Notes under the pieces: model-generated
The model's database searches: none
What the model was told of the DNA's origin: nothing
Seen by the model: only the letters and a program-made list of their open reading frames with translations
Made by a program: the position numbers and the translations under genes
Sequence record: MN850644.1
Source: Escherichia phage ekra
Strand: one strand, 5' to 3'
DNA: 64,000 nucleotides
Part shown: positions 1-64,000 of the stretch, in pieces
How the letters are laid out: every line of letters begins with the position of its first letter
How positions within the stretch are numbered: position 1 is the stretch's first letter

Positions 1-806
1 ATCTGTAGCTGCTCCATGACATAGTTGTGGTAATGTTCTTTAGGAATACCATAAGCTGTTGCTTTTTCAGCATGGTAACGTAGAGACTTCTTAGCATACG
101 GTACAAGTACCTTATCAATCTCTGCTAAAGTAAAGCCACCAAATTGCTGTGCAGTTGCTGAAAGAACTACATCACCAATAACCTGTAAGGCTGACAGTAC
201 AGACTTCGGTTCACAGTATTCAATGCCAGACATTTCAAAGCCACCTTTCAGCACTTTACCAATGTCAAACAAGCAACAGTTGATACCACCAAAAATCAGG
301 TCTCTTAAATCATGGATATAGATAAACCCTTTTTCAATGGCTTCAAGTTCCTCTGGTGTTAGGTGGTACTGTTTAAAGATTTCTTTAGTCAGGTAACCAC
401 GAATAATTGAGCCTTTTGTAGAAATTAAACTGCTGTCAAAATTAGCGTTTTCTCGGTCACCTAAGAAGAGTGTATCTTTGGTCTTCTGGTAGAGTTCATC
501 CCAATTTTGAGCAACCTCTTTACGGTAATTTCTATATGTTGAGTAAGACTCATAAATCTCGTGATTGACTTCTGCCAAAGCACCTTCAACAATACTGTGA
601 ATATCATTTACTGAAATGAGTAAATTATTCTGCTTAGTAGATTTTACCAGAATCCTCATAAATGCTGACTCAAGAGCTTGGGTAACATCTGGTGGAAGTT
701 CTTTATACCCAACCCTATTAGCTGACTTTGAGACTGCTGCTAAAACTTTTTTGATATCAGGTTCTTCGAGTGAGCCATTCTTTTTAATAATCTGTACTTT
801 GTTCAT
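1..806 (-). CDS. nrdD: anaerobic ribonucleoside-triphosphate reductase (class III, NrdD-like), N-terminal part; gene continues beyond window start
   Basis: Hand translation of minus strand from ATG at 806..804 (AAAGGGG RBS upstream) gives MNKVQIIKKNGSLEEPDIKKV (ATP-cone-like) and later FGGINCCLFD...QQFGGFTLAEIDKVLVPYAKK, resembling the NCCL / DKVL.PY region of phage T4 NrdD as I recall it; no stop before position 1. Not in ORF track because it is incomplete. Confidence 0.6.
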   Translation of the reverse strand, partial: MNKVQIIKKNGSLEEPDIKKVLAAVSKSANRVGYKELPPDVTQALESAFMRILVKSTKQNNLLISVNDIHSIVEGALAEVNHEIYESYSTYRNYRKEVAQNWDELYQKTKDTLFLGDRENANFDSSLISTKGSIIRGYLTKEIFKQYHLTPEELEAIEKGFIYIHDLRDLIFGGINCCLFDIGKVLKGGFEMSGIEYCEPKSVLSALQVIGDVVLSATAQQFGGFTLAEIDKVLVPYAKKSLRYHAEKATAYGIPKEHYHNYVMEQLQ

Positions 807-821
807 TATTGCCCCTTTACA

Positions 822-846
822 TGCTAAAAAGGTCTCCGAAGAGACC
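822..846 (-). terminator. rho-independent terminator-like hairpin (GGTCTC-CGAA-GAGACC) followed by U-run on minus strand
   Basis: Perfect 6-bp GC-rich stem with tetraloop at 831..846 and TTTTT in minus sense immediately after; sits between small ORF 855..1061 and nrdD start. Confidence 0.5.
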
Positions 847-854
847 CTTTCATT

Positions 855-1061
855 TTAAATCTTTTTAGAAAACTTCGCAAAGAGTTCTCTTAGTTTTTCA
901 GTGATACCTAACTGTATCTCTAATATTTCAAAGATAACCCATAGTAACATGGCTCCAAACAATGAACCTTGTTCAAAGTCAGTAAATAGGTTAACAATAA
1001 GCATACCAATCACAATAGCTGGTGCATCAACAACCAAACCTTCCCAAATGCGTTTAAGCAT
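855..1061 (-). CDS. small hydrophobic protein, unknown function
   Basis: 68-aa ORF, hydrophobic stretches (AIVIGMLIVNLF, LFGAMLLWVIF); position between grx and nrdD. Confidence 0.3.
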   Translation of the reverse strand: MLKRIWEGLVVDAPAIVIGMLIVNLFTDFEQGSLFGAMLLWVIFEILEIQLGITEKLRELFAKFSKKI

Positions 1062-1296
1062 TATTCACCTCTGCCATAAAATTCTGTAGCGTCCCAACAG
1101 GTTTTAGGTTTTGTCCATCAGTTTTCATGATGAATGGCATCTGACGAACTGGCATCTGTGCAATATCCATCAGGTCTGATAGCTCATAGTCCTGCCCTAA
1201 CATTCTCACAACATGGTCAATACCACGAGCTTTTGCAAAATTCTTTGCAGTCTCACACTGAGGGCATCCAGTTTTGGAGTAAATTATATAAGTCAT
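1054..1296 (-). CDS. glutaredoxin / NrdH-like redoxin
   Basis: 80-aa ORF with CPQC active-site motif near N-terminus (YSKTGCPQCETAK), thioredoxin-fold size, adjacent to nrdB. Confidence 0.7.
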   Translation of the reverse strand: MTYIIYSKTGCPQCETAKNFAKARGIDHVVRMLGQDYELSDLMDIAQMPVRQMPFIMKTDGQNLKPVGTLQNFMAEVNNA

Positions 1297-2369
1297 TAAG
1301 GAACCTCTAAAAATCCACTATTCAAATCATCTACAACAGTATTCAACAGGTACGCACCGTTCTGTTGCTCCTGATTAGCATTCTGCTCTTTATCAATTTC
1401 CATCTTCTTAATCATGTACTTCAAAGGTGGTTCTTTGGGAGCTACAAAATCTCTTGGAATGCCAAACATATCATACAGTGGGGCAGCATTATAGTAAACC
1501 CACTCATGAAGAAGCTTTGTATTTAAGCCAACTACAGCACGTCCTTCGGAGAAGATATAATACGACCATTTCTCTTCACTTTCAACTACTTCATCTAAGA
1601 TTACTTTAATCTCTGGAAGAATCTGTTGAAAAGCTTTCTGCCACTCATCATCTCTTAAAGTTTCTTTTAAAACTTCAATATCAATTTTAGTGTGAAGGAT
1701 TTCATCAAGCATAATTTTCTGGACAGCTTGAGCAATACCCTGAAATTTATCTTGAGCATCAAGTGCAAAAGTACATGCAAAGGATGCCATAAAAGAAATA
1801 CCTTCCAGTGCAGTCACTGCAAATAGACCTTTTAGAATCACTTTATGGAAGTGTAAAGGGTCTTTGTCCAGAAGTGAGTCACGGACATAACTCAGTCGAT
1901 AGTTTATACCCTCATCCAGCAATTCTTCGAGAACACGATTCACAGTTTTTAATCGGTCTTGCACAGCAACATTCTGGTTAATCTCATCTAAGATTGTTTC
2001 AGGGTTTTTAATACATTGTCTTACAATCTCTGAGTAAGTAAGAGCATGTAGGTTTTCAATCTCAGACTGCTTCATAATTGCAGTTGCATAGATGTCGTCA
2101 GAGATAAAGGGTGCAAAGGCAAATGCCAAGCTCTTAGCAACTTGAGTGTCTGCTTCCCATTGCCACTTAAGAATCTCAAGCATTACACCTGACATTGATG
2201 CTGGGACACTCTCAAAATCAAGACGTGATTGTTCAAAAGGGAACTCATCTTCTGACCAATCTTGTGCTTTTTGTTGTTTATAAAGTTCAAAGATTTTTGG
2301 GTAGTGCTTATTGAGTGAGTCAAAAGTTTTTCTCTCACCACCTAAAAAGATTGGGTGCTGGTTAATCAT
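1296..2369 (-). CDS. nrdB: ribonucleotide reductase class I small (beta) subunit NrdB
   Basis: ORF 1296..2429; ferritin-like di-iron protein of typical NrdB size next to nrdA; start moved to internal ATG at 2369 (MINQHP...) which has AAAGGAG RBS 8 nt upstream. Confidence 0.8.
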   Translation of the reverse strand: MINQHPIFLGGERKTFDSLNKHYPKIFELYKQQKAQDWSEDEFPFEQSRLDFESVPASMSGVMLEILKWQWEADTQVAKSLAFAFAPFISDDIYATAIMKQSEIENLHALTYSEIVRQCIKNPETILDEINQNVAVQDRLKTVNRVLEELLDEGINYRLSYVRDSLLDKDPLHFHKVILKGLFAVTALEGISFMASFACTFALDAQDKFQGIAQAVQKIMLDEILHTKIDIEVLKETLRDDEWQKAFQQILPEIKVILDEVVESEEKWSYYIFSEGRAVVGLNTKLLHEWVYYNAAPLYDMFGIPRDFVAPKEPPLKYMIKKMEIDKEQNANQEQQNGAYLLNTVVDDLNSGFLEVP

Positions 2370-2623
2370 AGTGTGATTTCTCCTTTCTTTATCATTTCTG
2401 AGGCTTGTTTTCTGTCTAAAACTTCCCAATTTTCTTTGTTAAACATCTCATAAGGTCTTGCATAGATTTTACCATCTACTGTGGAGATGTAAGAGATACC
2501 AGCAACCCATGAGTCATCCTTTTGTTTTATCATCATATCTGTGCTACTCACATAGTACATCGTTTTCCGAGGCTTGTGGAGCAAGTATATAGGTCGCTCA
2601 TGTTTTTCTATTAAATCTTTCAT
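2366..2623 (-). CDS. hypothetical protein between nrdA and nrdB (start uncertain)
   Basis: ORF 2366..2707 overlaps nrdA 3' end; internal ATG at 2623 (MKDLIEKHERP...) with GGAGAG upstream is the likely start. Confidence 0.3.
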   Translation of the reverse strand: MKDLIEKHERPIYLLHKPRKTMYYVSSTDMMIKQKDDSWVAGISYISTVDGKIYARPYEMFNKENWEVLDRKQASEMIKKGEITL

Positions 2624-2678
2624 GGTCTCTCCAAAGTTATTTTTAGAGGGTCTTTTACGACCCTCATAGTTATTAAAA

Positions 2679-4913
2679 CTAAACACCACAACCCTCGCAA
2701 TAAGCATCTTGCAGTGCAGATTTACCTACACCAATGCGACTGTTAAGGTAGTACATGGTTTTCATACCAACTGAGTTGGCATAAATCATGTACTTCAAAG
2801 CTTGAGCCAATGATACCTTCTTAGACTTTGCATAGTCAACATAGAAGTCTGAAGAAATAGCTTGACCAGTGAACTTTTGAACAATTGCATAACAATCAAT
2901 CATATCAAAGGTGTCAATATCCCAAGCAATTTCATAAACATACTTCAACTCTTCATAATCTGGAACAATAAACAGTACGTTACCAGTTGCAGATTTTTTA
3001 GTTAAAATAAAGTCACGAATTGGGTACAAGCCATTTGTCGTATTAGTTGCTAGTGAAGAACTCTCATTAGGCATGTAAGCTTCTAATACAGAGTTTCGGA
3101 TTCCACCATTCTCTTTGATACGTTGTGCTAAGTCATCCCAATCATATCTTAGTTTTGCATCATGCTTTTCATCAATCTTCTTGTTAGCTGTCTTTGGAGG
3201 AACCCAGCCTTCAGGATACTTAGTGAACTTCATGTACTCTGGAACACCACGCTCTTTAGCAAGTCTCAGAGAGGCTTCATGCAGATAGTAAGAGTGCATT
3301 TCAGCAAGCTCATGAAGCTTCGTTTTACCTGCTCGTGAAGAGTAGTTCACGTAGTTCTTCGCAAGGTAATGAGCCACATTTGTAAGGCCAATCCCAACAG
3401 AACGACGCTTCTGAACATGGTTACGCATCGACGGATACGGATAATCCATAAGGTCAATAACGGAGTCAACCATTGCAAGAGCATAATAAGCAACGTCAGC
3501 GTATTCATCTTCTGAAATTCTCCCTGCAACCAAACTAGCTAGGAAGCAAAGAGCCACCTCACCATCCTCTTTCACAGCATCATCTCTGTAAAGGTCTGTC
3601 TCTTTCTCAAAACCATACACTGGCAACACAATTTCCATACAAAGATTTGACATCTTCAATGACTCTTTAAATGGTGTATGCGTGTTTGCATTGTTAGTGA
3701 AGAATGGATACACACGACCTGTAGCATAACGCTGTTGAATAAACAGCTTAGCAATTTCACGAGCCTTTACTCGTCTGTGCTTAACTCCTGAATGTACTGC
3801 GTGACCAACTGCCATAGCAAACTCATCAGCAGATGCTGTGTAGAACATGTCATAGAGTTTTGGTGCATCTTTGTAAGAGAATAGCAACCAGTCTGTATCA
3901 TACTGAACACACTGCCAGAAATAATCGTTTGTGCCGAATGAGTAGTCCATCTCATTAATACGTTTAGAAGGAACCGTTGTAGGATGCTTCAAACGCAGTA
4001 AATCTTCAATCTGCGGGTCTAGAGCAGTGTAGAAGTTATTAGCTGAACCACCACGACTCTTCTGTTTGTTTGCCTCTACAGATGAACGTACAAGCTTATA
4101 ATAAGGCAGCTTACCCATGTGTTCAATAGTATTTTGACGGATGCCATCACCAATAGTGCGAGTCTCCATCAGCATCCCAATACCAGCTTGCTTTGTGGTC
4201 ATGTCATAGGCAACCTTTGCAGCAATACCTAGAGATTCAGCAGTATCATTCGCCTTAATCAAACAGCATGACGCATAACCTGATTTAGTAGCTCTTAAAC
4301 CGTTTAAATAAGGTGTGGGAGCATTAATCTTCAGGTCAGATAGATAAGTGTACAGCTTGATAACATCTTGCAGTCTACGGTGCTTTGGTTGCTTCTCAAA
4401 AGCTTTCATAGCCATACCCATAAACATAAATTGTGGTGACTCAAAAAGTCTTCCCGTTTTAATATCACGGATACCATACTTGTCTCTGAACTGTTTCAAG
4501 ACTGCATAACCGTAAGAGATATCTTTTGAGTGTACGATGTAACCTTGCAGGTATTCAAGCTCTTCCTGTGAATAATCCATCTTCTCCCAAAGTCCTGCTC
4601 TCTCCATATTTTTAACGAAGGTAACCAGCGTAGGAACCTTAGTAAAGCCTCCAAAGGCTTCTTTGTAGATAATACCCAAAAGCAGTCGTCCAGCCATATC
4701 TGAGTACTCTTGAGTTTGTTTATCAACACAAACATCAATCATGGCTTGGTGCATCTCTTTTGTAGTGCAACCCTCATAAACACGTTTCATGGCTTCCATA
4801 GTGACTTCTGACCAGATAATCCCACGTTTATCTGCCCATGATGCCCACTTATTCAGTCTTTCTGGGTCAAAGCTTACTACTGTACCGTTTGATTTTTTAA
4901 TTGTCTTAATCAT
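2679..4913 (-). CDS. nrdA: ribonucleotide reductase class I large (alpha) subunit NrdA
   Basis: 744-aa ORF; N-terminal ATP-cone-like segment (KKSNGTVVSFDPERLNKW), catalytic-core-like NxxC/E region, C-terminal CEGCGV tail typical of NrdA; adjacent nrdB and glutaredoxin. Confidence 0.9.
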   Translation of the reverse strand: MIKTIKKSNGTVVSFDPERLNKWASWADKRGIIWSEVTMEAMKRVYEGCTTKEMHQAMIDVCVDKQTQEYSDMAGRLLLGIIYKEAFGGFTKVPTLVTFVKNMERAGLWEKMDYSQEELEYLQGYIVHSKDISYGYAVLKQFRDKYGIRDIKTGRLFESPQFMFMGMAMKAFEKQPKHRRLQDVIKLYTYLSDLKINAPTPYLNGLRATKSGYASCCLIKANDTAESLGIAAKVAYDMTTKQAGIGMLMETRTIGDGIRQNTIEHMGKLPYYKLVRSSVEANKQKSRGGSANNFYTALDPQIEDLLRLKHPTTVPSKRINEMDYSFGTNDYFWQCVQYDTDWLLFSYKDAPKLYDMFYTASADEFAMAVGHAVHSGVKHRRVKAREIAKLFIQQRYATGRVYPFFTNNANTHTPFKESLKMSNLCMEIVLPVYGFEKETDLYRDDAVKEDGEVALCFLASLVAGRISEDEYADVAYYALAMVDSVIDLMDYPYPSMRNHVQKRRSVGIGLTNVAHYLAKNYVNYSSRAGKTKLHELAEMHSYYLHEASLRLAKERGVPEYMKFTKYPEGWVPPKTANKKIDEKHDAKLRYDWDDLAQRIKENGGIRNSVLEAYMPNESSSLATNTTNGLYPIRDFILTKKSATGNVLFIVPDYEELKYVYEIAWDIDTFDMIDCYAIVQKFTGQAISSDFYVDYAKSKKVSLAQALKYMIYANSVGMKTMYYLNSRIGVGKSALQDAYCEGCGV

Positions 4914-4929
4914 TTTTGAATCCTACAGA

Positions 4930-4953
4930 TGAAAAGAGCCTCCGAAGAGGCTC
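4930..4953 (-). terminator. terminator-like hairpin (GAGCCTC-CGAA-GAGGCTC) with U-run in minus sense
   Basis: 7-bp perfect stem at 4936..4953, TTTTC run in minus sense after it; between ORF 4960..5295 and nrdA. Confidence 0.5.
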
Positions 4954-4959
4954 CATAGT

Positions 4960-5295
4960 TTAAATCTTGAAAATTTGCTCATTCTGCCACATATCGTAAA
5001 ACTTATCACTTACTTTTGTGACTGACGAGGTGTGCATACAATTTAGGAACCATGATGGTGCGCTAGCATCCATAATTGTTTCAAGTTTTTGTGTAACGTT
5101 CACATCCATGTCTGCAACAACGTAATTACCTCTCATCTTGCAAACAATTCTTCCAAACAAGATTGCACTTCTACCTCTTCGGTCATCACAGTACATGACT
5201 GTGTCTCCGTGCTTAACATCTTGTCCGATACTATCAACACCTAACTTAGCACCTGAGATAATGTCATCATAAGATAGCTTTTTTGCTTTAGACAC
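4960..5295 (-). CDS. hypothetical protein
   Basis: 111-aa ORF in operon-like minus-strand array, ATGA-type overlap with upstream gene. Confidence 0.4.
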   Translation of the reverse strand: MSKAKKLSYDDIISGAKLGVDSIGQDVKHGDTVMYCDDRRGRSAILFGRIVCKMRGNYVVADMDVNVTQKLETIMDASAPSWFLNCMHTSSVTKVSDKFYDMWQNEQIFKI

Positions 5296-5620
5296 GGTAT
5301 TTCTCCAAGTTTCTTTTCAGATACAACCAACCATAGTCAGTCCTTTCTACACCCATAAAGAGTGGAGCCATCACAACTTTACCGAAAGTATTTCTGTGTT
5401 GGCAGATTTCAAAGGAATACTCTTTCTCAATATCAATCCCATATTTGTACAGGACTGCTTTTAAAACTTGTTCATTGTCCAGAAGTGTATCTGGAGTCTC
5501 ACCATATTTTTCTAGTAACGGGTCATTCATAAACACCGTCATAGAAATATTGTAGTTTGAGAAGTGGCTCTTCTGAGCCACACCCTCTTTATTAATGTTC
5601 TGTGAATCCATTATAACCAA
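5288..5620 (-). CDS. hypothetical protein
   Basis: 110-aa ORF, tightly packed in minus-strand array. Confidence 0.4.
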   Translation of the reverse strand: MVIMDSQNINKEGVAQKSHFSNYNISMTVFMNDPLLEKYGETPDTLLDNEQVLKAVLYKYGIDIEKEYSFEICQHRNTFGKVVMAPLFMGVERTDYGWLYLKRNLEKYRV

Positions 5621-6347
5621 CCCCTTTTAACCAGCACTTCAGGTTATTAGCATCATAATTCAGTTTCGGGTATGAGGTTACATGGAACTGCTCACCATCA
5701 TAATAGACAATATCTGCAATCCATAGTCCATTCTCTTTACAGAAGTCTTTATCTGCTTTAGAGGTAATTGGATTAACTTCTACAAAACCATCTACACCCA
5801 AATCCTTTAAGCTACCTACAATACCTTTGCAGATAACGCATGTCTCAGATACTACCACAAAAAGTTCTTGGCTTTCAAGTTCTACAATGTATTCACCAAG
5901 CTGTACTTTAGGGAGATTTGATTGCTTCATAATCTTCCCATCGGCTGCACGAACAATAGCATACCACTCTTTACCATCAACTACTGACATTCTGATAATA
6001 CACTCTTGACCAGTACGCTTTTCAATGTCTGCAAGACGTTTTAAAGCTTCTTCATAGTCATCTGTGTATTTCAGGTCATTATTATGGCAAACAGCTTTCA
6101 TAGCACCGTTATGGTCATGTTGTGACAGGTAAATCAAACCGTCAAGAACATATTGCAAATCTGCCTGAGCATCCAGTGTCTCAATGGGGTCTTTCTCTTC
6201 AATTGCTTTTACAAGCTCTTTTGCTTCTTCAAGCATACACAGAGATTGAGATTTTAAAGATTCCCAATACTCATCACTGTAAGGTTGCTTTTTAGTGTTT
6301 CCACAACGAAGGTTCCAGTTTTTTACTGATTCTCTTGAGTTAAACAT
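5592..6347 (-). CDS. two-domain protein, N-terminal MazG-like nucleotide pyrophosphohydrolase-like segment (tentative)
   Basis: 251-aa ORF; N-terminal EEAKELVKAIEE...DAQADLQYVLDGLIYLS resembles the EExxE...D helical signature of MazG/HisE-type NTP pyrophosphatases; C-terminal half unassigned. Confidence 0.35.
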   Translation of the reverse strand: MFNSRESVKNWNLRCGNTKKQPYSDEYWESLKSQSLCMLEEAKELVKAIEEKDPIETLDAQADLQYVLDGLIYLSQHDHNGAMKAVCHNNDLKYTDDYEEALKRLADIEKRTGQECIIRMSVVDGKEWYAIVRAADGKIMKQSNLPKVQLGEYIVELESQELFVVVSETCVICKGIVGSLKDLGVDGFVEVNPITSKADKDFCKENGLWIADIVYYDGEQFHVTSYPKLNYDANNLKCWLKGVGYNGFTEH

Positions 6348-6586
6348 TCGGATTCCTTAAAATATTTGTTAACCTTTAGCTCTCGTGTTTCAATATATTC
6401 TAGATGTTCACGTAGCTCTTGACGTTTAAGCATTAGGTGCTGCATTTGAGACTCAACAGCTTCAACTTCTTTAATTATTGACTCTCTAGCATTTGCAAGG
6501 ATGCGCTCAAGTTCTTCAATCTTACTGTCAACTTTTGCTACATGACTCACAGCTTTACTTTTGTTAAACATTTTATTCTCTCTCAA
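6323..6586 (-). CDS. small coiled-coil protein, unknown function
   Basis: 87-aa ORF rich in E/K/L heptad-like pattern. Confidence 0.35.
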   Translation of the reverse strand: MRENKMFNKSKAVSHVAKVDSKIEELERILANARESIIKEVEAVESQMQHLMLKRQELREHLEYIETRELKVNKYFKESECLTQENQ

Positions 6587-6592
6587 TAGTTA

Positions 6593-7090
6593 TCAAGCAC
6601 AATTTGCTTTCATTACCTTATGGATTCTTTTTTCAGCATCTTCATAAGTTTCTTTAGTAATAAACTTAATTGCTGCAATATTGGCATTGTAGAAGAGTCT
6701 GAGCTTCGAGTCAATCCTTTTTGTCATTACATCGAATTTATGTTGAAGGTTTGCTTCACCATAGACTAGGCCACCTTTTGTGTAGTAGGTCTGAATAATG
6801 TAAAAGTCAAAAAATTCTTTTCCAAAGCTCTCAATATCTTTTTTAATATACTCAGAAGAAGTCTCGTAAGTCATCCAATCACTCTCCTTAGTGACTACCT
6901 TCTTCCGAGTCTTCCCAGCAACTTTTCTTTTTGTCACACTGTTAAGCTGTTTCTTTCCGATATAATATTGTCCAGTCTTCTTACAGTGCACTAAATAGAC
7001 AAAGCCAAAATGTTTAGTGGGGTCAACTTCCCCACATAAAGATACCCAATGACCGTAGGTAGGGCAATTGCCAAATCCTTTAATCTTCAT
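6593..7090 (-). CDS. GIY-YIG-like endonuclease (putative homing endonuclease)
   Basis: 165-aa ORF with FVYLVHCKKTGQYYIGKK resembling the GIY-(x10)-YIG motif; located among replication genes. Confidence 0.4.
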   Translation of the reverse strand: MKIKGFGNCPTYGHWVSLCGEVDPTKHFGFVYLVHCKKTGQYYIGKKQLNSVTKRKVAGKTRKKVVTKESDWMTYETSSEYIKKDIESFGKEFFDFYIIQTYYTKGGLVYGEANLQHKFDVMTKRIDSKLRLFYNANIAAIKFITKETYEDAEKRIHKVMKANCA

Positions 7091-7587
7091 TCATAAGCTT
7101 CTCCGTGATTTGAAAACTCTTTATGTAGTTCTTCTCTTTTCTTTGTGACTGCATCTTTGGCATCTTCAATACTGTCAAAATACCCCAGAAAGTGAGATAC
7201 TCCGTGTGTCATAACTCTGGCCTTCCATTTTTGGTTAGCCTTATAGAAAGATACACCCTTAACTCCAGATGTGTTGTTGGAGTGTGTTCTTCTATTCCAA
7301 GAGTTTTCAGCTTGTGTGCAAACCCTTAGATTTAATCTCCGATTATCATTAGTAATACCGTTTCGATGGTCTACTCTGTTAGGTAGGAAACCGTCTGTGT
7401 ACAGGATTGCTAAATCATGAGCCATATAGGGTTTTCTTTTAATTTTTATCCTAATATAACCTCGCTTATGTGGTGTACCTGCAATGGAACCTATAACTGT
7501 TCTTTTAGCTGATTTCTTTATCCACGTAAAGACCCCTGTTTCGGGGTCATAGTGTAGATATTCTTTAAGTATCTGCTGAGTCAACAT
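7087..7587 (-). CDS. HNH endonuclease with AP2-like DNA-binding domain (putative homing endonuclease)
   Basis: ORF 7087..7611; HNH-like HRNGITNDNRRLNLRVCTQAENSWN and C-terminal AP2-like GVKGVSFYKANQKWKARV...GYFDSIEDA; N-terminus paralogous to ORF 17193..17702; start set to internal Met to limit overlap with exonuclease gene. Confidence 0.6.
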   Translation of the reverse strand: MLTQQILKEYLHYDPETGVFTWIKKSAKRTVIGSIAGTPHKRGYIRIKIKRKPYMAHDLAILYTDGFLPNRVDHRNGITNDNRRLNLRVCTQAENSWNRRTHSNNTSGVKGVSFYKANQKWKARVMTHGVSHFLGYFDSIEDAKDAVTKKREELHKEFSNHGEAYE

Positions 7588-8611
7588 TTGGAGTCCAACC
7601 ATACTTTTCAAATGAAAAAATATCTGATTTATTTCGCTCTTGATAAGCTAGGAAGAAATGCTGTTCCATTAACTCTAACGGCGTCTTTGTAACGGTCTGT
7701 CCATCCCATGACACATAGGTATAAGAGTCTTTTTTAGCATAAAGTTCATAGATAGCGTCAAGACACTCTTTGTAGGTCTCTTTACCCTCTAAAGCATTCA
7801 TCACAGCTACTTTACCAGCACCTTTTAGGCCGAAGTAGTTGTCTGCATTATCTCCAGCAACAGCCTGATAACACAAGAATTTAAAACCTACACCAACTGT
7901 TTTTGCAGCTTTTGGTTTTGATTTGATAGGGCAATCCCAGATATTACCAACATTATTATCAGCGATAAAAATTAGTGGTGATTTTTCATAAGTCATATCA
8001 ATACAATAAGTCCCTTCAGCTTGTCGAAGGTCTTTGTCAATACTCATAAGAGCAGCTTTCTTACCCATCTTTTCAGCTTTAGCAATTACGATTGAATCGG
8101 CTTCGAAGCCCCCCTTTAAGAGTTTGAACTCTGGTCTTGACAGGAGATACTCACGACAAGCAACTAAGTGTGTTGGTGTGACAGCATCTTTGCGGTTACC
8201 TTGATATTGGTGCTCGAGACCTTTAATGTCTTTATGTTTATGCACACCTTTCTCTGTTAAATAACCTACCCAAGTTCTCTCTTTACCAACAACCTTAAGC
8301 CATTCCTGAAGCACCTGTTGAGTAGCCATGATAGCTTCTTTTTCACTCTTAGCTTCTTTCCAAGTCTGTCTTTCCCATTCATCTTCATCAAATGTCAGGC
8401 CAAGTTCTTCCACAAGGATTCTCTGGTCTGCTAACCATCTTGCAGCATCTTTCGCATTATCAAATGGTTCAGATTCTTCTGCTGTGAGTTTATTGACATA
8501 TTTATATTTTGCTTTCTCAACTACACAAGCACCTTTATAGGCAATACTGTCAGAGTCAATAAAAACATGTGTAACTGAATCGGGAAGTTTTGTTAATGTG
8601 TACTTCTCCAT
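7565..8611 (-). CDS. 5'-3' exonuclease / flap endonuclease (T7 gene 6-like)
   Basis: 348-aa ORF; acidic clusters FIDSDSIAYKG, MSIDKDL, AGDNADNYFG resemble the T7 gp6 / FEN catalytic motifs; sits beside primase-helicase and SSB genes. Confidence 0.65.
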   Translation of the reverse strand: MEKYTLTKLPDSVTHVFIDSDSIAYKGACVVEKAKYKYVNKLTAEESEPFDNAKDAARWLADQRILVEELGLTFDEDEWERQTWKEAKSEKEAIMATQQVLQEWLKVVGKERTWVGYLTEKGVHKHKDIKGLEHQYQGNRKDAVTPTHLVACREYLLSRPEFKLLKGGFEADSIVIAKAEKMGKKAALMSIDKDLRQAEGTYCIDMTYEKSPLIFIADNNVGNIWDCPIKSKPKAAKTVGVGFKFLCYQAVAGDNADNYFGLKGAGKVAVMNALEGKETYKECLDAIYELYAKKDSYTYVSWDGQTVTKTPLELMEQHFFLAYQERNKSDIFSFEKYGWTPNVDSADT

Positions 8612-8673
8612 TATGGCTCTCCATATGAAAAAGCCCCATACTAAGTACAGGGCTTTAAAGTAACTTTTAGAGA

Positions 8674-9531
8674 TTAGTCTTCTGTATCGAAGTCTTCATC
8701 TTCTTCGTCATCTGGGTCTGGCAAATCTTCATCATCACCATCATCAGAAGCATTCGAAGGTTTATGGTCTGTTGCGTCTTCTTCAGTGATTTCACCGTTA
8801 TCTTCAACACCATCAAGACCAAGCATAGCCAGTTCATCTTCATCAAGTTCAGGTTCACCATTAGCACCGTTACCACCAGTGTAAGGTACAAGAGTATCAA
8901 TGATAAACTGTTCCTGAATAGGTTTTGTCAGAACATTGTTCTCAAAAGTGTAGAAGTGAGTAGAAAGAATCACACTACCAAAAGAACCGTTACCAACTGC
9001 GATATCTGGATGAATTACATCATAGTTCTTGTCATCTTCATGTTTATCAGATGCTTGAGCTTTGATTTTCTTCATCGGCTGCTTAACAGCTACACGCTTA
9101 CCATTTACTTCTTCAATCAGCATTACAGGGAATGACTGTTTAGCTGTCCATACAGCACCATCTTTATAAGCTGCTGCACGACTTACTTTCAAGATGTAGT
9201 AAGTGTCTGCTTCAAAAGGTGGCTTACAACCAAACTTCTCTTCAAAGTCATCTGCGTCAACTGCTTCAGTAGTAACTTTATCCCAGCCTTCTGGATTTTT
9301 CTTAGACTTAGTAAACTCTTTAAAGAGCTTGTTACCGTCTTCTGCCAGAATTGATACGCTGTAGTTACAATCTTTTCCTGGGAATTTTTTATCAATAGAC
9401 TTACCTTTTCCCGGACGTGGTGAAGTGTTCAGGTAATAAAACCAGACATCTTTCAGCAGGTAACGCAGAGTTTGACGTTCAGTACCGTTGTACTTCTCTA
9501 CCGGAGCTTTCATTTTAACAACTTTAGACAT
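8674..9531 (-). CDS. single-stranded DNA-binding protein (T7 gp2.5-like, acidic C-terminal tail)
   Basis: 285-aa ORF ending in a strongly acidic tail DDGDDEDLPDPDDEEDEDFDTED with aromatic residue near the C-terminus, as in gp2.5-type SSBs; replication-module context. Confidence 0.45.
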   Translation of the reverse strand: MSKVVKMKAPVEKYNGTERQTLRYLLKDVWFYYLNTSPRPGKGKSIDKKFPGKDCNYSVSILAEDGNKLFKEFTKSKKNPEGWDKVTTEAVDADDFEEKFGCKPPFEADTYYILKVSRAAAYKDGAVWTAKQSFPVMLIEEVNGKRVAVKQPMKKIKAQASDKHEDDKNYDVIHPDIAVGNGSFGSVILSTHFYTFENNVLTKPIQEQFIIDTLVPYTGGNGANGEPELDEDELAMLGLDGVEDNGEITEEDATDHKPSNASDDGDDEDLPDPDDEEDEDFDTED

Positions 9532-10005
9532 TATTTAAACCTCTATCTCAATTTATGAAGAGTACCAATTCTAATTTGTTGATACTCTATTGTCAAATAC
9601 TAATTACTGGAAGTTGTGCTTATCTTTAGAAGCTGCTTTACGTGCAGTTTTTCCAGTTCTTACACGTTTTTCTTCATAGTATTTTGCTGGTTTTCCAGCA
9701 GTGGCTTTTAAGGAATCCCCAAAAACTTTTTCAAATGCTTTAGAGTGTTTCATGATATTCTCCGATATACTTGATATTCAAACACATTTTCTTTAATTAT
9801 AAACAGCCAACTAATATTATGCTGAGGCAGTGCAATGATGACTGTAATCGTGCTTTGGCAGAAATCTTCTTTTATCTCAACTCCCCCATTGCATTTCATG
9901 AGGAGCATTCTATAGAACCTATCAACCTTTGTCAAACACTCTTCCTGAAATTTATTTAAACTCTTTTCTTCAAAGAAGGGTATGAACCCCTCTCTTTTAT
10001 AACTA

Positions 10006-11997
10006 TCACTCAGTTTCGAACGGGCAGTCATCTGCATCCTCACTTAATACAGGTGGAATCGTTGAACTTTGACGCTGTTCTTCAGTATAGACTTCACCAG
10101 TCTCACGGTCAAACACTTCATCCTCATAATGAGGTAAAGAGTCATCATAATGGTCTTCAGCTTCACCAATACCAAACTGCTGGCGAATATTTTCTGCTGC
10201 ACCATCAATATCAACACCACATCCAGAAGCTTTGATAAGACGTCCTGTATCTGGATTGTACCAAGTATGACCAGCAATACCTGTTGACTTACCATGACGA
10301 CGACACTTAGTTAACTTGATTTTTGTCAAGTTTTTCTTAACAGGGTCTGGGTCAACCTTGTTACGCATTAACAGGATGTTATTCATAGAAATCTGGAAAT
10401 ACGCACCAGAACCTTTGATATCCTCTTCAGAGATGTCTCCACCTTCAGAGTTGGCTTTCTGACCACCTGCACTCTTACGAACGTGACATACGTTTACCTG
10501 TGCATACTGGTAGCGTTTGCAACGACGCAATAGCTCAGACAAGACTTCCTCTTCATCCGTATCAGAACGTGACAGAGCCAACGTAATAGGGTCAAGAATA
10601 ATAATCTTACAGTCTAAACTGTTAACAAGGTAGTCAACAAACTCTAGCAGGTTATCTTGGTCAATTGCCCCTTGATGGTCAACGATATGGATACGACGAC
10701 CTTTAGACAGTTCTGCGTGTGCTCCTTTTAATTCATCCCAATCCCGTTCATCATAAGGAATCTCAGAAATCTGTTTGCTCAGGTGGATTGCACAGAGCAT
10801 CTCCATCAACTCTTCATAGGTATCTTCTACAGGAATTACACCGATATTATAGTCAGTTTCTTTCCAAGCGGAATAAATCATCTCACGAGTGTAAGCTGAC
10901 TTACCTACTGAGGATGGTGCTGCCAGAGTTGTAATCTCACCTAAACCATAACCACCATAAGTCAGTCTGTTCAAATCTCCGAAAGATTCTGGGAAAGGAA
11001 TCAATGGAATCTGACCACGATTCTTCATTGCCTCAAAACCATCTGCGAAGTTCTTGATACCAGCAGGACAGTAACGAGGTGCATTGTAGATACGCTGCTT
11101 AAATCCTTCCAGAACTGTATCTTTCTCTTTATAGAACTTTGTCCACCACTCGTTAAGGTCTTTTACACCTTCTGGATACTGGAATAAACGAACCTTCTCA
11201 ATAGGGAGAATACCAGCAGCCTCTTTGGTAGCTTTAGCACCTGCTTCATCGTTATCAAAGCACAAGTAAATCTCATTAAATGATGTAATGTACTGATAGT
11301 TGTCTTTGATAGACTTGATGTTTGCACCTGATGGAACAGATACGTGACAGTAATTCTTACGACGAGACTTGTCCTTAATCGCAAGAGAAGTCATATAGAT
11401 TGCTGTTGCACATTCCATCTCACCTTCCCAGATGAATAGACGGTTACCACCTTCTGGAGCAATCCATGAACCAAACATTGCCAGTTCACCTTTAATGTCT
11501 CCAACACCACCTGAAAAGTCTTTTAGTTTACCTCGTAGGTGTTCTTTTGGATGGTCTTCTGGGTAACGGTGACGAACACGGTAGCCAACATGTTCTAGCT
11601 TACCATCTTCATTACGTTTGTAAGTTGGATAGAAGTGCGCATCAATTTCACCGTCACTGTCAATGTCAATCTTAATACCCAAACGCTCAAGAACTTTTGC
11701 AGGAATCTTCCTGTCTTTCAAGTCCATTGCTTCTAGGTTTTCTTTTACATCGTCTAAATCCATTCCACGGAAAGTACGGTTTTTATTGTCTGAACCAGTA
11801 GAATAAGTGCTCACGATTTGTCCTTTATCAAAATCCCACTCTGGGAAACCTTTGTTACAACTAAAGCAAGTCATCGAATAAGAATCATCGTCATGATGAT
11901 AGATTGAACCAGCATCTGATGAACCACAACGTGGACATGCACAATGACCAATAAACTGACCAGCCTCTTTCAATTTACGACCTTTAGACATTAGCAC
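10006..11997 (-). CDS. bifunctional DNA primase-helicase (T7 gp4-like)
   Basis: 663-aa ORF; N-terminal Cys4 zinc ribbon (CACPRCGSSD...CFSC), central TOPRIM-like region, C-terminal DnaB-like helicase with Walker A GLGEITTLAAPSSVGKS and Walker B IIILD. Confidence 0.85.
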   Translation of the reverse strand: MLMSKGRKLKEAGQFIGHCACPRCGSSDAGSIYHHDDDSYSMTCFSCNKGFPEWDFDKGQIVSTYSTGSDNKNRTFRGMDLDDVKENLEAMDLKDRKIPAKVLERLGIKIDIDSDGEIDAHFYPTYKRNEDGKLEHVGYRVRHRYPEDHPKEHLRGKLKDFSGGVGDIKGELAMFGSWIAPEGGNRLFIWEGEMECATAIYMTSLAIKDKSRRKNYCHVSVPSGANIKSIKDNYQYITSFNEIYLCFDNDEAGAKATKEAAGILPIEKVRLFQYPEGVKDLNEWWTKFYKEKDTVLEGFKQRIYNAPRYCPAGIKNFADGFEAMKNRGQIPLIPFPESFGDLNRLTYGGYGLGEITTLAAPSSVGKSAYTREMIYSAWKETDYNIGVIPVEDTYEELMEMLCAIHLSKQISEIPYDERDWDELKGAHAELSKGRRIHIVDHQGAIDQDNLLEFVDYLVNSLDCKIIILDPITLALSRSDTDEEEVLSELLRRCKRYQYAQVNVCHVRKSAGGQKANSEGGDISEEDIKGSGAYFQISMNNILLMRNKVDPDPVKKNLTKIKLTKCRRHGKSTGIAGHTWYNPDTGRLIKASGCGVDIDGAAENIRQQFGIGEAEDHYDDSLPHYEDEVFDRETGEVYTEEQRQSSTIPPVLSEDADDCPFETE

Positions 11998-12184
11998 CTC
12001 TTCGTTGTAGTTCTGCCTTCAATCCATTTTCAATCTTGTCCAGTTCATGAATTTCATCTGCAATCTCTTTCCTTCGTGATTCAACTCTCTTAAGACGTTC
12101 AATCATTACCTCATTGGAAAGAGATGAGAGTTCCACTAAACGGTGGTCAATAACTTTAAAATTGTCTTTTACTCTCATCTTCAT
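11984..12184 (-). CDS. small coiled-coil protein
   Basis: 66-aa ORF overlapping primase-helicase start by 14 nt. Confidence 0.3.
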   Translation of the reverse strand: MKMRVKDNFKVIDHRLVELSSLSNEVMIERLKRVESRRKEIADEIHELDKIENGLKAELQRRGANV

Positions 12185-12192
12185 TCTCTCTT

Positions 12193-12936
12193 TTAAATCT
12201 TCAGGATAGCTCTTAGTTTGCTCTCAAGGTCTGCAAGAGTACCATTATTATGAATAATGTCACGCTCATATTTTGTAGAAATGCCATTTTCTGAAACATG
12301 TGATGAAACTTTGTCCACATTGTCTCTTTTTACTTCAATAGTTTGGTGTGCAAATCTACTCAGCCACTCAGCTTCAGAGTCAAACCTTAAATCACTGATT
12401 AAAACAACGCCTTCTTGATTTCTAAGTGAACAAACATCAAAGAAATTTACCATTCGTTTTTCAAGGTCTTTAGCCCAGAACTTGTCACCCATAACTTTTC
12501 GGATAACTTCAGTGCCCCAAATCTGTTGAATTTGTCTTGATGAAAATTTATACTTCTTGCTAAATCCCAGACGTGTTAATAGAGTCGGTTTAGCAACCTT
12601 CTTAAGCTCCATGATTAATCGTCCGGTTAACTCTGACATAAGCTTAAAATCCATATGGTAACGTTCGCCTTTGAAGGTGAACTCCATAGCTTCGGTAACT
12701 TTGAACATTAGTTCAGGATATGATAAGTCAAAAACCTGTGGAGTCTCTTTAGTTTCACCATACAGGTCATTCCAAGTCAGGTCAAATATCCTTGATGCAG
12801 ATAGCTTAAGGTTGTCTGCATAGGCCATTACTGCAACATTGTAGCCGTACTCATCCTCTAAGATGTTCTTCACAATCGAACATGAGGTGTCTTTTCCAGA
12901 ACGTGCCTTTCCAGTAAATGCAATAATATTACTCAT
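12193..12936 (-). CDS. deoxynucleoside monophosphate kinase (P-loop)
   Basis: 247-aa ORF with N-terminal Walker A IAFTGKARSGKDT typical of phage dNMP kinases. Confidence 0.6.
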   Translation of the reverse strand: MSNIIAFTGKARSGKDTSCSIVKNILEDEYGYNVAVMAYADNLKLSASRIFDLTWNDLYGETKETPQVFDLSYPELMFKVTEAMEFTFKGERYHMDFKLMSELTGRLIMELKKVAKPTLLTRLGFSKKYKFSSRQIQQIWGTEVIRKVMGDKFWAKDLEKRMVNFFDVCSLRNQEGVVLISDLRFDSEAEWLSRFAHQTIEVKRDNVDKVSSHVSENGISTKYERDIIHNNGTLADLESKLRAILKI

Positions 12937-12956
12937 TTTATCTCCCTTAATTACTA

Positions 12957-12982
12957 AAAAGCCCCCAACTAAGGAGGCTTGT
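12957..12982 (-). terminator. terminator-like hairpin with U-run (minus sense)
   Basis: GCCCCC / GGAGGC imperfect stem 12964..12982 followed in minus sense by TTTTT. Confidence 0.4.
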
Positions 12983-12997
12983 AAGATTTATAAAGAC

Positions 12998-13798
12998 TTA
13001 GTGCAGTTGCTCAGCAGACTCTTTTTCAGCCATAGCTGAGATTTGCTTCACAAAATCATCACCGAAGTTAATGCGTAGTTTTTCTTCAATGATTGAAGCA
13101 CCAATGTTCACCAAAACATCATTGATGGCTTGCATACTAACGCCACCAGTCATCTCCTCAATGAACTCAATACTTACACCCATCATCTGTGAAAGTTGGA
13201 TTAGTGCAACGATATTCATCATCGTAGAGATAGCTGGAATCATCAGTGCAACTTTCACCTGAAGTGGTTCTATATCAGCTACAGAGTCATTTTCAACAGC
13301 TTCTTCCAAAGAATCTTTGGTTTGCTGGATAATTTCTTGGATTCGTGGGTTTAGTTCTTCTACCCCCCAATCAAGTTTTTCATATCGTGACAGCTTCTCT
13401 TCCATTCGCTTCTCAAGAGCAGCCATAACAGCACTTGTTGATGAAATTATCATGGAAATTAACTCATTATTACCTAATGACAGTAATAAGTCCTTTTCTT
13501 CAGAGTTAAGGGAGATATAGTCATTTTTCTGCATCTCCTTAAAAATGAACTCTGCAAGAGCATCAACACCTACGACTATAGATGCTAAAGCAAGTGTAGT
13601 GTCTGTCAACATCATGTTAACCTGTTCTGCAAAAGCACCGTTATCAGACTTGTCTTCAGGCAAGTTATAGCTTGAAGGCATAAACTGTTCTGTGTAGTTG
13701 TTCCCACGAAGAATCATAGCCATGCTTTCTACGGCATTGATTAAAAATGCTTCGTCAATACCTTTTTCTTCAAGCATCTTTTCTACATCGATATTCAT
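12998..13798 (-). CDS. hypothetical protein
   Basis: 266-aa ORF, acidic, no motif recognised. Confidence 0.4.
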   Translation of the reverse strand: MNIDVEKMLEEKGIDEAFLINAVESMAMILRGNNYTEQFMPSSYNLPEDKSDNGAFAEQVNMMLTDTTLALASIVVGVDALAEFIFKEMQKNDYISLNSEEKDLLLSLGNNELISMIISSTSAVMAALEKRMEEKLSRYEKLDWGVEELNPRIQEIIQQTKDSLEEAVENDSVADIEPLQVKVALMIPAISTMMNIVALIQLSQMMGVSIEFIEEMTGGVSMQAINDVLVNIGASIIEEKLRINFGDDFVKQISAMAEKESAEQLH

Positions 13799-13799
13799 A

Positions 13800-14222
13800 T
13801 TATTTCTCTCTCAGTTGGTTAAGTTTCTTTCTAGAACATTTTAAGTTTTCGGATGAAGAAAAGTCAAGTGTCTTTTCAGAACGTGGATAATAGTGCCTAT
13901 CCCAAGAAGTTTCAACATCGTTAATCAGTGACGCTAGATTACACAGGTCTGTACCACTTTGCAACCTCTTTTTAAGAGAATCTAGTAAAGCAACTGTGTC
14001 TTTAGCTTTACGTCTCGCTGTAGCAACATCTTTCATATGCTCAAACACAGAGCATTTTAAGTCATCTTCATAGTTTTCAGATAACTCTATTTCGTGTTGT
14101 ATATCAACCATTCTCCTGTGATGGTGAGCATATTCCCGTTGAGCAGCAATGTCAAGTTCTTCCAACTTCTGCAAAGCTCTAACAAAGTCAGCTATGTCTG
14201 GGTGAACAAACATTTTCTGCAT
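13800..14222 (-). CDS. hypothetical protein
   Basis: 140-aa ORF, first gene of minus-strand block next to divergent intergenic region. Confidence 0.4.
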   Translation of the reverse strand: MQKMFVHPDIADFVRALQKLEELDIAAQREYAHHHRRMVDIQHEIELSENYEDDLKCSVFEHMKDVATARRKAKDTVALLDSLKKRLQSGTDLCNLASLINDVETSWDRHYYPRSEKTLDFSSSENLKCSRKKLNQLREK

Positions 14223-14395
14223 GTAAGCCTCTTTTAAGTAACTATTTAGTTTTAATCTTTTATCTTAACGTATTCTATACGTTATACTTTAAAGCTTTTT
14301 AAAAGCTATTAAATAATCTTTTAAGAGTTTTAAAGTATCTGTATAGTTAAACTGTTAAGTAACCTTTTAAGTAAAAACCCACTTCGCAAAGATTA

Positions 14396-14440
14396 ACACC
14401 TTGTCAAGTGCATTGTCAACTTGCTTTTTATAATTTTTTG
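14396..14440. promoter_or_regulatory. conserved intergenic motif CACCTTGTCAAGTnCnTTGTCAAC...TTTTTnTAA (tandem TTGTCAA boxes) in divergent promoter region
   Basis: Near-identical ~40-nt motif recurs at 56716..56760, also in a divergent intergenic region; contains -35-like TTGTCA and a TATAAT hexamer. Confidence 0.45.
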
Positions 14441-14479
14441 CAGTAATGTATGAGGTTAATGATTTTAGAGGGAGTAAAA

Positions 14480-17179
14480 ATGGAAAACGTAGATTTTAAA
14501 AACTTACATTTAGTTGGTGATACAGAAACTGATGGTTTACTCCTTGAGTTCACTAAAGTGCACGTAATGGCTTTCGCAGACTATAAATCTGACGATGAAG
14601 AGCCACCTGTATGGGTCTTTACAGATGAGCCTATCCTCGGTCACAAGTACACTAAGTACATCAAGGGCGGCTTACGTGAAGGTGTTGAATTTGCGTTAAA
14701 GGCAAAACGTCTTTGCATCCATAATGGTCTCGGCTATGACTGGTGGGTTTTCAATCACATTGCGCCTGATTTATGGAACTTTGATAATCCAAAATGTAAG
14801 CCGTGGAGTAATTTCTTTCAGGATTCTCTTATCCAGTCTCGTGTTCAGTGGATGGATAGGCCAACCCCAAAGGGTTATAAAGGTGCTCATGGTTTGGCTG
14901 CATGGGGTGCTCGTGTTGGTGTCCGTAAACCAGAGATTGAACATTGGGGTGTGTGGAATGCAGAAATCTTCACTCGTGTTGTAGAAGATATCCGTATTAA
15001 CGCCAAAACTAAACGGGCACTTGATAATGAGTATCTCAAGCTTAAGAAGTGTGGCATAGATACTTATGAAACCTATATGCGAGCTAAAGAAACATCTTTC
15101 TGGATGAGTCAACAAGCTATCAATGGTTGGAAAGCTGATAAGGAGCTTATGGAGTTCCATGTAAAGGAACTTGACAAGTTGACTAATGAGCTTGCTTCAG
15201 AGGTTGAACCACATCTTCCTCCAACTATTAAGACCAAAGGTAAAGTGACTGGAGAAGAGTTTGCAAAAGCTTGGAATGAGTATGTTGAAACATTTGGTCA
15301 TGCAGATGGACTGAAGAGGATTACCAAGTACCCTAAGACAAAGTATCGTCAGCAGGTACGTAATGGTGAGATGCAGACATATGAAATCAAGCCATTTGGT
15401 AAGCCAACTACAAAGATTTTTAACATTGAAAAGAGAAATTGCTATACACCAACCAACTCTGTAACTGGTGAAGAGTACAAGGAGGGTTTTGTAGCAATGA
15501 AGGATGCTCGTGAAATTTGCAATGAGTTGAATGCAAAGATTGGTAAGAAATGCAAAGACTGGAAGCCAGTAAAAACAGTCAAAACTGTGAAGTACTATAA
15601 CAGTCACGTTGTTAACCACTTTGAACTTGAGTCAAGTCGCTACACAGGTTTGATTGATGCACCGTATACACCAATTGAGTTTGAAGTTTCTCGTATGACT
15701 CAGGTAGCAGTTGTTAAAGACTACTTGAAATCAGTTGGTTGGATTCCAGATGACTGGAACTACAAGAAAGACTCAGATGGTCGCCCTGTCAAAGTTTGTC
15801 GTTTCAAAGACAATAAAAAGATGATTACAAAACATCCTAAGTGGCAGGAAATGGTTGAGCGGTGTGGTTTGAGCTATGTTGAGCACGAAGGTGTACAGTA
15901 TATTGAGCATAACTGGTCTGTGAAGAAGTACACAGATTTGCTTGAGCCTTGCTTAATCCGTACTTCACCAAAACTTACTGAATCATCTTATGATACGATT
16001 GAAGGTGAGCTTGGACAGAAGATTGCGAAATACTACACTTTGATGCACAGACGCAGAACTATTGAGAACTCAAAGGATGATGAAAAAGGTTGGTTGAACC
16101 AGATTCGTCCTGATGGTCGCCTTAGTGCTGGTGCAATGGTGTTTGGTACTTCAACTGGACGTATGACACAATATGGTATTGTAAACGTACCGTCTGGTGC
16201 TGCTGTCTATGGGGAACCAATGAGGGCAGTGTGGATTTGTGAGGAAGGGACTAACGTTGTCTCTGTAGACATGAACTCAGCCCAGCTAGTTCTTCTTTGT
16301 AACTTTATGGGTGACAAAGACTTCACCAAAGCGGTAACGCAAGGTAAAGAAGAGATTGAGTTCATTCGTCAAGAAGATGGACGCTATTACTGCAAACATT
16401 TTGATGAGTATCTCAACCCAGAAATTGATAAGTACCTTCGCTATGACTCTGAGAATGACCTGTACGTTGTCTATTCAGGGACTGATGCACATACACTGAA
16501 CAGTATTTACTTTAGCTTGAATGATGAGCAGGATATCTTGACTTGTCGAGCTACTCAGGATGAGAATCTTCTTCATGAGATTAGCAAAGGTCGTAAGAAA
16601 GCTAAGAATGGTATCTATGCACTGCTGTTCGGTGCAGGTGATGAGAAGTTTGCTAAGACGATTAAAGCTGCAACTACTCAGGAAGGAGCACTGACTAAAC
16701 AGACTTACTTTATTCGTTTGCCTAAAATTAAGAAGCTGCTAGATGACTTGGAAGCTGACTACAAAGCAACTAAAAAGGCACTTGAAGAGGTGTTTGGTAA
16801 GACTGCTGCAATCTCTAAAGGGGGTTTTGTAAAGGTTGCTGGAGCTTGGTTGTGGTGTAAATCTCCACATAAGTTATTGAATTATTTGCTCATGGGTTCA
16901 GAGGCTCAGATTCAAAATGAGGCGATTAACCTTGCTTGTAGAAGAGCATGTGAAGAAGGGTTGACAAAATTAAATGGACGAAAACCAGCAATTGGTGCTA
17001 GGCTTTTGCTGGCATACCACGATGAAAACAGTTGGGAGTGCCCAGAAAGTATGACTCAAGAAGTTAAAGCCATAACTGACTGGATGTATGGTCAGGCATC
17101 TAAGAATTTAGGTTTGAAGAGTGAGACGCTTGTAACTGGCACAGGTAAGGTTGGTAAGAGCTGGTTGGAAGTGCATTGA
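14480..17179 (+). CDS. DNA polymerase, family A (T7 gp5-like) with 3'-5' exonuclease domain
   Basis: ORF 14450..17179; Exo I motif VGDTETDGL near N-terminus, long palm/fingers region; start moved to ATG 14480 (MENVDFKN) with GAGGGAG RBS. Confidence 0.85.
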   Translation: MENVDFKNLHLVGDTETDGLLLEFTKVHVMAFADYKSDDEEPPVWVFTDEPILGHKYTKYIKGGLREGVEFALKAKRLCIHNGLGYDWWVFNHIAPDLWNFDNPKCKPWSNFFQDSLIQSRVQWMDRPTPKGYKGAHGLAAWGARVGVRKPEIEHWGVWNAEIFTRVVEDIRINAKTKRALDNEYLKLKKCGIDTYETYMRAKETSFWMSQQAINGWKADKELMEFHVKELDKLTNELASEVEPHLPPTIKTKGKVTGEEFAKAWNEYVETFGHADGLKRITKYPKTKYRQQVRNGEMQTYEIKPFGKPTTKIFNIEKRNCYTPTNSVTGEEYKEGFVAMKDAREICNELNAKIGKKCKDWKPVKTVKTVKYYNSHVVNHFELESSRYTGLIDAPYTPIEFEVSRMTQVAVVKDYLKSVGWIPDDWNYKKDSDGRPVKVCRFKDNKKMITKHPKWQEMVERCGLSYVEHEGVQYIEHNWSVKKYTDLLEPCLIRTSPKLTESSYDTIEGELGQKIAKYYTLMHRRRTIENSKDDEKGWLNQIRPDGRLSAGAMVFGTSTGRMTQYGIVNVPSGAAVYGEPMRAVWICEEGTNVVSVDMNSAQLVLLCNFMGDKDFTKAVTQGKEEIEFIRQEDGRYYCKHFDEYLNPEIDKYLRYDSENDLYVVYSGTDAHTLNSIYFSLNDEQDILTCRATQDENLLHEISKGRKKAKNGIYALLFGAGDEKFAKTIKAATTQEGALTKQTYFIRLPKIKKLLDDLEADYKATKKALEEVFGKTAAISKGGFVKVAGAWLWCKSPHKLLNYLLMGSEAQIQNEAINLACRRACEEGLTKLNGRKPAIGARLLLAYHDENSWECPESMTQEVKAITDWMYGQASKNLGLKSETLVTGTGKVGKSWLEVH

Positions 17180-17192
17180 TGGTGTTGAAATG

Positions 17193-17702
17193 ATTACAGA
17201 AATTCGTCTTAAGGAGCTATTGGACTACGACCCCGAAACAGGGGTCTTTACTTGGAAGTTTAGAGAAGGTAATGCAAACTTTAACTCTAGATTTGGAGGT
17301 AAGAGGGCTGGAAACTACAGAACAAATACTGATGGACACAAGTCAGTTCAGTTGCTGATTGATGGAAGGGGTTACCAAGCAAATCGTTTAGTTATCTTGT
17401 ATATGGATGGATATCTACCTGATAAAACCTTACAGGTTGACCATAAGAATGGGGACGGTTGGGACAATAGGTACTTGAATTTAAGGGTTTGTACAGCTTC
17501 ACAAAACTCTTGCAATCGGTCAAGAGAGTCCCCATCTGGGTTGCCAAAAGGTGTACAGAAGATAAGTAAAAGGTTTCGAGCAATGATACGTTTACAAGGT
17601 AAAAACTATCATCTTGGTATGTTTGACACACCAGAAGAAGCCCATAAAGCTTACTGTGAAGCTGCTATTAAACTCCACGGAGAGTTTGCAAAACTATCTT
17701 GA
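17193..17702 (+). CDS. HNH endonuclease with AP2-like domain (putative homing endonuclease), paralog of 7087..7587
   Basis: ORF 17151..17702; LKELLDYDPETGVFTWKFR N-terminus parallels LKEYLHYDPETGVFTWIKK of the other copy; HNH-like VDHKNGDGWDNRYLNLRVCTASQN; AP2-like C-terminus. Confidence 0.6.
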   Translation: MTEIRLKELLDYDPETGVFTWKFREGNANFNSRFGGKRAGNYRTNTDGHKSVQLLIDGRGYQANRLVILYMDGYLPDKTLQVDHKNGDGWDNRYLNLRVCTASQNSCNRSRESPSGLPKGVQKISKRFRAMIRLQGKNYHLGMFDTPEEAHKAYCEAAIKLHGEFAKLS

Positions 17703-17753
17703 CAAGGTGCTCAGGGAAGAGTACCTTATACAATATCTTGTATAGGAGGACTT

Positions 17754-17963
17754 ATGAGCCATCGTGGAAGAACCCATGCAGCGATGATGAAAGGCGCTTC
17801 AAAGGAAACTATCAAGAACCGTAAGCAGAAGTTGTTTGAGAGAATGAACAGGTTAATTGACAATTCATCTCTTTCAGGTTCTGAGAAGGTTTTCTTGAAA
17901 GGTAATCTGAAAAGCATTGCACAAGAACTTATTGACATTGAGTATTGGAGACATCAAAAATGA
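17754..17963 (+). CDS. hypothetical small protein
   Basis: 69-aa ORF. Confidence 0.3.
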   Translation: MSHRGRTHAAMMKGASKETIKNRKQKLFERMNRLIDNSSLSGSEKVFLKGNLKSIAQELIDIEYWRHQK

Positions 17964-18172
17964 CACTTGCAGACGTTATCCAACAACTTCATGATAACTG
18001 CTATACTCCAGAGTTGATTCAGGAGATGCTTATTGTAGTGATGCCTAGTAAGTTCGTAAAAGGTTTTAATAATGACTCTTTAAGGTCTGCGCATATCCTT
18101 ATTGTTGATGGTAAGATTGCAAGGGACCGTACTGGAGTCCTTAAGGGCGAACGTATTAATATTAACCTCTGA
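17945..18172 (+). CDS. hypothetical small protein
   Basis: 75-aa ORF. Confidence 0.3.
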   Translation: METSKMTLADVIQQLHDNCYTPELIQEMLIVVMPSKFVKGFNNDSLRSAHILIVDGKIARDRTGVLKGERININL

Positions 18173-18190
18173 ATATTGGAGATACCGAAA

Positions 18191-18346
18191 ATGAAACGCA
18201 AAGTTAAGTTTTTTAATTTATATGGAAGAGTTGGTAAAGGTTTTGACTGGCAACTGTTACGCTCAAATGTTAAAAGCAATGAATTAGCACCACTTATCAT
18301 TCATTATCGACGTACATACAGAGAAGTAGAGCATCGTGAACAGTAA
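18191..18346 (+). CDS. hypothetical small basic protein (51 aa, below ORF-track cutoff)
   Basis: Hand-read ATG at 18191 preceded by GGAGATA RBS; MKRKVKFFNLYGRVGKGFDWQLLRSN... Confidence 0.25.
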   Translation: MKRKVKFFNLYGRVGKGFDWQLLRSNVKSNELAPLIIHYRRTYREVEHREQ

Positions 18347-18359
18347 ACAGGGGTGTATT

Positions 18360-18596
18360 ATGTGGAAATCAGTAATTGCGCTTGGTGTTATTTTTCTATC
18401 TGGCTGCAACCCTTCTTATGAAGATAAAAATGCTTCTTACAGCCTCCCACCAGAGATGCAAGATTGCAGAGTATACAAGTTACATGGTGATGCTATAAGC
18501 AGAGATATTGTTGTTGTCAGATGTCCAAACTCCCAAACAACAACATCTTATAGCTATGGCAAAAATGGTCAATCACACACTACGGTTATTGAGTGA
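18360..18596 (+). CDS. putative lipoprotein
   Basis: ORF 18336..18596; from Met9: MWKSVIALGVIFLSGCNPS, a signal peptide with lipobox-like LSGC. Confidence 0.4.
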   Translation: MWKSVIALGVIFLSGCNPSYEDKNASYSLPPEMQDCRVYKLHGDAISRDIVVVRCPNSQTTTSYSYGKNGQSHTTVIE

Positions 18597-18606
18597 GGGT
18601 TTCACG

Positions 18607-18813
18607 ATGGAAGTCCTAGTAAACTATATCTATTGTTATGATGTTGTTCACTCTACTACAACGGTAGCTCAACGTAACCCAATCGTCCCACGAGAAGGTG
18701 AGTTGGTTCGCATTGATGGTTGGACTTACACTGTGGAAAGCATCATTCATAAGTTTGATGTTGCTGGTGATGTTCAAGTTATTGACGTAGAAATTGGTGG
18801 CAAGAGGAAATGA
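18607..18813 (+). CDS. hypothetical small protein
   Basis: ORF 18508..18813, likely start at internal ATG 18607 (MEVLVNY) after GAGGGT. Confidence 0.3.
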   Translation: MEVLVNYIYCYDVVHSTTTVAQRNPIVPREGELVRIDGWTYTVESIIHKFDVAGDVQVIDVEIGGKRK

Positions 18814-19001
18814 ACAAAGAAGATAAGCATAAAAATGCTGTACGGACTCCTGATGGAAAGATTCAGTCCTTCGTCCTGACAGTTGGTGGAAAGCCATTTC
18901 GTTGCCACTGCGGAGCAAACTGTTTTCATAAACCAGATAAAAATGACTTAGAGCTTTACGCATGTAATGCTTGCAATACTTGGTATCACTCAGAGGAATA
19001 A
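18810..19001 (+). CDS. small zinc-ribbon protein
   Basis: 63-aa ORF with CHCGANC...CNACNTW Cys pairs. Confidence 0.35.
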   Translation: MNKEDKHKNAVRTPDGKIQSFVLTVGGKPFRCHCGANCFHKPDKNDLELYACNACNTWYHSEE

Positions 19002-19003
19002 AA

Positions 19004-20107
19004 ATGACAATCCTATACAAACAAAATAAAGATGGCTCTTTCAACGTCTGGTCATGCGTTGCTGTAGGTGACAAAGTTATTACAACCTATGGTAAAGAAA
19101 ATGGCAAGATGATGTTTGAAGAGTACACAGCAGAACCGAAAAACATCGGTAAAAAGAATGAGCGTAACGCTGAACAGCAAGCTCTCTTTGAAGTTGCTGC
19201 TAAGTATAAAAAGCAAGTTGACCGTAAAGGCTACGCTTACACAAAAGAGTCTGCAAAGAATACTGAGAAAGTAGGTGTACAACTTGCTCATGATGCTGCA
19301 AAGGTTAGTCATGCAAAGTATCTGAAGTTCCCTGCTGATGCTCAACCAAAACTTGATGGTGTACGTTGTAGAATTTCAAGACACTTAAGTATTGGCAGTG
19401 TATTTACAGCATATTCTCGTGAGAATACTGTTTACAAAATCCCTACTGAACTAATACCTGACATTATGGCAATGTTAAGGCTCCACAAAGATGTTGATGA
19501 ATTTGATGGAGAGATTTATGCTCATGGGTGGGACTTAGAAGATATTGTCTCCATGATTAAAAATGAAGACAATCCTGACAGACACTTACTTAAGTTCTAC
19601 TGGTATGATATCTGTGACAGTACTAAAACGTGGCCTGAGCGTAGAGATATTATTGAGACTTCACCATTGAATGACTTTAGAGACGGCTGTAAAGTTGTCC
19701 CTGTTAAATCTCGTCGTGTAAATTCTTGGGAAGAGTTTGATGAAGCTCATGATAAGTGGGTTGAAGCTAAGTTTGAAGGTGCAATGTACCGTTCAATCTC
19801 TGAAGAATCTTTCTACGAGTGTTGTCACCGTTCATACTTCTTGATTAAGCACAAGAAGATGCACACTGAAGAGTTTAAAGTGACTGGTGTAAAGACCGAT
19901 AAACGTGGTCATGGTAAGTTCGTTGTAGAGACTCTTCCTAACGTCTTTGTAGATGTTTCATGGAAGACTACTCACGAGAAGAAACAGTATCTTGCTGAAC
20001 ACCCTGAAGAGTTTATCGGGAAACCTTTAACGGTTCAGTTCCAGAAGATGACTCGTAAGGGGTCTTTACAGTTCCCTGTAGGGCTAGTTATTAGGGATTA
20101 TGAATAA
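19004..20107 (+). CDS. ATP-dependent DNA ligase
   Basis: ORF 18971..20107; adenylation motif I PKLDGVRC (KxDG), size ~368 aa typical of minimal phage ligases; start at ATG 19004 with GAGGA RBS. Confidence 0.75.
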   Translation: MTILYKQNKDGSFNVWSCVAVGDKVITTYGKENGKMMFEEYTAEPKNIGKKNERNAEQQALFEVAAKYKKQVDRKGYAYTKESAKNTEKVGVQLAHDAAKVSHAKYLKFPADAQPKLDGVRCRISRHLSIGSVFTAYSRENTVYKIPTELIPDIMAMLRLHKDVDEFDGEIYAHGWDLEDIVSMIKNEDNPDRHLLKFYWYDICDSTKTWPERRDIIETSPLNDFRDGCKVVPVKSRRVNSWEEFDEAHDKWVEAKFEGAMYRSISEESFYECCHRSYFLIKHKKMHTEEFKVTGVKTDKRGHGKFVVETLPNVFVDVSWKTTHEKKQYLAEHPEEFIGKPLTVQFQKMTRKGSLQFPVGLVIRDYE

Positions 20108-20110
20108 ACT

Positions 20111-20257
20111 ATGTTCAGTACAGTCATTCTGTTTATACTGGTTGTCTTTGTATTGTCATACGTTGCAAGTAAGCTTTTGGACACATCTTTTGCAATGGGT
20201 GTCTTGTTTACAATCTTTTGTTTCGTGACACATATAGCTATCAGAACTTTTTTATAA
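20111..20257 (+). CDS. small transmembrane protein (48 aa), tentative
   Basis: Hand-read plus-strand ORF MFSTVILFILVVFVLSYVASKLL...; preferred over the antisense 76-aa ORF 20098..20328 because flanking genes are plus-strand. Confidence 0.25.
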   Translation: MFSTVILFILVVFVLSYVASKLLDTSFAMGVLFTIFCFVTHIAIRTFL

Positions 20258-20324
20258 AAAGTTGTTGACATAGAAAATTTGGTGAGTATACTGAGCAGCA
20301 TAAACCAACGGGTACTCACCAACA

Positions 20325-20650
20325 TCACTTAAGAGTCTTTGAAAAGGGTTTTTTAAGTGATGTGGGGCGAGGCTCGGTGAGGTGGGGTAAGGCATAGTGC
20401 GGTGCTGTTTGGTATGGGTAGTTAGTCTCAGCTACATTAAAATGAGACTTACCTTTTTAAAAGGTCTTTAAACAGGGTCTTTTAATAAGGTTGTGTGATG
20501 TGATGTATGGTGCTGTGGAGTTTGGTTAGGTCCGGTCAGGTATGGTATGGTGATGTGAGGTATGGGTGGATGGTAGTAGCCACGTTAAAAATCTACCAAG
20601 TTTCTAAAGAGTCTTCTGTTGAGGGTTCTTTACAAACAACTTAACAATCA
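20325..20650 (+). repeat. composite repeat cluster A: two full units plus one degenerate box (GGTCTTT double box + (GGTNN)n pentanucleotide tract + hairpin)
   Basis: Box AAGAGTCTTTGAAAAGGGTTTTTTAA at 20329, GT-rich tract with 5-nt phase 20355..20420, hairpin AGTCTCA-12nt-TGAGACT 20424..20449; second unit 20453..20598 (box TTTTTAAAAGGTCTTTAAACAGGGTCTTTTAA, tract, hairpin TGGTAG...CTACCA). Confidence 0.8.
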
Positions 20651-20655
20651 ACTAA

Positions 20656-21261
<606 letters not shown>

Positions 21262-21263
21262 TT

Positions 21264-21704
21264 ATGAATACGAAAGCATTAGCAGCAAAGTTTAGTTACG
21301 GTGACACTGTATCACATTCTGAGATGGACACCTTCTTAGGTATTGTGAAGCCAACTTATCAAGGTGACATTGTTAAGTACGAAGATGAAATGAAGGCTTA
21401 TGCGCTTACACGTCTAAACCGACTTGAGAAGTTTATTGAGAAGCTTCTTAAAGAAGAGAAGATTTATCTGGTTGCTTCAATGGGTGTTGGTTATCGTGTG
21501 GTTGAACCTAAGCATCAAGCAACTATTGCAAAACGAAAAATGTCTGGTAAAATTGGTCGTGCTTTAAAGCAAGCCACTCAAGCGATTGAGAATGTGAACA
21601 CTATGGCACTTAGCCATCAAGAACGCTCACGACTAATTGAACAGCAAAACCATTTAGCTGCTATGAAAGCTAACATTAACAAGCAACGTAGAAAACCTTT
21701 CTAA
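21264..21704 (+). CDS. hypothetical protein flanked by repeat clusters
   Basis: 146-aa ORF, basic C-terminus (NKQRRKPF). Confidence 0.45.
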   Translation: MNTKALAAKFSYGDTVSHSEMDTFLGIVKPTYQGDIVKYEDEMKAYALTRLNRLEKFIEKLLKEEKIYLVASMGVGYRVVEPKHQATIAKRKMSGKIGRALKQATQAIENVNTMALSHQERSRLIEQQNHLAAMKANINKQRRKPF

Positions 21705-21715
21705 GTTAACTAGGT

Positions 21716-21738
21716 AGCCTCTTCGGAGGCTCCTTTTT
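21716..21738 (+). terminator. rho-independent terminator (AGCCTC-TTCG-GAGGCT + T-run)
   Basis: Perfect 6-bp stem, tetraloop, followed by CCTTTTTAAAA. Confidence 0.55.
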
Positions 21739-22135
21739 AAAAGGTCTTTAAGAGGGTCTTTTAACAAGGTGCTGCGAGGTGGGGTCGGGTCAGGTACGGT
21801 CTTGTAAGGTCAGGTTAGGTAAAGTGAGGTATGGGTAGTTAATCGGAGCTACATAAAAATTCGATTACATCACTTAAGAGTCTTTTAAAAGGGTTTTTAA
21901 GTGAAGTATGGTATGGCATGGCGCGGTGAGGTCGGGTGCGGTCAGGTCAGGTGAGGTTCGGTATGGGTAGTTAGTCTCAGCTACATTAAAATGAGACTTA
22001 CCTTTTTAAAAGGTCTTTAAGAGGGTCTTTTAATAAGGTATTGTATGGTGTAGTTTGGTTAGGTATGGTTGGGTGTGGTAAGGTAGGGTATGGAAGGATG
22101 GCAGTAGCCTTATAAAAAATCTGCCAAATAAGCTA
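21730..22135 (+). repeat. composite repeat cluster B: three units of the same GGTCTTT box + (GGTNN)n tract + hairpin
   Basis: Units at about 21732..21870, 21871..22002, 22003..22127; hairpins AATCGGA...TTCGATT (21841..21866), AGTCTCA...TGAGACT (21973..21998), TGGCAG...CTGCCA (22099..22126) show compensatory changes relative to cluster A. Confidence 0.8.
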
Positions 22136-22217
22136 TAAAATCTGTTGACAAGTCAGGTGTTATAGCTTATTTTTATACTCAATGTAATACAAAATTTAAT
22201 ATAACTTTGAGGTCATT

Positions 22218-22601
22218 ATGAAAAAGGTTTTATTAGCTGCTGCAATGGTTATGGCAATGAATTTACCAGTTAATGCAACAGAACTTCCAAATGTGGACTT
22301 ATCAGGTGTTCCAGAAGACACTTGCCAGATTGTTAAAGGTGTTGCTCTAGCTAATGGTGAGCTACTTAAACCAATCTCTGAAGAGTCTTTGACAGAGATG
22401 ACTGATAAAGTAACTGACTATCAGTATCGTGTTCTTGCAGAGTATTTCCTGCAATCTGCAAACATTAAAGAGAAGCACCATGAAGATATTGATGTACAGG
22501 CTATGCTAAATCATCGTATCCAGTTTAAAGAAGATTTGATGCAAAAAGCTATGTATGGTGTTGAATATTTCTTAGAAAACAGAAGCTGCACAGGTATTTG
22601 A
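22218..22601 (+). CDS. secreted/periplasmic protein (signal peptide)
   Basis: 127-aa ORF with N-terminal MKKVLLAAAMVMAMNLPVNA signal-peptide-like segment; AT-rich leader with TTGACA box upstream. Confidence 0.5.
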   Translation: MKKVLLAAAMVMAMNLPVNATELPNVDLSGVPEDTCQIVKGVALANGELLKPISEESLTEMTDKVTDYQYRVLAEYFLQSANIKEKHHEDIDVQAMLNHRIQFKEDLMQKAMYGVEYFLENRSCTGI

Positions 22602-22602
22602 T

Positions 22603-22815
22603 ATGGCTCTTAAAAAGTTACATCCCAGAAGCGGTTATGGTAAGATAATTGACGATACAGACGGCTTTACAGTCTTTACAGTCATCTGTCAAGATGATTC
22701 ACAGATTGAAAAGGCTCTTGACGATTATCTTAATGATGAACGTGAAAAGGTTAGGGCTACAAACATAGATTCATTAATTGACACTTCACGTAAACGGAAG
22801 AAGAAAGATGAATGA
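22603..22815 (+). CDS. hypothetical small protein
   Basis: 70-aa ORF, ATGA overlap with next gene. Confidence 0.35.
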   Translation: MALKKLHPRSGYGKIIDDTDGFTVFTVICQDDSQIEKALDDYLNDEREKVRATNIDSLIDTSRKRKKKDE

Positions 22816-23107
22816 AGTTTTTGACCCTTATGCTCCACAAGATGATTGGGAGGCTGACAGAGAGGCTGAAATGGAGAGTTATGTTTGTCCAATGGATGTA
22901 GACGAAATGAGAGACTTCGTTGCACATCGTTTTAAGAGAGAGATTAAATCCAGAGGTCTTTCTCAAGAGCAAGTTGCTAAAATTTGTGGTATCTCTCAGG
23001 CTCGTGTATCCAACATAATCCACCTCACTGGGAATGTTTCCCTTGAGTATATGTTGGAAGTATGTGAAAAATTTGGTGTTAATTTTAATTTAAGGTTGGC
23101 AGATTAA
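22811..23107 (+). CDS. helix-turn-helix DNA-binding protein (XRE-like)
   Basis: ORF 22778..23107; C-terminal LSQEQVAKICGISQARVSNII resembles an HTH recognition motif; start at ATG 22811. Confidence 0.45.
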   Translation, partial: NEVFDPYAPQDDWEADREAEMESYVCPMDVDEMRDFVAHRFKREIKSRGLSQEQVAKICGISQARVSNIIHLTGNVSLEYMLEVCEKFGVNFNLRLAD

Positions 23108-23108
23108 T

Positions 23109-23468
23109 ATGAAACGTGAAAACATTATCCACTCTGAAAACTTCGCATTAGGCTTTTATGGCGTACCCACTCACCTTGAAAAGTATTATGGTGTGAAGAT
23201 TCTCTCCAATCTCATTATGGCTTACAAAGATGGTAAGATTAAGCATACTGAGAAGAAACGTGTCATGGGCTATATGGCTGTAGGCTCAGCAATCTCGAAC
23301 ATTAAGCTGGAGACAACTAGCAGTCAGATTGTGAAAGACCACTTCATCAAAGAGCTTTACCAGAATCTTGATGGTGTGGATGTTCAGGCTGTTTGGCTGG
23401 ATGTTGATGGTCATAACTACACGAGTTTTGTTTTCAAAAACGATGACATTAAGTGTCTGTTCCCATAA
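23109..23468 (+). CDS. hypothetical protein
   Basis: 119-aa ORF. Confidence 0.4.
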   Translation: MKRENIIHSENFALGFYGVPTHLEKYYGVKILSNLIMAYKDGKIKHTEKKRVMGYMAVGSAISNIKLETTSSQIVKDHFIKELYQNLDGVDVQAVWLDVDGHNYTSFVFKNDDIKCLFP

Positions 23469-23481
23469 TAGGTGATTAACT

Positions 23482-23997
23482 ATGATTGATGTCTACTTAC
23501 AAGATGCTCATGCAGATTTCCTTAAAGAGATGCTTAAAAAGTTTATGGCTTCACAGTATGAGAATGAAGCATCTTTTAAAATAGTTACATGTGGCGACGA
23601 AGCTGGTTTTGTTGAGATTGAACATGAAGGTACTGGAAAGATTGTTTGTAAGCTACCTGATAGTATGTTCTCTAAAACGTTCTTAACAAAGACTAGTATA
23701 AATGTTAAACTTGTACCACAGATTGAAACATACTCTGGTACAGATTACCCTAAAGGTTTCAAGTCACTGATGAAACACTTCTTAGATGACTTTGTGAGTA
23801 ATCTTCTAAGTGAGGTAACAGAAAGCCGTACAATATTAACTGTAGAGAATCTAGGGAACACTATCAGGGTTACTTCTGACCGATATTCTATGAGTCTCTT
23901 CGACTTTGTACCTAAGAACTTTGATGGTATTCTGGATGAAGAAGATGACTGTGTAGACTTTATATTGGTTCTTGAACCAGTTTTTGAGGTTAAATAG
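23482..23997 (+). CDS. hypothetical protein
   Basis: 171-aa ORF. Confidence 0.4.
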   Translation: MIDVYLQDAHADFLKEMLKKFMASQYENEASFKIVTCGDEAGFVEIEHEGTGKIVCKLPDSMFSKTFLTKTSINVKLVPQIETYSGTDYPKGFKSLMKHFLDDFVSNLLSEVTESRTILTVENLGNTIRVTSDRYSMSLFDFVPKNFDGILDEEDDCVDFILVLEPVFEVK

Positions 23998-24258
23998 ATG
24001 AAAATTGAACACTGCTATGAGTCTGATGGAACACCTATCCGTTGTCCACATTGTGGGTGTACAGACTTACAAGGTGAGGTAAGTGAAATAGTCAACGGTC
24101 ATATTGCTGAAGAAAGTACCCGATGCACAGTGTGTAATGAAATTATCGCTTTCTGGGCTTATGGTTCATACCAACCCTCTCCACATTTTATCTACCATCG
24201 TAGTAAAGTTGTGAAGAGTGTCATCAACTGGTTCATTAAGAAAGGGTTTACAAAATGA
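23998..24258 (+). CDS. small zinc-ribbon protein
   Basis: 86-aa ORF with CPHCGC...CTVC motif. Confidence 0.35.
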   Translation: MKIEHCYESDGTPIRCPHCGCTDLQGEVSEIVNGHIAEESTRCTVCNEIIAFWAYGSYQPSPHFIYHRSKVVKSVINWFIKKGFTK

Positions 24259-24800
24259 TTAAACTAATATTTGCAAGTGGTGAAAACGGTGAATTTGGTA
24301 CTCCAACTGGTATGCCGTGGCCTCGACATAAACAGGACATGCAAGAGTTTAAGAGACTCACTAAAAATAACTTAGTAGTTATGGGTAATGAGACTTTTAA
24401 GACTCTGGGTAGTAAACCTTTACCAGAACGTGCAAACCTCGTCTTAACAAATTCTGTACCATACTTAGGCATAGACTTTGGCAAAGATGATGTAATGTAT
24501 GCTAAAGCCAGTAAAGAGTCATTTGGAGCATTTTTGAAGTATCTTGATAGCTCTATTGGTGAAGATGTCTTTGTAATTGGTGGTGCAGGTATCCTTGTCA
24601 ATGCTTTACCGTATGCTAGTGTGGTGTTCCATACTGTTTTCCATAAAGTAACTGAAGAGGCCACTGTGCATTTACCTTTTGAAAACTTCTTCGATAAGTT
24701 GTATGATAGCCGTGTATTTGCAAAGGTGCAGTCAAGACCCTCAGATGATGGTAAAGCAACCTTTGAAATTTATGTTCCACAAGTAAAAGGACACTTTTGA
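24255..24800 (+). CDS. folA: dihydrofolate reductase
   Basis: 181-aa ORF; N-terminal IFASGENGEFGTPTGMPW and VVMGNETFKTLG match DHFR substrate/NADPH-binding signature; immediately upstream of thymidylate synthase. Confidence 0.8.
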   Translation: MIKLIFASGENGEFGTPTGMPWPRHKQDMQEFKRLTKNNLVVMGNETFKTLGSKPLPERANLVLTNSVPYLGIDFGKDDVMYAKASKESFGAFLKYLDSSIGEDVFVIGGAGILVNALPYASVVFHTVFHKVTEEATVHLPFENFFDKLYDSRVFAKVQSRPSDDGKATFEIYVPQVKGHF

Positions 24801-24801
24801 T

Positions 24802-25701
24802 ATGTCACAAGCAGATTCAAGTTACAAAAATATCCTGAACCATGTTTTATCCGTTGGTGAACTGCGTACTACACGAACTGGAGATGTTATCTCTGCTTTT
24901 GCTCCACCTAAGTTTCGTTTTGATATGCGTACTGGTTTCCCACTCTTAACATCTAAACAGGTGTTTACACGGCAAGTTATTGGGGAAGCTTTATGGTTCC
25001 TGAATGGTGAGAATAAACTTGGTGAACTCCGTTATCGTACTTGGGGTGAAAATGATGGGGAGCGTTGGACTATCTGGTCAGATGATTTTAAACGCTGGTT
25101 AAGCTCTAATTATTCTTCTGAACAAGATTGGTTAGAAGATGCAGGTGGGAGAATCTACGGGGTTCAGTGGAGAAACTTTGAAGGTCATAATGGTTGTGTT
25201 GTAGACCAGTTAGAGACCTTAGTAACAAAGATGAAAGGTGATATCACAGACCGCTACATGCTTGTTAATGCTTGGAATGCAGCAGATATTGCAGCAAACT
25301 CGATGGCTTTAGCACCTTGTCATGTTCTGTTTCAGATTTATATCACCAACGAAGGTGAAGTTGACTTACAATGGTATCAACGTTCTGTAGACACCTTTTT
25401 AGGACTTCCATTTAATATTGCGTCTTATGGTTTTATTCTGGAAGTTCTTTGTAAGATGACTGGATACACTCCACGATACTTGATAGGTGTCTTTGGAGAT
25501 ACTCAGATTTATCAGAACCATATGAAGCAGGTTTATGAACTGATGAACAATGAAGAGTTCCATGCACCTACTTTTGAGATTGGTGTGCAGCTTAACACTC
25601 TAAGTGATTTAAAACACCTTACTGCAAGTGATTTTATTGGTGGCATTAACAACTACCAACATGCAGGGAAGATTGAAGCACCTCTGTCAGTAGGTAAGTA
25701 A
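24802..25701 (+). CDS. thyA: thymidylate synthase
   Basis: 299-aa ORF; active-site region ALAPCHVLFQIY with catalytic Cys, RSVDTFLGLPFNIASY motif. Confidence 0.85.
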   Translation: MSQADSSYKNILNHVLSVGELRTTRTGDVISAFAPPKFRFDMRTGFPLLTSKQVFTRQVIGEALWFLNGENKLGELRYRTWGENDGERWTIWSDDFKRWLSSNYSSEQDWLEDAGGRIYGVQWRNFEGHNGCVVDQLETLVTKMKGDITDRYMLVNAWNAADIAANSMALAPCHVLFQIYITNEGEVDLQWYQRSVDTFLGLPFNIASYGFILEVLCKMTGYTPRYLIGVFGDTQIYQNHMKQVYELMNNEEFHAPTFEIGVQLNTLSDLKHLTASDFIGGINNYQHAGKIEAPLSVGK

Positions 25702-25702
25702 A

Positions 25703-25730
25703 ACAAAAAAGGCTCCCGTAAAAAGGAGCC
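25703..25730. terminator. hairpin GGCTCC-CGTAAAAA-GGAGCC between convergent genes (terminator for minus-strand gene, possibly bidirectional)
   Basis: 6-bp GC stem at 25711..25730; T-run in minus sense (rc of AAACAAAAAA). Confidence 0.5.
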
Positions 25731-25737
25731 TTAAACT

Positions 25738-26109
25738 TTATTTTTCAGTATTCTTTGTGTTCTTTTCAGTAATAGCTTGGAGGGCTGATACTGATTGAGC
25801 CAGATTGTTCACACTGTCAGAGAATTTATCAAGAGTTTTGGTAAGTTTTGCGTTTTCACCCTTAACATTCTCTAACTGAACTTTCTGGTTCTCCATCCCT
25901 AGCTGAACCAATCTCATGTCAGACTGTAAATCACGAATAGCTGAATAGTTACTTTTGGAATAATTATCTAGCTGCTGTAACTTTGTTGTGACAGACACTT
26001 CTTGTTTACCACTTGAAACTTGCATCGTGGTATACATCCCAATAACACTAAAAATACCAACTACAATTGCACCAATATTATTTTTAAAAGCTTCCTCTAG
26101 CCACTTCAT
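25738..26109 (-). CDS. membrane-anchored coiled-coil protein (i-spanin-like, tentative)
   Basis: 123-aa ORF: N-terminal TM helix IGAIVVGIFSVIGMYTT followed by Q/L/N-rich coiled-coil; adjacent small TM protein. Confidence 0.3.
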   Translation of the reverse strand: MKWLEEAFKNNIGAIVVGIFSVIGMYTTMQVSSGKQEVSVTTKLQQLDNYSKSNYSAIRDLQSDMRLVQLGMENQKVQLENVKGENAKLTKTLDKFSDSVNNLAQSVSALQAITEKNTKNTEK

Positions 26110-26304
26110 TTATTTCTCCCCCTTAAAAGCTTTTTCTAAGTTATCTACGAACTCATCATCAATAGGTGTGTCTGTTTTACTCGCAAGGTATCTTGCAAGC
26201 TTAAAGAACACTTTCTCAATCATGTATTCACTTAGAAGGGATAAAATGAGTTTCCAGAAGAAGCTACCTAGATTTTTTAGAAGAATTGCTAGGATTGTAG
26301 GCAT
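26110..26304 (-). CDS. small transmembrane protein (holin-like, tentative)
   Basis: 64-aa ORF with one hydrophobic helix and charged C-terminus. Confidence 0.3.
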   Translation of the reverse strand: MPTILAILLKNLGSFFWKLILSLLSEYMIEKVFFKLARYLASKTDTPIDDEFVDNLEKAFKGEK

Positions 26305-26383
26305 TTAATCACCTCATCAGCCAAGATGGTGAGAATACCCATAAAGAATATTAACACCATCTTAACAATCAGTCAACAAGGGA

Positions 26384-28735
26384 TTAAGCAGTTCTCACCC
26401 AAGCCATTAACTTGTAGAACTGGTTAGTAACACTAAATGCTGAACCAGAACCTGTACCACCAGTGTTACCACTTACTGTATGTCTGTGAGCACCAATACC
26501 AACACTGTGAGCATGGTTACCAGCAGAAGCGGCAGTACCACTTACGGAGTGGGTGTGAGCACCGTTAGCATCGGTGTAACCCGGTCCTACACCAATACTA
26601 CCACCACCACCACCAGAGTAGTGTGTAGAGTTCTGACCAATCCACGAAATGGAATGGTTGTGGTTACCAGCAGATGAAGTAGAGCCACTTACAGAGTGAG
26701 TGTGAGCACCAGTCGTGTTAGTGTTTTTTGTTCCGTAGTCAAACGATGAGGTAGTCGCAGAAAAACTGTGCGTGTGCGAAGGTAAGTTACCAACAGCTAA
26801 CGTTACAGAATCTGAACCACCAGTTGTAGCAACATCTGAACCATTTGCTGCTGCAATTCTAATAGTCCTACCAACACCATTCTTCAGATACGTCCAAGTT
26901 AGGCCAGGCAGTGCTGTATTAGGGTTAACATTACTGTTAAACCACGTCACAATACCCACTGGATAGATTTTGTTAAGGTCTGTAGAGTCACTTACTGCCT
27001 GTGCAATCTTCTGGTCAGTTTCAGCTTTAGTGTATGCACCAAGCTCTGAAGGGGTTGGTTTCTGAGCCTCTGTGTAAACCTTAGACCACTTAGCCTCAAA
27101 ACCTTTACTGTCTACAGATGTTCTGTACCACATCCCACCATTTTTATACTGGAACTTTAGTTGCGCACAGGCAGTAGAAGAGGACACTCCCTGATACATT
27201 TGAAATACAAGTGATGTGTAATCACCATTTGGTGATGTTACATTATATAAGCCTGTTTTAGCGTTCCATGCCACACCATCTGCATTCTGCTCTGTAGCTT
27301 CTCCTGTAGAACCTGCAACCATGAATCTCTGATTAGCTGCTGACTGAGTGAAGTATCTAGCATCTAAGTTAGACCAATCAGAAGGTTTTACCTGTCCAGT
27401 AATCTGTAGAGATTTAGACAGAAGAATTTCGTCAGCTAAATCGAGTCTTGCACCAGTCAAGTAGTTATGGAAAGATGCAATACCAGAACCATTTGTCCCA
27501 CAACCGATAAACCACTTATTTGTGTTATCAGTATTCTTACCAACAATGTAAGAAGAATTATTCTGAGCCTTGTTGTAGATTCTTAATGCTTCACCATCAG
27601 ATTGAATATTCTGCTGTAAAGTGAATGTGTTAGCTTCATTCTTCTTAGCAAGATTTGCGTATGAACCGATAAGAACATAACGAGAGTCAATGTTAGTCCA
27701 GTCAGAAGGTTGAACTTGACCAGTTACAGTTAGTGTTTTATTGATATTAACACTTGTCCCTACAGTAATCTTGCCACTAGTTTTGTAGTTTCCTAGAGCT
27801 ACGTTATCACCTTTGTTACTATTACCAATGTACCATCTGTTGACACCTGTGCTATCAATCGCCTTAATGTACAATGGTTGTGCAGCATTGGCATTCTGTA
27901 GCCTAATTGCTTCACCATCTTTTTTGAAAACACTTAGTTGGTTGAATGTGTTTAAACCACTGAATGTGTTATTACCAACTAGCTGCGCAAATCTCTGATT
28001 AGCAACTGTCTGAGTAAAATATCTAGCATCTAAGTTAGAGAAGTCAGAAGGTTGTACTTGACCAGTGATTTGAATTGATTTATTCACAGAGATTAGGTTA
28101 GCTAAAATCGCTACGTATGCACCAGATTTAACGTTTTTTAAAACAAGGTTGTCTGTGCCTTTATTATCATTGCCTAGATACCATCTGTTAGTGCCATCTG
28201 CATCTTGACCACGAATATAGAGTGGCATCCCTTGTGTCAAATTCTTAAGAATTAACCCTTCATTGTTAGCAACAATAGTCTGAGTGGCTCTAAAGGTGTT
28301 ATTTACAGCCAGTCTTGCATATCTTGCATCATTCTCTTCATTAGTTCTCATCCCAAGTTCATTAGGGCTTGGCTTATTAAGAGTATGATAAACAGTTGCC
28401 GACCTTGAAGCATCTGCAATAGTTAGTTTAAGGTCATTTGCGTTGATTTTAAAAGTCTTTAAAACATCCCCAATAGTAATCTCAGAAGAGCCTGTTGGGT
28501 CAAAGATTGCCTTACCACCATAAAGTAACTTAACAATCCCTAAGTCACCCGTCATATTGCTACCAGCAATCTGAACAAATCTTTCGAGTTTGAAAGATGC
28601 TAAGAAGTCTTGATAAGTCATTCGACGGTCTTCATCACCAAGCATTTCAGGTCTCTTTTTAACCCTAACATGAAGAAGGTCATCTGAACGGATTGTATCG
28701 ATTGAGTTTAATTCACTCAACTTGTAATCTGCCAT
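26384..28735 (-). CDS. tail fiber protein with C-terminal His-x-His repeat domain
   Basis: 783-aa ORF; triplicated internal repeat ITGQV(Q/K)PSD(F/W)xN(L/I)D(A/S)RY; C-terminus with repeated AHTHS/GNHNHS/AHRHT motifs and terminal GSGSAFSV...WVRTA shared with ORF 28782..29930. Confidence 0.7.
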   Translation of the reverse strand: MADYKLSELNSIDTIRSDDLLHVRVKKRPEMLGDEDRRMTYQDFLASFKLERFVQIAGSNMTGDLGIVKLLYGGKAIFDPTGSSEITIGDVLKTFKINANDLKLTIADASRSATVYHTLNKPSPNELGMRTNEENDARYARLAVNNTFRATQTIVANNEGLILKNLTQGMPLYIRGQDADGTNRWYLGNDNKGTDNLVLKNVKSGAYVAILANLISVNKSIQITGQVQPSDFSNLDARYFTQTVANQRFAQLVGNNTFSGLNTFNQLSVFKKDGEAIRLQNANAAQPLYIKAIDSTGVNRWYIGNSNKGDNVALGNYKTSGKITVGTSVNINKTLTVTGQVQPSDWTNIDSRYVLIGSYANLAKKNEANTFTLQQNIQSDGEALRIYNKAQNNSSYIVGKNTDNTNKWFIGCGTNGSGIASFHNYLTGARLDLADEILLSKSLQITGQVKPSDWSNLDARYFTQSAANQRFMVAGSTGEATEQNADGVAWNAKTGLYNVTSPNGDYTSLVFQMYQGVSSSTACAQLKFQYKNGGMWYRTSVDSKGFEAKWSKVYTEAQKPTPSELGAYTKAETDQKIAQAVSDSTDLNKIYPVGIVTWFNSNVNPNTALPGLTWTYLKNGVGRTIRIAAANGSDVATTGGSDSVTLAVGNLPSHTHSFSATTSSFDYGTKNTNTTGAHTHSVSGSTSSAGNHNHSISWIGQNSTHYSGGGGGSIGVGPGYTDANGAHTHSVSGTAASAGNHAHSVGIGAHRHTVSGNTGGTGSGSAFSVTNQFYKLMAWVRTA

Positions 28736-28781
28736 TATAAATTTTCCTCTTAAAAGGGGCTATACAGCCCCTGTAAAGAAA

Positions 28782-29930
28782 TTAAGCTGTTCTCTGCCAT
28801 ACATACAATACGAAGGATGGCTGTTCAACACTAAATGCTTGACCAGAACCAGTTGGACCAGTTGTGCCAGAGTGTGAATGCTCACCTGCTCCGGTTACTG
28901 TTACTGTTGCTGAGTGGTTGTGGGAACCAATTGCAACAGAATGGTTGTGAGCACCAATCCCAACTGTGTGATTATGCGCGCCAATTGCTACAGAGTGAGT
29001 GTGGTTGTTAGCTGTTGTCAGCGTAGCTCTTGGGTCATAGCTTGCCCCCTCAACTGATAAACCTCTCCAACCACCATCAGCATAACCACGATTAATGAAT
29101 GTTGTTTGTGTTAAACCAGCAGCACTGGTTGTTCTGTTACCATAGTCATAAGTAGATACAGTCTTTGTTCCATAGTCAAACGTTGTAGTCCCTTTAGTAC
29201 CGTAGTCAAAAGCACTGATAGAGGCCGTTGCACCGTGTGTGTGACCACCACCAGTGACGTATACTGAGTGAGTGTGTGCAGGAATATTGTTAACTGTCAG
29301 TGCAGTAGTCTGCGAACCAAACGTTGAACCAACTGGCCTAGAAGCACTATCATAACCTACAAGTGCTCTTCCTTTTGAAACTAACTCCCAAGTACCCCCA
29401 CAAATTAAATATGTAGAAGGGTTTGCAGGATTCATAGAGAGATGGATAGTACCTACTGGATAAGAAGCCTGAACAGCCTTGTACAAGTTATTTACTGCTC
29501 TTGCTGTAGCATACTTATCTGCATCCTCATTATAAAGGTTAGATGTCACCCAGTTCTGAACATTGCTTAACCCAACCTGTGCCTTAGTAGTATTGTGTGG
29601 GTTGCTCTTATCATCAATATGTTGTTGAATAAGATTATTAACCTCTTCTGAAGACATAATCTGTAGATTTGCTCTTGCCTCAGCTACATTAACAATGTCT
29701 GATAAGTTATTTTCAGCAACTAACTGGAGAGCATTAATAACGTTATCTAAACCAATTTGTGTCTTAGTAACACCATGAGGGTTATTTCTTAGGCTTGAGT
29801 GTGGAGCAAGTAATTGCTCAAGAGTACATCTCTTATCCTCGATACCCTGTTTAAGATGGAAGATATCACTAAGGTCAATTGGTAAGGCTGCTTGAGGCAA
29901 GGCACTAATTTGAATTTCACCTACTGCCAT
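28782..29930 (-). CDS. tail fiber protein, second paralog with His-x-His repeats
   Basis: 382-aa ORF; C-terminal HTHSVAIGAHNHTVGIGAHNHSVAIGSHNHS and GSGQAFSV...WQRTA. Confidence 0.7.
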   Translation of the reverse strand: MAVGEIQISALPQAALPIDLSDIFHLKQGIEDKRCTLEQLLAPHSSLRNNPHGVTKTQIGLDNVINALQLVAENNLSDIVNVAEARANLQIMSSEEVNNLIQQHIDDKSNPHNTTKAQVGLSNVQNWVTSNLYNEDADKYATARAVNNLYKAVQASYPVGTIHLSMNPANPSTYLICGGTWELVSKGRALVGYDSASRPVGSTFGSQTTALTVNNIPAHTHSVYVTGGGHTHGATASISAFDYGTKGTTTFDYGTKTVSTYDYGNRTTSAAGLTQTTFINRGYADGGWRGLSVEGASYDPRATLTTANNHTHSVAIGAHNHTVGIGAHNHSVAIGSHNHSATVTVTGAGEHSHSGTTGPTGSGQAFSVEQPSFVLYVWQRTA

Positions 29931-29932
29931 TA

Positions 29933-37930
<7,998 letters not shown>

Positions 37931-37931
<1 letters not shown>

Positions 37932-38170
37932 TACATTTTTCCTGCTCTTCTAAGTTCGTTGTAAGCAATTTCCTCTTTATACGACCTCTGAATTTCAAGA
38001 AATTGTCTCAATGATAATAAATCAGAGAATGTCATAGCAAAGAGTTGGTCAAGTGTTTCTTTACACCCTTCCATACCATAAATAGCAAGCACAAATTTCA
38101 TCTCGTCTGCTTCTTCATAGGTTGCCTCTACAGCAGCATCAGTTAGTGGTGTCTGTAGAGTGTTACCCAT
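37931..38170 (-). CDS. tail assembly chaperone, frameshift-extension ORF (GT-like)
   Basis: 79-aa ORF in -1 frame relative to 38173..38571; frame is open back to the slippery site. Confidence 0.4.
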
Positions 38171-38172
38171 GT

Positions 38173-38571
38173 TTACTGAGAAGTTAGGCTTTTGAAAATG
38201 CTTGCTTCGAAAAAACTTCCGAAGTTTGCCTCCAGCGCAAATGCTAAGTAATCAATAAATTCACCATAGTTTGCTTGGAAGTATGTATCAATATTAAGTG
38301 GGAAGTCATCAACAGTTGCCCCTTGAAATAACAGGGTAGCCATTTCTTCAAGGTTGATTTCTTCAATTCTGTCAAAACAAGCTTCAACAAGTTCTTTAAA
38401 TGGAACCATTGGAGCTTCTTTCTTATCTTTATCAGTCAGACTTGATAGCATCTGTGCAAAAGTTGGAACAACAATTTTACCCAACTTCATAGACATCTTA
38501 ATACCATCTCTTGCCCCAAGCAGAACGATATTTACTTTCTTACCATTAATTACTCTAGATTCTGTTTTCAT
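38173..38571 (-). CDS. tail assembly chaperone (G-like)
   Basis: 132-aa ORF directly upstream of tape measure; contains U UUU UUC slippery heptamer near 3' end. Confidence 0.45.
   Translation of the reverse strand: MKTESRVINGKKVNIVLLGARDGIKMSMKLGKIVVPTFAQMLSSLTDKDKKEAPMVPFKELVEACFDRIEEINLEEMATLLFQGATVDDFPLNIDTYFQANYGEFIDYLAFALEANFGSFFEASIFKSLTSQ
38209..38215 (-). other. putative -1 programmed ribosomal frameshift slippery site UUUUUUC
   Basis: Minus-sense GGA AGU UUU UUC GAA in the 0 frame of ORF 38173..38571; -1 frame is open from here into ORF 37931..38170. Confidence 0.45.
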
Positions 38572-38597
38572 TGTGATTCCTTAATACTTTTAAAAGA

Positions 38598-38633
38598 AAC
38601 AAAAAAGGGGAAGACCTTTTAAAGTCTCCCCCT
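38598..38633 (-). terminator. terminator-like hairpin with U-run after tail tube gene
   Basis: GGGGAAGAC / GTCTCCCCC stem, T-run in minus sense (rc of GAAACAAAAAA). Confidence 0.45.
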
Positions 38634-38644
38634 TATAGGATTTA

Positions 38645-39091
38645 TTAAACACTTGACGCTGGAATTGTTGAAGTGTAGTCTAGCTTCTCACAACCAAAAA
38701 TCCAAGTTTTAGAGTTCTGGTCACGACCAAGTTCAATCTGTGGTAATTCCTGCAACCAAGCATTAATACCAGTTGCCAGAACAGAGCCTGATGGGTCGTA
38801 GATTACGAAGTTAGAAGAGATATCTTCTTCAAGTTCCATATTGTCTTGTTTAGCTTGAATTGCAGAAAGCATCTGGTTAGAGAGAGAAGTCTGCATTAGC
38901 TCAATCTCAATAGTACCTGTCTTGTCTGCATTTCGTGTCAGAGCAACCTGACCACCTGCACCAACAACTGGTGTCACAAGTGGTGATGTTCTCTGTAGAC
39001 GCAAGAATGAGTCTGGAGCAAAGCCTTCAATAGCAATGCCGTTCCAGCTACATACAACGTCTTTAGGGGAATATTGCTGATACATAGCCAT
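38645..39091 (-). CDS. tail tube protein
   Basis: 148-aa ORF immediately downstream of the sheath gene; myovirus sheath-tube order. Confidence 0.5.
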   Translation of the reverse strand: MAMYQQYSPKDVVCSWNGIAIEGFAPDSFLRLQRTSPLVTPVVGAGGQVALTRNADKTGTIEIELMQTSLSNQMLSAIQAKQDNMELEEDISSNFVIYDPSGSVLATGINAWLQELPQIELGRDQNSKTWIFGCEKLDYTSTIPASSV

Positions 39092-39106
39092 TCCAATTTA
39101 CCTCTA

Positions 39107-40459
39107 TTATTCGTAAGCCACTGTACCTTTCAAGTCAACATCCAAGATAGCCCCTGCTAAGATACCTGCGAAGGTAACATCTTTCAGGATACGTGCTTTC
39201 TTGTCTGCTAAAGCAACTTGAGAGGCTTTAGGAACATTAACTGTGTAAGATGACAGGAAGTTTCTGTTGACTGCTCTTTGCAGAGAGGTTTCAATGACTT
39301 GACGAATACGGGTAATACCAGTATCATCATAAGTAATCTTACCACCCTTCTGGTTAATTAGCAAGTCTCTCAGAGAAGTTTTCAGGTCTGATTCTAACCA
39401 GTCAACACCACGGACGATATCAATCCATTCCCCACCAGAAGTAATCCCTCTACGAACCACTGGAACACCACCATCAAGGTCAATAAAGTTACAGTGACGT
39501 ACATCTAAAGCAGACTTCTGAATACTTGTCAGAGGTCTCTGATTAGATGGTTGTAGAGAAGCTGCTACGCCAGTTAGCTGAGCATTACCCCAAGCAATTG
39601 AGCCTGCATCATATGGAGCACCATAAGCAATGTATGCCATCTCTGGATAATCTTCTGCTGCTGCGTGATGCCACAAGCAAACTGTACGAGTGTACATATT
39701 CTTAGCAAGCTGTGCTGGAACATCATTTGCACTGGCTAATTCTGTACCTTGTAGGGCTGTTACATCGGAGTTAGCCGTAAAGAAGATTTTCTTACGAGCC
39801 TGAATCTCAGAAGCCATTGCTAAGACAAACTGTTGAGTTCTGTCTTCTGCTGCAATGAAATACCAGTCAGTAGAGTAAGCTTCGATAGCTGCCAGAGCAG
39901 TTGCTGCTGTATCAGCAGTTGTACTTGCAATATATACAGTCTGTGCTGTGGTTGTTACTTTCACAAAGTCATTATCACCAGCTTTGGTAATAATCATTGT
40001 GGCAGAGCCATTGCTACCAGTTACATTCACAGAAACCTTATCTTTGATTGTTGGGTCAGCTTCAATCTGTGTTTTAAACTGTTGCAACACTACCTCAGCA
40101 GTGTCTGAATCTTGTGCTGTGTACTGGTATGGTTGAGAAATTCCACCGCCAACAGCTACAGTAATTGAGTAGTCTGTACTTTCGGTAACGGCATCAGGAA
40201 TTGATACAGTGTACTGCATAGCGCGTCTACCGATATAAAGCTGAGTTACTTTAGGAGTCTGACTCCAAAGTTGTTTAGCAGCCTTATATGCAGCAGTATT
40301 CTCATCGAAATCTTCAGCAACTTCAGTTAAGGAAGTGTAACCACGCACTCTTTCTTCAAAGTTATCTGTTGAAGCTAAGAATAGTGGCAAACCAAAACCT
40401 TCTCTTGTAGTTCCTGCGGTGTTCAATGTAATATCTACATTAACAATTGGATTCCACAT
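39107..40459 (-). CDS. contractile tail sheath protein
   Basis: 450-aa ORF followed by tube gene; size and position. Confidence 0.55.
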   Translation of the reverse strand: MWNPIVNVDITLNTAGTTREGFGLPLFLASTDNFEERVRGYTSLTEVAEDFDENTAAYKAAKQLWSQTPKVTQLYIGRRAMQYTVSIPDAVTESTDYSITVAVGGGISQPYQYTAQDSDTAEVVLQQFKTQIEADPTIKDKVSVNVTGSNGSATMIITKAGDNDFVKVTTTAQTVYIASTTADTAATALAAIEAYSTDWYFIAAEDRTQQFVLAMASEIQARKKIFFTANSDVTALQGTELASANDVPAQLAKNMYTRTVCLWHHAAAEDYPEMAYIAYGAPYDAGSIAWGNAQLTGVAASLQPSNQRPLTSIQKSALDVRHCNFIDLDGGVPVVRRGITSGGEWIDIVRGVDWLESDLKTSLRDLLINQKGGKITYDDTGITRIRQVIETSLQRAVNRNFLSSYTVNVPKASQVALADKKARILKDVTFAGILAGAILDVDLKGTVAYE

Positions 40460-41059
40460 TTATTTTACCCCTTTGGAGTCTACATCTAGATGGATAGTAT
40501 ATTCTGGTGGCTCTTGTCCTTCTTCATAAACCAACTCACCATCAACAATGACACGCTCAATAATACTTCCACGTTCATCCTTCAGGACTGAGTTTTTTAC
40601 AAGAGTTACAACAAGAGGCGCAGAATTTTCGAAATCTGTATTGAGATAAGTGTAGTCATTCGGGATAGCTCCAGTGTCTAGTACTGTAGCTCCTGTTTCT
40701 TCAAGGATTAAATCTCTGACTGAACTCATCTCTAATCGTTGTTTAAGCTCAAGCATAATACTGTGAGCACCTTTACCATTTACCGTAATCAATACAGGAA
40801 TCTGAAAAGCAATTCTGTAGCAAACTACATCATCCTCAACAAACTTATCAAGAACCCAACCATAAGGTGTTGCAGCATCTTGACAATATACGGTGATAAA
40901 TGGCTGGTCAGGTTTTAAACCTTTGTCATTTGAGTTATCAGAAGGGTAAGCTCTAATTACGTTTGGCCTATTATTTTTATCACGAGCTAGTCTGTGACCA
41001 ATAACATCCACTAAGGTTCTAACTAGACCTTTTTCAAGTTCTGCTGTTTCTAACTGCAT
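40460..41059 (-). CDS. hypothetical virion protein (neck/tail completion region)
   Basis: 199-aa ORF between capsid and sheath modules. Confidence 0.3.
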   Translation of the reverse strand: MQLETAELEKGLVRTLVDVIGHRLARDKNNRPNVIRAYPSDNSNDKGLKPDQPFITVYCQDAATPYGWVLDKFVEDDVVCYRIAFQIPVLITVNGKGAHSIMLELKQRLEMSSVRDLILEETGATVLDTGAIPNDYTYLNTDFENSAPLVVTLVKNSVLKDERGSIIERVIVDGELVYEEGQEPPEYTIHLDVDSKGVK

Positions 41060-41435
41060 TCATTTTATCCCTTCTAATAATGATATATTCATAATGGGAC
41101 GTATGGGCTAATTGCTGTGACCAATCCATAGTCATAAATACTTCATACTCATGACCATCAATCATAACAATATCAGACTCATTCCACTCTACATCATCTG
41201 AAGTTCTAAGTTTATATGTGGTATACAGGATTCTTGTATCGGTAAGCCTGATACCTTCCGGTAAAGCAATCTGTGTACCATTCTTTACAGAACCTTTGAT
41301 ATATGGCTGGATATTACCTTTGCAGTTAACCTCTACAATATCTTGTGAAGCTACCCAATCACCATCATCATTATAATAACCATCTTCAGAGACTTTACGC
41401 TTTACTACAAAGCTGTGTCTGTTTAAGAGTCTCAT
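41034..41435 (-). CDS. hypothetical virion protein
   Basis: 133-aa ORF. Confidence 0.3.
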   Translation of the reverse strand: MRLLNRHSFVVKRKVSEDGYYNDDGDWVASQDIVEVNCKGNIQPYIKGSVKNGTQIALPEGIRLTDTRILYTTYKLRTSDDVEWNESDIVMIDGHEYEVFMTMDWSQQLAHTSHYEYIIIRRDKMNAVRNSRT

Positions 41436-41914
41436 TTCTTAATACCCTTCTTAGTAGAAATTTTATAAGCAAGGTTATCTCTTAAGTCACCTGTCTCAAC
41501 AAGAGGTGCGTTAAAGCCTTTTTTCTTGACTGTGGAAGGTGCGTTAGGAGGGAGGATAGCAGAATTACCAAAGCCCCTTTTAATTGTCTTTTGAGCATTC
41601 TTTGCAAATGCTTCTAAGGTATTTGAAGGGTCTGTGTTGAGACTGCTAAGTTGCTTATATAGATTCTTCTTAGTCTGCTCTAACAAGGTCTGTTTGTTTA
41701 GCATCATAGTGATTTCAAACAACCTACGATATACTTTACCAGAAGCTGAAGGAACCCCAATAACTTCTTGTAAATACATTAAAGCAGGATAAGAAAAACC
41801 AGAGCTATGTTGACCTTGTTCTTGAAAATACCCAACTTGAGCATTAGCCGTTTGCAAGTTCTTCATAGCCCCGACTAATTTTGCTCTAGCGGGGTGAATA
41901 ACCCTTTTAACCAT
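41432..41914 (-). CDS. hypothetical head-tail joining protein
   Basis: 160-aa ORF. Confidence 0.3.
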   Translation of the reverse strand: MVKRVIHPARAKLVGAMKNLQTANAQVGYFQEQGQHSSGFSYPALMYLQEVIGVPSASGKVYRRLFEITMMLNKQTLLEQTKKNLYKQLSSLNTDPSNTLEAFAKNAQKTIKRGFGNSAILPPNAPSTVKKKGFNAPLVETGDLRDNLAYKISTKKGIKK

Positions 41915-42363
41915 TATTCATCTCGCTCGATAATAAATACGCCATTAACACGGTTGCAGTAATCTCTGCCTTCGTATCTGGCAGCGTCACCATATTCTGT
42001 GTATTTCTTGACAGAGCAAGGATTCTGACGACGCATGTCAATATCACACTGATTAATACCACCTGCATAGGGTAGTCCTGAAACAGAGCTTTTAACAAGG
42101 TCGTCATAAACAGCTTTCAGAGACTTGAATCTGGAAGAGTTACGTAAATAAACACCACCAACCTTCTCATCTCCCATCTTGGCTACTTGAAAGAGTAAAT
42201 ATTTAAGAGCTTTGATGGCTGCTTTCTTTTCATCCTTTCCAGATTCTAGATAGAACCACTCTAGCACAGACTGCTCAATAAGAATTTCATCATTATTGGT
42301 GTCTGTGCAGAGGATTCTTACTCTATCAAGAGGGTTATTGGCTGGGTCGCCTGTATAACACAT
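41914..42363 (-). CDS. hypothetical head completion protein
   Basis: 149-aa ORF. Confidence 0.3.
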   Translation of the reverse strand: MCYTGDPANNPLDRVRILCTDTNNDEILIEQSVLEWFYLESGKDEKKAAIKALKYLLFQVAKMGDEKVGGVYLRNSSRFKSLKAVYDDLVKSSVSGLPYAGGINQCDIDMRRQNPCSVKKYTEYGDAARYEGRDYCNRVNGVFIIERDE

Positions 42364-42384
42364 TCATAACCCTCCTTAAGAATA

Positions 42385-43494
42385 TTATTCTTGAGCGTCA
42401 GAACGAACATCTACCAGCAACTGAGGACGTGTGCAGTATGGCAGCATGTAAGAGTGAGCTTCAAAGTCAATACCTTCGTCACGGTCTTTTTCGTATTCGA
42501 ATACGTACAGTTCCTGACCCAGAGTATTTGCATAACCCATCTTAGGACATGGGCCATATGCCACTTCGAAGATGTTGTTTGCTTCACCCAGCATAGAAAC
42601 GTTAGGGAAAGCATGACCTACACCTACAGTTCCATCCTGAGTAACACCATCAATACTAACCAGAGTATGAACCTTACCACGCTTGTCTTTGAACTTACCG
42701 TTGTACTGGACAAACTTAACACCACCGTAGTAGAAAGTGTTCATATGAGCCTGAACGCCGTCAGCACCACCAGTTCTCAGAGAACCAGTAATCTGTTGCC
42801 AAGCCAGTGGAGTCTGCTGTGCAAGATAAGCGTCACGAATCTTAGGGTGCTTAACCAGTTTGCTGAAGAATACACGGTCAACAACTACGTGAATTTCTTC
42901 ACCGTTGATTACAGTGCCAGTCTTAGCTTCGTCTTCCATGTGCATACGCAGTTCTTCAATAGCAGCATCGATGTCAGCATTAGGGTTGTCAAGGTCGAAG
43001 TAAATAGTCTTCTTCTCAACGTCGAACTGCTTGTACAGGTCAGCATACAGAGTACCACGAGCATCAACAACTTTACCCTTCAGAGCTTGCATAAACAAGA
43101 ACTCACGAGTAATATCGAACTTGGTACGAATCTTCATCAGCTTCTTAGCACGTACTACAGCTTCAGTAGTCAGTTCGTTTGCAGTGCCTGGCTGACGTAC
43201 ACCCTGAATCTCATCAGGAGTAATGCTTTCAACTTCTTTGAAGTACATCATTGGGAAGCTGATTTGACGAACACGCTCAGGTGCGCTAGTCTCTGCTTTA
43301 CGGCTATCACGGTCTACCGCATCAAGCAAGCTAACATCCCAATCAGTCAAGTCCATAAGGAAAGTAGTTTGGGTGATTGGTGCTGAACGGAACAGACCTA
43401 AGTTGGAAATATACCCATAAGTATTAGGGATAGACTGGACTTCACCAGTCAGGTCAGCAAGGAAAAATCTGCTTTTTTCAGAATTAGTCAACAT
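42385..43494 (-). CDS. major capsid protein (lambda gpE-like family, tentative family assignment)
   Basis: 369-aa ORF downstream of protease/scaffold and decoration-like genes; strong RBS; size typical. Confidence 0.6.
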   Translation of the reverse strand: MLTNSEKSRFFLADLTGEVQSIPNTYGYISNLGLFRSAPITQTTFLMDLTDWDVSLLDAVDRDSRKAETSAPERVRQISFPMMYFKEVESITPDEIQGVRQPGTANELTTEAVVRAKKLMKIRTKFDITREFLFMQALKGKVVDARGTLYADLYKQFDVEKKTIYFDLDNPNADIDAAIEELRMHMEDEAKTGTVINGEEIHVVVDRVFFSKLVKHPKIRDAYLAQQTPLAWQQITGSLRTGGADGVQAHMNTFYYGGVKFVQYNGKFKDKRGKVHTLVSIDGVTQDGTVGVGHAFPNVSMLGEANNIFEVAYGPCPKMGYANTLGQELYVFEYEKDRDEGIDFEAHSYMLPYCTRPQLLVDVRSDAQE

Positions 43495-43527
43495 TGTAAA
43501 ATTCTCCAGAATGTCTTATTATTGTTA

Positions 43528-43905
43528 TTACAGGCCAGTTGGTACGAAATCAATACCTTTAGCAGCCAGAGCTTTCTTGACTTCAGTAGCATCAACGCTT
43601 GATTCAAGAGTTAGCAGGTCTTTCAGTTCTGCATCACGGTGGATACCTACCACTTTCAACTGACCATGATAAGACAGTTGCAGGTCTGCGTAGAAATTAA
43701 CGATACATACAGAGTCTGCTTGGGCTTCTTCTCCAGCTTGTACCTTAGTACCATCTGCTTTCAGAACTTCACCTACGCGGTATTCTGTTGAAGCAACTGG
43801 AGTGTACTCTTTACGAGAGTGGCCTGTTGGTGTAATCTGTTCCCAAAGAATGATATCATTCAGAGGTTCTCTGTTACCTAACTTAGTAAAACCTTGATAT
43901 GCCAT
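43528..43905 (-). CDS. head decoration-like protein
   Basis: 125-aa ORF between protease/scaffold and capsid genes. Confidence 0.4.
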   Translation of the reverse strand: MAYQGFTKLGNREPLNDIILWEQITPTGHSRKEYTPVASTEYRVGEVLKADGTKVQAGEEAQADSVCIVNFYADLQLSYHGQLKVVGIHRDAELKDLLTLESSVDATEVKKALAAKGIDFVPTGL

Positions 43906-43916
43906 TATTGTGTTCC

Positions 43917-45263
43917 TTATTTGATAAGAGATTTTAGAGCATTCTGGAGAGCCAGTTTGCGTTGTTCAGCGGTGTCTTCGGAAGCATTCTTAGCTGGTTC
44001 TTTTTCTTCTTCAACCAAATCAGCTTCGCCGTCATTACCCATTTCTTCCATAGCATTAGAATGTTCAAGAACAGCACCAGCAGTTTCTTTCAGCTTGGTA
44101 ATTTCTGATTCTTTTTCTTCCATTGCAGAAGCATGGGACGCGATAGTTTCATTAAGTTTCTGGTTAGCACCTTCCATAGCATTCATAAACAGAACACTCA
44201 GAGGGTTATCAAGACCAGCACCTAAAATAGTCGTTGCAGCTTCTTTTGCATCAAATCCAAAAGCTTCAGCAGAAGCAGAAATCTTATTAGTCAAATCTGA
44301 CAAAGCAGCTTCCTGTTCTTTAGCTTTCATTTGAGCAACCTGAAGACGCAAAGCTTCTAGTTCTTGCTTTTCTTGTTCAGTCATTTCTTCACCTGAATTG
44401 TTAACGTTTAAACTTACAGGAGCCTCTTCAGAACCTTGTAAGTAATTTAAGAAATCATCTTGAGACATGATTGAGTTAATTAAACCAAGTTCAAGAGCTT
44501 CCTGAGCAGAATAAACATTCGCCTCAGTATTCTTTACAGCTTCTTCAGAGAGATTACGAGATTCGGCTACAAAACCTGTAAAGGTTGCGTAGGTATCATT
44601 AATTCTCTTTTGAAGTCTTTCTTTGCTTTCTTCTGAAAGTGCTTGGAATGGTGAACCCATACCTTTAAACTCACCAGCTTTGATGACGTTAATTGTTACG
44701 CCATTCTTTTCAAATGCCTTAGTTAATTCCTGATGAACCATAATTACACCAATAGAACCAACATCTGCATCTGGTGATGCGATAATTTCTTCAGCAGAAG
44801 ATGCAAGAGCGTATGCAGCGGAACAAGCGAACTCATCTACATAAGCAATAATTTTCTTTTGGCCTCTTGAAGCCATAATGTGACGTGCTAATTCAAAGCA
44901 ACCTGAAGCTTCACCACCACCAGAATCGATGTGCAGAACAATAGTCTTGATTGACTCATCTGCTAAAGCTTCGTCAAAGCCTCTACGCAAACCTTCATAA
45001 GAGCTTAATCCACCTGTACACATTGCATCAATGAATGTCATACGATGGGTTAAACCACCCATAATAGGGATAATAGCAATGTCATCTTTCACTTTTAAAA
45101 GACTTCTTGCTTCACCTTTGGGTTTATCAAAGTTTACTGCTGCTTGGACATCACCCAGCAATCTGTTATTCACATAAGTTGCTGCTGAGTGAGCTAATGA
45201 TTCAGTGGCTAGTAAAGGTTGGTTGAATAATCTATCAGCAAGTCTGAAGATATTCGAACTCAT
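43917..45263 (-). CDS. prohead protease (S49 / ClpP-like) fused to scaffold-like C-terminal region
   Basis: 448-aa ORF; N-terminal half has S49/SppA-like segment IVLHIDSGGGEASG...FACSAAYALASSAEEI; C-terminal half E/A/K-rich coiled coil. Confidence 0.6.
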   Translation of the reverse strand: MSSNIFRLADRLFNQPLLATESLAHSAATYVNNRLLGDVQAAVNFDKPKGEARSLLKVKDDIAIIPIMGGLTHRMTFIDAMCTGGLSSYEGLRRGFDEALADESIKTIVLHIDSGGGEASGCFELARHIMASRGQKKIIAYVDEFACSAAYALASSAEEIIASPDADVGSIGVIMVHQELTKAFEKNGVTINVIKAGEFKGMGSPFQALSEESKERLQKRINDTYATFTGFVAESRNLSEEAVKNTEANVYSAQEALELGLINSIMSQDDFLNYLQGSEEAPVSLNVNNSGEEMTEQEKQELEALRLQVAQMKAKEQEAALSDLTNKISASAEAFGFDAKEAATTILGAGLDNPLSVLFMNAMEGANQKLNETIASHASAMEEKESEITKLKETAGAVLEHSNAMEEMGNDGEADLVEEEKEPAKNASEDTAEQRKLALQNALKSLIK

Positions 45264-45274
45264 TTTTACTCACC

Positions 45275-45607
45275 CTATTTGTTTAAATCTACAGAGACTG
45301 AAGAGATAACATAGATACCTTCTTCAGCAAAGAATTGAGGTTTGCTAAGAGCACCAGTTGCCACGCATTTATCGTTAGCATCCCACAAGCTATAGTGTGA
45401 GACCGTTGCAGAAGCTGGAACAGTGATATTAACTGTGTCTTCTGAGGCAATTAAGCCATTATCCGGTTCAGAAAAATAAATAGCCACTGGCTGAGTAACC
45501 TTATTTGCTGTAGGGTCTGCCGTTGGGTCTACATTGTGTAAAATAATAGTCGTTGGGGTTAGCGTGGCGAGGATTTTATTCTTACCATCAATAGTTAATG
45601 TTCCCAT
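45275..45607 (-). CDS. hypothetical protein
   Basis: 110-aa ORF. Confidence 0.3.
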   Translation of the reverse strand: MGTLTIDGKNKILATLTPTTIILHNVDPTADPTANKVTQPVAIYFSEPDNGLIASEDTVNITVPASATVSHYSLWDANDKCVATGALSKPQFFAEEGIYVISSVSVDLNK

Positions 45608-46107
45608 TAATTAAACCTTACTTTTTGTTTAAGGACTGTTGAATGGTTACCAGATTCATCTACCACATTTACAATCATATCATAAACTTTACCTTTGACA
45701 AGTACTTTGTAATCATTTTGTGAAAAAATGTACTCAAGTCTGTTTGTTTCTTTATTAACTGTAATTGGAGATTGAAATGCAGTGTCGAGGGTAATGAAAG
45801 CGGCTTCAATGCTATTAACATTGATACGTTTATTCTCGCAGTTATATAACTTTACACCCAAAAGGCATGAACTGTCAAATGGAATTTTAACAATTTCACT
45901 ACAATTTCCTGAAATAAACGGTTTTCCACTCATTGGTGCATCAAGTAACCTGCAAATAGTGAAAACGTCAGAGGCTCCACCATCACTTACATAACCTGAA
46001 AGGCTGACCCTTGAGCCAGCCTCTACAGATAATTTGTCAGTGATAATAAGAACACCTCTATACGAATGCACTCGTGTAGCATTTGAAATAGAGATAACTT
46101 CAGCCAT
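45607..46107 (-). CDS. hypothetical protein
   Basis: 166-aa ORF. Confidence 0.3.
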   Translation of the reverse strand: MAEVISISNATRVHSYRGVLIITDKLSVEAGSRVSLSGYVSDGGASDVFTICRLLDAPMSGKPFISGNCSEIVKIPFDSSCLLGVKLYNCENKRINVNSIEAAFITLDTAFQSPITVNKETNRLEYIFSQNDYKVLVKGKVYDMIVNVVDESGNHSTVLKQKVRFN

Positions 46108-47582
46108 TATTTATTTGCCTTATTTGCTGTGCTTGGGTCTTTCGCTGAAGGTGTCTTTGCAGTACCTTCTCCAGCGGTCTTATAACCATCTCCTGAGCGG
46201 CTTTGGCTATTTGGAGAAAGCTTTTCAGATACTGGCTGAGACTCATCAGCAGGAGGAAGACCAATATGCTCTCTAAGCTTGTTGGATAGCTCTTTGTCAA
46301 CTTCCAAAGCACCTACTGCAACAGTCTTCTGAATATAAGAGCCAATTGCTTCAAGGTCTGGAGTTTCGATATCATCATATGTGATTTGTACATGTTCTTC
46401 ATCATCCCACATATTAAGAGCATAAGTCTGTGCAACTAAATCACGGTTAATTACGTTCTTAATTTGCTTCAGCAGAATATCTACTGACATTGCTAGTAAG
46501 CTTGTCTTAGAATCTGCAAGAGAGAATGAACCATATTTTGACTGACCCATAGCAAGAACATCTGACATAAATGCCATCATAATCTGCTTGGAATATCTGT
46601 CAATAATAGAACCTGTATCGTATGCTTTAGCACCCTGTCTAGAAACTAATGAGAACTCGAAAATATCCTCTTTAGTATCTGGGTCGATATATCTAGGCCA
46701 GATTAAACCTGCTCTGTCATTAGCAATCATATCGTTGACAACAGTTTTGCAGTATTGTACGAAAGCTTTCTTTTCAGGTTCTGCATTTTCATCCAGATAA
46801 TCTGGTGGTAAACCAATCTTTGGCATACCTACTAAATCTCTTGAGACACCAACAGCTTCGTACTCTTCAATCTGAACTTTATACTTCCACGGTACATAAG
46901 CATTAAGTAATGGTGAGCGACCTTCTGGGTTTCCATATTCATCGTCATACTTAAACAGCATGAATTTAGCTCGTGGAAGTTTTCTTGTTAGTGGTCTTTC
47001 TCCGAGATTAATTGCTCCAGCAATATGTGAAACATTTCTCAGATTCTGCCTAACACCAGTAACTTTTCTAAAGTCTTCGTCAAAATACCACTTATCAAGT
47101 GTTGATTGGTTTCTAATTGGTAATTTAGCCCATCCAATTAGACCATCATCAAATTTAGACTGATACTTTCCTTTTTTACCCTGACGCTTCTTATAAACTT
47201 TCTCGTTAACACAGAACCCATAAGTGCAGAATGACATTACAGAATTAATAAAATCTGCCCAATCATGCTCCATGTCATCCATTAAAGAATTAAAGAAGTC
47301 TGCTCTTTCAAGCATTTTAGGGTCTTGCTCTTTTCCCTTTGGAGGTACGAATCTCCAGTTGACTTTTCTGACAAACATCTTAATAATATTTACAGATGCT
47401 GCTACAGCAGGGTCACGCATCATTAATTGGAAAGTTTTAATACTTTCAGGGAACCTTAGTGCCTGACGAGGTTCTTCATAGATTCTTCCATTCTTAACCT
47501 TCAGACCCAAAGAACCTACTTCACCCATTCTAAATGGTGGTAAGCTTTCTTGTGTTTCTGTAATATCTGCCATTCTTCTCAC
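46107..47582 (-). CDS. portal protein
   Basis: 491-aa ORF immediately downstream of large terminase; size and position. Confidence 0.6.
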   Translation of the reverse strand: MRRMADITETQESLPPFRMGEVGSLGLKVKNGRIYEEPRQALRFPESIKTFQLMMRDPAVAASVNIIKMFVRKVNWRFVPPKGKEQDPKMLERADFFNSLMDDMEHDWADFINSVMSFCTYGFCVNEKVYKKRQGKKGKYQSKFDDGLIGWAKLPIRNQSTLDKWYFDEDFRKVTGVRQNLRNVSHIAGAINLGERPLTRKLPRAKFMLFKYDDEYGNPEGRSPLLNAYVPWKYKVQIEEYEAVGVSRDLVGMPKIGLPPDYLDENAEPEKKAFVQYCKTVVNDMIANDRAGLIWPRYIDPDTKEDIFEFSLVSRQGAKAYDTGSIIDRYSKQIMMAFMSDVLAMGQSKYGSFSLADSKTSLLAMSVDILLKQIKNVINRDLVAQTYALNMWDDEEHVQITYDDIETPDLEAIGSYIQKTVAVGALEVDKELSNKLREHIGLPPADESQPVSEKLSPNSQSRSGDGYKTAGEGTAKTPSAKDPSTANKANK

Positions 47583-47589
47583 CTAGCTA

Positions 47590-49206
47590 TCAACGTCTAA
47601 GCCCCTCATATGGGTTTCCTCTCACTAAATCTGTGTGAGCACCCATTGATGGTGGCTTGAATAATTTAACTTCGTTAAGACTGTTGAAAGCATCACTGGT
47701 AGCATCCACTTGGTCATCTTTAGTTTTACCATCACCACAAAAGCCTTCAAGCTCTTGAAAGTAAGCTTCATTCCAACTACCTCTCAAGACTTTTACAAGT
47801 CCAGCTTCAGAAGCAGCAGAAAATCCCGCAAAGCGGGTAACTTTATCTTTATTTGTTGGTTTGGCTCTTGCTCGATAACCTTTCTCGGCAAGTTTCCTGA
47901 TGAGGGATGTTGCGTAGGATTTACCAGCAGCGCCTGGGTCTTGAGGGATAAAAATACCAGTTCGCTTACCGTCACTTTCAGCAGTCAAATTAATTTGTGT
48001 TTCGACTCCAGAGGGTCTATCTCTAAATCTTACTACATCAATGATATAATAGCAACCGTCTTTTTTAGATTTACCCATCTTAACACCTGCTGTCCAGTCT
48101 GGATTAGGGTTAACCTCAGATGGTAAAGTTGCTGCTAAGTCCCATGCTCTAACATCAAATACATCTTCTGGGAGTGAATCAACAATTTCACACCATTGTC
48201 TTTGCCAATAGTTTGAACCTTCTGCACGAGCCTTCCAGTTACCGAAACGAAGTCTTGCAACGTTTACAGGGGTGTTGTTTTCCAACTTACCACGGTACTT
48301 AGGTTCTAAGAAGTCAAGGATTGGGTTATCATCAATCGTACCAGAGATGAATGTGTATGTTTGAGGAATCTCAAGAGGGAACATTTCAAGAATCTTGTCT
48401 CTCTCCCAATCAGAAACCATCACACCATCATTCATTACATACCAACGAATACGACCACACTTTTCAGGGTCTGGATAACCTTCTTCATCTAAGAATGGTT
48501 CTACCCAATCATAAATAAAGTGGTCTCTGTCTGGGTTCATGGAAATCTTCATGTATGAATCACCTTCAGCACCAGAACGTAAACGGGTTTGTAGATATGA
48601 AATCTGTGAAGCAGAGAAGTGTGTACCTTCGTCAAAGTAAATAGCTGAGTATTCAATACCCTGATGACCTTCAGCGTGCTTTTCAAGTTCTAGGTAGGTA
48701 AACTTGATAGTTGCCCCAGAAGGGAATGTGATAGTCATTTTCTGCTCGTGAGGAATCCCACCAAACTTACCAAATAGTTTCTTTGCAGCAGGCCATAAAC
48801 CACCTTGCAACTGTGTTGTGTTTCGACGGAAATATACAGCATTATAGTTAGGGTCTTCAATAAATCTTAAAGAGTCCATTAACAATGCAGCAGTCTTACC
48901 AGCACCAGCAGCACCACCATAGAGTACCAAGTCAGCATTAGTGTTTAAAAAGACCTCTTGAGAACCCGGCTGAGGGGCTACATAGTTCTTATCAGTCATC
49001 AATTTGAAGATAAGCCTAACTTGGTCTGGTGTGTATCTTAATAAAGTCAGAATTTGAGTTGGAAGGAATTTAGAGGGGTCTTTACCGAATGATTTGATAA
49101 TTTCTTTTACTTCATCAGAAAGCCCCAACTCTCCAGCTAGGACTTTCCTAACATCTTCCACTCGCTTCTGCTTAACAGCATTTAAGTCCATTAAGCGCCT
49201 CCGCAA
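47590..49206 (-). CDS. terminase large subunit
   Basis: 538-aa ORF with Walker A LYGGAAGAGKTAAL and downstream acidic nuclease-like region. Confidence 0.85.
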   Translation of the reverse strand: MRRRLMDLNAVKQKRVEDVRKVLAGELGLSDEVKEIIKSFGKDPSKFLPTQILTLLRYTPDQVRLIFKLMTDKNYVAPQPGSQEVFLNTNADLVLYGGAAGAGKTAALLMDSLRFIEDPNYNAVYFRRNTTQLQGGLWPAAKKLFGKFGGIPHEQKMTITFPSGATIKFTYLELEKHAEGHQGIEYSAIYFDEGTHFSASQISYLQTRLRSGAEGDSYMKISMNPDRDHFIYDWVEPFLDEEGYPDPEKCGRIRWYVMNDGVMVSDWERDKILEMFPLEIPQTYTFISGTIDDNPILDFLEPKYRGKLENNTPVNVARLRFGNWKARAEGSNYWQRQWCEIVDSLPEDVFDVRAWDLAATLPSEVNPNPDWTAGVKMGKSKKDGCYYIIDVVRFRDRPSGVETQINLTAESDGKRTGIFIPQDPGAAGKSYATSLIRKLAEKGYRARAKPTNKDKVTRFAGFSAASEAGLVKVLRGSWNEAYFQELEGFCGDGKTKDDQVDATSDAFNSLNEVKLFKPPSMGAHTDLVRGNPYEGLRR

Positions 49207-49212
49207 ATAGAA

Positions 49213-49413
49213 TTATTCAGAGTCTGTCGCAGTCTCTTCTTTCTTAACTTCGAACTTTGCATCAACAGCATCAAGAAGTGCATCCATAGATGCTTCTTTA
49301 ATATCTATACCTGTTGCTACAGATAATCTATCTGCAATTGCCATGATAGTATTCTGCATAAACTCTAGCTTCTTATTAGCTTCATAAAGTTCTTTATAAA
49401 CGGTCTCACTCAT
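49213..49413 (-). CDS. small hypothetical protein upstream of terminase
   Basis: 66-aa ORF, acidic. Confidence 0.3.
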   Translation of the reverse strand: MSETVYKELYEANKKLEFMQNTIMAIADRLSVATGIDIKEASMDALLDAVDAKFEVKKEETATDSE

Positions 49414-49635
49414 TATGTTTTCTCCAAATAATTAATCATGTTTCTCCTTAAAAAAGACGGCACAGAGACCGTCAAGGAGAAACCACAATGTACGTCAGAG
49501 ACATACTGTATAAGTCTTCCTATAAAGTATAACTCTGTAAAAAAGCCCTGTCTAAAAATACTCTTCGGTAGCGAAAGGAAGAATACTTATAGCAGGGCAT
49601 TATTATTATTTTAATTGAGAGAGAGTAAAATAACT

Positions 49636-49711
49636 TGGAGAATCCGAAGGGACTCGAACCCTTATAAACCTGTTTTGCAGACAGGTACATATCCATTTCT
49701 GTCACGGATTC
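49636..49711 (-). tRNA. tRNA-Cys (anticodon GCA)
   Basis: Hand-folded cloverleaf on minus strand; T-arm GACTCGAACCC-type; anticodon stem CCTGT/ACAGG, loop CTGCAAA; CCA encoded; ends +/-3 nt. Confidence 0.65.
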
Positions 49712-49715
49712 AAAT

Positions 49716-49808
49716 TGGAGGAAGATACCAGACTTGAACTGGTACACCGATTTCTCAGCTACTGGCAGTTTAGCAAACTGCTCCCTTACCTTTTAGGGTT
49801 AATCTTCC
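49716..49808 (-). tRNA. tRNA-Ser (anticodon GCT), long variable arm
   Basis: 93-nt element, acceptor GGAAGAT/ATCTTCC, anticodon loop TTGCTAA; hand-folded. Confidence 0.6.
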
Positions 49809-49809
49809 A

Positions 49810-50544
49810 TTATTTCTGTAATGCGCTCTTCATTTCTGGTGTTGCAATAGTGTCAATTACACCAGTTTTACAAGCATCGTCAAACCAGTCTGGTAAGATA
49901 CCTGCTAAGAACCCATTGATATTCGTTTTAAGGTACTCTGCAATAAGGGCAGCTTCTTCTTCAATCATCTGCACAACTTCATCTGCATAGGCGGTAATCT
50001 TTGAGATACCCTCATTAATCTTAATAACAGCTTGGTTAGCTAAATCAGAAACAGTATCAAGACCCTTATCAATAGCATCTTGTAAGTCACTTAACACATC
50101 GTTAACACTATCTAGTGTACTGTTAATCGTATCAATAGCTTTTTGACCATACTCTGTAGCAACACCCATAATACCACTGAATGGTGTACAACCGACTTGT
50201 TCTCCTGCTGCACCCATAACATTGGAGTATCCCTTTGCTACCTGCATACGTGATGAAAACTCATCAATAGACTTTTGACCATAGTCTGTTAGGGTCTTAG
50301 TAGTTGCTGTAGTGCTTGTCAGGCTTGTTGTAAAGCTGTTTAGAAGGACTGTTGTAAGTCCAGCAGCAACAAGCTTCTCCTCCATTGTAGGGTCTGTTAC
50401 AGAGCTAATAGAGCTTACAAGTGATGTAGAGGCAGCTACGGTTCCACCGAGAACTGCTGCACCAGTAATAAGTGGGTTAGAAAACCCTTTACCAGTTTTT
50501 AAGAGATTAAAAATCTCCTTACCTTGTTCTGTCATCTCTTTCAT
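49810..50544 (-). CDS. hypothetical protein embedded in tRNA array
   Basis: ORF 49810..50607 trimmed to ATG 50544 (MKEMTEQGKE, AAAGG RBS) so as not to overlap tRNA-Phe; Ser/Thr/Gly-rich N-terminal half, acidic helical C-terminal half. Confidence 0.4.
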   Translation of the reverse strand: MKEMTEQGKEIFNLLKTGKGFSNPLITGAAVLGGTVAASTSLVSSISSVTDPTMEEKLVAAGLTTVLLNSFTTSLTSTTATTKTLTDYGQKSIDEFSSRMQVAKGYSNVMGAAGEQVGCTPFSGIMGVATEYGQKAIDTINSTLDSVNDVLSDLQDAIDKGLDTVSDLANQAVIKINEGISKITAYADEVVQMIEEEAALIAEYLKTNINGFLAGILPDWFDDACKTGVIDTIATPEMKSALQK

Positions 50545-50560
50545 TAAGCACCTTTGAAAT

Positions 50561-50636
50561 TGGTAGTCCAGTGGGATTTGAACCCTCTTCTCATGTTTTT
50601 CAGACACGCGCTTTAACCATATAAGCTACTTGGACT
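50561..50636 (-). tRNA. tRNA-Phe (anticodon GAA)
   Basis: T-arm GGGATTTGAACCC; anticodon loop CTGAAAA; hand-folded. Confidence 0.6.
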
Positions 50637-50642
50637 ATAAAT

Positions 50643-50718
50643 TGGGGTGACCTACGGGATTTGAACCCGTATAGACCATGTTCACAGCATGGGTCATTAC
50701 CGTTTATGATAAGGCCAC
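50643..50718 (-). tRNA. tRNA-His (anticodon GTG)
   Basis: T-arm ACGGG-ATTTGAA-CCCGT; anticodon stem CATG/CATG, loop CTGTGAA; C73 discriminator. Confidence 0.6.
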
Positions 50719-50749
50719 ATTTAAGGACTCTCGTAAGAATCCTTAGAAG

Positions 50750-50825
50750 TGGCAGCGGCATAAGGATTTGAACCTTAATAGGACAGCTTCAGAGACTGCT
50801 GCATTGCCAGTTATGCTATACCGCT
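50750..50825 (-). tRNA. tRNA-Gln (anticodon CTG), tentative anticodon
   Basis: T-arm TAAGG-ATTTGAA-CCTTA clear; anticodon loop CTCTGAA with weak stem. Confidence 0.45.
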
Positions 50826-50830
50826 AAATT

Positions 50831-50909
50831 TGGTACTCCATATCGGATTCGAACCGATACATAACACAGATTTTAAGTCTGGCCTCTCTGCCAATTGGAG
50901 TAATGGAGC
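50831..50909 (-). tRNA. tRNA with Leu anticodon TAA; short variable region (unusual for Leu)
   Basis: T-arm ATCGG-ATTCGAA-CCGAT; loop CTTAAAA; D-loop AATTGGCAGAG (Leu-like); A73; only ~6 nt between anticodon and T stems. Confidence 0.45.
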
Positions 50910-50911
50910 AT

Positions 50912-50987
50912 TGGCGGGGGATGTTGGAATTGAACCAACTTCTTCGATTTCAAAGACCGAGGTTTTAACCTTGTAAACTAATCCCCT
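50912..50987 (-). tRNA. tRNA-Gln (anticodon TTG)
   Basis: T-arm GTTGG-AATTGAA-CCAAC; anticodon loop CTTTGAA; D-arm GTTT/AAAC. Confidence 0.5.
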
Positions 50988-50995
50988 TTAAATCT

Positions 50996-51553
50996 TTACT
51001 TTCTCAGTGGATGAATAAAGAATGCCAACATAACTCTTTCCCTTGAGAATGCTCTTTCTTCTGGGACAACACTTTTTAGTTTCCATCCAACATAAATTCT
51101 CCAGTAAAACTGTTTACCAAAGACTTTAATTGACGGAATAAAAGCGAATAATCCCCAAGCATTACTGTTCCACATTAGGAGATAACCTGTCTGATTATCT
51201 TCAGGGTCAGAACTTACGTTGATATTACCTTTCCACTTAGTAACATCTTTTACATCTCTTCCTAATACATGGTAAGAGAAGTTATAAGCTTTGTTTCTCC
51301 AGAGCCATCCGACTCTCTGCATGTAGACACCCAGCTTACCAATCTTTCTAATCTTAGCCCATCTTTTAACGTGACCTTCATCACCATCAATCGGATTGTC
51401 ATAGGTCTCCATCCATCTGAATCCAAAAGGTAGATGTCCTTTCTTCTCACTGTAGAATGGAACTACGAAAGGTGCTAAGATGACTGCTAGGGTTGCTGCA
51501 AATGGTTCTAGTAAAGCTAGGAAAATCCATGAAGCATACTTCAAATATCTCAT
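50996..51553 (-). CDS. hypothetical membrane protein embedded in tRNA array
   Basis: 185-aa ORF with AAGAGG RBS; N-terminal hydrophobic helix ASWIFLALLEPFAATLAVILAPFVVPF; Trp-rich. Confidence 0.45.
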   Translation of the reverse strand: MRYLKYASWIFLALLEPFAATLAVILAPFVVPFYSEKKGHLPFGFRWMETYDNPIDGDEGHVKRWAKIRKIGKLGVYMQRVGWLWRNKAYNFSYHVLGRDVKDVTKWKGNINVSSDPEDNQTGYLLMWNSNAWGLFAFIPSIKVFGKQFYWRIYVGWKLKSVVPEERAFSRERVMLAFFIHPLRK

Positions 51554-51572
51554 CTAAATAGCCTCTTAAAAT

Positions 51573-51650
51573 TGGTGTTCCAAGACGGATTCGAACCGTC
51601 ACTAATACAAGGTTTGAGCTTGCATCCTCTGCCAATTGGGATACTGGAAC
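51573..51650 (-). tRNA. tRNA with Leu anticodon CAA; short variable region
   Basis: T-arm GACGG-ATTCGAA-CCGTC; loop CTCAAAC; D-loop CCAATTGGCAGAGGA-type as in 50831..50909; A73. Confidence 0.45.
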
Positions 51651-51651
51651 A

Positions 51652-51726
51652 TGGTACTCACTAAAGGACTTGAACCTTTTTCTTCATCTTGTAAGGGTGA
51701 TGTTTTACCATATAAACTAAGCGAGT
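51652..51726 (-). tRNA. tRNA-Val (anticodon TAC)
   Basis: T-arm AAAGG-ACTTGAA-CCTTT; anticodon stem TCATC/GGTGA, loop CTTACAA. Confidence 0.6.
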
Positions 51727-51821
51727 GTGAAAGAGGTCTGAAGTTGTGCCGCTAACTCAACTCCGTGGAATTTGTTACGGTCTTCAGTTGACACCAGCGG
51801 TCTTTCACTTGACCTCTGAAT

Positions 51822-51898
51822 TGGTGCTGCTCACAGGACTCGAACCTGCATTTCCATCCTTACAAGGGATGTGTAATAGCCAATTATACGAAAGCAGC
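51822..51898 (-). tRNA. tRNA-Thr (anticodon TGT)
   Basis: Anticodon stem CATCC/GGATG perfect, loop CTTGTAA; T-arm ACTCGAA type. Confidence 0.6.
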
Positions 51899-51904
51899 AT
51901 TGTT

Positions 51905-51979
51905 TGGAGCATCCAGAGGGAATCGAACCCTCAACCTCAGTTTGGAAGACTGTAATTTTCCCGTTTAAACTATGGATGC
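51905..51979 (-). tRNA. tRNA-Gly (anticodon TCC)
   Basis: Acceptor GCATCCA/TGGATGC perfect; T-arm GAGGG-AATCGAA-CCCTC; loop CTTCCAA. Confidence 0.65.
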
Positions 51980-51985
51980 ACTAAT

Positions 51986-52062
51986 TGGTGGAGAAGCAGG
52001 GAATTGAACCCTGTACTTAAGTTTGCAAAACTTATGTTTTAACCATGTAAACTACATCCCCA
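51986..52062 (-). tRNA. tRNA-Ala (anticodon TGC)
   Basis: Anticodon stem TAAGT/ACTTA perfect, loop TTTGCAA; acceptor contains G3-U70 pair characteristic of tRNA-Ala. Confidence 0.6.
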
Positions 52063-52067
52063 ATGTT

Positions 52068-52143
52068 TGGTACAGGTGGAGGGAATTGAACCCATCGTCT
52101 TACTGATTAAGAGTCAGTCGCATAACCATTTTGCTACACCTGC
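52068..52143 (-). tRNA. tRNA-Lys (anticodon CTT)
   Basis: Anticodon stem ACTGA/TCAGT perfect, loop CTCTTAA; T-loop AATTGAA. Confidence 0.55.
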
Positions 52144-52150
52144 ATTAATT

Positions 52151-52228
52151 TGGTAGGAGACAAGGGATTCGAACCCTCAAACACCAACTTCTAAGGATGG
52201 TAGGTTTACCAATTACCGTCAATCTCCC
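52151..52228 (-). tRNA. tRNA with Leu anticodon TAG; short variable region
   Basis: T-arm AAGGG-ATTCGAA-CCCTC; loop CTTAGAA; D-loop AATTGGTAA (Leu-like); A73. Confidence 0.45.
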
Positions 52229-52483
52229 ATTAAATCTTTTTAGAGAACTTCTAAGAACCTAAGCAACAAGGTTCCACAACAAGCTGTAATAACCTTAGAA
52301 GCCCTCTAAAAAGACCTAAAAAGGTCTTTGCATAGTCTTGTTTAATCCGGTGACTAGAACCTTTGGAGAGCTTGATATTATCTCTTCTCCATGACACCTA
52401 CTAGGTGTTTTATCAGTGTGTACGACAATACACGAGGGATACCAAAGCAACATCCGAATGAAGCTTGGCTTTAAATCTTATTA

Positions 52484-52573
52484 GGCGGTAAGTAAAGGAG
52501 TCGAACCCTCACCGTATCTCTACAGTGGCAACTGTTTTCAAGACAGTTTGGCTACCATTAGCCGCTACCTACC
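52484..52573 (-). tRNA. tRNA-Ser (anticodon TGA), long variable arm
   Basis: Anticodon stem ACTGT/ACAGT perfect, loop CTTGAAA; ~21-nt variable arm; 3-bp D stem; 3' CCA not encoded. Confidence 0.55.
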
Positions 52574-52586
52574 CCTAATAAGACTT

Positions 52587-52669
52587 TGGCATGGGACGGA
52601 GGAGTTGAACCCCTTTGAAACGGTTTTGGAGGCCGTTGCTCATGCCTTAGAGTCTTAACATCGTCCCAC
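52587..52669 (-). tRNA. tRNA-Trp (anticodon CCA), boundaries uncertain
   Basis: Anticodon stem ACGGT/GCCGT, loop CTCCAAA; T-loop AGTTGAA; element ~7 nt longer than canonical, D region ambiguous. Confidence 0.4.
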
Positions 52670-52811
52670 ACTATAATTCGAAGCTTACCGTATTTTCGCA
52701 ACACTGTAAAGCCCCTTCTCAGATTATTTACATGTTCTGGAAAACATGAGATACAGACCACCTCCTTACACGGAGACCCGATAAGGTCGTCTAAGCAATC
52801 TGCTAACTATT

Positions 52812-52888
52812 TGGCACACCCTACAGGATTCGAACCTGTAACTAACGATTTAGAAGACCGTTGCTCTATCCAATTGAACTAAGGGTGC
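52812..52888 (-). tRNA. tRNA-Arg (anticodon TCT)
   Basis: T-arm ACAGG-ATTCGAA-CCTGT; loop CTTCTAA. Confidence 0.6.
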
Positions 52889-53135
52889 ATTAATCTTTAA
52901 AGACTCTCTTAGAAAGCCCTTAAAGATGCCCACCTTATTAATCATACCGTGGGCGAGTACGCCAAATTCTTTGATGAGGGATTGGAAGACCTCACTGGTG
53001 TTTAGCCTATCAAGCTACTGCCAGAAAAACATTGTCGTTTGCATTTATTTTAAATTTGCAAAATAGACGCTACGCAACGAAAACTAAGGTTACTATAAAG
53101 TGGTCACATGTTAATGTCAACAACTTTATTGAAAT

Positions 53136-53211
53136 TGGTACTGGTAGGTGGAATCGAACCACCGATGTTCCCTTATCAGGGGAGTGTTATAACCTTCTTA
53201 ACTATACCAGC
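53136..53211 (-). tRNA. tRNA-Ile (anticodon GAT)
   Basis: T-arm GGTGG-AATCGAA-CCACC perfect; anticodon loop CTGATAA. Confidence 0.6.
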
Positions 53212-53213
53212 TT

Positions 53214-53290
53214 GGAGGTTCAGATGGGAATCGAACCCACATTCATAGGGCTTATGAGACCCCTGCATTACCTTATCTGCGACTGAACCA
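53214..53290 (-). tRNA. tRNA-Met (anticodon CAT; initiator, elongator or Ile-lysidine type not resolved)
   Basis: Acceptor GGTTCAG/CTGAACC perfect; anticodon loop CTCATAA with three consecutive G-C pairs in anticodon stem. Confidence 0.55.
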
Positions 53291-53293
53291 TAT

Positions 53294-53369
53294 TGGTAGA
53301 AGTGGAGGGATTCGAACCCATCGCCTGTCAGATTAAAAGTCTGCCGCATCACCATTCTGCTACACTTCC
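53294..53369 (-). tRNA. tRNA-Lys (anticodon TTT)
   Basis: T-arm GGAGGGATTCGAACCC; anticodon loop CTTTTAA. Confidence 0.6.
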
Positions 53370-53827
53370 ATTAAATTATCTTTGTAGATAAGCTACCCAG
53401 ACTTGCTTAAGGTCTGTAGCGATGTGCTTTGTTGGGTTTAAATCTAGAATTTACCCTTTCACCCTTTGTGGTCGCATACTCACAGGTAAGCTTAATAACT
53501 TATCTACAAAGATAATTACCAGACCGTTGTTTATCATCTTAAGTGCTACCATTACACCAACTCGACATCTGCCGAGTGAAGGAATCGAACCTTCGCCTTT
53601 TCTTTACCGGAGAAATAGATTGTTTAAGTTTTGCTGTAAACGGTCTTCTGTAAATTTGTTGAGCCAGACCAAGTTTTAAATTTTTTCAAAATTAAATTGG
53701 CTTGAAAATATCATACGTACTTGCTGAATTTGGTCTTCTGCTCCTTTAAAGAATACTCGTAAGAACTCTTTAAGGGAGGGGCTAAATAGCCCTCTCAAAA
53801 CATCATCTTGAAATACTTATTATAATT

Positions 53828-53905
53828 TGGCGGTTACGAAGGGATTTGAACCCTCATCATCTCCCGTGACAGGGGAGTATTTTAACCAGATTAAACTACA
53901 TAACC
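53828..53905 (-). tRNA. tRNA-Asp (anticodon GTC)
   Basis: Anticodon stem CTCCC/GGGAG perfect, loop CTGTCAC; T-arm AAGGG-ATTTGAA-CCCTC. Confidence 0.65.
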
Positions 53906-53911
53906 TTTATT

Positions 53912-53999
53912 TGGTGTGCCGTGTAGGAGTCGAACCTACCGAGTCTCAATGACAAGGGATTTACAGTCCCCACCGCTACCATCTACGGGATAACGACAC
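53912..53999 (-). tRNA. tRNA-Tyr (anticodon GTA), long variable arm
   Basis: 88-nt element; T-arm GTAGG-AGTCGAA-CCTAC; loop CTGTAAA; ~15-nt variable arm. Confidence 0.55.
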
Positions 54000-54070
54000 A
54001 TTTTATTATTCTATTCAGGCTAAGGACTTGCACCTTACAAATCGGTGAGCAATCGCTTCTCTCCTAAATT

Positions 54071-54147
54071 TGGCGGTTAGTCAGGGATTCGAACCCTGTG
54101 CCATTCGCTTAACAGGCGACCGCACATACCTTATGTGCTTCCTAACC
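54071..54147 (-). tRNA. tRNA-Asn (anticodon GTT)
   Basis: T-arm CAGGG-ATTCGAA-CCCTG; anticodon loop CTGTTAA; D stem GCAC/GTGC. Confidence 0.6.
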
Positions 54148-54225
54148 TTAATACATTGCCAGACCGTGTTTTTTTCTTTTATCCGCAAAAAGTAGTTTGT
54201 TGCTGCATACGGTCTTCTGCAAAAT

Positions 54226-54302
54226 TGGAGGCGGGTGCAGGAGTCGAACCTACCGATACCATGCTAATGAGACATGTGAGACGCCCTTTCTCTATACCCG
54301 CA
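54226..54302 (-). tRNA. tRNA-Met, second CAT-anticodon gene
   Basis: T-loop AGTCGAA; anticodon stem CATG/CATG, loop CTCATTA. Confidence 0.5.
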
Positions 54303-54391
54303 ATTCTTAATGACCAGACCAAATATCTTCTTTGTCCGATTTATCTTCAGATGAATAAGATTAAGTTTGCTGCAATTGGTCTTCTGTCAAA

Positions 54392-54469
54392 ACTGGCGTT
54401 CCAGAAGGGATTTGAACCCTCAAATATCCACTTTGAAAGAGTGGTGACTTTACCGTTTTGTCTACTGGA
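54392..54469 (-). tRNA. tRNA-Glu (anticodon TTC)
   Basis: Acceptor GTTCCAG/CTGGAAC perfect; anticodon stem CCACT/AGTGG perfect, loop CTTTCAA. Confidence 0.65.
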
Positions 54470-54476
54470 ACATTAA

Positions 54477-63245: not shown

Positions 63246-63794
63246 ATGGAAAAAGATAACTTAAAAGAAGTTGAAGGTAACTACCTAGTACTTGACTGGA
63301 GCGATGTTCGAGAAGCACTCTCCGAAGAAAATCTTGACTGGTTCGAACAAATTATCTTTGCAGTACGGCATAACAGAGAAGTTGAAAATGGTAAAGAGCC
63401 ACTTGAAGGAATCTTTGTAGAGAAGTCTTATCCGTTCTATGAAGACACTTTGCAGAAAGTTAAAATGTACTTTAAACAGAAGAACCGTAAAGTGGTCACT
63501 ATGGTATCTCTTGGTGGACAGAGTATGTCTGTGATGGAAGATATCAACCCTAAGAGACCAAGTAAGGGTGTCTGTATAAAAATCACAGGTCATGAAGAGT
63601 ACATCTCAGCAAGTGATTTTAGTGTATTCTGTAATGGTTCTGCTGTCTTTAATGGGTTTCACTATGATATCCGAGTGTACCCAATCAAGGGAGATGCTGT
63701 TATGATGCAGATATTTGATAACAACAATGGATTCACTCATTTTTATCAGACAACCAAGTCATCATTGAAGACAGTTTTAGAAAGCCTGATTTAA
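63246..63794 (+). CDS. hypothetical protein
   Basis: ORF 63189..63794 trimmed to internal ATG 63246 (MEKDNLKEV) to avoid overlap with previous gene. Confidence 0.35.
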   Translation: MEKDNLKEVEGNYLVLDWSDVREALSEENLDWFEQIIFAVRHNREVENGKEPLEGIFVEKSYPFYEDTLQKVKMYFKQKNRKVVTMVSLGGQSMSVMEDINPKRPSKGVCIKITGHEEYISASDFSVFCNGSAVFNGFHYDIRVYPIKGDAVMMQIFDNNNGFTHFYQTTKSSLKTVLESLI

Positions 63795-63804
63795 AATATC
63801 TTAA

Positions 63805-63838
63805 GAGCCTCCTTAATTGGGGGCTTTTTATTTTTTTA
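63805..63838 (+). terminator. rho-independent terminator (AGCCTCC...GGGGGCT + long T-run)
   Basis: Stem-loop at 63806..63825 followed by TTTTTATTTTTTT. Confidence 0.55.
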
Positions 63839-63889
63839 TAAAATTTTATCGGTTGTCCCAACCTCTGGGTCACCATCATATGTGAACAA

Positions 63890-63990
63890 AATATCTATCC
63901 TTCTTAACAACCTTCTTAATCTTACTCTCTATATAGTTATATAGTACTATATAGTATCTTAGTAACTATCTAGTGGTCTTAATAGCCCCT
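63890..63990. repeat. AT-rich short direct repeats (TATATAGT x3, TATCTAGT) at window end
   Basis: CTATATAGTTATATAGTACTATATAGTATCTTAGTAACTATCTAGTGG read directly. Confidence 0.4.
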
Positions 63991-64000
63991 CTGTATAACC

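Follow-up and report, generated by a model that had tools for sequence, protein, structure and literature searches.

A tRNA array with two embedded protein genes

We analysed a stretch of 64,000 nucleotides from Escherichia phage ekra (MN850644.1), hereafter the window, which belongs to a Felixounavirus about 98% identical to relatives of Felix O1. ARAGORN identified an array of 25 tRNA genes, all on the minus strand, and most of these calls are backed by Rfam; the Rfam scan of the array region revealed no RNA family besides tRNA. Two protein-coding genes, designated ORF A and ORF B, are embedded in the array (Table 1). A sequence-only reading of the window had placed ORF A between tRNA-Ser and tRNA-Phe and ORF B between tRNA-Gln and a tRNA with a Leu anticodon, both co-oriented with the tRNAs, and the ARAGORN coordinates and strands agree. 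The packing is very tight, with spacers of 1-19 nt between the ORFs and the neighbouring tRNAs (19 nt from tRNA-Leu(caa) to the ATG of ORF B), and offers a simple natural case of tRNA processing versus translation of an embedded mRNA. The ribosome-binding site noticed earlier in front of ORF B is a Shine-Dalgarno-like motif, and ORF A has one as well. In the program-made ORF list, ORF A begins further upstream, at a GTG at 50607 that lies inside tRNA-Phe; the start used here is the ATG picked by the sequence-only reading, which is the same in all homologues.

Table 1. Features of the tRNA array and its flanks, in window positions.
Feature	Position	Strand	Basis
Whole tRNA array hosting ORF A and ORF B	49636..54555	-	ARAGORN, Rfam
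ORF A, 244 aa	49810..50544	-	ORF call, Pfam DUF7217, phrog_2114
ORF B, 185 aa	50996..51553	-	ORF call, Pfam DUF7338, phrog_2143
tRNA-Ser(gct), 1 nt past the ORF A stop codon	49716..49808	-	ARAGORN, Rfam
tRNA-Phe(gaa), 16 nt upstream of the ORF A ATG	50561..50636	-	ARAGORN, Rfam
tRNA-Gln(ttg), 8 nt past the ORF B stop codon	50912..50987	-	ARAGORN, Rfam
tRNA-Leu(caa), directly upstream of ORF B in the direction of transcription	51573..51650	-	ARAGORN, Rfam
Shine-Dalgarno-like AAGGTG, 4 nt upstream of the ORF A ATG	50549..50554	-	
Shine-Dalgarno-like AAGAGG, 8 nt upstream of the ORF B ATG and 5 nt past the end of tRNA-Leu(caa)	51562..51567	-	
Two sigma70-like promoter matches just upstream of the first tRNA	54582..54702	-	consensus match only
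Internal sigma70-like promoter match, TTGACA-17-TATAGT (11/12)	53092..53120	-	consensus match
Terminator-like hairpin and T-run after the last tRNA (Cys)	49456..49473	-	

Judged by sequence comparison, ORF A and ORF B are real conserved genes and not chance ORFs, because both match Pfam families, share 96-98% protein identity with their Felix O1 counterparts and have homologues in other phage genera that have diverged down to 25-45% identity. Both genes are already known and have been annotated since the publication of the Felix O1 genome, in which they are ORF49 (ORF A) and ORF48 (ORF B). The orthologues in more than 200 Felixounavirus genomes are the same genes, at the same positions and among the same tRNA classes. 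Compared with Felix O1, the window has tRNA-Leu(caa) instead of tRNA-Arg(acg) directly upstream of ORF B, and the three HNH endonuclease genes found in the Felix O1 array are missing from its own. Across hundreds of genomes the two proteins are recorded as hypothetical, ‘membrane protein’ or ‘holin’.

Protein ORFs within phage tRNA clusters are a familiar arrangement. T4 segB is a protein gene lodged in a phage tRNA cluster, and the Felix O1 HNH homing endonuclease genes (ORF44, ORF45 and ORF47) are, like ORF A and ORF B, interleaved with co-oriented tRNAs in a plastic region. Unlike these, neither ORF A nor ORF B has a nuclease or homing-endonuclease domain: Pfam and PHROGs searches revealed no HNH, GIY-YIG, LAGLIDADG or NUMOD domain in either.

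We consider it likely that ORF A and ORF B are co-transcribed with the tRNAs, as the sequence-only reading had supposed, since the spacers are too short to hold promoters or terminators of their own, promoter-like sites and a terminator-like hairpin are present, and the Felix O1 counterparts peak early. The two promoter-like motifs ahead of the first tRNA are TTGACA-17-TATAAT-like and TTGACA-18-TAAAGT with a TG, and the internal one is identical to P45 of the Felix O1 paper. The hairpin, which precedes a 66-aa ORF and the large terminase gene, likely marks the 3′ end of the putative tRNA/ORF transcription unit. In published RT-PCR of Felix O1, ORF48 and ORF49 reach their maximum at 5 min; ORF51 and ORF53, a short way downstream, belong to the late class and ORF52 to the middle class. 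These data are noisy, because capsid and tail genes are also placed in the 5-min class. A 5-min peak is unusual for a lysis protein and for a virion protein alike. A literature search found no Felixounavirus transcriptome. We infer that read-through from the sigma70-type promoters of the array would include both ORFs in a polycistronic tRNA-mRNA precursor ending at the hairpin after tRNA-Cys, and that each ORF would be translated from its own ribosome-binding site. Processing of the tRNA ends would free short mRNAs with leaders of 16-19 nt and almost no 3′ tail.

ORF A, a DUF7217 protein

ORF A (NP_944879 in Felix O1) encodes a protein of 25.7 kDa that belongs to Pfam family DUF7217 (PF23854; 294.4 bits against a cut-off of 29, residues 8-243) and to phrog_2114 (1.5e-110). 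The composition described from the sequence alone was confirmed: the N-terminal half is rich in Ser, Thr, Gly and Ala, and the protein is acidic (pI 4.3) and predicted to be all-helical, in a model of only moderate confidence (pLDDT 66). Two cysteines, C119 and C225, are invariant. The family is common only to Felix O1-type phages, Kolesnikvirus and Ackermannviridae.

In Kolesnikvirus phage Tian, the homologue of ORF A follows the last tRNA and is succeeded by a small ORF and by the genes for the large terminase and portal. The Ackermannviridae homologues differ from ORF A in that they lie not among tRNAs but between the capsid gene region and the gp3 tail-completion gene, with no tRNA nearby (CBA120, May, Vi01 and Sajous1). 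Vi01_142c, CBA120 orf171 and Sajous1 gp166 are full-length DUF7217 homologues with 25-28% identity to ORF A and the same invariant Cys pair, and are recorded as particle-associated. Vi01_142c is annotated as ‘phage associated protein’, and gp166 (E=6e-29 to ORF A) was represented by 8 spectra from CsCl-purified Sajous1 virions, a low count in a data set whose authors warn of contaminants. By analogy with these homologues, which adjoin packaging or morphogenesis genes in Kolesnikvirus and Ackermannviridae and were recovered from purified virions in the latter, ORF A is most likely associated with the virion at low copy number. The whole-phage shotgun list of Felix O1 does not include ORF49. A gel band of that phage was claimed as ‘gp49’ at 51 kDa, which does not match the mass of ORF A. 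The wV8 proteome paper contains nothing on ORF A or ORF B.

Several other assignments of ORF A were considered and rejected. A weak N-terminal hydrophobic stretch might have indicated a membrane protein but is not kept in the Ackermannviridae homologues, and a small terminase, suggested by the position upstream of the large terminase gene in Tian, does not fit the Ackermannviridae copies, which are far from their terminase genes. The match to phrog_289, ‘GTP-binding domain’ (2e-17, to the C-terminal half of a profile of 500 positions), was rejected as functional evidence because the label sits on a different, neighbouring gene in Klebsiella phage May and ORF A has no GTPase motif or corresponding Pfam match. 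Weak matches to ZorA, RecN and JetC are coiled-coil noise far below the cut-offs. The origin of ‘red’, a legacy gene name for ORF A, was not found in our search.

ORF B and the DUF7338 family

ORF B (NP_944875 in Felix O1) encodes a protein of 21.9 kDa with a pI of 9.9 and is a member of Pfam family DUF7338 (PF24027; 206.4 bits against a cut-off of 27, residues 1-184) and of phrog_2143 (8e-81). The N-terminal transmembrane helix and the richness in Trp that had been noted earlier were recovered by computation as a hydrophobic helix at about residues 2-33 (Kyte-Doolittle 2.1 for segment 9-27) and 10 Trp. The helix is followed by an alpha/beta domain of about 150 aa with the conserved motifs TxDN...G[DE], WLWRN and GWK, and 16 residues of this globular domain are invariant across homologues of 32-97% identity. 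Although the AlphaFold model is confident (pLDDT 93.8), the domain matches no solved structure. A Foldseek search of the ORF A and ORF B models against BFVD returned family members only, PDB searches with both proteins, by sequence and by profile, yielded nothing beyond coiled-coil or compositional noise, and a Pfam search of ORF B at E<=1 found no match except DUF7338. DUF7217 and DUF7338 are mentioned in no paper found by our literature search. The earlier statement that the two proteins have no recognisable function is right, although each has its place in a named but functionally uncharacterised family of Pfam and of PHROG.

DUF7338 comprises 886 clusters at 50% identity, nearly all of them single-domain proteins of 160-200 aa. 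It is rare in the bacterial species-representative genomes that were scanned, whose contigs gave 6 loci only. The N-terminal hydrophobic segment is present in 168 of 171 family members, with mean net charges of +2.1 in the N flank and +0.1 in the C flank (N > C in 85%), and this charge bias predicts a single-pass membrane protein with N-in/C-out topology. ORF B would be a type-II single-pass inner-membrane protein carrying a conserved Trp-rich periplasmic domain of about 150 aa, and the membrane-targeting idea of the sequence-only reading fits its predicted N-terminal segment.

Among 20 independent lineages in which DUF7338 is free of tRNAs, half (10) have the gene co-oriented and no more than about three genes away from an endolysin, usually with a gap of 0-10 nt to the next gene, and the other 10 have no lysis neighbour; a rough binomial test of the lysis neighbourhood gives P ~4e-5. 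The cassettes are diverse. DUF7338 occurs with a GTA_holin_3TM gene and then GH108 (locus L075), with Phage_holin_3_7 and then M23 (L062), with Phage_holin_4_1, an endolysin and Rz/Rz1 (L072/73), with Phage_lysozyme (L061, L069/70 and L082), with GH108 and then Rz (L092/93), with M15_4 (L104), and with an SLT-like gene and then Rz/Rz1 (L107), and in L102/103 it lies between a holin-lysozyme-spanin set and the terminase gene. In S16-like T4 phages the gene is located between the tRNA cluster and the e lysozyme gene. Tail-fibre genes upstream are nearly as regular a neighbour in most of the lysis-linked loci. In the window, the endolysin gene (59099-59563) lies on the other strand about 7.5 kb from ORF B, which does not adjoin a lysis cassette here.

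In phages with modular genomes the gene directly adjoins the holin-endolysin-spanin cassette, and guilt by association therefore suggests that DUF7338 most likely acts at the cell envelope as a lysis accessory; ORF B could be an antiholin, a partner of the holin or a factor in lysis timing. Several small membrane-tethered proteins of lysis cassettes, namely the T4 antiholin RI, P2 LysA, P1 LydB, the Mu releasin gp25 and PBSX XhlA, modulate the holin or endolysin rather than form the lethal hole. A modulator role of this kind is the one we propose, by analogy, for DUF7338, which has no detectable homology to these proteins and is larger, with a conserved globular domain. We consider the link to lysis cassettes to be the most useful new lead from this locus.

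DUF7338 genes also lie within about 1.1 kb of co-oriented tRNAs in Felixounavirus, in a second Ounavirinae-like contig (L033), in Av-05, in several genera of Straboviridae, where they occupy two different genomic neighbourhoods, and in Otagovirus phiPsa397, whose protein has only 25% identity. The family is thus found beside tRNAs in at least six lineages, for which a rough probability product is ~1e-11 if the lineages are independent, and chance alone does not fully explain the recurrence. The adjoining tRNAs vary in identity between phages, and no tRNA occurs within 10 kb of about 35 distant DUF7338 loci. DNA homology between the window and L033 covers ORF B plus 14 and 6 nt only, and the flanking tRNAs differ. 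BLASTN led us to reject a transfer of ORF B together with its flanking tRNAs, as the ORF is shared and the flanks are not. Protein identity of 57-62% between the otherwise unrelated Ounavirinae and Straboviridae suggests horizontal transfer. In large virulent myoviruses with scattered lysis genes, DUF7338 may have moved as an ORF-sized cassette into or beside tRNA clusters.

Proposed passengers of the tRNA operon and the alternatives

We tentatively propose, with somewhat less than even confidence, that ORF A and ORF B are passengers of the tRNA operon, ORF B being a lysis- or envelope-accessory membrane protein and ORF A a minor virion protein. Both would be ordinary conserved phage genes residing in inter-tRNA spacers and not partners of the tRNAs. 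It is possible, if rather unlikely, that DUF7338 constitutes a previously unrecognised and widespread class of lysis-cassette accessories with a new fold, for example antiholins, lysis-timing factors or envelope sensors, that partner diverse holins and endolysins and were rehoused in myovirus tRNA operons, where expression would become early and tRNA-coupled. Should DUF7338 prove to regulate lysis, a pathway regarded as well mapped would gain a new component. The family is large and structurally novel, and combines a testable lysis-cassette signal with a curious secondary habit of residing in tRNA clusters.

The sequence-only reading had also suggested tRNA handling or anti-defence roles, and this part of its interpretation finds no support, whereas co-expression is supported indirectly and membrane targeting fits ORF B. 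That one or both proteins act in tRNA processing, modification or repair, or counter host anticodon nucleases, would account for the occurrence of DUF7338 near co-oriented tRNAs far above chance frequency, but we regard it as very improbable. Searches of both ORFs with Pfam, PHROGs, NCBIfam and PADLOC found no tRNA repair or anti-anticodon-nuclease domain and no meaningful defence match; an RNA-binding, nuclease, ligase, kinase or transferase domain is missing from both proteins, and prediction places the conserved domain of ORF B in the periplasm, away from tRNA. Most of the DUF7338 family occurs in phages that have no tRNA inside 10 kb, often directly beside lysis genes, and where tRNAs do adjoin the gene their identities change from one phage to another. 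The sequence-only reading had named absence from relatives with the same tRNA array as evidence against its proposal, and the related Erwinia phage Tian has a similar array of 26 tRNAs without ORF B. The ORF A homologue of Tian lies outside the array, those of Ackermannviridae are far from tRNAs, and no tRNA linkage of the family was found outside Felixounavirus. The dispensability of ORF B in Tian would suit instead an envelope accessory unrelated to lysis, for example one that excludes superinfecting phages or guards against lysis from without, in analogy with T4 Sp/Imm or with Cor/Llp, and of a type that piles up where modules meet and in hyperplastic regions, tRNA clusters among them. A predicted membrane-anchored periplasmic protein, expressed early in Felix O1, encoded by an ORF-sized mobile cassette whose flanking tRNAs differ between phages, and similar enough between Ounavirinae and Straboviridae to suggest horizontal transfer, is compatible with such a moron, as are the locations of DUF7338 at tail-fibre/lysis or lysis/terminase boundaries, which are frequent sites of accessory genes. 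We nevertheless find this explanation unlikely. DUF7338 is usually co-oriented with the lysis genes, with gaps of 0-10 nt or stop/start overlaps, and does not form a separate unit; in L102 it is apart from the tail genes yet still joined to the lysis cassette, and it shows no similarity to any known exclusion protein.

ORF B has also been taken for the holin of Felix O1-like phages, a class III protein like T4 T with one transmembrane domain (TMD) and a large periplasmic domain. In the genome announcement of phage Mushroom it appears as a ‘class-III holin (1 TMD; N-in, C-out)’, the name ‘holin’ is given to ORF B in GEC_vB_B1 and other records, and many GenBank records copied the label from Mushroom. 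The likeness to T4 T lies in the one N-terminal transmembrane segment, the N-in/C-out topology, the large periplasmic domain and the length of about 200 aa, features that are predicted for ORF B and, as regards topology, agree with the family-wide charge bias of DUF7338. Moreover, T4 t follows tail-fibre genes, as DUF7338 does in many phages, DUF7338 abuts endolysin genes in many phages and overlaps the start of the lysozyme gene in L069/70 with no other holin between, and the Felix O1-type phages have no established holin, the endolysin gene of the window being without an adjacent one. Against this, DUF7338 has no sequence or profile similarity to T (Pfam Phage_holin_T; hhalign of the DUF7338 profile with the JS10 T protein gave a probability of 0.4%), a structure comparison returned no fold match, and DUF7338 coexists with a bona fide t holin in the T4-like phage JS10 and with canonical holins of four Pfam families in L062, L073, L075 and L102. 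The strongly conserved globular domain is unlike typical holins, and the 5-min peak of ORF48 also argues against a holin. It is unlikely that ORF B is the sole holin, and we judge the holin assignment as a whole to be decidedly doubtful. The GenBank label rests on topology alone, and our comparison instead points to a protein that is lysis-associated and probably not the holin. This labelling matters for the annotation of Felix O1-type phages used in biocontrol of Salmonella and E. coli.

Two protein genes in the tRNA array and their transcription

The 2.1-kb region around ORF A and ORF B matched 291 phage records by megablast, 215 of them with near-complete coverage at 95-99% identity. Every record belongs to a Felix O1-like myovirus (Felixounavirus or a relative), and Felix O1 itself matches at 97.8%. 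ARAGORN predicted 25 tRNA genes, most of which were also found by Rfam, and Rfam detected no RNA family other than tRNA in the array region. Terminase and portal genes lie just downstream on the same strand. ORF A begins 16 nt after tRNA-Phe and stops 1 nt before tRNA-Ser; the corresponding distances for ORF B are 19 nt and 8 nt, and a Shine-Dalgarno-like motif precedes both. A longer ORF A from a GTG start was rejected, as it overlaps tRNA-Phe and lacks homologue support. ORF A matches Pfam DUF7217 (294 bits) and PHROG 2114, and ORF B matches DUF7338 (206 bits) and PHROG 2143, all families of unknown function. Their Felix O1 counterparts are ORF49 and ORF48, respectively, and some records label them ‘membrane protein’ (ORF A) and ‘holin’ (ORF B). 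Judged by these features, both are real genes. The array layout, family matches and Felix O1 counterparts thus confirm the sequence-only reading that two protein genes are embedded among the tRNAs, an arrangement that is already catalogued in annotated genomes and is, as stated, ordinary.

Features of the region in the window
Feature	Position	Strand	Remarks
66-aa ORF	49213-49413	minus	conserved, acidic; Felix O1 ORF51; between terminator-like hairpin and large terminase
Terminator-like hairpin and T-run	49473-49456	minus	3' of last tRNA, before 66-aa ORF and large terminase; consensus match only
tRNA array	49636-54555	minus	25 genes (ARAGORN)
ORF A	50544-49810	minus	244 aa; between tRNA-Phe and tRNA-Ser(gct)
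ORF A C225	~49872-49870	minus	
ORF A C119	~50190-50188	minus	
ORF B	51553-50996	minus	185 aa; between tRNA-Leu(caa) and tRNA-Gln(ttg)
Array spacers	52229-52483, 52574-52811, 52889-53135, 53370-53827		238-458 bp each
Internal sigma70-like promoter match	53120-53092	minus	near-consensus, in array spacer; consensus match only
Sigma70-like promoter matches	54702-54582	minus	just upstream of first tRNA; consensus matches only
471-aa ORF	54721-56136	minus	Pfam DUF2828 and DUF7788
Endolysin, T4-lysozyme-type	59099-59563	plus	
177-aa ORF	61881-62414	plus	two C-terminal hydrophobic segments

The four long array spacers contain no conserved ORF. In the matching region of Felix O1 there are, by contrast, three genes for HNH homing endonucleases and one additional tRNA-Arg(acg), none of which occurs in the window. 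The 66-aa ORF has no Pfam match; no small terminase is recognised in phages of the Felix O1 type.

The spacers around ORF A and ORF B are too short to hold a promoter or terminator of their own. Promoter-like sites precede the first tRNA and occur once within the array, the latter identical in sequence to P45 of the Felix O1 paper, and a terminator-like hairpin follows the last tRNA. RT-PCR in that paper (PMC3185647) found ORF48 and ORF49, together with the array genes ORF45 and ORF46, maximal at 5 min, ORF51 and ORF53 late and ORF52 middle, in a noisy table that also classes capsid and tail genes as early. On these grounds, co-transcription with the tRNAs is likely, in line with the co-expression suggested by the sequence-only reading. 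RNase P cleavage at tRNA-Ser would end the ORF A message 1 nt past its stop codon, so that translation would have to compete with tRNA processing. The co-oriented 471-aa ORF, which adjoins the promoter-like sites and the first tRNA on their upstream side, could form part of the same early-transcribed stretch.

ORF A as a candidate virion protein

DUF7217 is a narrow family of 68 clusters, all ~242-246 aa, and occurs only in Ounavirinae and Ackermannviridae-like phages. The ORF A model is all-helical and of moderate confidence (pLDDT 66). The protein is acidic and its sole hydrophobic stretch is marginal and not kept in Ackermannviridae, making the ‘membrane protein’ label doubtful. C119 and C225 are invariant across Ounavirinae and Ackermannviridae homologues, as are W220 and D223, and the two cysteines may form a disulfide or metal site.

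In Erwinia phage Tian, a Kolesnikvirus, the order is last tRNA, DUF7217 gene, 60-aa ORF, large terminase and portal; ORF A counts as embedded in Felixounavirus solely because two further tRNA genes, tRNA-Ser and tRNA-Cys, come after it. In CBA120, May, Vi01 and Sajous1, the gene has the capsid region on one side and the gp3 tail-completion gene on the other, and the scanned flanks in CBA120 and May contain no tRNA. The Vi01 homologue, Vi01_142c, is annotated ‘phage associated protein’, and according to the CBA120 paper 41 proteins were identified as particle-associated in the Vi01 proteome. In CsCl-purified Sajous1 virions, 8 spectra were assigned to the homologue gp166 (E=6e-29), as many as to the tail-completion protein. 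The balance of evidence makes ORF A most likely a virion-associated protein of low copy number, although its early RT-PCR class argues against this reading. The Felix O1 paper (PMC3185647) counts Gp49 among the structural proteins on the strength of a 51-kDa gel band, which it suggests is the sheath protein. We treat this claim as unreliable: ORF49 is 25.7 kDa, as against 48.9 kDa for gp63, and is absent from the shotgun proteome list. The assignment probably reflects a mislabel or an SDS-resistant dimer. In the original Felix O1 GenBank record (AF320576, 1409-2206; orthologue of window 49810-50607) the gene carries the name ‘red’ (ORF2 of AF071201; product ‘unknown’), and the UniProt entry O80222 is titled ‘Red protein’; searches did not reveal where the name comes from or what it means.

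ORF B among tRNAs and lysis genes

A profile search of 1.84 billion representatives returned 886 DUF7338 clusters, almost all of them free-standing proteins 160-200 aa long. The AlphaFold model of ORF B (33-sequence alignment) is confident (pLDDT 93.8), with a long N-terminal helix (residues 2-33) followed by short helices and a five-stranded sheet. The alignment has 16 invariant positions, including TxD, the following G, WxWRN..Y and R...GWK, and many conserved Trp. An N-terminal hydrophobic segment is present in 168 of 171 full-length members, and its flanking charges (N flank +2.1, C flank +0.1) predict an N-in/C-out topology with the conserved domain in the periplasm.

All but one of the IMG/VR homologues at least 55% identical to ORF B lie 12-1100 bp from a co-oriented tRNA. 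They come from large virulent myoviruses, namely Felixounavirus, an 84.7-kb relative (L033), Av-05 and several genera of T4-like phages (with JS10, RB16, Miro and STML-198 among those annotated), and the adjoining tRNAs vary: tRNA-Asp and tRNA-Ser(tga) in L033, tRNA-Gly and tRNA-Gln in Av-05. The block of tRNAs plus DUF7338 has different genomic neighbourhoods in RB16-type and JS10-type phages, and Otagovirus phiPsa397 has a homologue of only 25% identity within a 19-tRNA array. If independence is crudely assumed, such repeated placement beside tRNAs is very unlikely to arise by chance. DNA homology between the window (51567-50990) and L033 (9987-10563) is limited to ORF B with 14 nt upstream and 6 nt downstream, so the gene behaves as a discrete, ORF-sized cassette set between different tRNA pairs. 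A divergent variant without the G[DE] of the motif occurs in a prophage-like region of a Pararobbsia silviterrae scaffold (5947-8350), 1.1 kb from four tRNAs (Trp, Glu, Met, Gly) on the opposite strand, a tRNA neighbourhood in a distant lineage.

Among the ~35 loci of at most 42% identity, only three have any tRNA in the flanks retrieved, and always more than 2.4 kb away. These and other loci from Logan, ENA and GTDB clustered into 20 informative lineages, half of which (10) place DUF7338 within about three genes of an endolysin, co-oriented and usually with gaps of 0-10 nt (P ~4e-5, rough binomial test).

Gene order in DUF7338 lysis loci
Locus	Order
L075	DUF7338, GTA_holin_3TM, GH108
L062	DUF7338, Phage_holin_3_7, M23 peptidase
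L072/73	DUF7338, TM protein, Phage_holin_4_1, endolysin, Rz/Rz1, integrase
L061	DUF7338, TM protein, lysozyme, Rz/Rz1
L069/70	DUF7338 overlapping lysozyme with hydrophobic N-terminus
L082	DUF7338, 89 aa, lysozyme
L092/93	DUF7338, 96 aa, GH108 ... Rz
L104	DUF7338, 114 aa, M15 peptidase
L107	DUF7338, two TM ORFs, SLT-like, Rz/Rz1
L102/103 (lambdoid, 49% identity)	Q ... holin, lysozyme, i-/o-spanin, DUF7338, small terminase, large terminase

The six endolysin types and four holin families involved indicate that this is not one inherited cassette. Tail fibres are the upstream neighbour in most of the other lysis loci, and the lambdoid locus parts the gene from them. By gene order, the association of DUF7338, a large and structurally novel family, with lysis cassettes appears well supported.

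S16-like T4 phages combine both settings, with tRNAs followed by DUF7338, three small ORFs and e lysozyme; in STML-198 (L006, 2206-5971) tRNA-Met, tRNA-Gln, tRNA-Arg and two ORFs precede DUF7338, all co-oriented. In Dhakavirus-type loci e lies 7-9 kb downstream. In T4, tRNA genes precede e, and in lambdoid Stx phages they precede the lysis genes; we infer that the tRNA linkage may be partly inherited from a lysis neighbourhood.

Candidate roles of the two proteins

The sequence-only reading gave tRNA handling or anti-defence as possible roles, the latter here taken as protection against anticodon nucleases. ORF B does recur beside tRNAs, and this is only partly explained; plasticity of the region, reliance on an outside promoter and the lysis-gene neighbourhood may all contribute. 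Nevertheless, neither ORF has a nucleic-acid-related domain or matched a defence-related model, prediction places the ORF B domain in the periplasm, and Tian has a 26-tRNA array without ORF B. Moreover, most DUF7338 members are not near tRNAs and ORF A has no tRNA linkage outside Felixounavirus. We consider such a role highly improbable; the most plausible reading is that ORF A and ORF B ride in the tRNA operon as passengers.

The Mushroom genome announcement annotated ORF B as ‘class-III holin (1 TMD; N-in, C-out)’, a label since propagated, and the predicted topology fits. However, DUF7338 does not match Pfam Phage_holin_T, scores a probability of 0.4% against the JS10 T protein in hhalign and showed no fold match. 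JS10 carries both DUF7338 and T, and in four other lineages the family occurs alongside canonical holins; the conservation of the DUF7338 domain more resembles a binding or catalytic module. Given these mismatches, coexisting holins and domain conservation, we favour a putative accessory, lysis- or envelope-related role. The holin reading and one of ORF B as a superinfection-exclusion or moron protein are less probable rivals. By-products of the analysis are a correction of the widespread ‘holin’ label, the lysis-cassette association of DUF7338 and the probable virion association of DUF7217. No holin adjoins the phage endolysin, which is encoded ~7.5 kb away from ORF B and on the other strand; the 177-aa ORF 2.3 kb beyond the endolysin could be an alternative holin candidate.

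Follow-up and report, generated by a model that had tools for sequence, protein, structure and literature searches.

Three tRNA genes of a Felixounavirus, a Felix O1-like myovirus of E. coli, Salmonella and Shigella, carry the leucine anticodons UAA, CAA and UAG together with a short loop in place of the long variable arm. These genes are new examples of a known, little-described class, the type I tRNALeu, and they are the only tRNALeu genes of the phage. We propose, with a probability of roughly 80%, that they encode functional tRNAs that are charged by the host synthetase LeuRS and that serve an AT-rich genome by decoding UUA, UUG and CUA. Throughout, the window refers to the whole stretch of DNA that was analyzed, 64,000 nucleotides of Escherichia phage ekra (MN850644.1).

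Gene calls, size and fold of the three tRNALeu genes

The three genes are part of an array of tRNA genes that matches Felixounavirus genomes at 97% identity and is broken up by two open reading frames (DUF7217 and DUF7338; Pfam). ARAGORN returned the same coordinates and anticodons as the original prediction, which had been made by reading the sequence, and all three genes score above the gathering score of the Rfam tRNA family (RF00005; 29 bits). The positions are listed in Table 1.

Table 1. Positions of the tRNA array, its leucine genes and internal controls, and a promoter match in the window.
Feature	Positions	Strand	Source and score
tRNA array with the three Leu genes, 25 tRNA genes	49636..54555	-	ARAGORN; Rfam; Pfam
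tRNA-Leu(UAA), type I	50831..50909	-	ARAGORN; Rfam tRNA, 47.5 bits
tRNA-Leu(CAA), type I	51573..51650	-	ARAGORN; Rfam, 44.0 bits
tRNA-Leu(UAG), type I	52151..52228	-	ARAGORN; Rfam, 40.0 bits
tRNA-Ser(GCU), 93 nt, 21-nt variable arm, internal control	49716..49808	-	ARAGORN
tRNA-Ser(UGA), 90 nt, 18-nt variable arm, internal control	52484..52573	-	ARAGORN
tRNA-Tyr(GUA), 88 nt, 15-nt variable arm, internal control	53912..53999	-	ARAGORN
Sigma-70-like promoter match	54582..54611	-	TTGACA, 18-nt spacer, TAAAGT, with TG

With the encoded CCA, the UAA gene is 79 nt long and the CAA and UAG genes are 78 nt each; without it, the lengths are 76, 75 and 75 nt, and therefore an arm of 13-15 nt cannot fit. 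[quoted passage not shown] ARAGORN, which counts an additional 26:44 pair, reports loops of 7, 5 and 4 nt. None of these loops forms a long variable arm, which would exceed 10 nt and have an unpaired base at its 3′ foot. Automated folding had been named beforehand as the check that might expose an overlooked arm or a different anticodon; ARAGORN and Rfam showed neither, and both possibilities are ruled out by the agreement of these programs with the manual numbering.

The Ser and Tyr genes of the same array provide internal controls. As the original prediction had held, their long arms are intact according to ARAGORN (Table 1), and the tRNA-Tyr gene has a weak Rfam match, 29.6 bits, to the tRNA-Sec model only. 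The array contains 23 tRNAs at or above the Rfam gathering score, among which the Leu genes rank third-, fifth- and sixth-lowest; genuine tRNA remnants are also found in the array, and these score under the threshold.

Each of the three anticodons sits in a 7-nt loop with U33, and the AAUUGG D-loop and A73 discriminator that had been noted at the outset occur in all three genes, together with the encoded CCA. The D arm is CUC-CAAUUGGCAGA-GAG in the UAA gene and UCC-CAAUUGGCAGA-GGA in the CAA gene. These two genes are 71% identical, and the CAA gene thus looks like a paralogue of the UAA gene. The acceptor end begins with G1.U72 in the UAA and UAG genes and with G1-C72 in the CAA gene. The UAA gene has a single C27.U43 mismatch and the sequence A36A37A38. 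The UAG gene, which has A37, is the least regular: its D stem, GGU/ACC, is preceded by an additional nucleotide, C10 and U25 do not pair, a U30.U40 mismatch interrupts the anticodon stem, and the Rfam alignment is off by one nucleotide.

The gene layout suggests that the Leu genes would be transcribed from the minus strand along with the rest of the array, and that mature tRNAs ending in the encoded CCA would result. Host RNA polymerase might begin to transcribe the array at the promoter match in Table 1, which lies directly upstream of its first tRNA, in a region where such sigma-70-like matches are as numerous as in shuffled sequence.

Leucine identity elements and decoding

All three genes contain U8, A14, A15, U48, G18G19, A20a and A73, as read from their sequences, with G18G19 located four nucleotides after position 13. 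In the UAA and CAA genes ARAGORN draws a 3-bp D stem and an 11-nt D loop, exactly as for the host genes leuZ, leuW and leuX. In the UAG gene the geometry of the core is uncertain, because the D stem is slipped by one nucleotide, although the bases are present. The U8:A14 and A15:U48 pairs are likewise predicted from the sequences. Following Fan et al. 2019 (PMC6614811), a type I tRNALeu is characterized by a leucine anticodon, an unstructured variable loop of at least 5 nt that includes nucleotide 48, A73 and A14; each of these features was found in the three phage genes.

For E. coli LeuRS, the long arm and the anticodon are reported to be dispensable, and A73, A15-U48, G18G19 and A20a to be essential (PMC9976931, PMC6614811). 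Removal of the arm chiefly lowers the affinity of Aquifex LeuRS, and deletion of U48 abolishes charging (PMC2377443). Experimentally, leucylation needs a variable loop of at least 5 nt including nucleotide 48 (PMC6614811). The same study describes E. coli LeuRS as charging type II tRNALeu only, and reports that it failed to leucylate the type I tRNALeu(CAA) of S. coelicolor (PMC6614811). That tRNA has no A15:U48 pair because it carries C48, whereas the phage genes keep the pair, and C48 may be the reason for the failure. We infer that the three phage tRNAs are probably charged with leucine by the host LeuRS, which would read A73 and the shape of the core (U8:A14, A15:U48, G18G19 and A20a). Loss of the arm would be possible for Leu in that, of the three long-arm families, it alone has a bacterial synthetase with no need of the arm.

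The genome has a G+C content of 39%, and the Leu codons of the open reading frames in the window are, among others, TTA (26.5%), CTT (27.6%), CTA (11.7%) and CTG (14.4%). UUA and CUA are two to three times more frequent in the phage than in its host, which reads both codons with minor isoacceptors. The UAA tRNA would decode UUA and UUG, the CAA tRNA UUG, and the UAG tRNA CUA and probably other CUN codons. For the T5 phage, Chen (1976) and Hunt (1980) reportedly identified tRNAs by amino-acid acceptance. A later publication, which cites these and other studies, gives tRNALeu among the T5 tRNAs (PMC4810235).

Short tRNALeu in phages and alternative explanations

Among viral contigs sampled via their Arg, Thr or Gly tRNAs, 70 of 186 Leu tRNAs are short, compared with 1 of 121 Ser and 5 of 61 Tyr tRNAs (p = 8e-18); these counts are uncorrected for related contigs, and the share of short Leu varies with the anchor (16%, 42% and 48%). 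The first Arg-anchored scan alone gave 4 of 41. In T5 (UAA and UAG) and in a Seunavirus all Leu tRNAs are short. Thus, the short form is not peculiar to Felix O1, and is common in phage tRNA clusters. The original description of these genes as atypical Leu isoacceptors consequently holds for bacteria but not for phages, in which about one third of the sampled Leu genes are short-armed. That the arm is often lost in phage Leu, almost never in Ser and rarely in Tyr would be explained by LeuRS alone having no need of it.

The size of the loop is restricted as well. In a set of 160 short phage Leu tRNAs selected by a sequence pattern, the variable loops measure 5-7 nt and almost never 4 nt (1 of 160, versus 424 of 949 other class I tRNAs; Fisher p = 1e-35). 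No loop under 5 nt was found among the 70 short Leu genes of the unbiased, Arg/Thr/Gly-anchored set. This lower bound agrees with the minimum for leucylation established experimentally (PMC6614811). Of the 160 pattern-selected sequences, 153 have A73 and 158 have U48. The consensus fold of 123 non-redundant short sequences is a plain cloverleaf, with all 20 pairs covarying and 97.1% of cells paired, as opposed to 58.8% in shuffles, a value that is partly circular because a tRNA finder chose the set.

A D-arm motif of the tRNALeu type (U8, A14A15, Y16Y17, G18G19, A20a and A22) occurs in 71% of the short phage Leu tRNAs, a figure inflated because the AATTGG pattern fetched most of the short set; it is seen in 33% of the long ones and in 0-10% of each other isotype. 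G1.U72 occurs in 44% of short-arm and 39% of long-arm phage Leu tRNAs, versus 12% of other tRNAs. As to whether the short form had a single origin or several, the result is mixed. The nearest neighbor of a short Leu gene is also short in 132 of 149 cases; pairs such as L020 (short) and L058 (long), which have 88% of the core in common, imply that the two forms interconvert repeatedly.

One alternative accepts that the tRNAs are charged with leucine, but holds that loss of the arm is adaptive, in that it evades either defense toxins, of the host or of rival elements, that recognize class II tRNAs by the arm, or the phage's own attack on host tRNAs. In that case, leucine decoding would survive the disabling of host type II tRNALeu, and, since LeuRS does not depend on the arm, only tRNALeu among the class II tRNAs could escape in such a manner. 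The toxin MenT3 does anchor on the long variable loop: deletion of the loop abolishes its preferred modification, and grafting it onto tRNAMet confers that modification (PMC11541572). Phage tRNAs that rescue infection from tRNA-cleaving defenses are, moreover, established for other isoacceptors; short Leu genes reside in larger arrays than long ones (median of 17 versus 9 tRNAs per locus), and the Felix O1-like phages, T5 and the Seunavirus carry no other form. Nevertheless, we consider this explanation unlikely. No toxin of Enterobacteria that targets tRNALeu by its arm was found, nor any Leu-specific target in papers on OLD, PARIS and anticodon-nuclease evasion. The Ser tRNAs of the same arrays keep the arm although MenT3-type toxins prefer Ser, an outcome that is expected under either reading because SerRS needs the arm. 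Among the loci with at least two Leu genes, 20 of 48 mix short and long forms, which fits tolerance of the short form better than a strict requirement for it. Lastly, type I tRNALeu are common on the chromosomes of Actinobacteria, and so arm loss also arises outside a phage-defense setting.

Could the genes instead be decaying relics, which lost the arm by deletion, are poorly charged if at all, and are kept only through the conserved array? Their thermodynamic folds are weak (z = -1.7, -2.2 and -0.8 in single-sequence folding), and the minimum-free-energy structure is cloverleaf-like for the CAA gene and non-cloverleaf for the UAA and UAG genes. To this may be added the mismatches C27.U43, U30.U40 and C10.U25, the low ranks in Rfam, the presence of true remnants in the array and the inactivity of E. 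coli LeuRS on another type I tRNALeu (PMC6614811). Some database records also give homologues as "pseudo" or "tRNA-OTHER", and one labels the UAG homologue "tRNA-Pseudo-TAG". However, the three genes are highly conserved among Felix O1-like phages: the UAA gene matches 215 phage records at 99% identity or more, and the UAA and CAA genes are identical in Felix O1. In the anticodon stem, three double compensatory changes separate the UAG gene of the window from its alleles in Felix O1 and VpaE1; the U30.U40 mismatch, moreover, is repaired in the Felix O1 allele. The encoded CCA and all identity elements are kept, in a phage without any other Leu tRNA. Conservation, compensatory alleles and retention of these elements are not the marks of a pseudogene or remnant. 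Furthermore, the same architecture recurs in very divergent sequences, and decay would be expected to erase both the covarying pairs and the strict 5-nt floor of the loop. A relic is therefore very improbable.

Least credible of all is that the tRNAs bear Leu anticodons and accept another amino acid, or serve outside translation as a decoy, primer or regulator: the armless, class I-like look, the A35 and A36 that the UAA and CAA genes have in common with tRNAPhe and the unusual G1.U72 might hint at this, but the D-arm motif is rare in every non-Leu isotype, G1.U72 is also seen in long-arm phage Leu tRNAs, neither G3:U70 nor G34 is present, and the three anticodons fit Leu codons favored by the phage.

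Of the two options raised in the original prediction, then, that of Leu isoacceptors is supported by the retained identity elements, the conservation among phages and the compensatory allele changes, and nothing in evidence points to tRNA-like molecules of another identity.

Significance and relation to known tRNALeu

In the literature searched, we found no mention of short-arm phage tRNALeu; papers on the Felix O1 genome and on the Sf14 tRNAs list the Leu genes and leave the arm uncommented. Textbooks ascribe the long arm to all bacterial tRNALeu. The Streptomyces gene is the sole described bacterial exception that we found, and the short form is now seen in T5, in Felix O1, in about one third of sampled phage Leu genes and on the chromosomes of many Actinobacteria. 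The differing frequencies of arm loss in Leu, Ser and Tyr amount to a natural experiment on the rules of the synthetases. While E. coli LeuRS is reportedly restricted to type II (PMC6614811), phages that depend on this enzyme carry type I only. As compact scaffolds that LeuRS would recognize irrespective of the anticodon, short Leu tRNAs could suit suppressor design, and the "pseudo" or "other" labels that annotation pipelines sometimes attach to such genes could be corrected.

The host isoacceptors leuZ (UAA), leuX (CAA) and leuW (UAG) have anticodons identical to those of the phage genes, and likewise an 11-nt D loop with AAUYGG, a 3-bp D stem, A73 and U48. Unlike the phage genes, they are 85-87 nt long with variable arms of 12-15 nt, and position 37 is G in leuW but A in the phage UAG gene. 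Alignment with host tRNALeu, another check suggested at the outset, gave only 45-59% identity between the three phage genes and the E. coli type II isoacceptors, and a blastn search of 5,426 E. coli genomes gave no copy of the phage UAA gene; a recent host origin of the Leu genes is rejected on these grounds.

The tRNALeu(UUR) and tRNALeu(CUN) of animal mitochondria resemble the phage genes in their short variable loop and in the identity elements A73 and A14 (PMC9976931). They are, however, unrelated to the phage genes in sequence and setting, with a degenerate core and a dedicated mitochondrial LeuRS.

In the type I tRNALeu(CAA) of S. coelicolor, a 5-nt loop likewise replaces the long arm, and the identity elements A73 and A14 are common to the phage genes (Fan et al. 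2019, PMC6614811). The differences are that this gene is chromosomal and accompanied by four type II isoacceptors, whereas the phage genes are the phage's sole Leu tRNAs; that it has C48 rather than U48; and that the LeuRS serving it relies on a leucine-specific domain of demonstrated importance, while the phage genes must function in E. coli and Salmonella. A 5-nt loop, A73 and U48, as in the phage genes, are also found in the chromosomal type I tRNALeu(UAA) of Nocardia, Mycobacterium, Gordonia, Rhodococcus, Arthrobacter, Bifidobacterium and other Actinobacteria, for which we found no published description beyond the Streptomyces case. The D arm of these tRNAs, CAAUUGGCAGAG, is near-identical to that of the window's UAA and CAA genes, but they are encoded by single chromosomal genes in G+C-rich genomes, outside phage arrays.

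Close counterparts among phages are found in T5 and BF23 (Tequintavirus), whose hosts are also those of the Felix O1-like phage. Their Leu(UAG) and Leu(UAA) are likewise short-armed, 77 nt in length, with a 5-nt loop, A73 and U48; no CAA gene was seen in the T5 stretch examined. The UAG genes of T5/BF23 and of the window are 81-84% identical, and that of T5 has the U30.U40 mismatch and the T arm in common with the window gene. The D arm sets the two apart: that of T5 is regular (A10-U25, U11-A24 and G12-C23), whereas in the Felix O1-type gene the stem is slipped and an extra U is present.

Leucine tRNA genes that lack the long variable arm

The original prediction described three leucine tRNA genes without a long variable arm, with anticodons UAA, CAA and UAG, and ARAGORN and Rfam place them at exactly the coordinates noted from the sequence. 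The arm is indeed absent; the loop sizes of 7, 5 and 4 nt that ARAGORN reports for the UAA, CAA and UAG genes result from an added 26:44 pair. The Ser and Tyr genes of the same array do have long arms, as had also been noted, namely 21 nt in tRNA-Ser(GCU), 18 nt in tRNA-Ser(UGA) and 15 nt in tRNA-Tyr. The predicted A73 discriminator is found in all three Leu genes and the AAUUGG D-loop motif is likewise present; in addition, CCA is encoded in each.

Features of the tRNA array and its borders
Feature	Position	Strand	Remarks
DUF7217 ORF	49810-50607	-	265 aa; inside the tRNA array
tRNA-Leu(UAA)	50831-50909	-	79 nt with CCA; variable region GUUAUGU (7 nt); Rfam 47.5 bits
DUF7338 ORF	50996-51553	-	185 aa; hydrophobic N-terminus; inside the tRNA array
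tRNA-Leu(CAA)	51573-51650	-	78 nt with CCA; variable region AUUAGU (6 nt); Rfam 44.0 bits
Spacer with long hairpin	51727-51821	-	95 nt; between tRNA-Thr and tRNA-Val; -30.7 kcal/mol, z = -3.0
tRNA-Leu(UAG)	52151-52228	-	78 nt with CCA; variable region UGUUU (5 nt); Rfam 40.0 bits
Hairpin element	52229-52330	-	102 nt; long, nearly perfect hairpin directly 5' of tRNA-Leu(UAG)
Sub-threshold tRNA-like matches	52593-52667, 53577-53627	-	23 and 22 bits; in array gaps
tRNA-Tyr	53912-53999	-	
Second tRNA-Met (ARAGORN)	54226-54302	-	
DUF2828 + DUF7788 ORF (Pfam)	54721-56136	-	471 aa; immediately upstream of the tRNA array

The host genes leuZ, leuW and leuX differ from the short phage genes in that they are 87, 85 and 85 nt long, with variable regions of 12-15 nt. 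Their D arm as drawn by ARAGORN has the same unusual build as in the UAA and CAA genes of the phage: its stem is of 3 bp, and its 11-nt loop has the form N13-A14-A15-U16-U17-G18-G19-Y20-A20a-R21-A22. The final variable nucleotide is U, able to pair as A15:U48. The UAG gene keeps the AAUUGG motif but has an extra U, because of which its D stem has slipped to GGU/ACC and C10.U25 is unpaired; its anticodon stem contains a U30.U40 mismatch. G1.U72 is found in the UAA and UAG genes.

The leucine codons of the 65 long ORFs in the window (39% G+C) are CTT (27.6%), TTA (26.5%), CTG (14.4%), TTG (13.4%), CTA (11.7%) and CTC (6.5%). In E. coli, CTG accounts for about half of the leucine codons and CTA for about 4%, and UUA, UUG and CUA are read by minor isoacceptors; the anticodons UAA, CAA and UAG of the phage genes are counterparts of these minor host species. 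Leu(TTA) is also one of the codons that, according to the Felix O1 genome paper, are likely to gain from a phage tRNA.

The three genes are kept by selection. Felix O1 has the UAA and CAA genes in identical form, and the UAA gene is at least 99% identical in 215 records of Escherichia, Salmonella, Shigella and Citrobacter phages. The UAG gene is more variable, and we compared its window allele with those in three other loci (L359:3501-3578, L364 and L358:8997-9073). Its anticodon stem is CCAUC/GUUGG in the window and UCUCG/CGAGA in Felix O1 and VpaE1; that is, three pairs are changed on both sides, one is unchanged, and the U.U mismatch is replaced by C-G, with the remainder of the molecule almost unchanged. 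The acceptor, D and T arms of the window gene are as in Felix O1, but its anticodon stem, with the U30.U40 mismatch, is like the one found in T5 and in a Seunavirus. This allele thus looks like a mosaic, a pattern that suggests recombination between tRNA genes of unrelated coliphages.

Probable charging by LeuRS and proposed tolerance of arm loss

For E. coli LeuRS, A73 is crucial, and the anticodon and the long arm are not; in E. coli selection experiments A15-U48, G18G19 and A20a were essential, and activity was uncorrelated with the sequence or folding of the arm (PMC9976931, PMC6614811). With Aquifex LeuRS, removal of the arm chiefly reduces affinity, and deletion of U48 abolishes charging (PMC2377443). 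For both the type I and the type II tRNALeu of Streptomyces, the minimum for good charging is five loop nucleotides including nucleotide 48 (PMC6614811). As counter-evidence, the same paper found E. coli LeuRS wholly inactive on the type I tRNALeu(CAA) of Streptomyces (PMC6614811); however, that tRNA has C48 and no A15:U48 pair, whereas all three phage genes keep the pair. The comparison suggests that the lack of this pair may explain the failure of the E. coli enzyme. No LeuRS gene is present in the 64-kb window and Felix O1-like genomes are of about 87 kb, so that charging would have to be done by the host enzyme. We infer that host LeuRS charges the three phage tRNAs, which would make them functional type I tRNALeu.

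[quoted passage not shown] That arm-less tRNALeu serves instead to escape toxins recognizing class II tRNAs by the long arm seems improbable: MenT3 does recognize its targets in this way (PMC11541572), and the abortive-infection toxin AbiEii appears to favor class II tRNAs, but the literature searched yielded no enterobacterial toxin directed against tRNALeu, and short Leu genes occur together with long ones in many arrays.

The tRNA array and its setting

By ARAGORN, the array (49636-54555) comprises 25 tRNA genes, every one on the minus strand, and 23 of them score above the gathering threshold of the Rfam tRNA model. For the second tRNA-Met, the Rfam tRNA model gives no match even when E values up to 1 are admitted, and tRNA-Tyr matches the tRNA-Sec model only (29.6 bits); the Felix O1 genome paper lists the former with a low score (28.9) and the latter as "pseudo". 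Region 49500-54700 is 95-97% identical over its full length to many Felixounavirus genomes (e.g. Shigella phage Z31, Escherichia phages finno and JH2); its coverage is at least 80% in 237 records.

The array is flanked by a terminase gene on one side and the DUF2828/DUF7788 protein on the other, and is broken up by two ORFs of unknown function. In Felix O1, HNH endonuclease genes lie between the tRNAs, at positions other than those of the DUF ORFs in the window. The flanking DUF2828/DUF7788 protein, whose Felix O1 homologue is annotated "RNA-binding protein", is conserved; this putative RNA-binding protein may be functionally linked to the adjoining array.

The hairpin element next to tRNA-Leu(UAG) folds with -37.6 kcal/mol (z = -5.3; equaled by 0 of 200 shuffles); its possible roles include those of processing signal, terminator and small RNA. 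Its sole Rfam match, a miRNA-like one, is spurious, and the spacer between tRNA-Thr and tRNA-Val matched no Rfam family. The two sub-threshold tRNA-like matches are probably what remains of former tRNA genes; a tRNA pseudogene is annotated in this part of some related genomes.

Short leucine tRNAs in other phages and bacteria

The short form is not peculiar to Felix O1, as it is also found in T5-like and other phages. The window UAG gene is 81-84% identical to tRNA-Leu of T5-like phages; the D arm of its T5 homologue is regular. The UAA and UAG genes of T5, which are both of the Leu genes in the locus fetched, are 77 nt long with 5-nt loops, and Ser and Tyr are long-armed. Two short Leu genes are also present in Cronobacter phage EspYZU15 (Seunavirus), and a 74-nt Leu tRNA in Aeromonas phage Akh-2. 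The window's Felix O1-type genes have 100% identical tRNA-Leu counterparts in record GU169904.1 ("Staphylococcus phage SA1", 147 kb; database matches H62 and H75), an assembly that is most likely mixed or wrongly labelled. The short-arm pattern occurs at at least 120 loci in IMG/VR and at least 120 in GTDB genomes. Actinobacteria (Nocardia, Mycobacterium, Gordonia, Rhodococcus, Arthrobacter, Bifidobacterium and others) account for most of the GTDB matches listed (loci L121-L240), in the form of single chromosomal tRNA-Leu(UAA) genes; other matches listed lie in arrays of 17-28 tRNAs in Acidobacteriota, cyanobacteria and Planctomycetota.

To estimate prevalence, viral loci were sampled by three unrelated anchors, namely the anticodon loops of tRNA-Arg(UCU), tRNA-Thr(UGU) and tRNA-Gly(UCC), each with a common T loop. 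Short genes made up 7 of 45, 26 of 62 and 41 of 85 Leu genes, respectively, and 70 of 186 overall (38%; 95% interval 31-45%), a rough figure that is anchor-dependent and in which only identical sequences were collapsed as duplicates. Short forms were rarer among the Ser (1 of 121) and Tyr (5 of 61) genes of the same loci (Fisher p = 8e-18).

An alignment of 123 non-redundant short phage Leu tRNAs has few gaps; its consensus folds into a plain cloverleaf in which the D stem has 3 bp and the variable region forms no stem. Paired cells amount to 97.1%, versus 58.8% in shuffles and 36-47% with partners slid, and two-sided changes occur in 20 of 20 pairs; since a tRNA finder chose these sequences, the high pairing is in part a product of that choice, which is not true of the diversity of pair types. 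Of 160 short Leu genes, 47 of them outside the search pattern, 153 have A73 and 158 have U48. The variable loop is of 5 nt in 135, 6 nt in 16, 7 nt in 8 and 4 nt in one. By comparison, 424 of 949 other class I tRNAs of the same loci have 3-4-nt loops (p = 1e-35 versus short Leu); in the unbiased, anchored set, such loops occur in 0 of 70 short Leu genes versus 564 of 1691 others. This floor is in line with the 5 nt required biochemically.

Among phage Leu tRNAs, 71% of the short ones (inflated, as the AATTGG pattern fetched most of the short set) and 33% of the long ones carry the Leu-type D-arm motif, versus 0-10% of each other isotype. In viral loci L001-L120 and L241-L599, a G1.U72 wobble pair tops the acceptor stem in 44% of the short Leu genes, 39% of the long ones and 12% of other phage tRNAs, and its presence in both Leu forms places them in one family. 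The nearest neighbor is also short for 132 of 149 short genes; some short/long pairs, however, are 87-88% the same in their core sequence, with the arm as the main difference, so that the forms have interconverted repeatedly.

GenBank records already label the three genes tRNA-Leu, as do the papers on Felix O1 and Sf14. What is absent from the literature searched is the lack of the arm: it contains no mention of arm-less phage Leu tRNAs, the 1970s-1980s subscription papers on T5 tRNAs, which may have noted it, being outside that search. A 2023 review describes tRNALeu as long-armed everywhere save in animal mitochondria (PMC9976931). Type I tRNALeu is, however, already known from Streptomyces as well as from mitochondria, and the phage genes add members to that kind.

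What the first reader, a model, noticed from the sequence alone, without database searches (positions are those of the whole stretch)
53600..54400. Conserved ~25-nt spacer motif TTGCTGnAnnnGGTCTTCTGnAAA repeated four times between tRNA genes
The motif occurs at about 53625..53650, 53720..53745, 54195..54220 and 54320..54345. In two spacers it pairs with an upstream CCAGACCG segment to form a hairpin, and a related CGGTCTTCAG is at 51770. A repeated, partly structured spacer signal inside a tRNA array suggests processing sites, internal promoters or terminators, or remnants of a mobile or intron-like element.
Basis: seen in the sequence. Interest (0 to 1): 0.45.

Follow-up and report, generated by a model that had tools for sequence, protein, structure and literature searches.

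The report
Phage Y-RNA-like genes between tRNAs
The repeated "spacer motif" marks four small structured RNA genes sitting between the tRNA genes of a Felix O1-like phage; they most likely partner the Ro60-like RNA-binding protein encoded just upstream, and the same RNA design recurs next to that protein's gene in many unrelated phages.

Summary
The motif is real: exactly four copies, all inside the tRNA array (expected 0.06). The fourth is at 54367-54386, not 54320-54345.

The array is on the minus strand. Read there, each copy is the 5' part of a small RNA unit (67-138 nt):
- a 7-bp helix at a fixed distance (-10 to -4) from an invariant single-stranded CAGCAA;
- a variable interior;
- the complementary 3' strand followed by G;
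- an extra covarying 4-bp outer stem.

All four copies pair this way, not two. Unit A's interior is a tRNA-like domain with a closed acceptor stem, arranged as in the bacterial Y RNA YrlA.

The ORF directly upstream on the same strand (DUF2828+DUF7788) is predicted to fold like Ro60/Rsr. The same helix-CAGCAA units lie beside DUF2828 genes in 12 of 14 phage lineages sampled. All 7 helix pairs covary (99% paired, 0/500 shuffles). A model built without any Felix-like sequence recovers three of the four window units and nothing else significant.

The units carry no promoter or terminator signal.

Best reading: Y-RNA-like partners of a phage Ro60-like protein, using a recognition motif different from the canonical CGAA. 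RNA-protein binding is inferred, not shown. The design also resembles Dictyostelium Class I RNAs.

The parts
54311..54389 (-). Unit D. Outer stem UGAC/GUCA; AGA bulge; 7-bp helix AGACCAA/UUGGUCU (5' strand 54382-54376, 3' strand 54322-54316); linker UUG; CAGCAA 54372-54367; conserved G at 54315. Starts 4 nt after the CCA of tRNA-Glu.
   Evidence: Fold; strict descriptor; model R1, 31.1 bits, E 7e-5.
54156..54222 (-). Unit C. Outer stem UUGC/GCAA; helix AGACCGU/ACGGUCU (-10 position at 54215); CAGCAA 54205-54200; conserved G at 54160. Starts 3-4 nt after the CCA of tRNA-Met.
   Evidence: R1 27.5 bits, E 5.5e-4. The outer stem shows a compensatory change against the orthologues: UUGC/GCAA versus UUAC/GUAA.
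53661..53743 (-). Unit B. Outer stem GAGC/GCUC; helix AGACCAA/UUGGUCU (-10 position at 53736); CAGCAA 53726-53721; conserved G at 53665; AU-rich interior hairpin.
   Evidence: R1 25.7 bits, E 1.5e-3.
53516..53653 (-). Unit A. Outer stem UUAC/GUAA; helix AGACCGU(U)/(A)ACGGUCU (-10 position at 53646); UUA-CAGCAA (CAGCAA 53636-53631); conserved G at 53520. The interior is a tRNA-like domain.
   Evidence: Fold; strict descriptor; Rfam tRNA partial match, 22.6 bits, below the 29-bit cutoff.
53543..53615 (-). tRNA-like domain inside unit A. Variable/anticodon-like hairpin 53615-53599; T arm GAAGG-UUCGAUU-CCUUC 53594-53578; acceptor stem closed by the loop AGAU, 53577-53560; D arm GUGU-AAUGGUA-GCAC 53557-53543.
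   Evidence: Read from the sequence; minimum-free-energy fold; module order V-T-AS-D as described for YrlA (PMC4201824). ARAGORN calls no tRNA here.
54721..56136 (-). ORF of 471 aa (Pfam DUF2828 + DUF7788) with a Ro60/Rsr-like predicted fold. The proposed protein partner of the units.
   Evidence: PHROG 850, 'RNA-binding protein'; AF2 model, pLDDT 85.7; the 12 best Foldseek PDB hits are all Ro60/Rsr/TROVE, E 4e-8 to 2e-6.
54582..54702 (-). Two sigma-70-like promoters (TTGACA-17-TAATAT at 54702-54674; TTGACA-18-TAAAGT at 54611-54582) upstream of tRNA-Pro. Likely start of the transcript that carries the tRNAs and the units.
   Evidence: consensus scan only.
56176..56205 (-). Sigma-70-like promoter (TTGACA-18-TAAAGT) upstream of the Ro60-like ORF.
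   Evidence: consensus scan only.
54226..54471 (-). tRNA-Glu (54394-54471) and tRNA-Met (54226-54302), which bracket units D and C. Their CCA ends and 5' ends are the presumed processing boundaries.
   Evidence: ARAGORN; sequence.

Best explanation
The four motif copies are the conserved cores of four small non-coding RNA genes (units A-D). They are co-transcribed with the tRNAs on the minus strand and probably cut out by tRNA-processing enzymes.

Each RNA has three parts:
- a 7-bp helix formed by its 5' and 3' parts;
- immediately after the 5' strand, a single-stranded NUA-CAGCAA element;
- a variable interior.

In unit A the interior is a tRNA mimic whose acceptor stem is closed by a loop.

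The most likely function is that of Y RNAs. The helix-CAGCAA module would bind the Ro60-like (HEAT ring + vWA) protein encoded directly upstream. The variable module would recruit or gate other factors, such as tRNA-handling enzymes or exoribonucleases, during infection.

Shown here: the RNA family, its structure, and its genetic linkage to the DUF2828 gene.
Inferred: physical binding to the protein, the processing route, and the downstream role (RNA quality control or repair, or counter-defence).
For: 1. Motif statistics: 4 copies against 0.06 expected.
2. All four copies fold identically, with different but complementary outer stems: UUAC/GUAA, GAGC/GCUC, UUGC/GCAA, UGAC/GUCA.
3. Orthologues in Felix O1, Moogle, Mordin and Sf17 keep all four units. 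They show one compensatory double change (unit C outer stem) and G.U wobble changes that pair only in minus-strand RNA.
4. The upstream ORF is DUF2828+DUF7788. Its AF2 model (pLDDT 85.7) matches only Ro60/Rsr/TROVE structures over the full length among its best hits. Mycobacteriophage homologues (34% identity, E 1e-76) are annotated 'Ro-like RNA binding protein'.
5. A strict descriptor (7-bp helix at -10..-4 from CAGCAA, 3' strand followed by G) finds exactly the 4 units in the window and 49 units in 17 related loci. Every one is on the strand of the DUF2828 gene and beside it or in its tRNA array. It finds none in the 30-kb tRNA region of T5, a phage in which I saw no DUF2828 gene.
6. Across 31 distinct units from 11 phage lineages, 7 of 7 pairs show double-sided changes, and 99.1% of cells pair against 58% in shuffles (0/500) and 33-43% in slid registers.
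7. Covariance model R1, built only from non-Ounavirinae units, recovers units D, C and B in the window (E 7e-5 to 1.5e-3) with no other significant hit.
8. tRNA-like units with the YrlA module order occur in Klebsiella FBKp34, Samty, Cronobacter S13, Bacillus Nate and Ralstonia RSP15. The Samty unit hits Rfam YrlA at 37.9 bits, E 7e-7.
9. Literature: in the Felixounavirus Bas63 the orthologous protein, gp130, resembles Ro60 structurally and counters the ppl defence. The authors only speculated that some annotated tRNAs might be Y RNAs (10.1101/2024.10.10.617714).
Against: - No experiment shows that these RNAs accumulate or bind the protein.
- The canonical Ro-binding motif (GNCGAAN0-1G / CGAA) is absent. 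The window has CAGAAG plus CAGCAA instead.
- Rfam YrlA does not match unit A, even in a 161-nt search at E<=10.
- The protein does not match Pfam TROVE or any Ro60 chain by sequence.
- Three sampled DUF2828 loci gave no strict-descriptor hit within about 4-5 kb. Pseudomonas Milchi does carry a CAGCAC variant, Vibrio PVA8 has only a weak candidate, and the Yersinia jumbo phage has none.
- The 3' strands in the covariation alignment were chosen by complementarity, so the percentage paired is partly built in. The fixed register and the decoy rate of 16% against 56% observed are not.
- The strict descriptor alone is only moderately specific: shuffles average 0.55 hits per window, with a maximum of 4.
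Confidence: 0.7

Rival explanations
1. The hairpins are only tRNA-precursor processing or punctuation signals (RNase E, RNase III or RNase P determinants), with no life of their own after cleavage.
For: Units C and D begin 3-5 nt after the CCA ends of tRNA-Met and tRNA-Glu, with A/U-rich linkers (AUUUU, GUUUU). tRNA 5' ends follow about 10 nt after the units. No unit has its own promoter or terminator.
Against: - The same units sit next to the DUF2828 gene where no tRNA flanks them: three in Samty and three in the Staphylococcus phage directly downstream of the gene, and two in Campylobacter CP30A just upstream of it.
- An invariant single-stranded hexamer at a fixed distance from a covarying helix, conserved across Proteobacteria, Firmicutes, Actinobacteria and Campylobacter phages, is not expected for host-specific RNase sites.
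- The T5 tRNA region has none.
Confidence: 0.1
2. They are small RNAs of this conserved family but act independently of the Ro60-like protein. Possibilities include decoys or sponges for a host factor (PNPase, an anticodon nuclease, an RRM-type protein) or base-pairing regulators that use CAGCAA as a seed.
For: Binding to the Ro60-like protein is not shown. The canonical CGAA motif is missing. Dictyostelium Class I RNAs, which share the design, are known to bind an RRM protein, Rnp1A/CIBP, directly. Many interior loops resemble anticodon loops.
Against: The genetic linkage to DUF2828 genes is tight and strand-specific in 12 of 14 lineages. That includes lineages where the neighbourhood shares nothing else.
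Confidence: 0.15
3. The repeats are DNA-level elements: remnants of a miniature mobile element or of homing-endonuclease/intron insertions, with terminal inverted repeats CAGAAGACC...GGTCTGG.
For: Short inverted repeats flank variable inserts. HNH endonuclease genes populate other spacers of the array in Felix O1. Some relatives show indels of about 60 nt in this region.
Against: - Outer stems differ between copies yet remain complementary.
- Orthologues show compensatory and G.U changes valid only in minus-strand RNA.
- The units keep the same positions across Felixounavirus and Mooglevirus.
- No direct target-site duplications are seen.
- The helix sequence is completely different in other phages, while the single-stranded CAGCAA is invariant.
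Confidence: 0.03
4. They are self-cleaving ribozymes (for example HDV-like 'theta' ribozymes) that release tRNA 3' ends.
For: They lie immediately 3' of tRNA CCA ends. From my own knowledge (I did not look up a paper here), phage tRNA arrays are reported to carry HDV-like ribozymes.
Against: No ribozyme family matched in Rfam at E<=10. Inspection found no nested double-pseudoknot pairing: the repeated nCAG segments are direct repeats, not complementary. The interior is not conserved between units.
Confidence: 0.02

Closest known systems
Bacterial and phage Y RNAs (YrlA/YrlB, Yrn1, phiLo Yrl1/2) bound by Ro60/Rsr
   Same: - Small RNAs encoded beside, and on the same strand as, a Ro60-fold protein gene.
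- 5' and 3' ends pair into a stem next to a conserved protein-binding element.
- Modular variable interior.
- One paralogue (unit A) carries a tRNA-like domain with a T arm, a loop-closed acceptor stem and a D arm, in the YrlA order.
- Shorter paralogues lack that domain, like YrlB.
   Different: - The conserved element is NUA-CAGCAA, 3 nt after a 7-bp helix, not GNCGAAN0-1G/CGAA.
- The protein belongs to Pfam DUF2828/DUF7788, not TROVE, and resembles Ro60 only at fold level.
- The units are embedded in a tRNA array.
- The Rfam YrlA model does not match the window units.
Dictyostelium Class I RNAs (Rfam RF01414)
   Same: - Size 42-65 nt.
- A short terminal stem that begins 10 nt before CAGCAA, followed by a single-stranded CCUUACAGCAA motif directly after the 5' strand.
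- Variable remainder and a 3' end of ...CUG.
- The Rfam model, built from Dictyostelium only, gives full-length sub-threshold hits (22.7-29.8 bits) to seven phage units, six in Aeromonas phage LAh_6 and one in Listeria phage WIL-1.
- Pfam calls DUF2828 a family of 'eukaryotes and viruses' (from my own knowledge of the Pfam entry, not checked here).
   Different: - Eukaryotic, with their own upstream promoter element (DUSE).
- 6-bp stem plus a 4-nt linker, against 7 bp plus 3 nt.
- The known direct binder is the RRM protein Rnp1A.
- All hits are below the 41.5-bit gathering score, and window unit A scores only 12.8 bits.
- I could not test whether Dictyostelium has a DUF2828 protein.
Stable small RNAs of unknown function in the tRNA clusters of T5 (RNA I, III, IV, 1, 2, 2H, 3, X) and T4 (species 1 and 2)
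   Same: Non-tRNA stable RNAs, some called tRNA-like, encoded between tRNA genes and co-processed with them (T5 annotation; T4 from general knowledge).
   Different: The T5 tRNA region has no helix-CAGCAA unit, and I saw no DUF2828 gene there. No sequence or motif relationship was found.
Bas63 gp130 (Felixounavirus Ro60-like counter-defence protein)
   Same: It is the corresponding gene: a Ro60 structural homologue directly upstream of the tRNA genes in a Felixounavirus.
   Different: That work characterised the protein's phenotype as a counter to the ppl defence, and only guessed that some annotated tRNAs might be Y RNAs. The RNAs proposed here lie in the unannotated spacers.

Membership tests
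Y RNA / YrlA-type Ro60-associated ncRNA | Encoded close to, and on the same strand as, a Ro60 orthologue | tested here: met
   The units lie 330-2600 nt downstream of the Ro60-fold ORF at 54721-56136, on the same strand. The protein is Ro60-like by predicted fold only.
Y RNA / YrlA-type Ro60-associated ncRNA | 5' and 3' ends pair into a stem that closes the RNA | tested here: met
   Folds. Covariation in 7 of 7 pairs across 31 units. Compensatory change in orthologues.
Y RNA / YrlA-type Ro60-associated ncRNA | Conserved GNCGAAN0-1G / CGAA (metazoan GGUCCGA) element in the 5' strand | tested here: not met
   The window units read (G/A)CAGAAGACC. There is no CGAA. The invariant element is CAGCAA.
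Y RNA / YrlA-type Ro60-associated ncRNA | tRNA-like domain (V, T arm, closed acceptor stem-loop, D arm) | tested here: met
   Present in unit A only (53543-53615). Units B-D lack it, as YrlB does.
Y RNA / YrlA-type Ro60-associated ncRNA | Rfam RF02553 score at or above gathering (69 bits) | tested here: not met
   No YrlA hit on unit A at E<=10. The related Samty unit scores 37.9 bits.
Y RNA / YrlA-type Ro60-associated ncRNA | Physical association with the Ro60 protein | not testable with these tools
   Needs EMSA or co-immunoprecipitation.
Ro60 / TROVE protein | HEAT-repeat ring followed by a vWA domain | tested here: met
   The AF2 model has helices to about residue 263, then an alpha/beta domain. 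Full-length Foldseek matches to 2i91, 1yvp, 2nvo, 9kop and 9l5y: probability 1.00, TM 0.42-0.57.
Ro60 / TROVE protein | Sequence membership (Pfam TROVE PF05731, or a sequence hit to solved Ro60 chains) | tested here: not met
   Pfam gives only DUF7788 and DUF2828. Neither phmmer nor the profile search hits Ro60 in the PDB.
Dictyostelium Class I RNA (RF01414) | Terminal stem plus the adjacent CCUUACAGCAA motif, scoring at or above gathering (41.5 bits) | tested here: not met
   The design is shared, but scores fall below threshold: window unit A 12.8 bits, relatives 22.7-29.8 bits.
Dictyostelium Class I RNA (RF01414) | Eukaryotic gene with the DUSE promoter element; binds Rnp1A | not testable with these tools
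   Not applicable to a phage. I could not check for a common protein partner (whether the Class I-associated protein DDB_G0281243 is a DUF2828 protein).
tRNA | Cloverleaf with an open acceptor end and an anticodon arm, called by tRNA finders | tested here: not met
   ARAGORN finds none between 53370 and 53827. Rfam tRNA gives 22.6 bits, below 29, and only a partial match. The acceptor stem is closed by the loop AGAU.
Sigma-70 promoter / intrinsic terminator | -35/-10 hexamers, or a GC hairpin followed by a U tract, at the motif | tested here: not met
   No minus-strand site at any unit. The few + strand matches are T arms or anticodon arms read backwards.

The most novel reading that the evidence does not exclude
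The helix + NUA-CAGCAA RNAs may be the hallmark partners of DUF2828-type Ro-like proteins wherever those proteins occur. On that reading, Dictyostelium Class I RNAs would be eukaryotic members of the same ribonucleoprotein system. They are abundant, developmentally regulated and have no known mechanism. Class-I-like candidates dismissed in plants, such as Arabidopsis ath_can_1, could belong too. The uncharacterised Class I-associated protein DDB_G0281243, or another DUF2828 protein, would be the missing Ro-like component. That would define a previously unrecognised Ro/Y-like system shared by phages and eukaryotes.
Probability: 0.3. Interest if true: 0.9.

Novelty: new variant of a known kind. 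Interest (0 to 1): 0.72.

Why it matters
Ro60-Y RNA particles are a paradigm of RNA quality control, and their roles in phages are only starting to emerge. Known examples are the Thermus phage phiLo Ro60, which binds host PNPase, and Bas63 gp130, which counters the ppl defence.

This finding supplies the missing RNA candidates for the Ro60-like protein of Felix O1-type phages:
- It locates them in "empty" tRNA spacers rather than among the annotated tRNAs.
- It defines a simple, searchable signature (7-bp helix, 3 nt, CAGCAA, ... 3' strand, G).
- That signature marks an apparently undescribed RNA family next to DUF2828 genes in phages of at least four bacterial phyla.

It makes binding, mutational and defence-evasion experiments directly designable. 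It explains why annotation pipelines call odd pseudo-tRNAs here. It also offers a testable bridge to the unexplained Class I RNAs of social amoebae.

Tried and rejected
- **Permuted or split tRNA (unit A).** The 3' two-thirds of a tRNA precede the 5' acceptor strand and D arm. But the acceptor ends are joined by a 4-nt loop, and the whole domain is closed by the family helix. It is a YrlA-style mimic, not a permuted tRNA gene.
- **HDV-like, hammerhead or other ribozymes.** No Rfam hit and no consistent pseudoknot pairing.
- **K-turn reading of the AGA/G internal loop.** The required tandem G.A arrangement is not present (inspection only).
- **Promoter reading of TTGCTG...TAAATT on the + strand.** Wrong strand for the array and wrong spacing, and the scan does not report it.
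- **The 51770 'related' copy.** A structured spacer, but not a family member.
- **Sequence-level link of the protein to Ro60.** None found; only the fold search shows it.
- **Whether Dictyostelium DDB_G0281243 is a DUF2828 protein.** No paper text or supplement held gives its domains, Avesson 2011 is not in the library, and the afdb50 fold library was unavailable.
- **Literature search for the motif string.** Nothing relevant.
- **A first, loose helix search (6 bp or more).** Uninformative: about half of the decoy motifs also passed. I replaced it with the fixed-register descriptor.
Full report
**Origin and orientation**

The region 53360-54560 is 99.4% identical to Escherichia phage JH2 and 94-99% identical to many other Felixounavirus genomes. 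ARAGORN finds 25 tRNA genes between 49636 and 54555, all on the minus strand. The finding therefore has to be read as its reverse complement.

The pattern TTGCTGNANNNGGTCTTCTG occurs exactly four times in the window: at 53631, 53721, 54200 and 54367, all without mismatch. Shuffles expect 0.06. Three points need correcting:

It points at the partner segment.
- The partner GGTCTGG (minus strand) occurs four times in the array, once downstream of each motif. All four copies pair, not two.
- The CGGTCTTCAG near 51770 shares only a 9-mer with one mismatch. It belongs to a different structured spacer.

**Anatomy on the transcribed strand**

Each copy reads nnnC-AGA-AGACC(R)N-NUN-CAGCAA ... N(Y)GGUCU-G-Gnnn. 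RNAfold gives the same architecture for all four:

- a 4-bp outer stem that differs between copies yet stays complementary (A UUAC/GUAA, B GAGC/GCUC, C UUGC/GCAA, D UGAC/GUCA);
- an AGA/G internal loop;
- a 7-bp helix;
- a single-stranded CAGCAA three nucleotides after the 5' strand of that helix;
- a variable interior of 31-101 nt.

The interior of unit A contains a hairpin, a canonical T arm (GAAGG-UUCGAUU-CCUUC), an acceptor-like stem closed by the tetraloop AGAU, and a D arm (GUGU-AAUGGUA-GCAC). The Rfam tRNA model matches only its 3' two-thirds, at 22.6 bits (below the 29-bit cutoff), and ARAGORN calls no tRNA there. This order (5' stem, V, T, closed acceptor, D, 3' stem) is the one described for the bacterial Y RNA YrlA (PMC4201824).

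**Transcription and processing context**

Units D and C begin 3-5 nt after the encoded CCA of tRNA-Glu and tRNA-Met and end about 10 nt before the next tRNA. Three promoter-like sites with a perfect TTGACA hexamer lie on the minus strand: one before the upstream ORF (56205) and two before tRNA-Pro (54702, 54611). There is no promoter-like or terminator-like site at any unit.

I infer that the units are made as parts of the tRNA precursor. RNase P would release them on the 3' side and RNase E-type cleavage in the A/U-rich linkers on the 5' side. This step is inferred, not shown.

**The neighbouring protein**

The ORF at 54721-56136 (minus strand, 471 aa) lies directly upstream of the array. The evidence on it is:

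- It matches Pfam DUF7788 (E 2.6e-43) and DUF2828 (E 2.8e-29), and PHROG 850 'RNA-binding protein'.
- It shows no sequence similarity to solved structures.
- An AlphaFold2 model built from 31 homologues has pLDDT 85.7 and pTM 0.87. It has an all-helical N-terminal two-thirds and an alpha/beta C-terminal domain.
- The twelve best Foldseek hits in the PDB are all Ro60/Rsr/TROVE structures aligned over the full length: Xenopus and human Ro60, Deinococcus Rsr and Thermus phage phiLo Ro60. E-values run from 4e-8 to 2e-6 and TM-scores from 0.42 to 0.57. Isolated vWA domains follow.
- tblastn finds homologues in 709 phage records. The mycobacteriophage ones (34% identity, E 1e-76) are annotated 'Ro-like RNA binding protein'.

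**Comparative evidence within Ounavirinae**

Units A+B are found in 252 phage records, close to the roughly 249 records that hold a protein at least 80% identical. Felix O1, Sf17, Mordin and Moogle keep all four units at the same positions. Three kinds of change point to selection on minus-strand RNA:

- The outer stem of unit C differs from the window by a compensatory double change (UUGC/GCAA against UUAC/GUAA).
- Unit B changes G-C to G.U.
- The 7-bp helix shows A-to-G and C-to-U changes that create G.U pairs. On the other strand these would be C.A mismatches.

**Comparative evidence across phages**

I fetched the DUF2828 neighbourhood from phages of these 13 lineages:

- Klebsiella, Mycobacterium, Aeromonas, Cronobacter and Vibrio;
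- Campylobacter, Listeria, Enterococcus, Staphylococcus and Bacillus;
- Ralstonia, Pseudomonas and Yersinia.

In the Klebsiella phage FBKp34 (protein 51% identical) the gene again precedes a tRNA array, and the gap holds several units. One of them is tRNA-like: AGAAGCU-UUA-CAGCAA ... T arm, closed acceptor, D arm ... AGCUUCU. Samty has three units directly after the gene. Its tRNA-like unit hits Rfam YrlA at 37.9 bits, E 7e-7.

Aligning 31 distinct units on CAGCAA shows a helix at exactly -10 to -4 in 30-31 of 31 units, with all four Watson-Crick pair types at four of the positions. The linker is most often UUA, and a nearly invariant G follows the 3' strand.

Counting pairs on that alignment gives:

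- 7 of 7 pairs with changes on both sides;
- 93 doubly changed cells;
- 99.1% paired against 58% in shuffles (0 of 500);
- 33-43% paired when the register is slid.

One caveat applies. The 3' strands were located by complementarity, so the paired fraction is partly built in. The fixed register is not built in. Nor is the excess over decoy motifs: 56% of ACAGCAA sites have a helix, against 16% for permuted motifs.

A strict descriptor finds exactly the four units in the window (shuffles average 0.55). It finds 49 units in the 17 loci, every one on the strand of the DUF2828 gene. It finds none in 30 kb of the T5 tRNA region. Pseudomonas phage Milchi uses CAGCAC instead. The Yersinia jumbo phage shows none within 4 kb, and Vibrio PVA8 shows only a weak candidate.

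**Independent detection**

Covariance model R1 was built from 20 units of nine phages of other families, with no Ounavirinae sequence. In the window it finds units D (31.1 bits, E 7e-5), C (27.5 bits, E 5.5e-4) and B (25.7 bits, E 1.5e-3) as full-length matches, and nothing else below E = 3. Unit A is missed because of its 101-nt interior. R1 also finds the Felix O1 and Moogle orthologues and four Milchi units, and finds nothing in T5.

**Interpretation**

Three lines of evidence point to Y-RNA-like partners of the Ro60-like protein:

- the strong, strand-specific linkage to a Ro60-fold protein gene;
- the closing stem with an adjacent conserved element;
- the modular interiors, with a YrlA-style tRNA mimic in one paralogue.

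What is shown is the RNA family, its structure and its linkage to the gene. What is inferred is binding, processing and function.

By analogy with Rsr-Y RNA-PNPase complexes and with phiLo Ro60 (PMC12135203), the helix-CAGCAA module would dock on the ring. The variable module would tether or gate other factors.

In other phages the DUF2828 gene often neighbours tRNA arrays and genes for an RNA ligase or RtcB-type tRNA splicing ligase, a CCA-adding enzyme or a tRNA amidotransferase. This suggests a role in tRNA or RNA surveillance or repair during infection, consistent with the counter-defence phenotype of Bas63 gp130. That role is speculative.

**Why this is not simply 'a Y RNA'**

- The canonical GNCGAAN0-1G/CGAA element is absent.
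- Rfam YrlA does not match the window units.
- The protein is not a sequence-level TROVE member.

I therefore file it as a new variant of a known kind. Rfam 15 has no family that covers these units, and a text search for the motif found nothing relevant.

**An unexpected resemblance**

The only Rfam family that repeatedly touches these units is the Dictyostelium Class I RNA. It gives seven full-length hits of 22.7-29.8 bits (six in Aeromonas phage LAh_6, one in Listeria phage WIL-1), all on descriptor-defined units, plus 12.8 bits on window unit A.

Class I RNAs are 42-65 nt. They have a short terminal stem, the single-stranded 11-mer CCUUACAGCAA directly after the 5' strand, a variable remainder and a ...CUG 3' end (PMC7919456). 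One example is GUUGAC-CUUA-CAGCAA...GUCAAC-UG. The stem starts 10 nt before CAGCAA in both families.

A pull-down with a Class I RNA recovered Rnp1A, GuaB, NdkC and an uncharacterised protein, DDB_G0281243. I could not determine whether that protein, or any Dictyostelium protein, belongs to DUF2828.

The published outgroup search lists, and dismisses, Class-I-like candidates in Arabidopsis and Capsaspora. Plants do carry DUF2828 proteins.

This link is a lead, not a result. All scores are below the gathering threshold, and a stem plus a 9-mer could be convergent or coincidental.

**Verdict**

The proposed promoter, terminator and mobile-element readings are not supported. The motif marks four Y-RNA-like genes of a widespread and apparently undescribed phage RNA family tied to DUF2828 Ro-like proteins.

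Noticed in passing
window 53370-53518 (minus strand): The 149-nt spacer between unit A and tRNA-Lys folds into a structure closed by a stem of about 24 bp. Its energy is -48.3 kcal/mol against -25.5 for shuffles (z = -6.7). It is another structured element of unknown nature.
   Followed up: partly
window 52229-52483, 52574-52811, 52889-53135 (minus strand): Three further long spacers (238-255 nt) in the array contain long inverted repeats and weak Rfam hits: a microRNA-precursor-like hairpin, a tRNA-Sec-like match at 52593-52667, and tmRNA_permuted at 27 bits. In Felix O1 the corresponding spacers hold HNH endonuclease ORFs.
   Followed up: no
It has no CAGCAA and is not hit by model R1.
   Followed up: yes
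L004 7003-7116; L008 6896-7016 and 7026-7138: In the Klebsiella and Cronobacter phages, over-long 'tRNAs' (113-121 nt) carry a local hairpin followed by UUACAGCA or AUUCAGCA, inserted between the D arm and the anticodon arm. This is the same helix-plus-motif module as in unit A, but in a circularly permuted arrangement, inside an otherwise complete tRNA with an open CCA end.
   Followed up: partly
L016 8292-8824: The four units of Pseudomonas phage Milchi have CAGCAC instead of the otherwise invariant CAGCAA. This natural variant could be compared with changes in its DUF2828 protein.
   Followed up: no
Alignment A4 (units from L005, L006, L010, L014, L004): Many short units have an interior hairpin whose 7-nt loop looks like an anticodon loop (CUGCUAA, UUGCAUA, CUGCAUG, UCGCUAA). 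They might be anticodon-stem-loop mimics.
   Followed up: no
L011 2429-2980: A sub-threshold ROOL RNA match (87 bits; gathering score 99.1) lies about 1 kb upstream of the DUF2828 gene and its three units in Listeria phage WIL-1. An RtcB-type 'tRNA splicing ligase' gene lies 1.3 kb downstream.
   Followed up: no
window 56218-56589 (minus strand): A 123-aa DUF5681 protein (PHROG 4114, unknown function) is encoded immediately upstream of the Ro60-like ORF. It keeps this position in Felix O1, Moogle, Mordin and Sf17.
   Followed up: no
L018 (T5, 28-42 kb of the record): The T5 record annotates eight experimentally known stable RNAs of unknown function, two of them called 'tRNA-like', between its tRNA genes. 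None carries the helix-CAGCAA signature.
   Followed up: partly
Supplement of PMC7919456 (files 19, 48, 56): The published outgroup scan for Class I RNAs lists an Arabidopsis candidate (UGUUUUCAUUACAGCAAUC...GAAAACUG, 40 bits) and a Capsaspora candidate. Both have the same stem-plus-UUACAGCAA design and were dismissed as too few.
   Followed up: no

What the first reader, a model, noticed from the sequence alone, without database searches (positions are those of the whole stretch)
53370..53660. Structured non-tRNA region and a possible degenerate tRNA inside the array
53376..53393 (TTATCTTTGTAGATAAGC) is the reverse complement of 53505..53522 (CTTATCTACAAAGATAAT), enclosing ~110 nt that contains further hairpins (CAGAC-9nt-GTCTG). 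This looks like a closed, structured RNA rather than a spacer. Downstream at ~53570..53650 there is a perfect T-arm (GAAGG-AATCGAA-CCTTC) without a convincing acceptor partner or anticodon arm, so it may be a tRNA pseudogene or a tRNA-like regulatory element.
Basis: seen in the sequence. Interest (0 to 1): 0.45.

Follow-up and report, generated by a model that had tools for sequence, protein, structure and literature searches.

The report
Phage Y-RNA-like tRNA mimic
The "broken tRNA" is most likely a conserved tRNA-mimicking small RNA, one of four related RNAs that sit next to a phage protein shaped like the Ro60 RNA-binding ring, and the same RNA signature marks the unexplained Class I RNAs of social amoebae.

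Summary

Covariance models find this RNA family beside homologous genes in distant phages, always on the gene strand and often touching the gene. The stems covary strongly. Rfam's YrlA model misses E4. It weakly hits a mycobacteriophage member, which links the family to known phage YrlA RNAs.

The family signature equals that of dictyostelid Class I RNAs. A model built only from amoeba sequences finds the phage RNAs.

The 18-bp inverted repeat is also real (second arm at 53499-53516, not 53505-53522). It closes a separate 149-nt RNA kept by compensatory changes, whose function is unknown.

No expression or binding data exist for this phage.

The parts
54721..56136 (-). 471-aa gene for a Ro60-like protein (helical TROVE-like ring plus vWA domain with an intact DxSxS MIDAS motif). 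Proposed protein partner of the RNAs.
54582..54702 (-). Two sigma-70-like promoters between the Ro60-like gene and tRNA-Pro. The scan finds no further promoter-like site on this strand until 53120. This suggests that tRNAs, E1-E4 and the closed RNA form one transcription unit (inferred).
   Evidence: TTGACA-17-TAATAT at 54702-54674 and TTGACA-18-TAAAGT at 54611-54582. These are consensus matches only.
54308..54390 (-). E1, a short-form RNA: lower stem GAC/GUC, internal loop AGA/G, upper stem AGACCAA/UUGGUCU, box UUGCAGCAA.
   Evidence: R2 45.2 bits. Amoeba-only model R3 15.9 bits. Rfam Dicty_Class_I_RNA 17.8 bits, below threshold.
54153..54223 (-). E2, a short-form RNA: lower stem UGC/GCA, upper stem AGACCGU/ACGGUCU, box AUGCAGCAA.
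   Evidence: R2 41 bits. R3 19.9 bits, E = 0.083. Rfam Dicty_Class_I_RNA 16.5 bits.
53658..53744 (-). E3, a short-form RNA: lower stem GAGC/GCUC, upper stem AGACCAA/UUGGUCU, box AUUCAGCAA.
   Evidence: R2 37.7 bits, E = 0.0012.
53513..53654 (-). E4, the long-form RNA with a tRNA-like module (YrlA-type topology).
   Evidence: The MFE fold gives a terminal stem plus a four-way junction of V, T, closed acceptor and D hairpins. R1 158 bits, R2 117 bits.
53631..53653 (-). E4 5' recognition region: lower stem UUAC (53650-53653), loop AGA (53647-53649), upper stem AGACCGUU (53639-53646), box UUACAGCAA (53631-53639).
   Evidence: In the family alignment the box C and G are 89/89, and the second stem pair starts with G in 89/93.
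53599..53615 (-). V hairpin UUUCU-CCGGUAA-AGAAA. It occupies the variable-arm position. Rfam and one GenBank record mistake it for an anticodon arm with anticodon GGU.
53578..53594 (-). T arm GAAGG-UUCGAUU-CCUUC.
   Evidence: The innermost T-stem pair is G-C in 40 of the 42 family members that have letters there.
53560..53577 (-). Closed acceptor-like hairpin ACUCGGC-AGAU-GUCGAGU.
   Evidence: Three covarying versions occur in Ounavirinae: ACUCGGC/GUCGAGU, ACACG/CGUGU and ACCCUUC/GAAGGGU. All 7 pairs show double changes across the family.
53543..53559 (-). U8-G9 linker and D arm GUGU-AAUGGUA-GCAC, with the G18 G19 equivalents present.
53516..53528 (-). E4 3' closing strand AACGGUCU (53521-53528), conserved unpaired G (53520), lower stem GUAA (53516-53519).
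   Evidence: The unpaired G is present in 87/93 family members.
53370..53518 (-). 149-nt closed RNA: a closing stem of about 23-24 bp (arms 53374-53395 / 53496-53517) around 3-4 hairpins. One of them, CAGAC-C-UUAAGCAA-GUCUG-G (53398-53416), has a loop that resembles the family box minus one C.
   Evidence: Not matched by R2, R3 or Rfam.

Best explanation
The region encodes small non-coding RNAs that are most likely co-transcribed with the phage tRNAs. The 'degenerate tRNA' (E4, 53513-53654, minus strand) is a Y-RNA-like tRNA mimic. Its two ends pair to form a stem with a conserved asymmetric internal loop (5' AGA / 3' G). Directly after the 5' strand lies an almost invariant single-stranded box, UUNCAGCAA. 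Inside is a circularly permuted tRNA body: variable-arm-like hairpin, T arm, an acceptor stem closed by a tetraloop, U8/G9 and a D arm. So the RNA can fold into a tRNA-like elbow but has no anticodon loop and no free CCA end. Three shorter paralogues (E1-E3) keep only the stem and box. I infer that the stem/box module is the docking site for the phage's own Ro60-like protein, the DUF2828/DUF7788 gene 1.1 kb upstream. This would parallel the way Y RNAs dock on Ro60. By analogy with bacterial YrlA, the tRNA-like module would recruit or imitate substrates of tRNA-handling enzymes (RNase P, modification enzymes, CCA-adding enzyme, exoribonucleases) or gate the protein's cavity. The resulting RNP would act on RNA quality control or tRNA repair during infection. 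Shown here: the anatomy, the covariation, the Ro60-like fold, and the genomic linkage in both directions. Inferred: expression, protein binding and biological role. The adjacent 149-nt closed RNA (53370-53518) is a separate conserved structured RNA. Its long perfect stem looks like an RNase III-type excision or processing stem, but this is a low-confidence guess and its function is unknown.
For: Anatomy: the MFE fold of E4 gives a terminal stem plus V, T, closed-acceptor and D hairpins. E1-E4 share the stem, the box and a covarying lower stem: GAC/GUC, UGC/GCA, GAGC/GCUC, UUAC/GUAA.

Conservation: the acceptor-like stem exists in three fully compensated versions within Ounavirinae.

Forward linkage: model R2 gives 94 hits at E <= 1 in the window plus 77 loci chosen only for a homologous gene (40-48% identical in the 75 loci of the viral-contig scan). 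All 94 are on the gene strand and none on the other (binomial p about 3e-27 for the 89 locus hits). With R1, 27 of 49 same-strand hits lie within 300 nt of the gene ends, against 7.5% expected.

Covariation: 96.4% and 91.6% of cells are paired, against 35-46% when partners are slid, and 25 of 27 pairs show double changes.

Reverse linkage: loci found only by the RNA pattern carry the gene in 21 of 80 stored stretches, always on the same strand. It is the most recurrent ORF family there. A scrambled-box control gives 3 of 60 (Fisher p = 0.001). In the control loci, RNA-model hits concentrate in loci that carry the gene.

Link to known Y RNAs: a mycobacteriophage 'Ro-like RNA binding protein' is 34% identical. 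Directly after it R2 scores 52.9 bits and Rfam YrlA scores 37.9 bits at the same place.

Context: in Listeria phage WIL-1 the homologous gene sits between such RNAs and an RtcB ligase gene. This resembles the Salmonella RNA repair operon that encodes RtcB and RtcA (PMC7790460; that Salmonella rsr and yrlA/yrlB lie beside it is from my own knowledge). For a related Listeria phage, highly abundant RNAs upstream of that gene were reported and tentatively called Y RNAs (PMC12282133).
Against: There are no transcript, processing or binding data for this phage or genus. Thermodynamic stability of E4 is unremarkable (z = -1.4). Rfam's YrlA model does not detect E4 even at E <= 10. The published Ro-binding motif GNCGAAN0-1G (PMC4201824) is absent. 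The protein has no sequence-level similarity to Ro60, so homology rests on a predicted structure. In 59 of 80 RNA-pattern loci no DUF2828 gene lies in the stored stretch. These stretches are short and off-centre, so this is uninformative rather than contrary, but use of the RNA without the protein is not excluded. The covariation counts come from model-fitted alignments, which lean towards the structure. E-values from the custom models are rough. DUF2828 genes also tend to sit near tRNA arrays (3 of 60 control loci), so part of the linkage could be shared context.
Confidence: 0.72

Rival explanations
1. Operon punctuation only. The stems and boxes of E1-E4 and the long stem of the closed RNA are cis-acting processing or stability signals (RNase III, RNase E, RNase P) for the polycistronic tRNA precursor, with no trans-acting RNP function.
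For: All elements lie between tRNAs, and the scan finds no promoter-like site between them on this strand. The 23-24-bp perfect duplex is the kind of substrate RNase III cuts (established knowledge). Family members often occur in tRNA arrays.
Against: In distant phages the RNAs cluster at the ends of the DUF2828 gene even where few or no tRNAs are nearby. In L072 and L084 the tRNAs lie 2 kb away while the RNAs abut the gene. An invariant single-stranded 8-nt box and a complete tRNA-like elbow are more than a cleavage site needs. The same signature occurs in free-standing, abundantly expressed amoeba RNAs (PMC7919456).
Confidence: 0.12
2. Circularly permuted tRNA gene. E4 is processed into a functional or chargeable split tRNA: RNase P cuts before GUCGAGU and the 3' end is trimmed and given CCA.
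For: The gene order is that of permuted tRNA genes. In Moogle/Mordin, L055, L084 (two copies) and L049 the acceptor loop begins with NCCA, far more often than the 1/64 expected. M. smegmatis YrlA is cut by RNase P and receives CCA (PMC4201824).
Against: No anticodon loop can form, because the ends make a long stem with the conserved box. The window's loop is AGAU with no CCA. Some family members lack the acceptor hairpin or D arm altogether. Bacteria lack the splicing endonuclease and ligase route used by algal permuted tRNAs (own knowledge).
Confidence: 0.06
3. Decayed tRNA remnants. The region holds the 3' half of one tRNA and the 5' half of the next, left over from deletions, and has no function.
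For: The sub-threshold Rfam tRNA hit of 22 bits. tRNA arrays in phages do carry pseudogenes; AYO145A annotates two.
Against: The two 'halves' pair with each other. That pairing is maintained by compensatory substitutions in three versions within the subfamily and throughout distant phages. T and D loops are conserved, and the element is embedded in a conserved stem/box shared with E1-E3.
Confidence: 0.03
4. The inverted repeat acts at the DNA level, as a protein-binding palindrome, recombination site or small mobile insertion, and not as RNA.
For: Each arm is itself nearly palindromic (TTATCT-N4-AGATAA). The segment exists as two very different alleles in otherwise 95-99% identical phages, with exchange boundaries inside the stem.
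Against: The stem continues through G-U pairs that would be A-C mismatches in DNA or on the other strand. The fold is more stable on the minus strand: -48.3 against -44.2 kcal/mol. Both alleles keep the same length, the same closing stem and the same 3' hairpin.
Confidence: 0.05
5. The 85-codon ORF on the opposite strand (53422-53679, +), annotated as a hypothetical protein in wV8 and AYO145A, is a real gene.
For: It is annotated in GenBank records and is an intact ORF in the window.
Against: It is antisense to the whole tRNA operon and translates the antisense of a T arm (..SEGIEPSP..). Its first half lies in the closed RNA, which is replaced by an unrelated-looking allele in close relatives.
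Confidence: 0.01

Closest known systems
YrlA / bacterial Y RNAs with Ro60 (Rsr) (Chen et al. 2014, PMC4201824; Rfam RF02553), including those of mycobacteriophages
   Same: The module order is the same: 5'/3' terminal stem, conserved motif near the 5' end, V hairpin, T arm, closed acceptor-like stem-loop, D arm. The RNA lies within a few kb of a Ro60-type gene on the same strand, and shorter paralogues without the tRNA module (like YrlB) lie next to it. A mycobacteriophage family member is hit by both my model (52.9 bits) and Rfam YrlA (37.9 bits).
   Different: The conserved motif is UUNCAGCAA after the stem, not GNCGAAN0-1G within it. Rfam YrlA does not detect E4. The protein belongs to Pfam DUF2828/DUF7788 and shows no sequence similarity to solved Ro60 structures. 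The RNAs are embedded in a 25-tRNA array and occur in four copies.
Thermus phage phiLo Ro60 with Yrl1/Yrl2 (PMC12135203)
   Different: The phiLo RNAs use the CGAA motif in a stem-bulge-stem and were not described as tRNA-like. The protein there is a recognisable TROVE-domain protein.
Class I RNAs of dictyostelid social amoebae (Rfam RF01414; Kjellin et al. 2021, PMC7919456)
   Same: All their defining features are shared: an (AA)G start, a short covarying stem joining the 5' and 3' ends, the motif (CC)UUACAGCAA directly after the 5' strand, a variable A-rich interior, and a CUG(U) end. A model built only from 34 amoeba RNAs gives 24 hits at E <= 0.1 in the phage loci, all on the gene strand, top score 34.6 bits with an exact CCUUACAGCAA. 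Some amoeba members contain a T arm plus a closed hairpin, for example asu_can_20.
   Different: Class I RNAs are eukaryotic, expressed from their own DUSE promoters, and 42-65 nt long. Their only proven direct binder is an RRM protein (Rnp1A). They were reported as unique to Dictyostelia. The window's own copies score below Rfam's threshold (12.8-17.8 against 41.5 bits). Whether amoebae have a DUF2828 protein was not checked.
Circularly permuted tRNA genes of red and green algae (own knowledge: Soma et al. 2007)
   Same: The 3' half (T arm and 3' acceptor strand) lies upstream of the 5' half (5' acceptor strand and D arm).
   Different: Those genes yield normal tRNAs through a circular intermediate. 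Here no anticodon arm exists, and the termini form a conserved protein-binding-type stem.

Membership tests
Canonical tRNA | Cloverleaf in the standard 5'-to-3' order, detected by ARAGORN or by Rfam RF00005 at or above 29 bits | tested here: not met
   ARAGORN makes no call in 53370-53827. Rfam tRNA gives 22-22.6 bits, partial, with the V hairpin misread as an anticodon arm.
Canonical tRNA | Anticodon arm with a 7-nt loop, and a free 3' NCCA end | tested here: not met
   The position of the anticodon stem leads into the terminal stem. The acceptor stem is closed by AGAU.
YrlA-type Y RNA | Module order: terminal stem, V, T arm, closed acceptor-like stem-loop, D arm | tested here: met
   MFE fold. 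Covariation in every helix.
YrlA-type Y RNA | Encoded within about 4 kb of a Ro60 orthologue, on the same strand | tested here: met
   E4 lies 1.1 kb downstream of a gene with a predicted Ro60 fold. All hits in 77 related loci are on the gene strand. Caveat: the protein is a structural homologue, not a sequence-detectable homologue.
YrlA-type Y RNA | GNCGAAN0-1G motif near the 5' end | tested here: not met
   The 5' region reads UUUACAGAAGACCGUUUACAGCAA. The conserved box is UUNCAGCAA.
YrlA-type Y RNA | Match to Rfam RF02553 at the gathering score (69 bits) | tested here: not met
   No YrlA hit on the window at E <= 10. A mycobacteriophage relative scores 37.9 bits.
YrlA-type Y RNA | Bound by Ro60, carries tRNA-type modifications, substrate of RNase P | not testable with these tools
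   Requires RIP, EMSA, modification mapping and RNase P assays.
Dictyostelid Class I RNA | Short covarying stem joining the 5' and 3' ends, with a conserved G start and CUG(U) end | tested here: met
   Family consensus AAAG...CUG, with G in 89/93, C in 87/92 and the trailing G in 87/93. The stem pairs all show double changes.
Dictyostelid Class I RNA | 11-nt motif CCUUACAGCAA adjacent to the 5' stem strand | tested here: met
   E4 has UUUACAGCAA (9 of the 11 positions, UUACAGCAA, identical). Distant phage members have the exact 11-mer, for example L021 5410-5470.
Dictyostelid Class I RNA | Score above the family threshold (Rfam 41.5 bits; 25 bits in Kjellin et al.) | tested here: inconclusive
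   The window copies score 12.8-17.8 bits with Rfam and 15.9-19.9 bits with my amoeba-only model. Ten phage hits elsewhere score at least 25 bits with my amoeba-only model, which is not the model Kjellin et al. used.
Dictyostelid Class I RNA | DUSE promoter about 60 nt upstream; dictyostelid host | tested here: not met
   This is a phage operon with sigma-70-like promoters.
Ro60 / TROVE protein (for the upstream gene) | Ring of helical repeats plus a C-terminal vWA domain with a MIDAS motif | tested here: met
Ro60 / TROVE protein (for the upstream gene) | Sequence membership of the Pfam TROVE family, or similarity to solved Ro60 sequences | tested here: not met
   Pfam gives only DUF2828 and DUF7788. 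phmmer and a profile search against PDB sequences find nothing.
Two-piece (permuted) tmRNA | ARAGORN or Rfam tmRNA_permuted match, and a tag reading frame | tested here: not met
   No tmRNA call. There is no tmRNA_permuted hit at E4.

The most novel reading that the evidence does not exclude
The phage RNAs E1-E4 and the dictyostelid Class I RNAs may be members of one RNA class whose stem/CAGCAA module is the recognition element for DUF2828-type Ro60-like proteins. If so, Class I RNAs are the 'Y RNAs' of a second, unrecognised branch of the Ro60 family that is present in phages and eukaryotes. Their unknown function, open since their discovery around 2004, could then be tested as an RNP acting in RNA surveillance or tRNA repair. 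The tRNA-like long forms, which occur in some phages and in a few amoeba genes, would represent either the ancestral state or a modular add-on.
Probability: 0.4. Interest if true: 0.9.

Novelty: new variant of a known kind. Interest (0 to 1): 0.78.

Why it matters
Felix-O1-like phages are classic, easily manipulated coliphages and Salmonella phages. A Ro60-like protein with four candidate RNA partners at the head of their tRNA array offers a tractable system for asking what Ro/Y-RNA particles do in a virus, for example tRNA or rRNA quality control, or countering host nucleases that target tRNAs.

The RNA family is large. It is absent from Rfam, and it is currently mis-annotated as an intron-containing tRNA-Thr or as an antisense ORF.

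Its signature is the same as that of dictyostelid Class I RNAs, which were reported to be unique to social amoebae and whose mechanism is unknown. This suggests a concrete protein partner to test.

Tried and rejected
1. Rfam at gathering thresholds over the whole window gives only tRNAs. Rfam at permissive thresholds over the array gives no YrlA, tmRNA or ribozyme hit on the finding.

2. Sequence searches of the protein and of its 42-sequence profile against PDB sequences found nothing. Only the fold comparison worked.

3. Thermodynamic z-scores for E1-E4 are not significant (-0.9 to -1.4), so folding energy was dropped as an argument for them.

4. A generic stem-plus-box descriptor was too noisy, at about one false hit per 10 kb. 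It was replaced by covariance models.

5. One strict-descriptor hit (L049 1012-1067) was a junction of two tandem tRNAs and was discarded. Two weak R2 hits on tRNA junctions were discarded likewise.

6. The apparent 335-bp 'insertion' in GEP101 and S19cd (two-piece BLAST hits) was only a second partial match and led nowhere.

7. The antisense 85-aa ORF was rejected.

8. Literature searches for DUF2828, PF11443, DUF7788 and Felixounavirus Y RNAs found nothing relevant.

9. I could not find out whether Dictyostelium encodes a DUF2828 protein. The afdb50 fold library was unavailable, the protein search lists only the best 120 hits, which were all phage-like, and Avesson et al. 2011 is not held.

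10. The closed 149-nt RNA matched none of R2, R3 or Rfam, so its class remains open.
Full report
**Setting.** The window matches Felixounavirus (Felix-O1-like) phages of E. coli and Salmonella at up to 99.8% identity. ARAGORN finds 25 tRNA genes, all on the minus strand, between 49636 and 54555. Rfam at curated thresholds finds nothing else. The finding lies in the longest tRNA-free gap in this part of the array, 53370-53827, between tRNA-Asp and tRNA-Lys. All features below are read on the minus strand.

**Check of the observation.** The inverted repeat is real. Its second arm is at 53499-53516, not 53505-53522. The perfect 18-mers are at 53375-53392 and 53499-53516, and they extend to 22 nt at 95%. 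Perfect 18-mer inverted repeats within 400 nt are about 20-fold rarer in shuffles. The segment folds with z = -5.3 on the minus strand and z = -4.3 on the plus strand. The inner hairpin is at 53398-53416 and the T arm is at 53578-53594. The claim that the T arm has no acceptor partner is wrong. The partner lies 3' of it on the transcribed strand: GAAGG-UUCGAUU-CCUUC | ACUCGGC-AGAU-GUCGAGU | UG | GUGU-AAUGGUA-GCAC. This permuted order explains why ARAGORN is silent and why the Rfam tRNA model reaches only 22 bits.

**Anatomy of E4 and its paralogues.** The exact 9-mer CAGAAGACC occurs four times on the minus strand inside the array. Each copy opens an element that ends in GGUCUGG. These are E1 54308-54390, E2 54153-54223, E3 53658-53744 and E4 53513-53654. 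All four share these parts:
- a lower stem that covaries (GAC/GUC, UGC/GCA, GAGC/GCUC, UUAC/GUAA);
- an asymmetric loop (AGA on the 5' side, G on the 3' side);
- an upper stem AGACCnn/nnGGUCU whose last pairs covary (AA/UU against GU/AC);
- a box UNCAGCAA directly after the 5' strand.

Only E4 carries a large insert. Its minimum-free-energy fold is a four-way junction of a V hairpin, a T arm, a 7-bp closed acceptor-like hairpin and a D arm. This is the architecture described for bacterial YrlA Y RNAs (PMC4201824).

**Conservation close by.** The 389-nt query spanning the closed RNA, E4 and E3 (53372-53760) is 95-99% identical in 175 of the 251 phage records that match it. In the related genera Suspvirus and Mooglevirus the T and D arms are unchanged. 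The acceptor-like stem, however, appears in three fully compensated versions: ACUCGGC/GUCGAGU, ACACG/CGUGU and ACCCUUC/GAAGGGU. That rules out a decaying pseudogene.

**Linkage, forward direction.** I fetched 75 viral contigs chosen only because they encode a homologue 40-48% identical to the protein.
- A strict hand-written descriptor (T arm + closed hairpin + D arm) found 11 true elements on the gene strand and one junk hit on the other strand.
- Model R1, built from Ounavirinae E4 only, found 52 hits at E <= 10, 49 of them on the gene strand. Of those 49, 27 lie within 300 nt of the gene ends, against 7.5% expected (p about 4e-18).
- Model R2, rebuilt from the hits, found 94 hits at E <= 1 in the window plus 77 loci, all on the gene strand (the 89 locus hits give p about 3e-27). 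They cover about 48 loci.
- In the window R2 recovers E4 (117 bits), E1 (45), E2 (41) and E3 (38).

Base-pair counts on the two alignments give 96.4% and 91.6% paired cells, against 35-46% when partners are slid, and 25 of 27 pairs show double changes. These alignments are fitted to the model, so the numbers lean towards the structure.

The family consensus is AA-[A G r n y n n]-U U W C A G C A A ... [n n r n y C U]-G-W U A A. The box C and G are each 89/89, the second stem pair is G-C in about 95%, and the unpaired 3' G is 87/93. About 40% of members carry a T arm and 20-27 carry the full tRNA-like module. The rest are short forms like E1-E3.

**Linkage, reverse direction and controls.** R2 gave 102 hits at E < 0.001 across the 80 stored loci. 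A DUF2828 gene lies within the stored stretch in 21 of the 80, always on the RNA's strand, and it is the most recurrent ORF family there (20 loci; the next has 10). A scrambled box with the same composition gave 60 stretches, of which 3 carry the gene (Fisher p = 0.001). Within those control loci, the R2 and R3 hits concentrate in the loci that have the gene or are the same phage type. The control also shows that these genes tend to sit near tRNA genes, so part of the linkage is shared context. In 59 of the 80 pattern loci the gene is not in the short, off-centre stored stretch, and that cannot be interpreted.

**Relation to known Y RNAs.** Chen et al. (2014) reported YrlA-like RNAs beside Ro60 genes in 254 bacteria and 22 phages, mycobacteriophages among them. 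Later work lists Caulobacter phage CcrColossus, Bacillus phage G and Thermus phage phiLo. In mycobacteriophage Samty, R2 scores 52.9 bits directly after the Ro-like gene, with the box ACAGCAA, and Rfam YrlA scores 37.9 bits (threshold 69) at the same place. So the window's E4 belongs to the same broad kind as the phage YrlA RNAs. It is nevertheless a divergent branch. Rfam YrlA does not detect it at all, the published GNCGAAN0-1G motif is absent, and the partner protein falls in a different Pfam family.

I found no paper on Felixounavirus or DUF2828 Y RNAs. Two papers note Ro60-like ORFs in a Vibrio jumbo phage and in a Listeria P100-like phage. The Listeria paper speculates that abundant RNAs upstream might be Y RNAs. 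In the related Listeria phage WIL-1, I find short-form family members just upstream of the gene and an RtcB ligase gene 1.3 kb downstream. This resembles the Salmonella RNA repair operon that encodes RtcB and RtcA (PMC7790460). That rsr and the yrlA/yrlB genes lie beside that operon is from my own knowledge.

**An unexpected relative.** At permissive thresholds Rfam's Dicty_Class_I_RNA model aligns end to end with E4, E1 and E2, at 12.8, 17.8 and 16.5 bits. Each is individually insignificant. Class I RNAs of dictyostelid amoebae are defined by:
- an (AA)G start;
- a 6-bp covarying stem joining the ends;
- the 11-nt motif CCUUACAGCAA next to the 5' strand;
- a variable interior;
- a CUGU end.

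Their mechanism is unknown, and they were reported as unique to Dictyostelia (PMC7919456). This is the phage family's consensus feature for feature.

To test the match independently, I built model R3 from 34 published amoeba sequences only. In the phage loci and the window it gives 24 hits at E <= 0.1, all on the gene strand. By my count from the two tables, 15 of these lie within 300 nt of the DUF2828 gene. The top score is 34.6 bits, and several hits contain the exact 11-mer, for example L021 5410-5470: GGUU-CCUUACAGCAA...GGAACCUG. The window's E2 and E1 score 19.9 and 15.9 bits. In 526 kb of control loci, the hits at E <= 0.1 again fall in gene-bearing loci or in the same phage type (L213, L267), apart from one weak hit in L219.

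Some amoeba Class I RNAs even contain a T arm followed by a closed hairpin (asu_can_20) or a T-arm-like hairpin (ppa_can_99). An Arabidopsis 'outgroup candidate' in that paper's supplement has the same stem, motif and CUG layout, and plants have DUF2828 proteins (papers). I could not check whether Dictyostelium has one.

**Mechanism proposed.**
- Shown: the RNA architecture, its covariation, the Ro60-like fold of the neighbouring protein, and two-way genomic linkage.
- Inferred: the stem with its A-U/G-C base, the unpaired G and the single-stranded CAGCAA box form the docking site for the Ro60-like protein. The tRNA-like module of E4 engages tRNA-recognising enzymes or gates the ring, as proposed for YrlA. 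E1-E3 are YrlB-like short partners.

In several relatives (Moogle/Mordin, L055, L084, L049) the acceptor loop starts with NCCA. This suggests RNase P cleavage and a CCA end in some lineages, as seen for M. smegmatis YrlA. The window's loop (AGAU) lacks it. Recurrent neighbours in metagenomic loci include an AAA_33 kinase, phosphoesterases, PTH2 and an RNaseH-like protein. These fit an RNA-repair or tRNA-care theme but prove nothing.

**The closed 149-nt RNA (53370-53518).** It is separate from E4 and overlaps it by only 2-3 nt. Relatives carry one of two alleles that are hard to align internally. Both alleles keep the length, a closing stem of about 23 bp (five double compensations, plus G-U pairs valid only on the minus strand) and a 3' hairpin whose loop, (C)UUAAGCAA or CUUUAGCAA, resembles the family box minus one C. 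It matches no model. I regard it as a conserved structured RNA of unknown function. The best guess is an RNase III-type excision stem around a stable RNA, possibly another ligand of the same protein. Confidence in that guess is low.

**Annotation consequences.** One GenBank record calls a 131-nt 'tRNA-Thr (GGT)' across E4 and E3. Others annotate an antisense 85-aa ORF. Both are most likely artefacts.

**Verdict.** The element is not a dead tRNA. It is a divergent, unannotated member of the Y-RNA/YrlA kind, paired with a divergent Ro60-like protein. I rate it a new variant of a known kind. The Class I link is the most novel reading and remains to be tested.

Noticed in passing
window 52593-52667 (-): The spacer between tRNA-Arg and tRNA-Ser holds a sub-threshold tRNA-Sec-like match (23 bits), with a T-arm-like GGGGUUCAACUCCUC and a ...CGUCCCAUGCCA end. 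It may be an odd or decayed tRNA that neither ARAGORN nor Rfam calls.
   Followed up: no
window 52473-52485 and 52574-52586: A 13-nt inverted repeat (92% complementary) brackets tRNA-Ser(UGA) exactly, like a processing stem.
   Followed up: no
window 53743-53773 (-) and 50719-50749 (-): A hairpin with the loop UUCUUACGAG recurs in the array. Similar CUUUAAAGA-type hairpins precede tRNA-Arg and tRNA-Leu. A G+C-rich hairpin GAGAGGGCUAUUUAGCCCCUC (53776-53796) follows tRNA-Asp.
   Followed up: no
window 54000-54070 (-): The tRNA-Asn/tRNA-Tyr spacer contains a T-arm-like AAGGUGCAAGUCCUU. It is conserved in the Suspvirus EcSzw_1.
   Followed up: no
window 53422-53679 (+); GenBank OQ174506 (REP7) and KR014248 (AYO145A): Public records annotate this region either as a 131-nt 'tRNA-Thr GGT' or as an antisense 85-aa hypothetical protein. 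Both are probably artefacts of the tRNA-like RNA.
   Followed up: partly
L274 (Listeria phage WIL-1) 2429-2980, 3620-3773, 6808-8019: A ROOL RNA match (87 bits, just below the threshold of 99), five tRNAs and two Class-I-like RNAs lie upstream of the DUF2828 gene. An RtcB 'tRNA splicing ligase' lies 1.3 kb downstream.
   Followed up: partly
L092-L171 (viral contigs found by the RNA pattern): Recurrent protein neighbours of the RNA family are an AAA_33 P-loop kinase, a calcineurin-like phosphoesterase, a DSP-type phosphatase, PTH2 peptidyl-tRNA hydrolase, an RNaseH_like (PF04308) protein and a homing-endonuclease-like ORF (GIY-YIG by eye; not scanned against Pfam). Together they suggest an RNA end-healing or tRNA-care neighbourhood. 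PF04308 also directly follows the DUF2828 gene in Vibrio phage phi-pp2.
   Followed up: partly
Supplement of PMC7919456 (files 48 and 56): Amoeba Class I RNAs asu_can_20 and ppa_can_99 contain GGUUCGAUCC/GGUUCGAAUCC T-arm-like hairpins. The Arabidopsis outgroup candidate ath_can_1 (CM score 40) reads GUUUUC-AUUACAGCAA...GAAAAC-UG.
   Followed up: partly
window 49809-50560 and 50988-51572 (-): Two protein-coding ORFs are interspersed within the tRNA array. Their functions were not examined.
   Followed up: no
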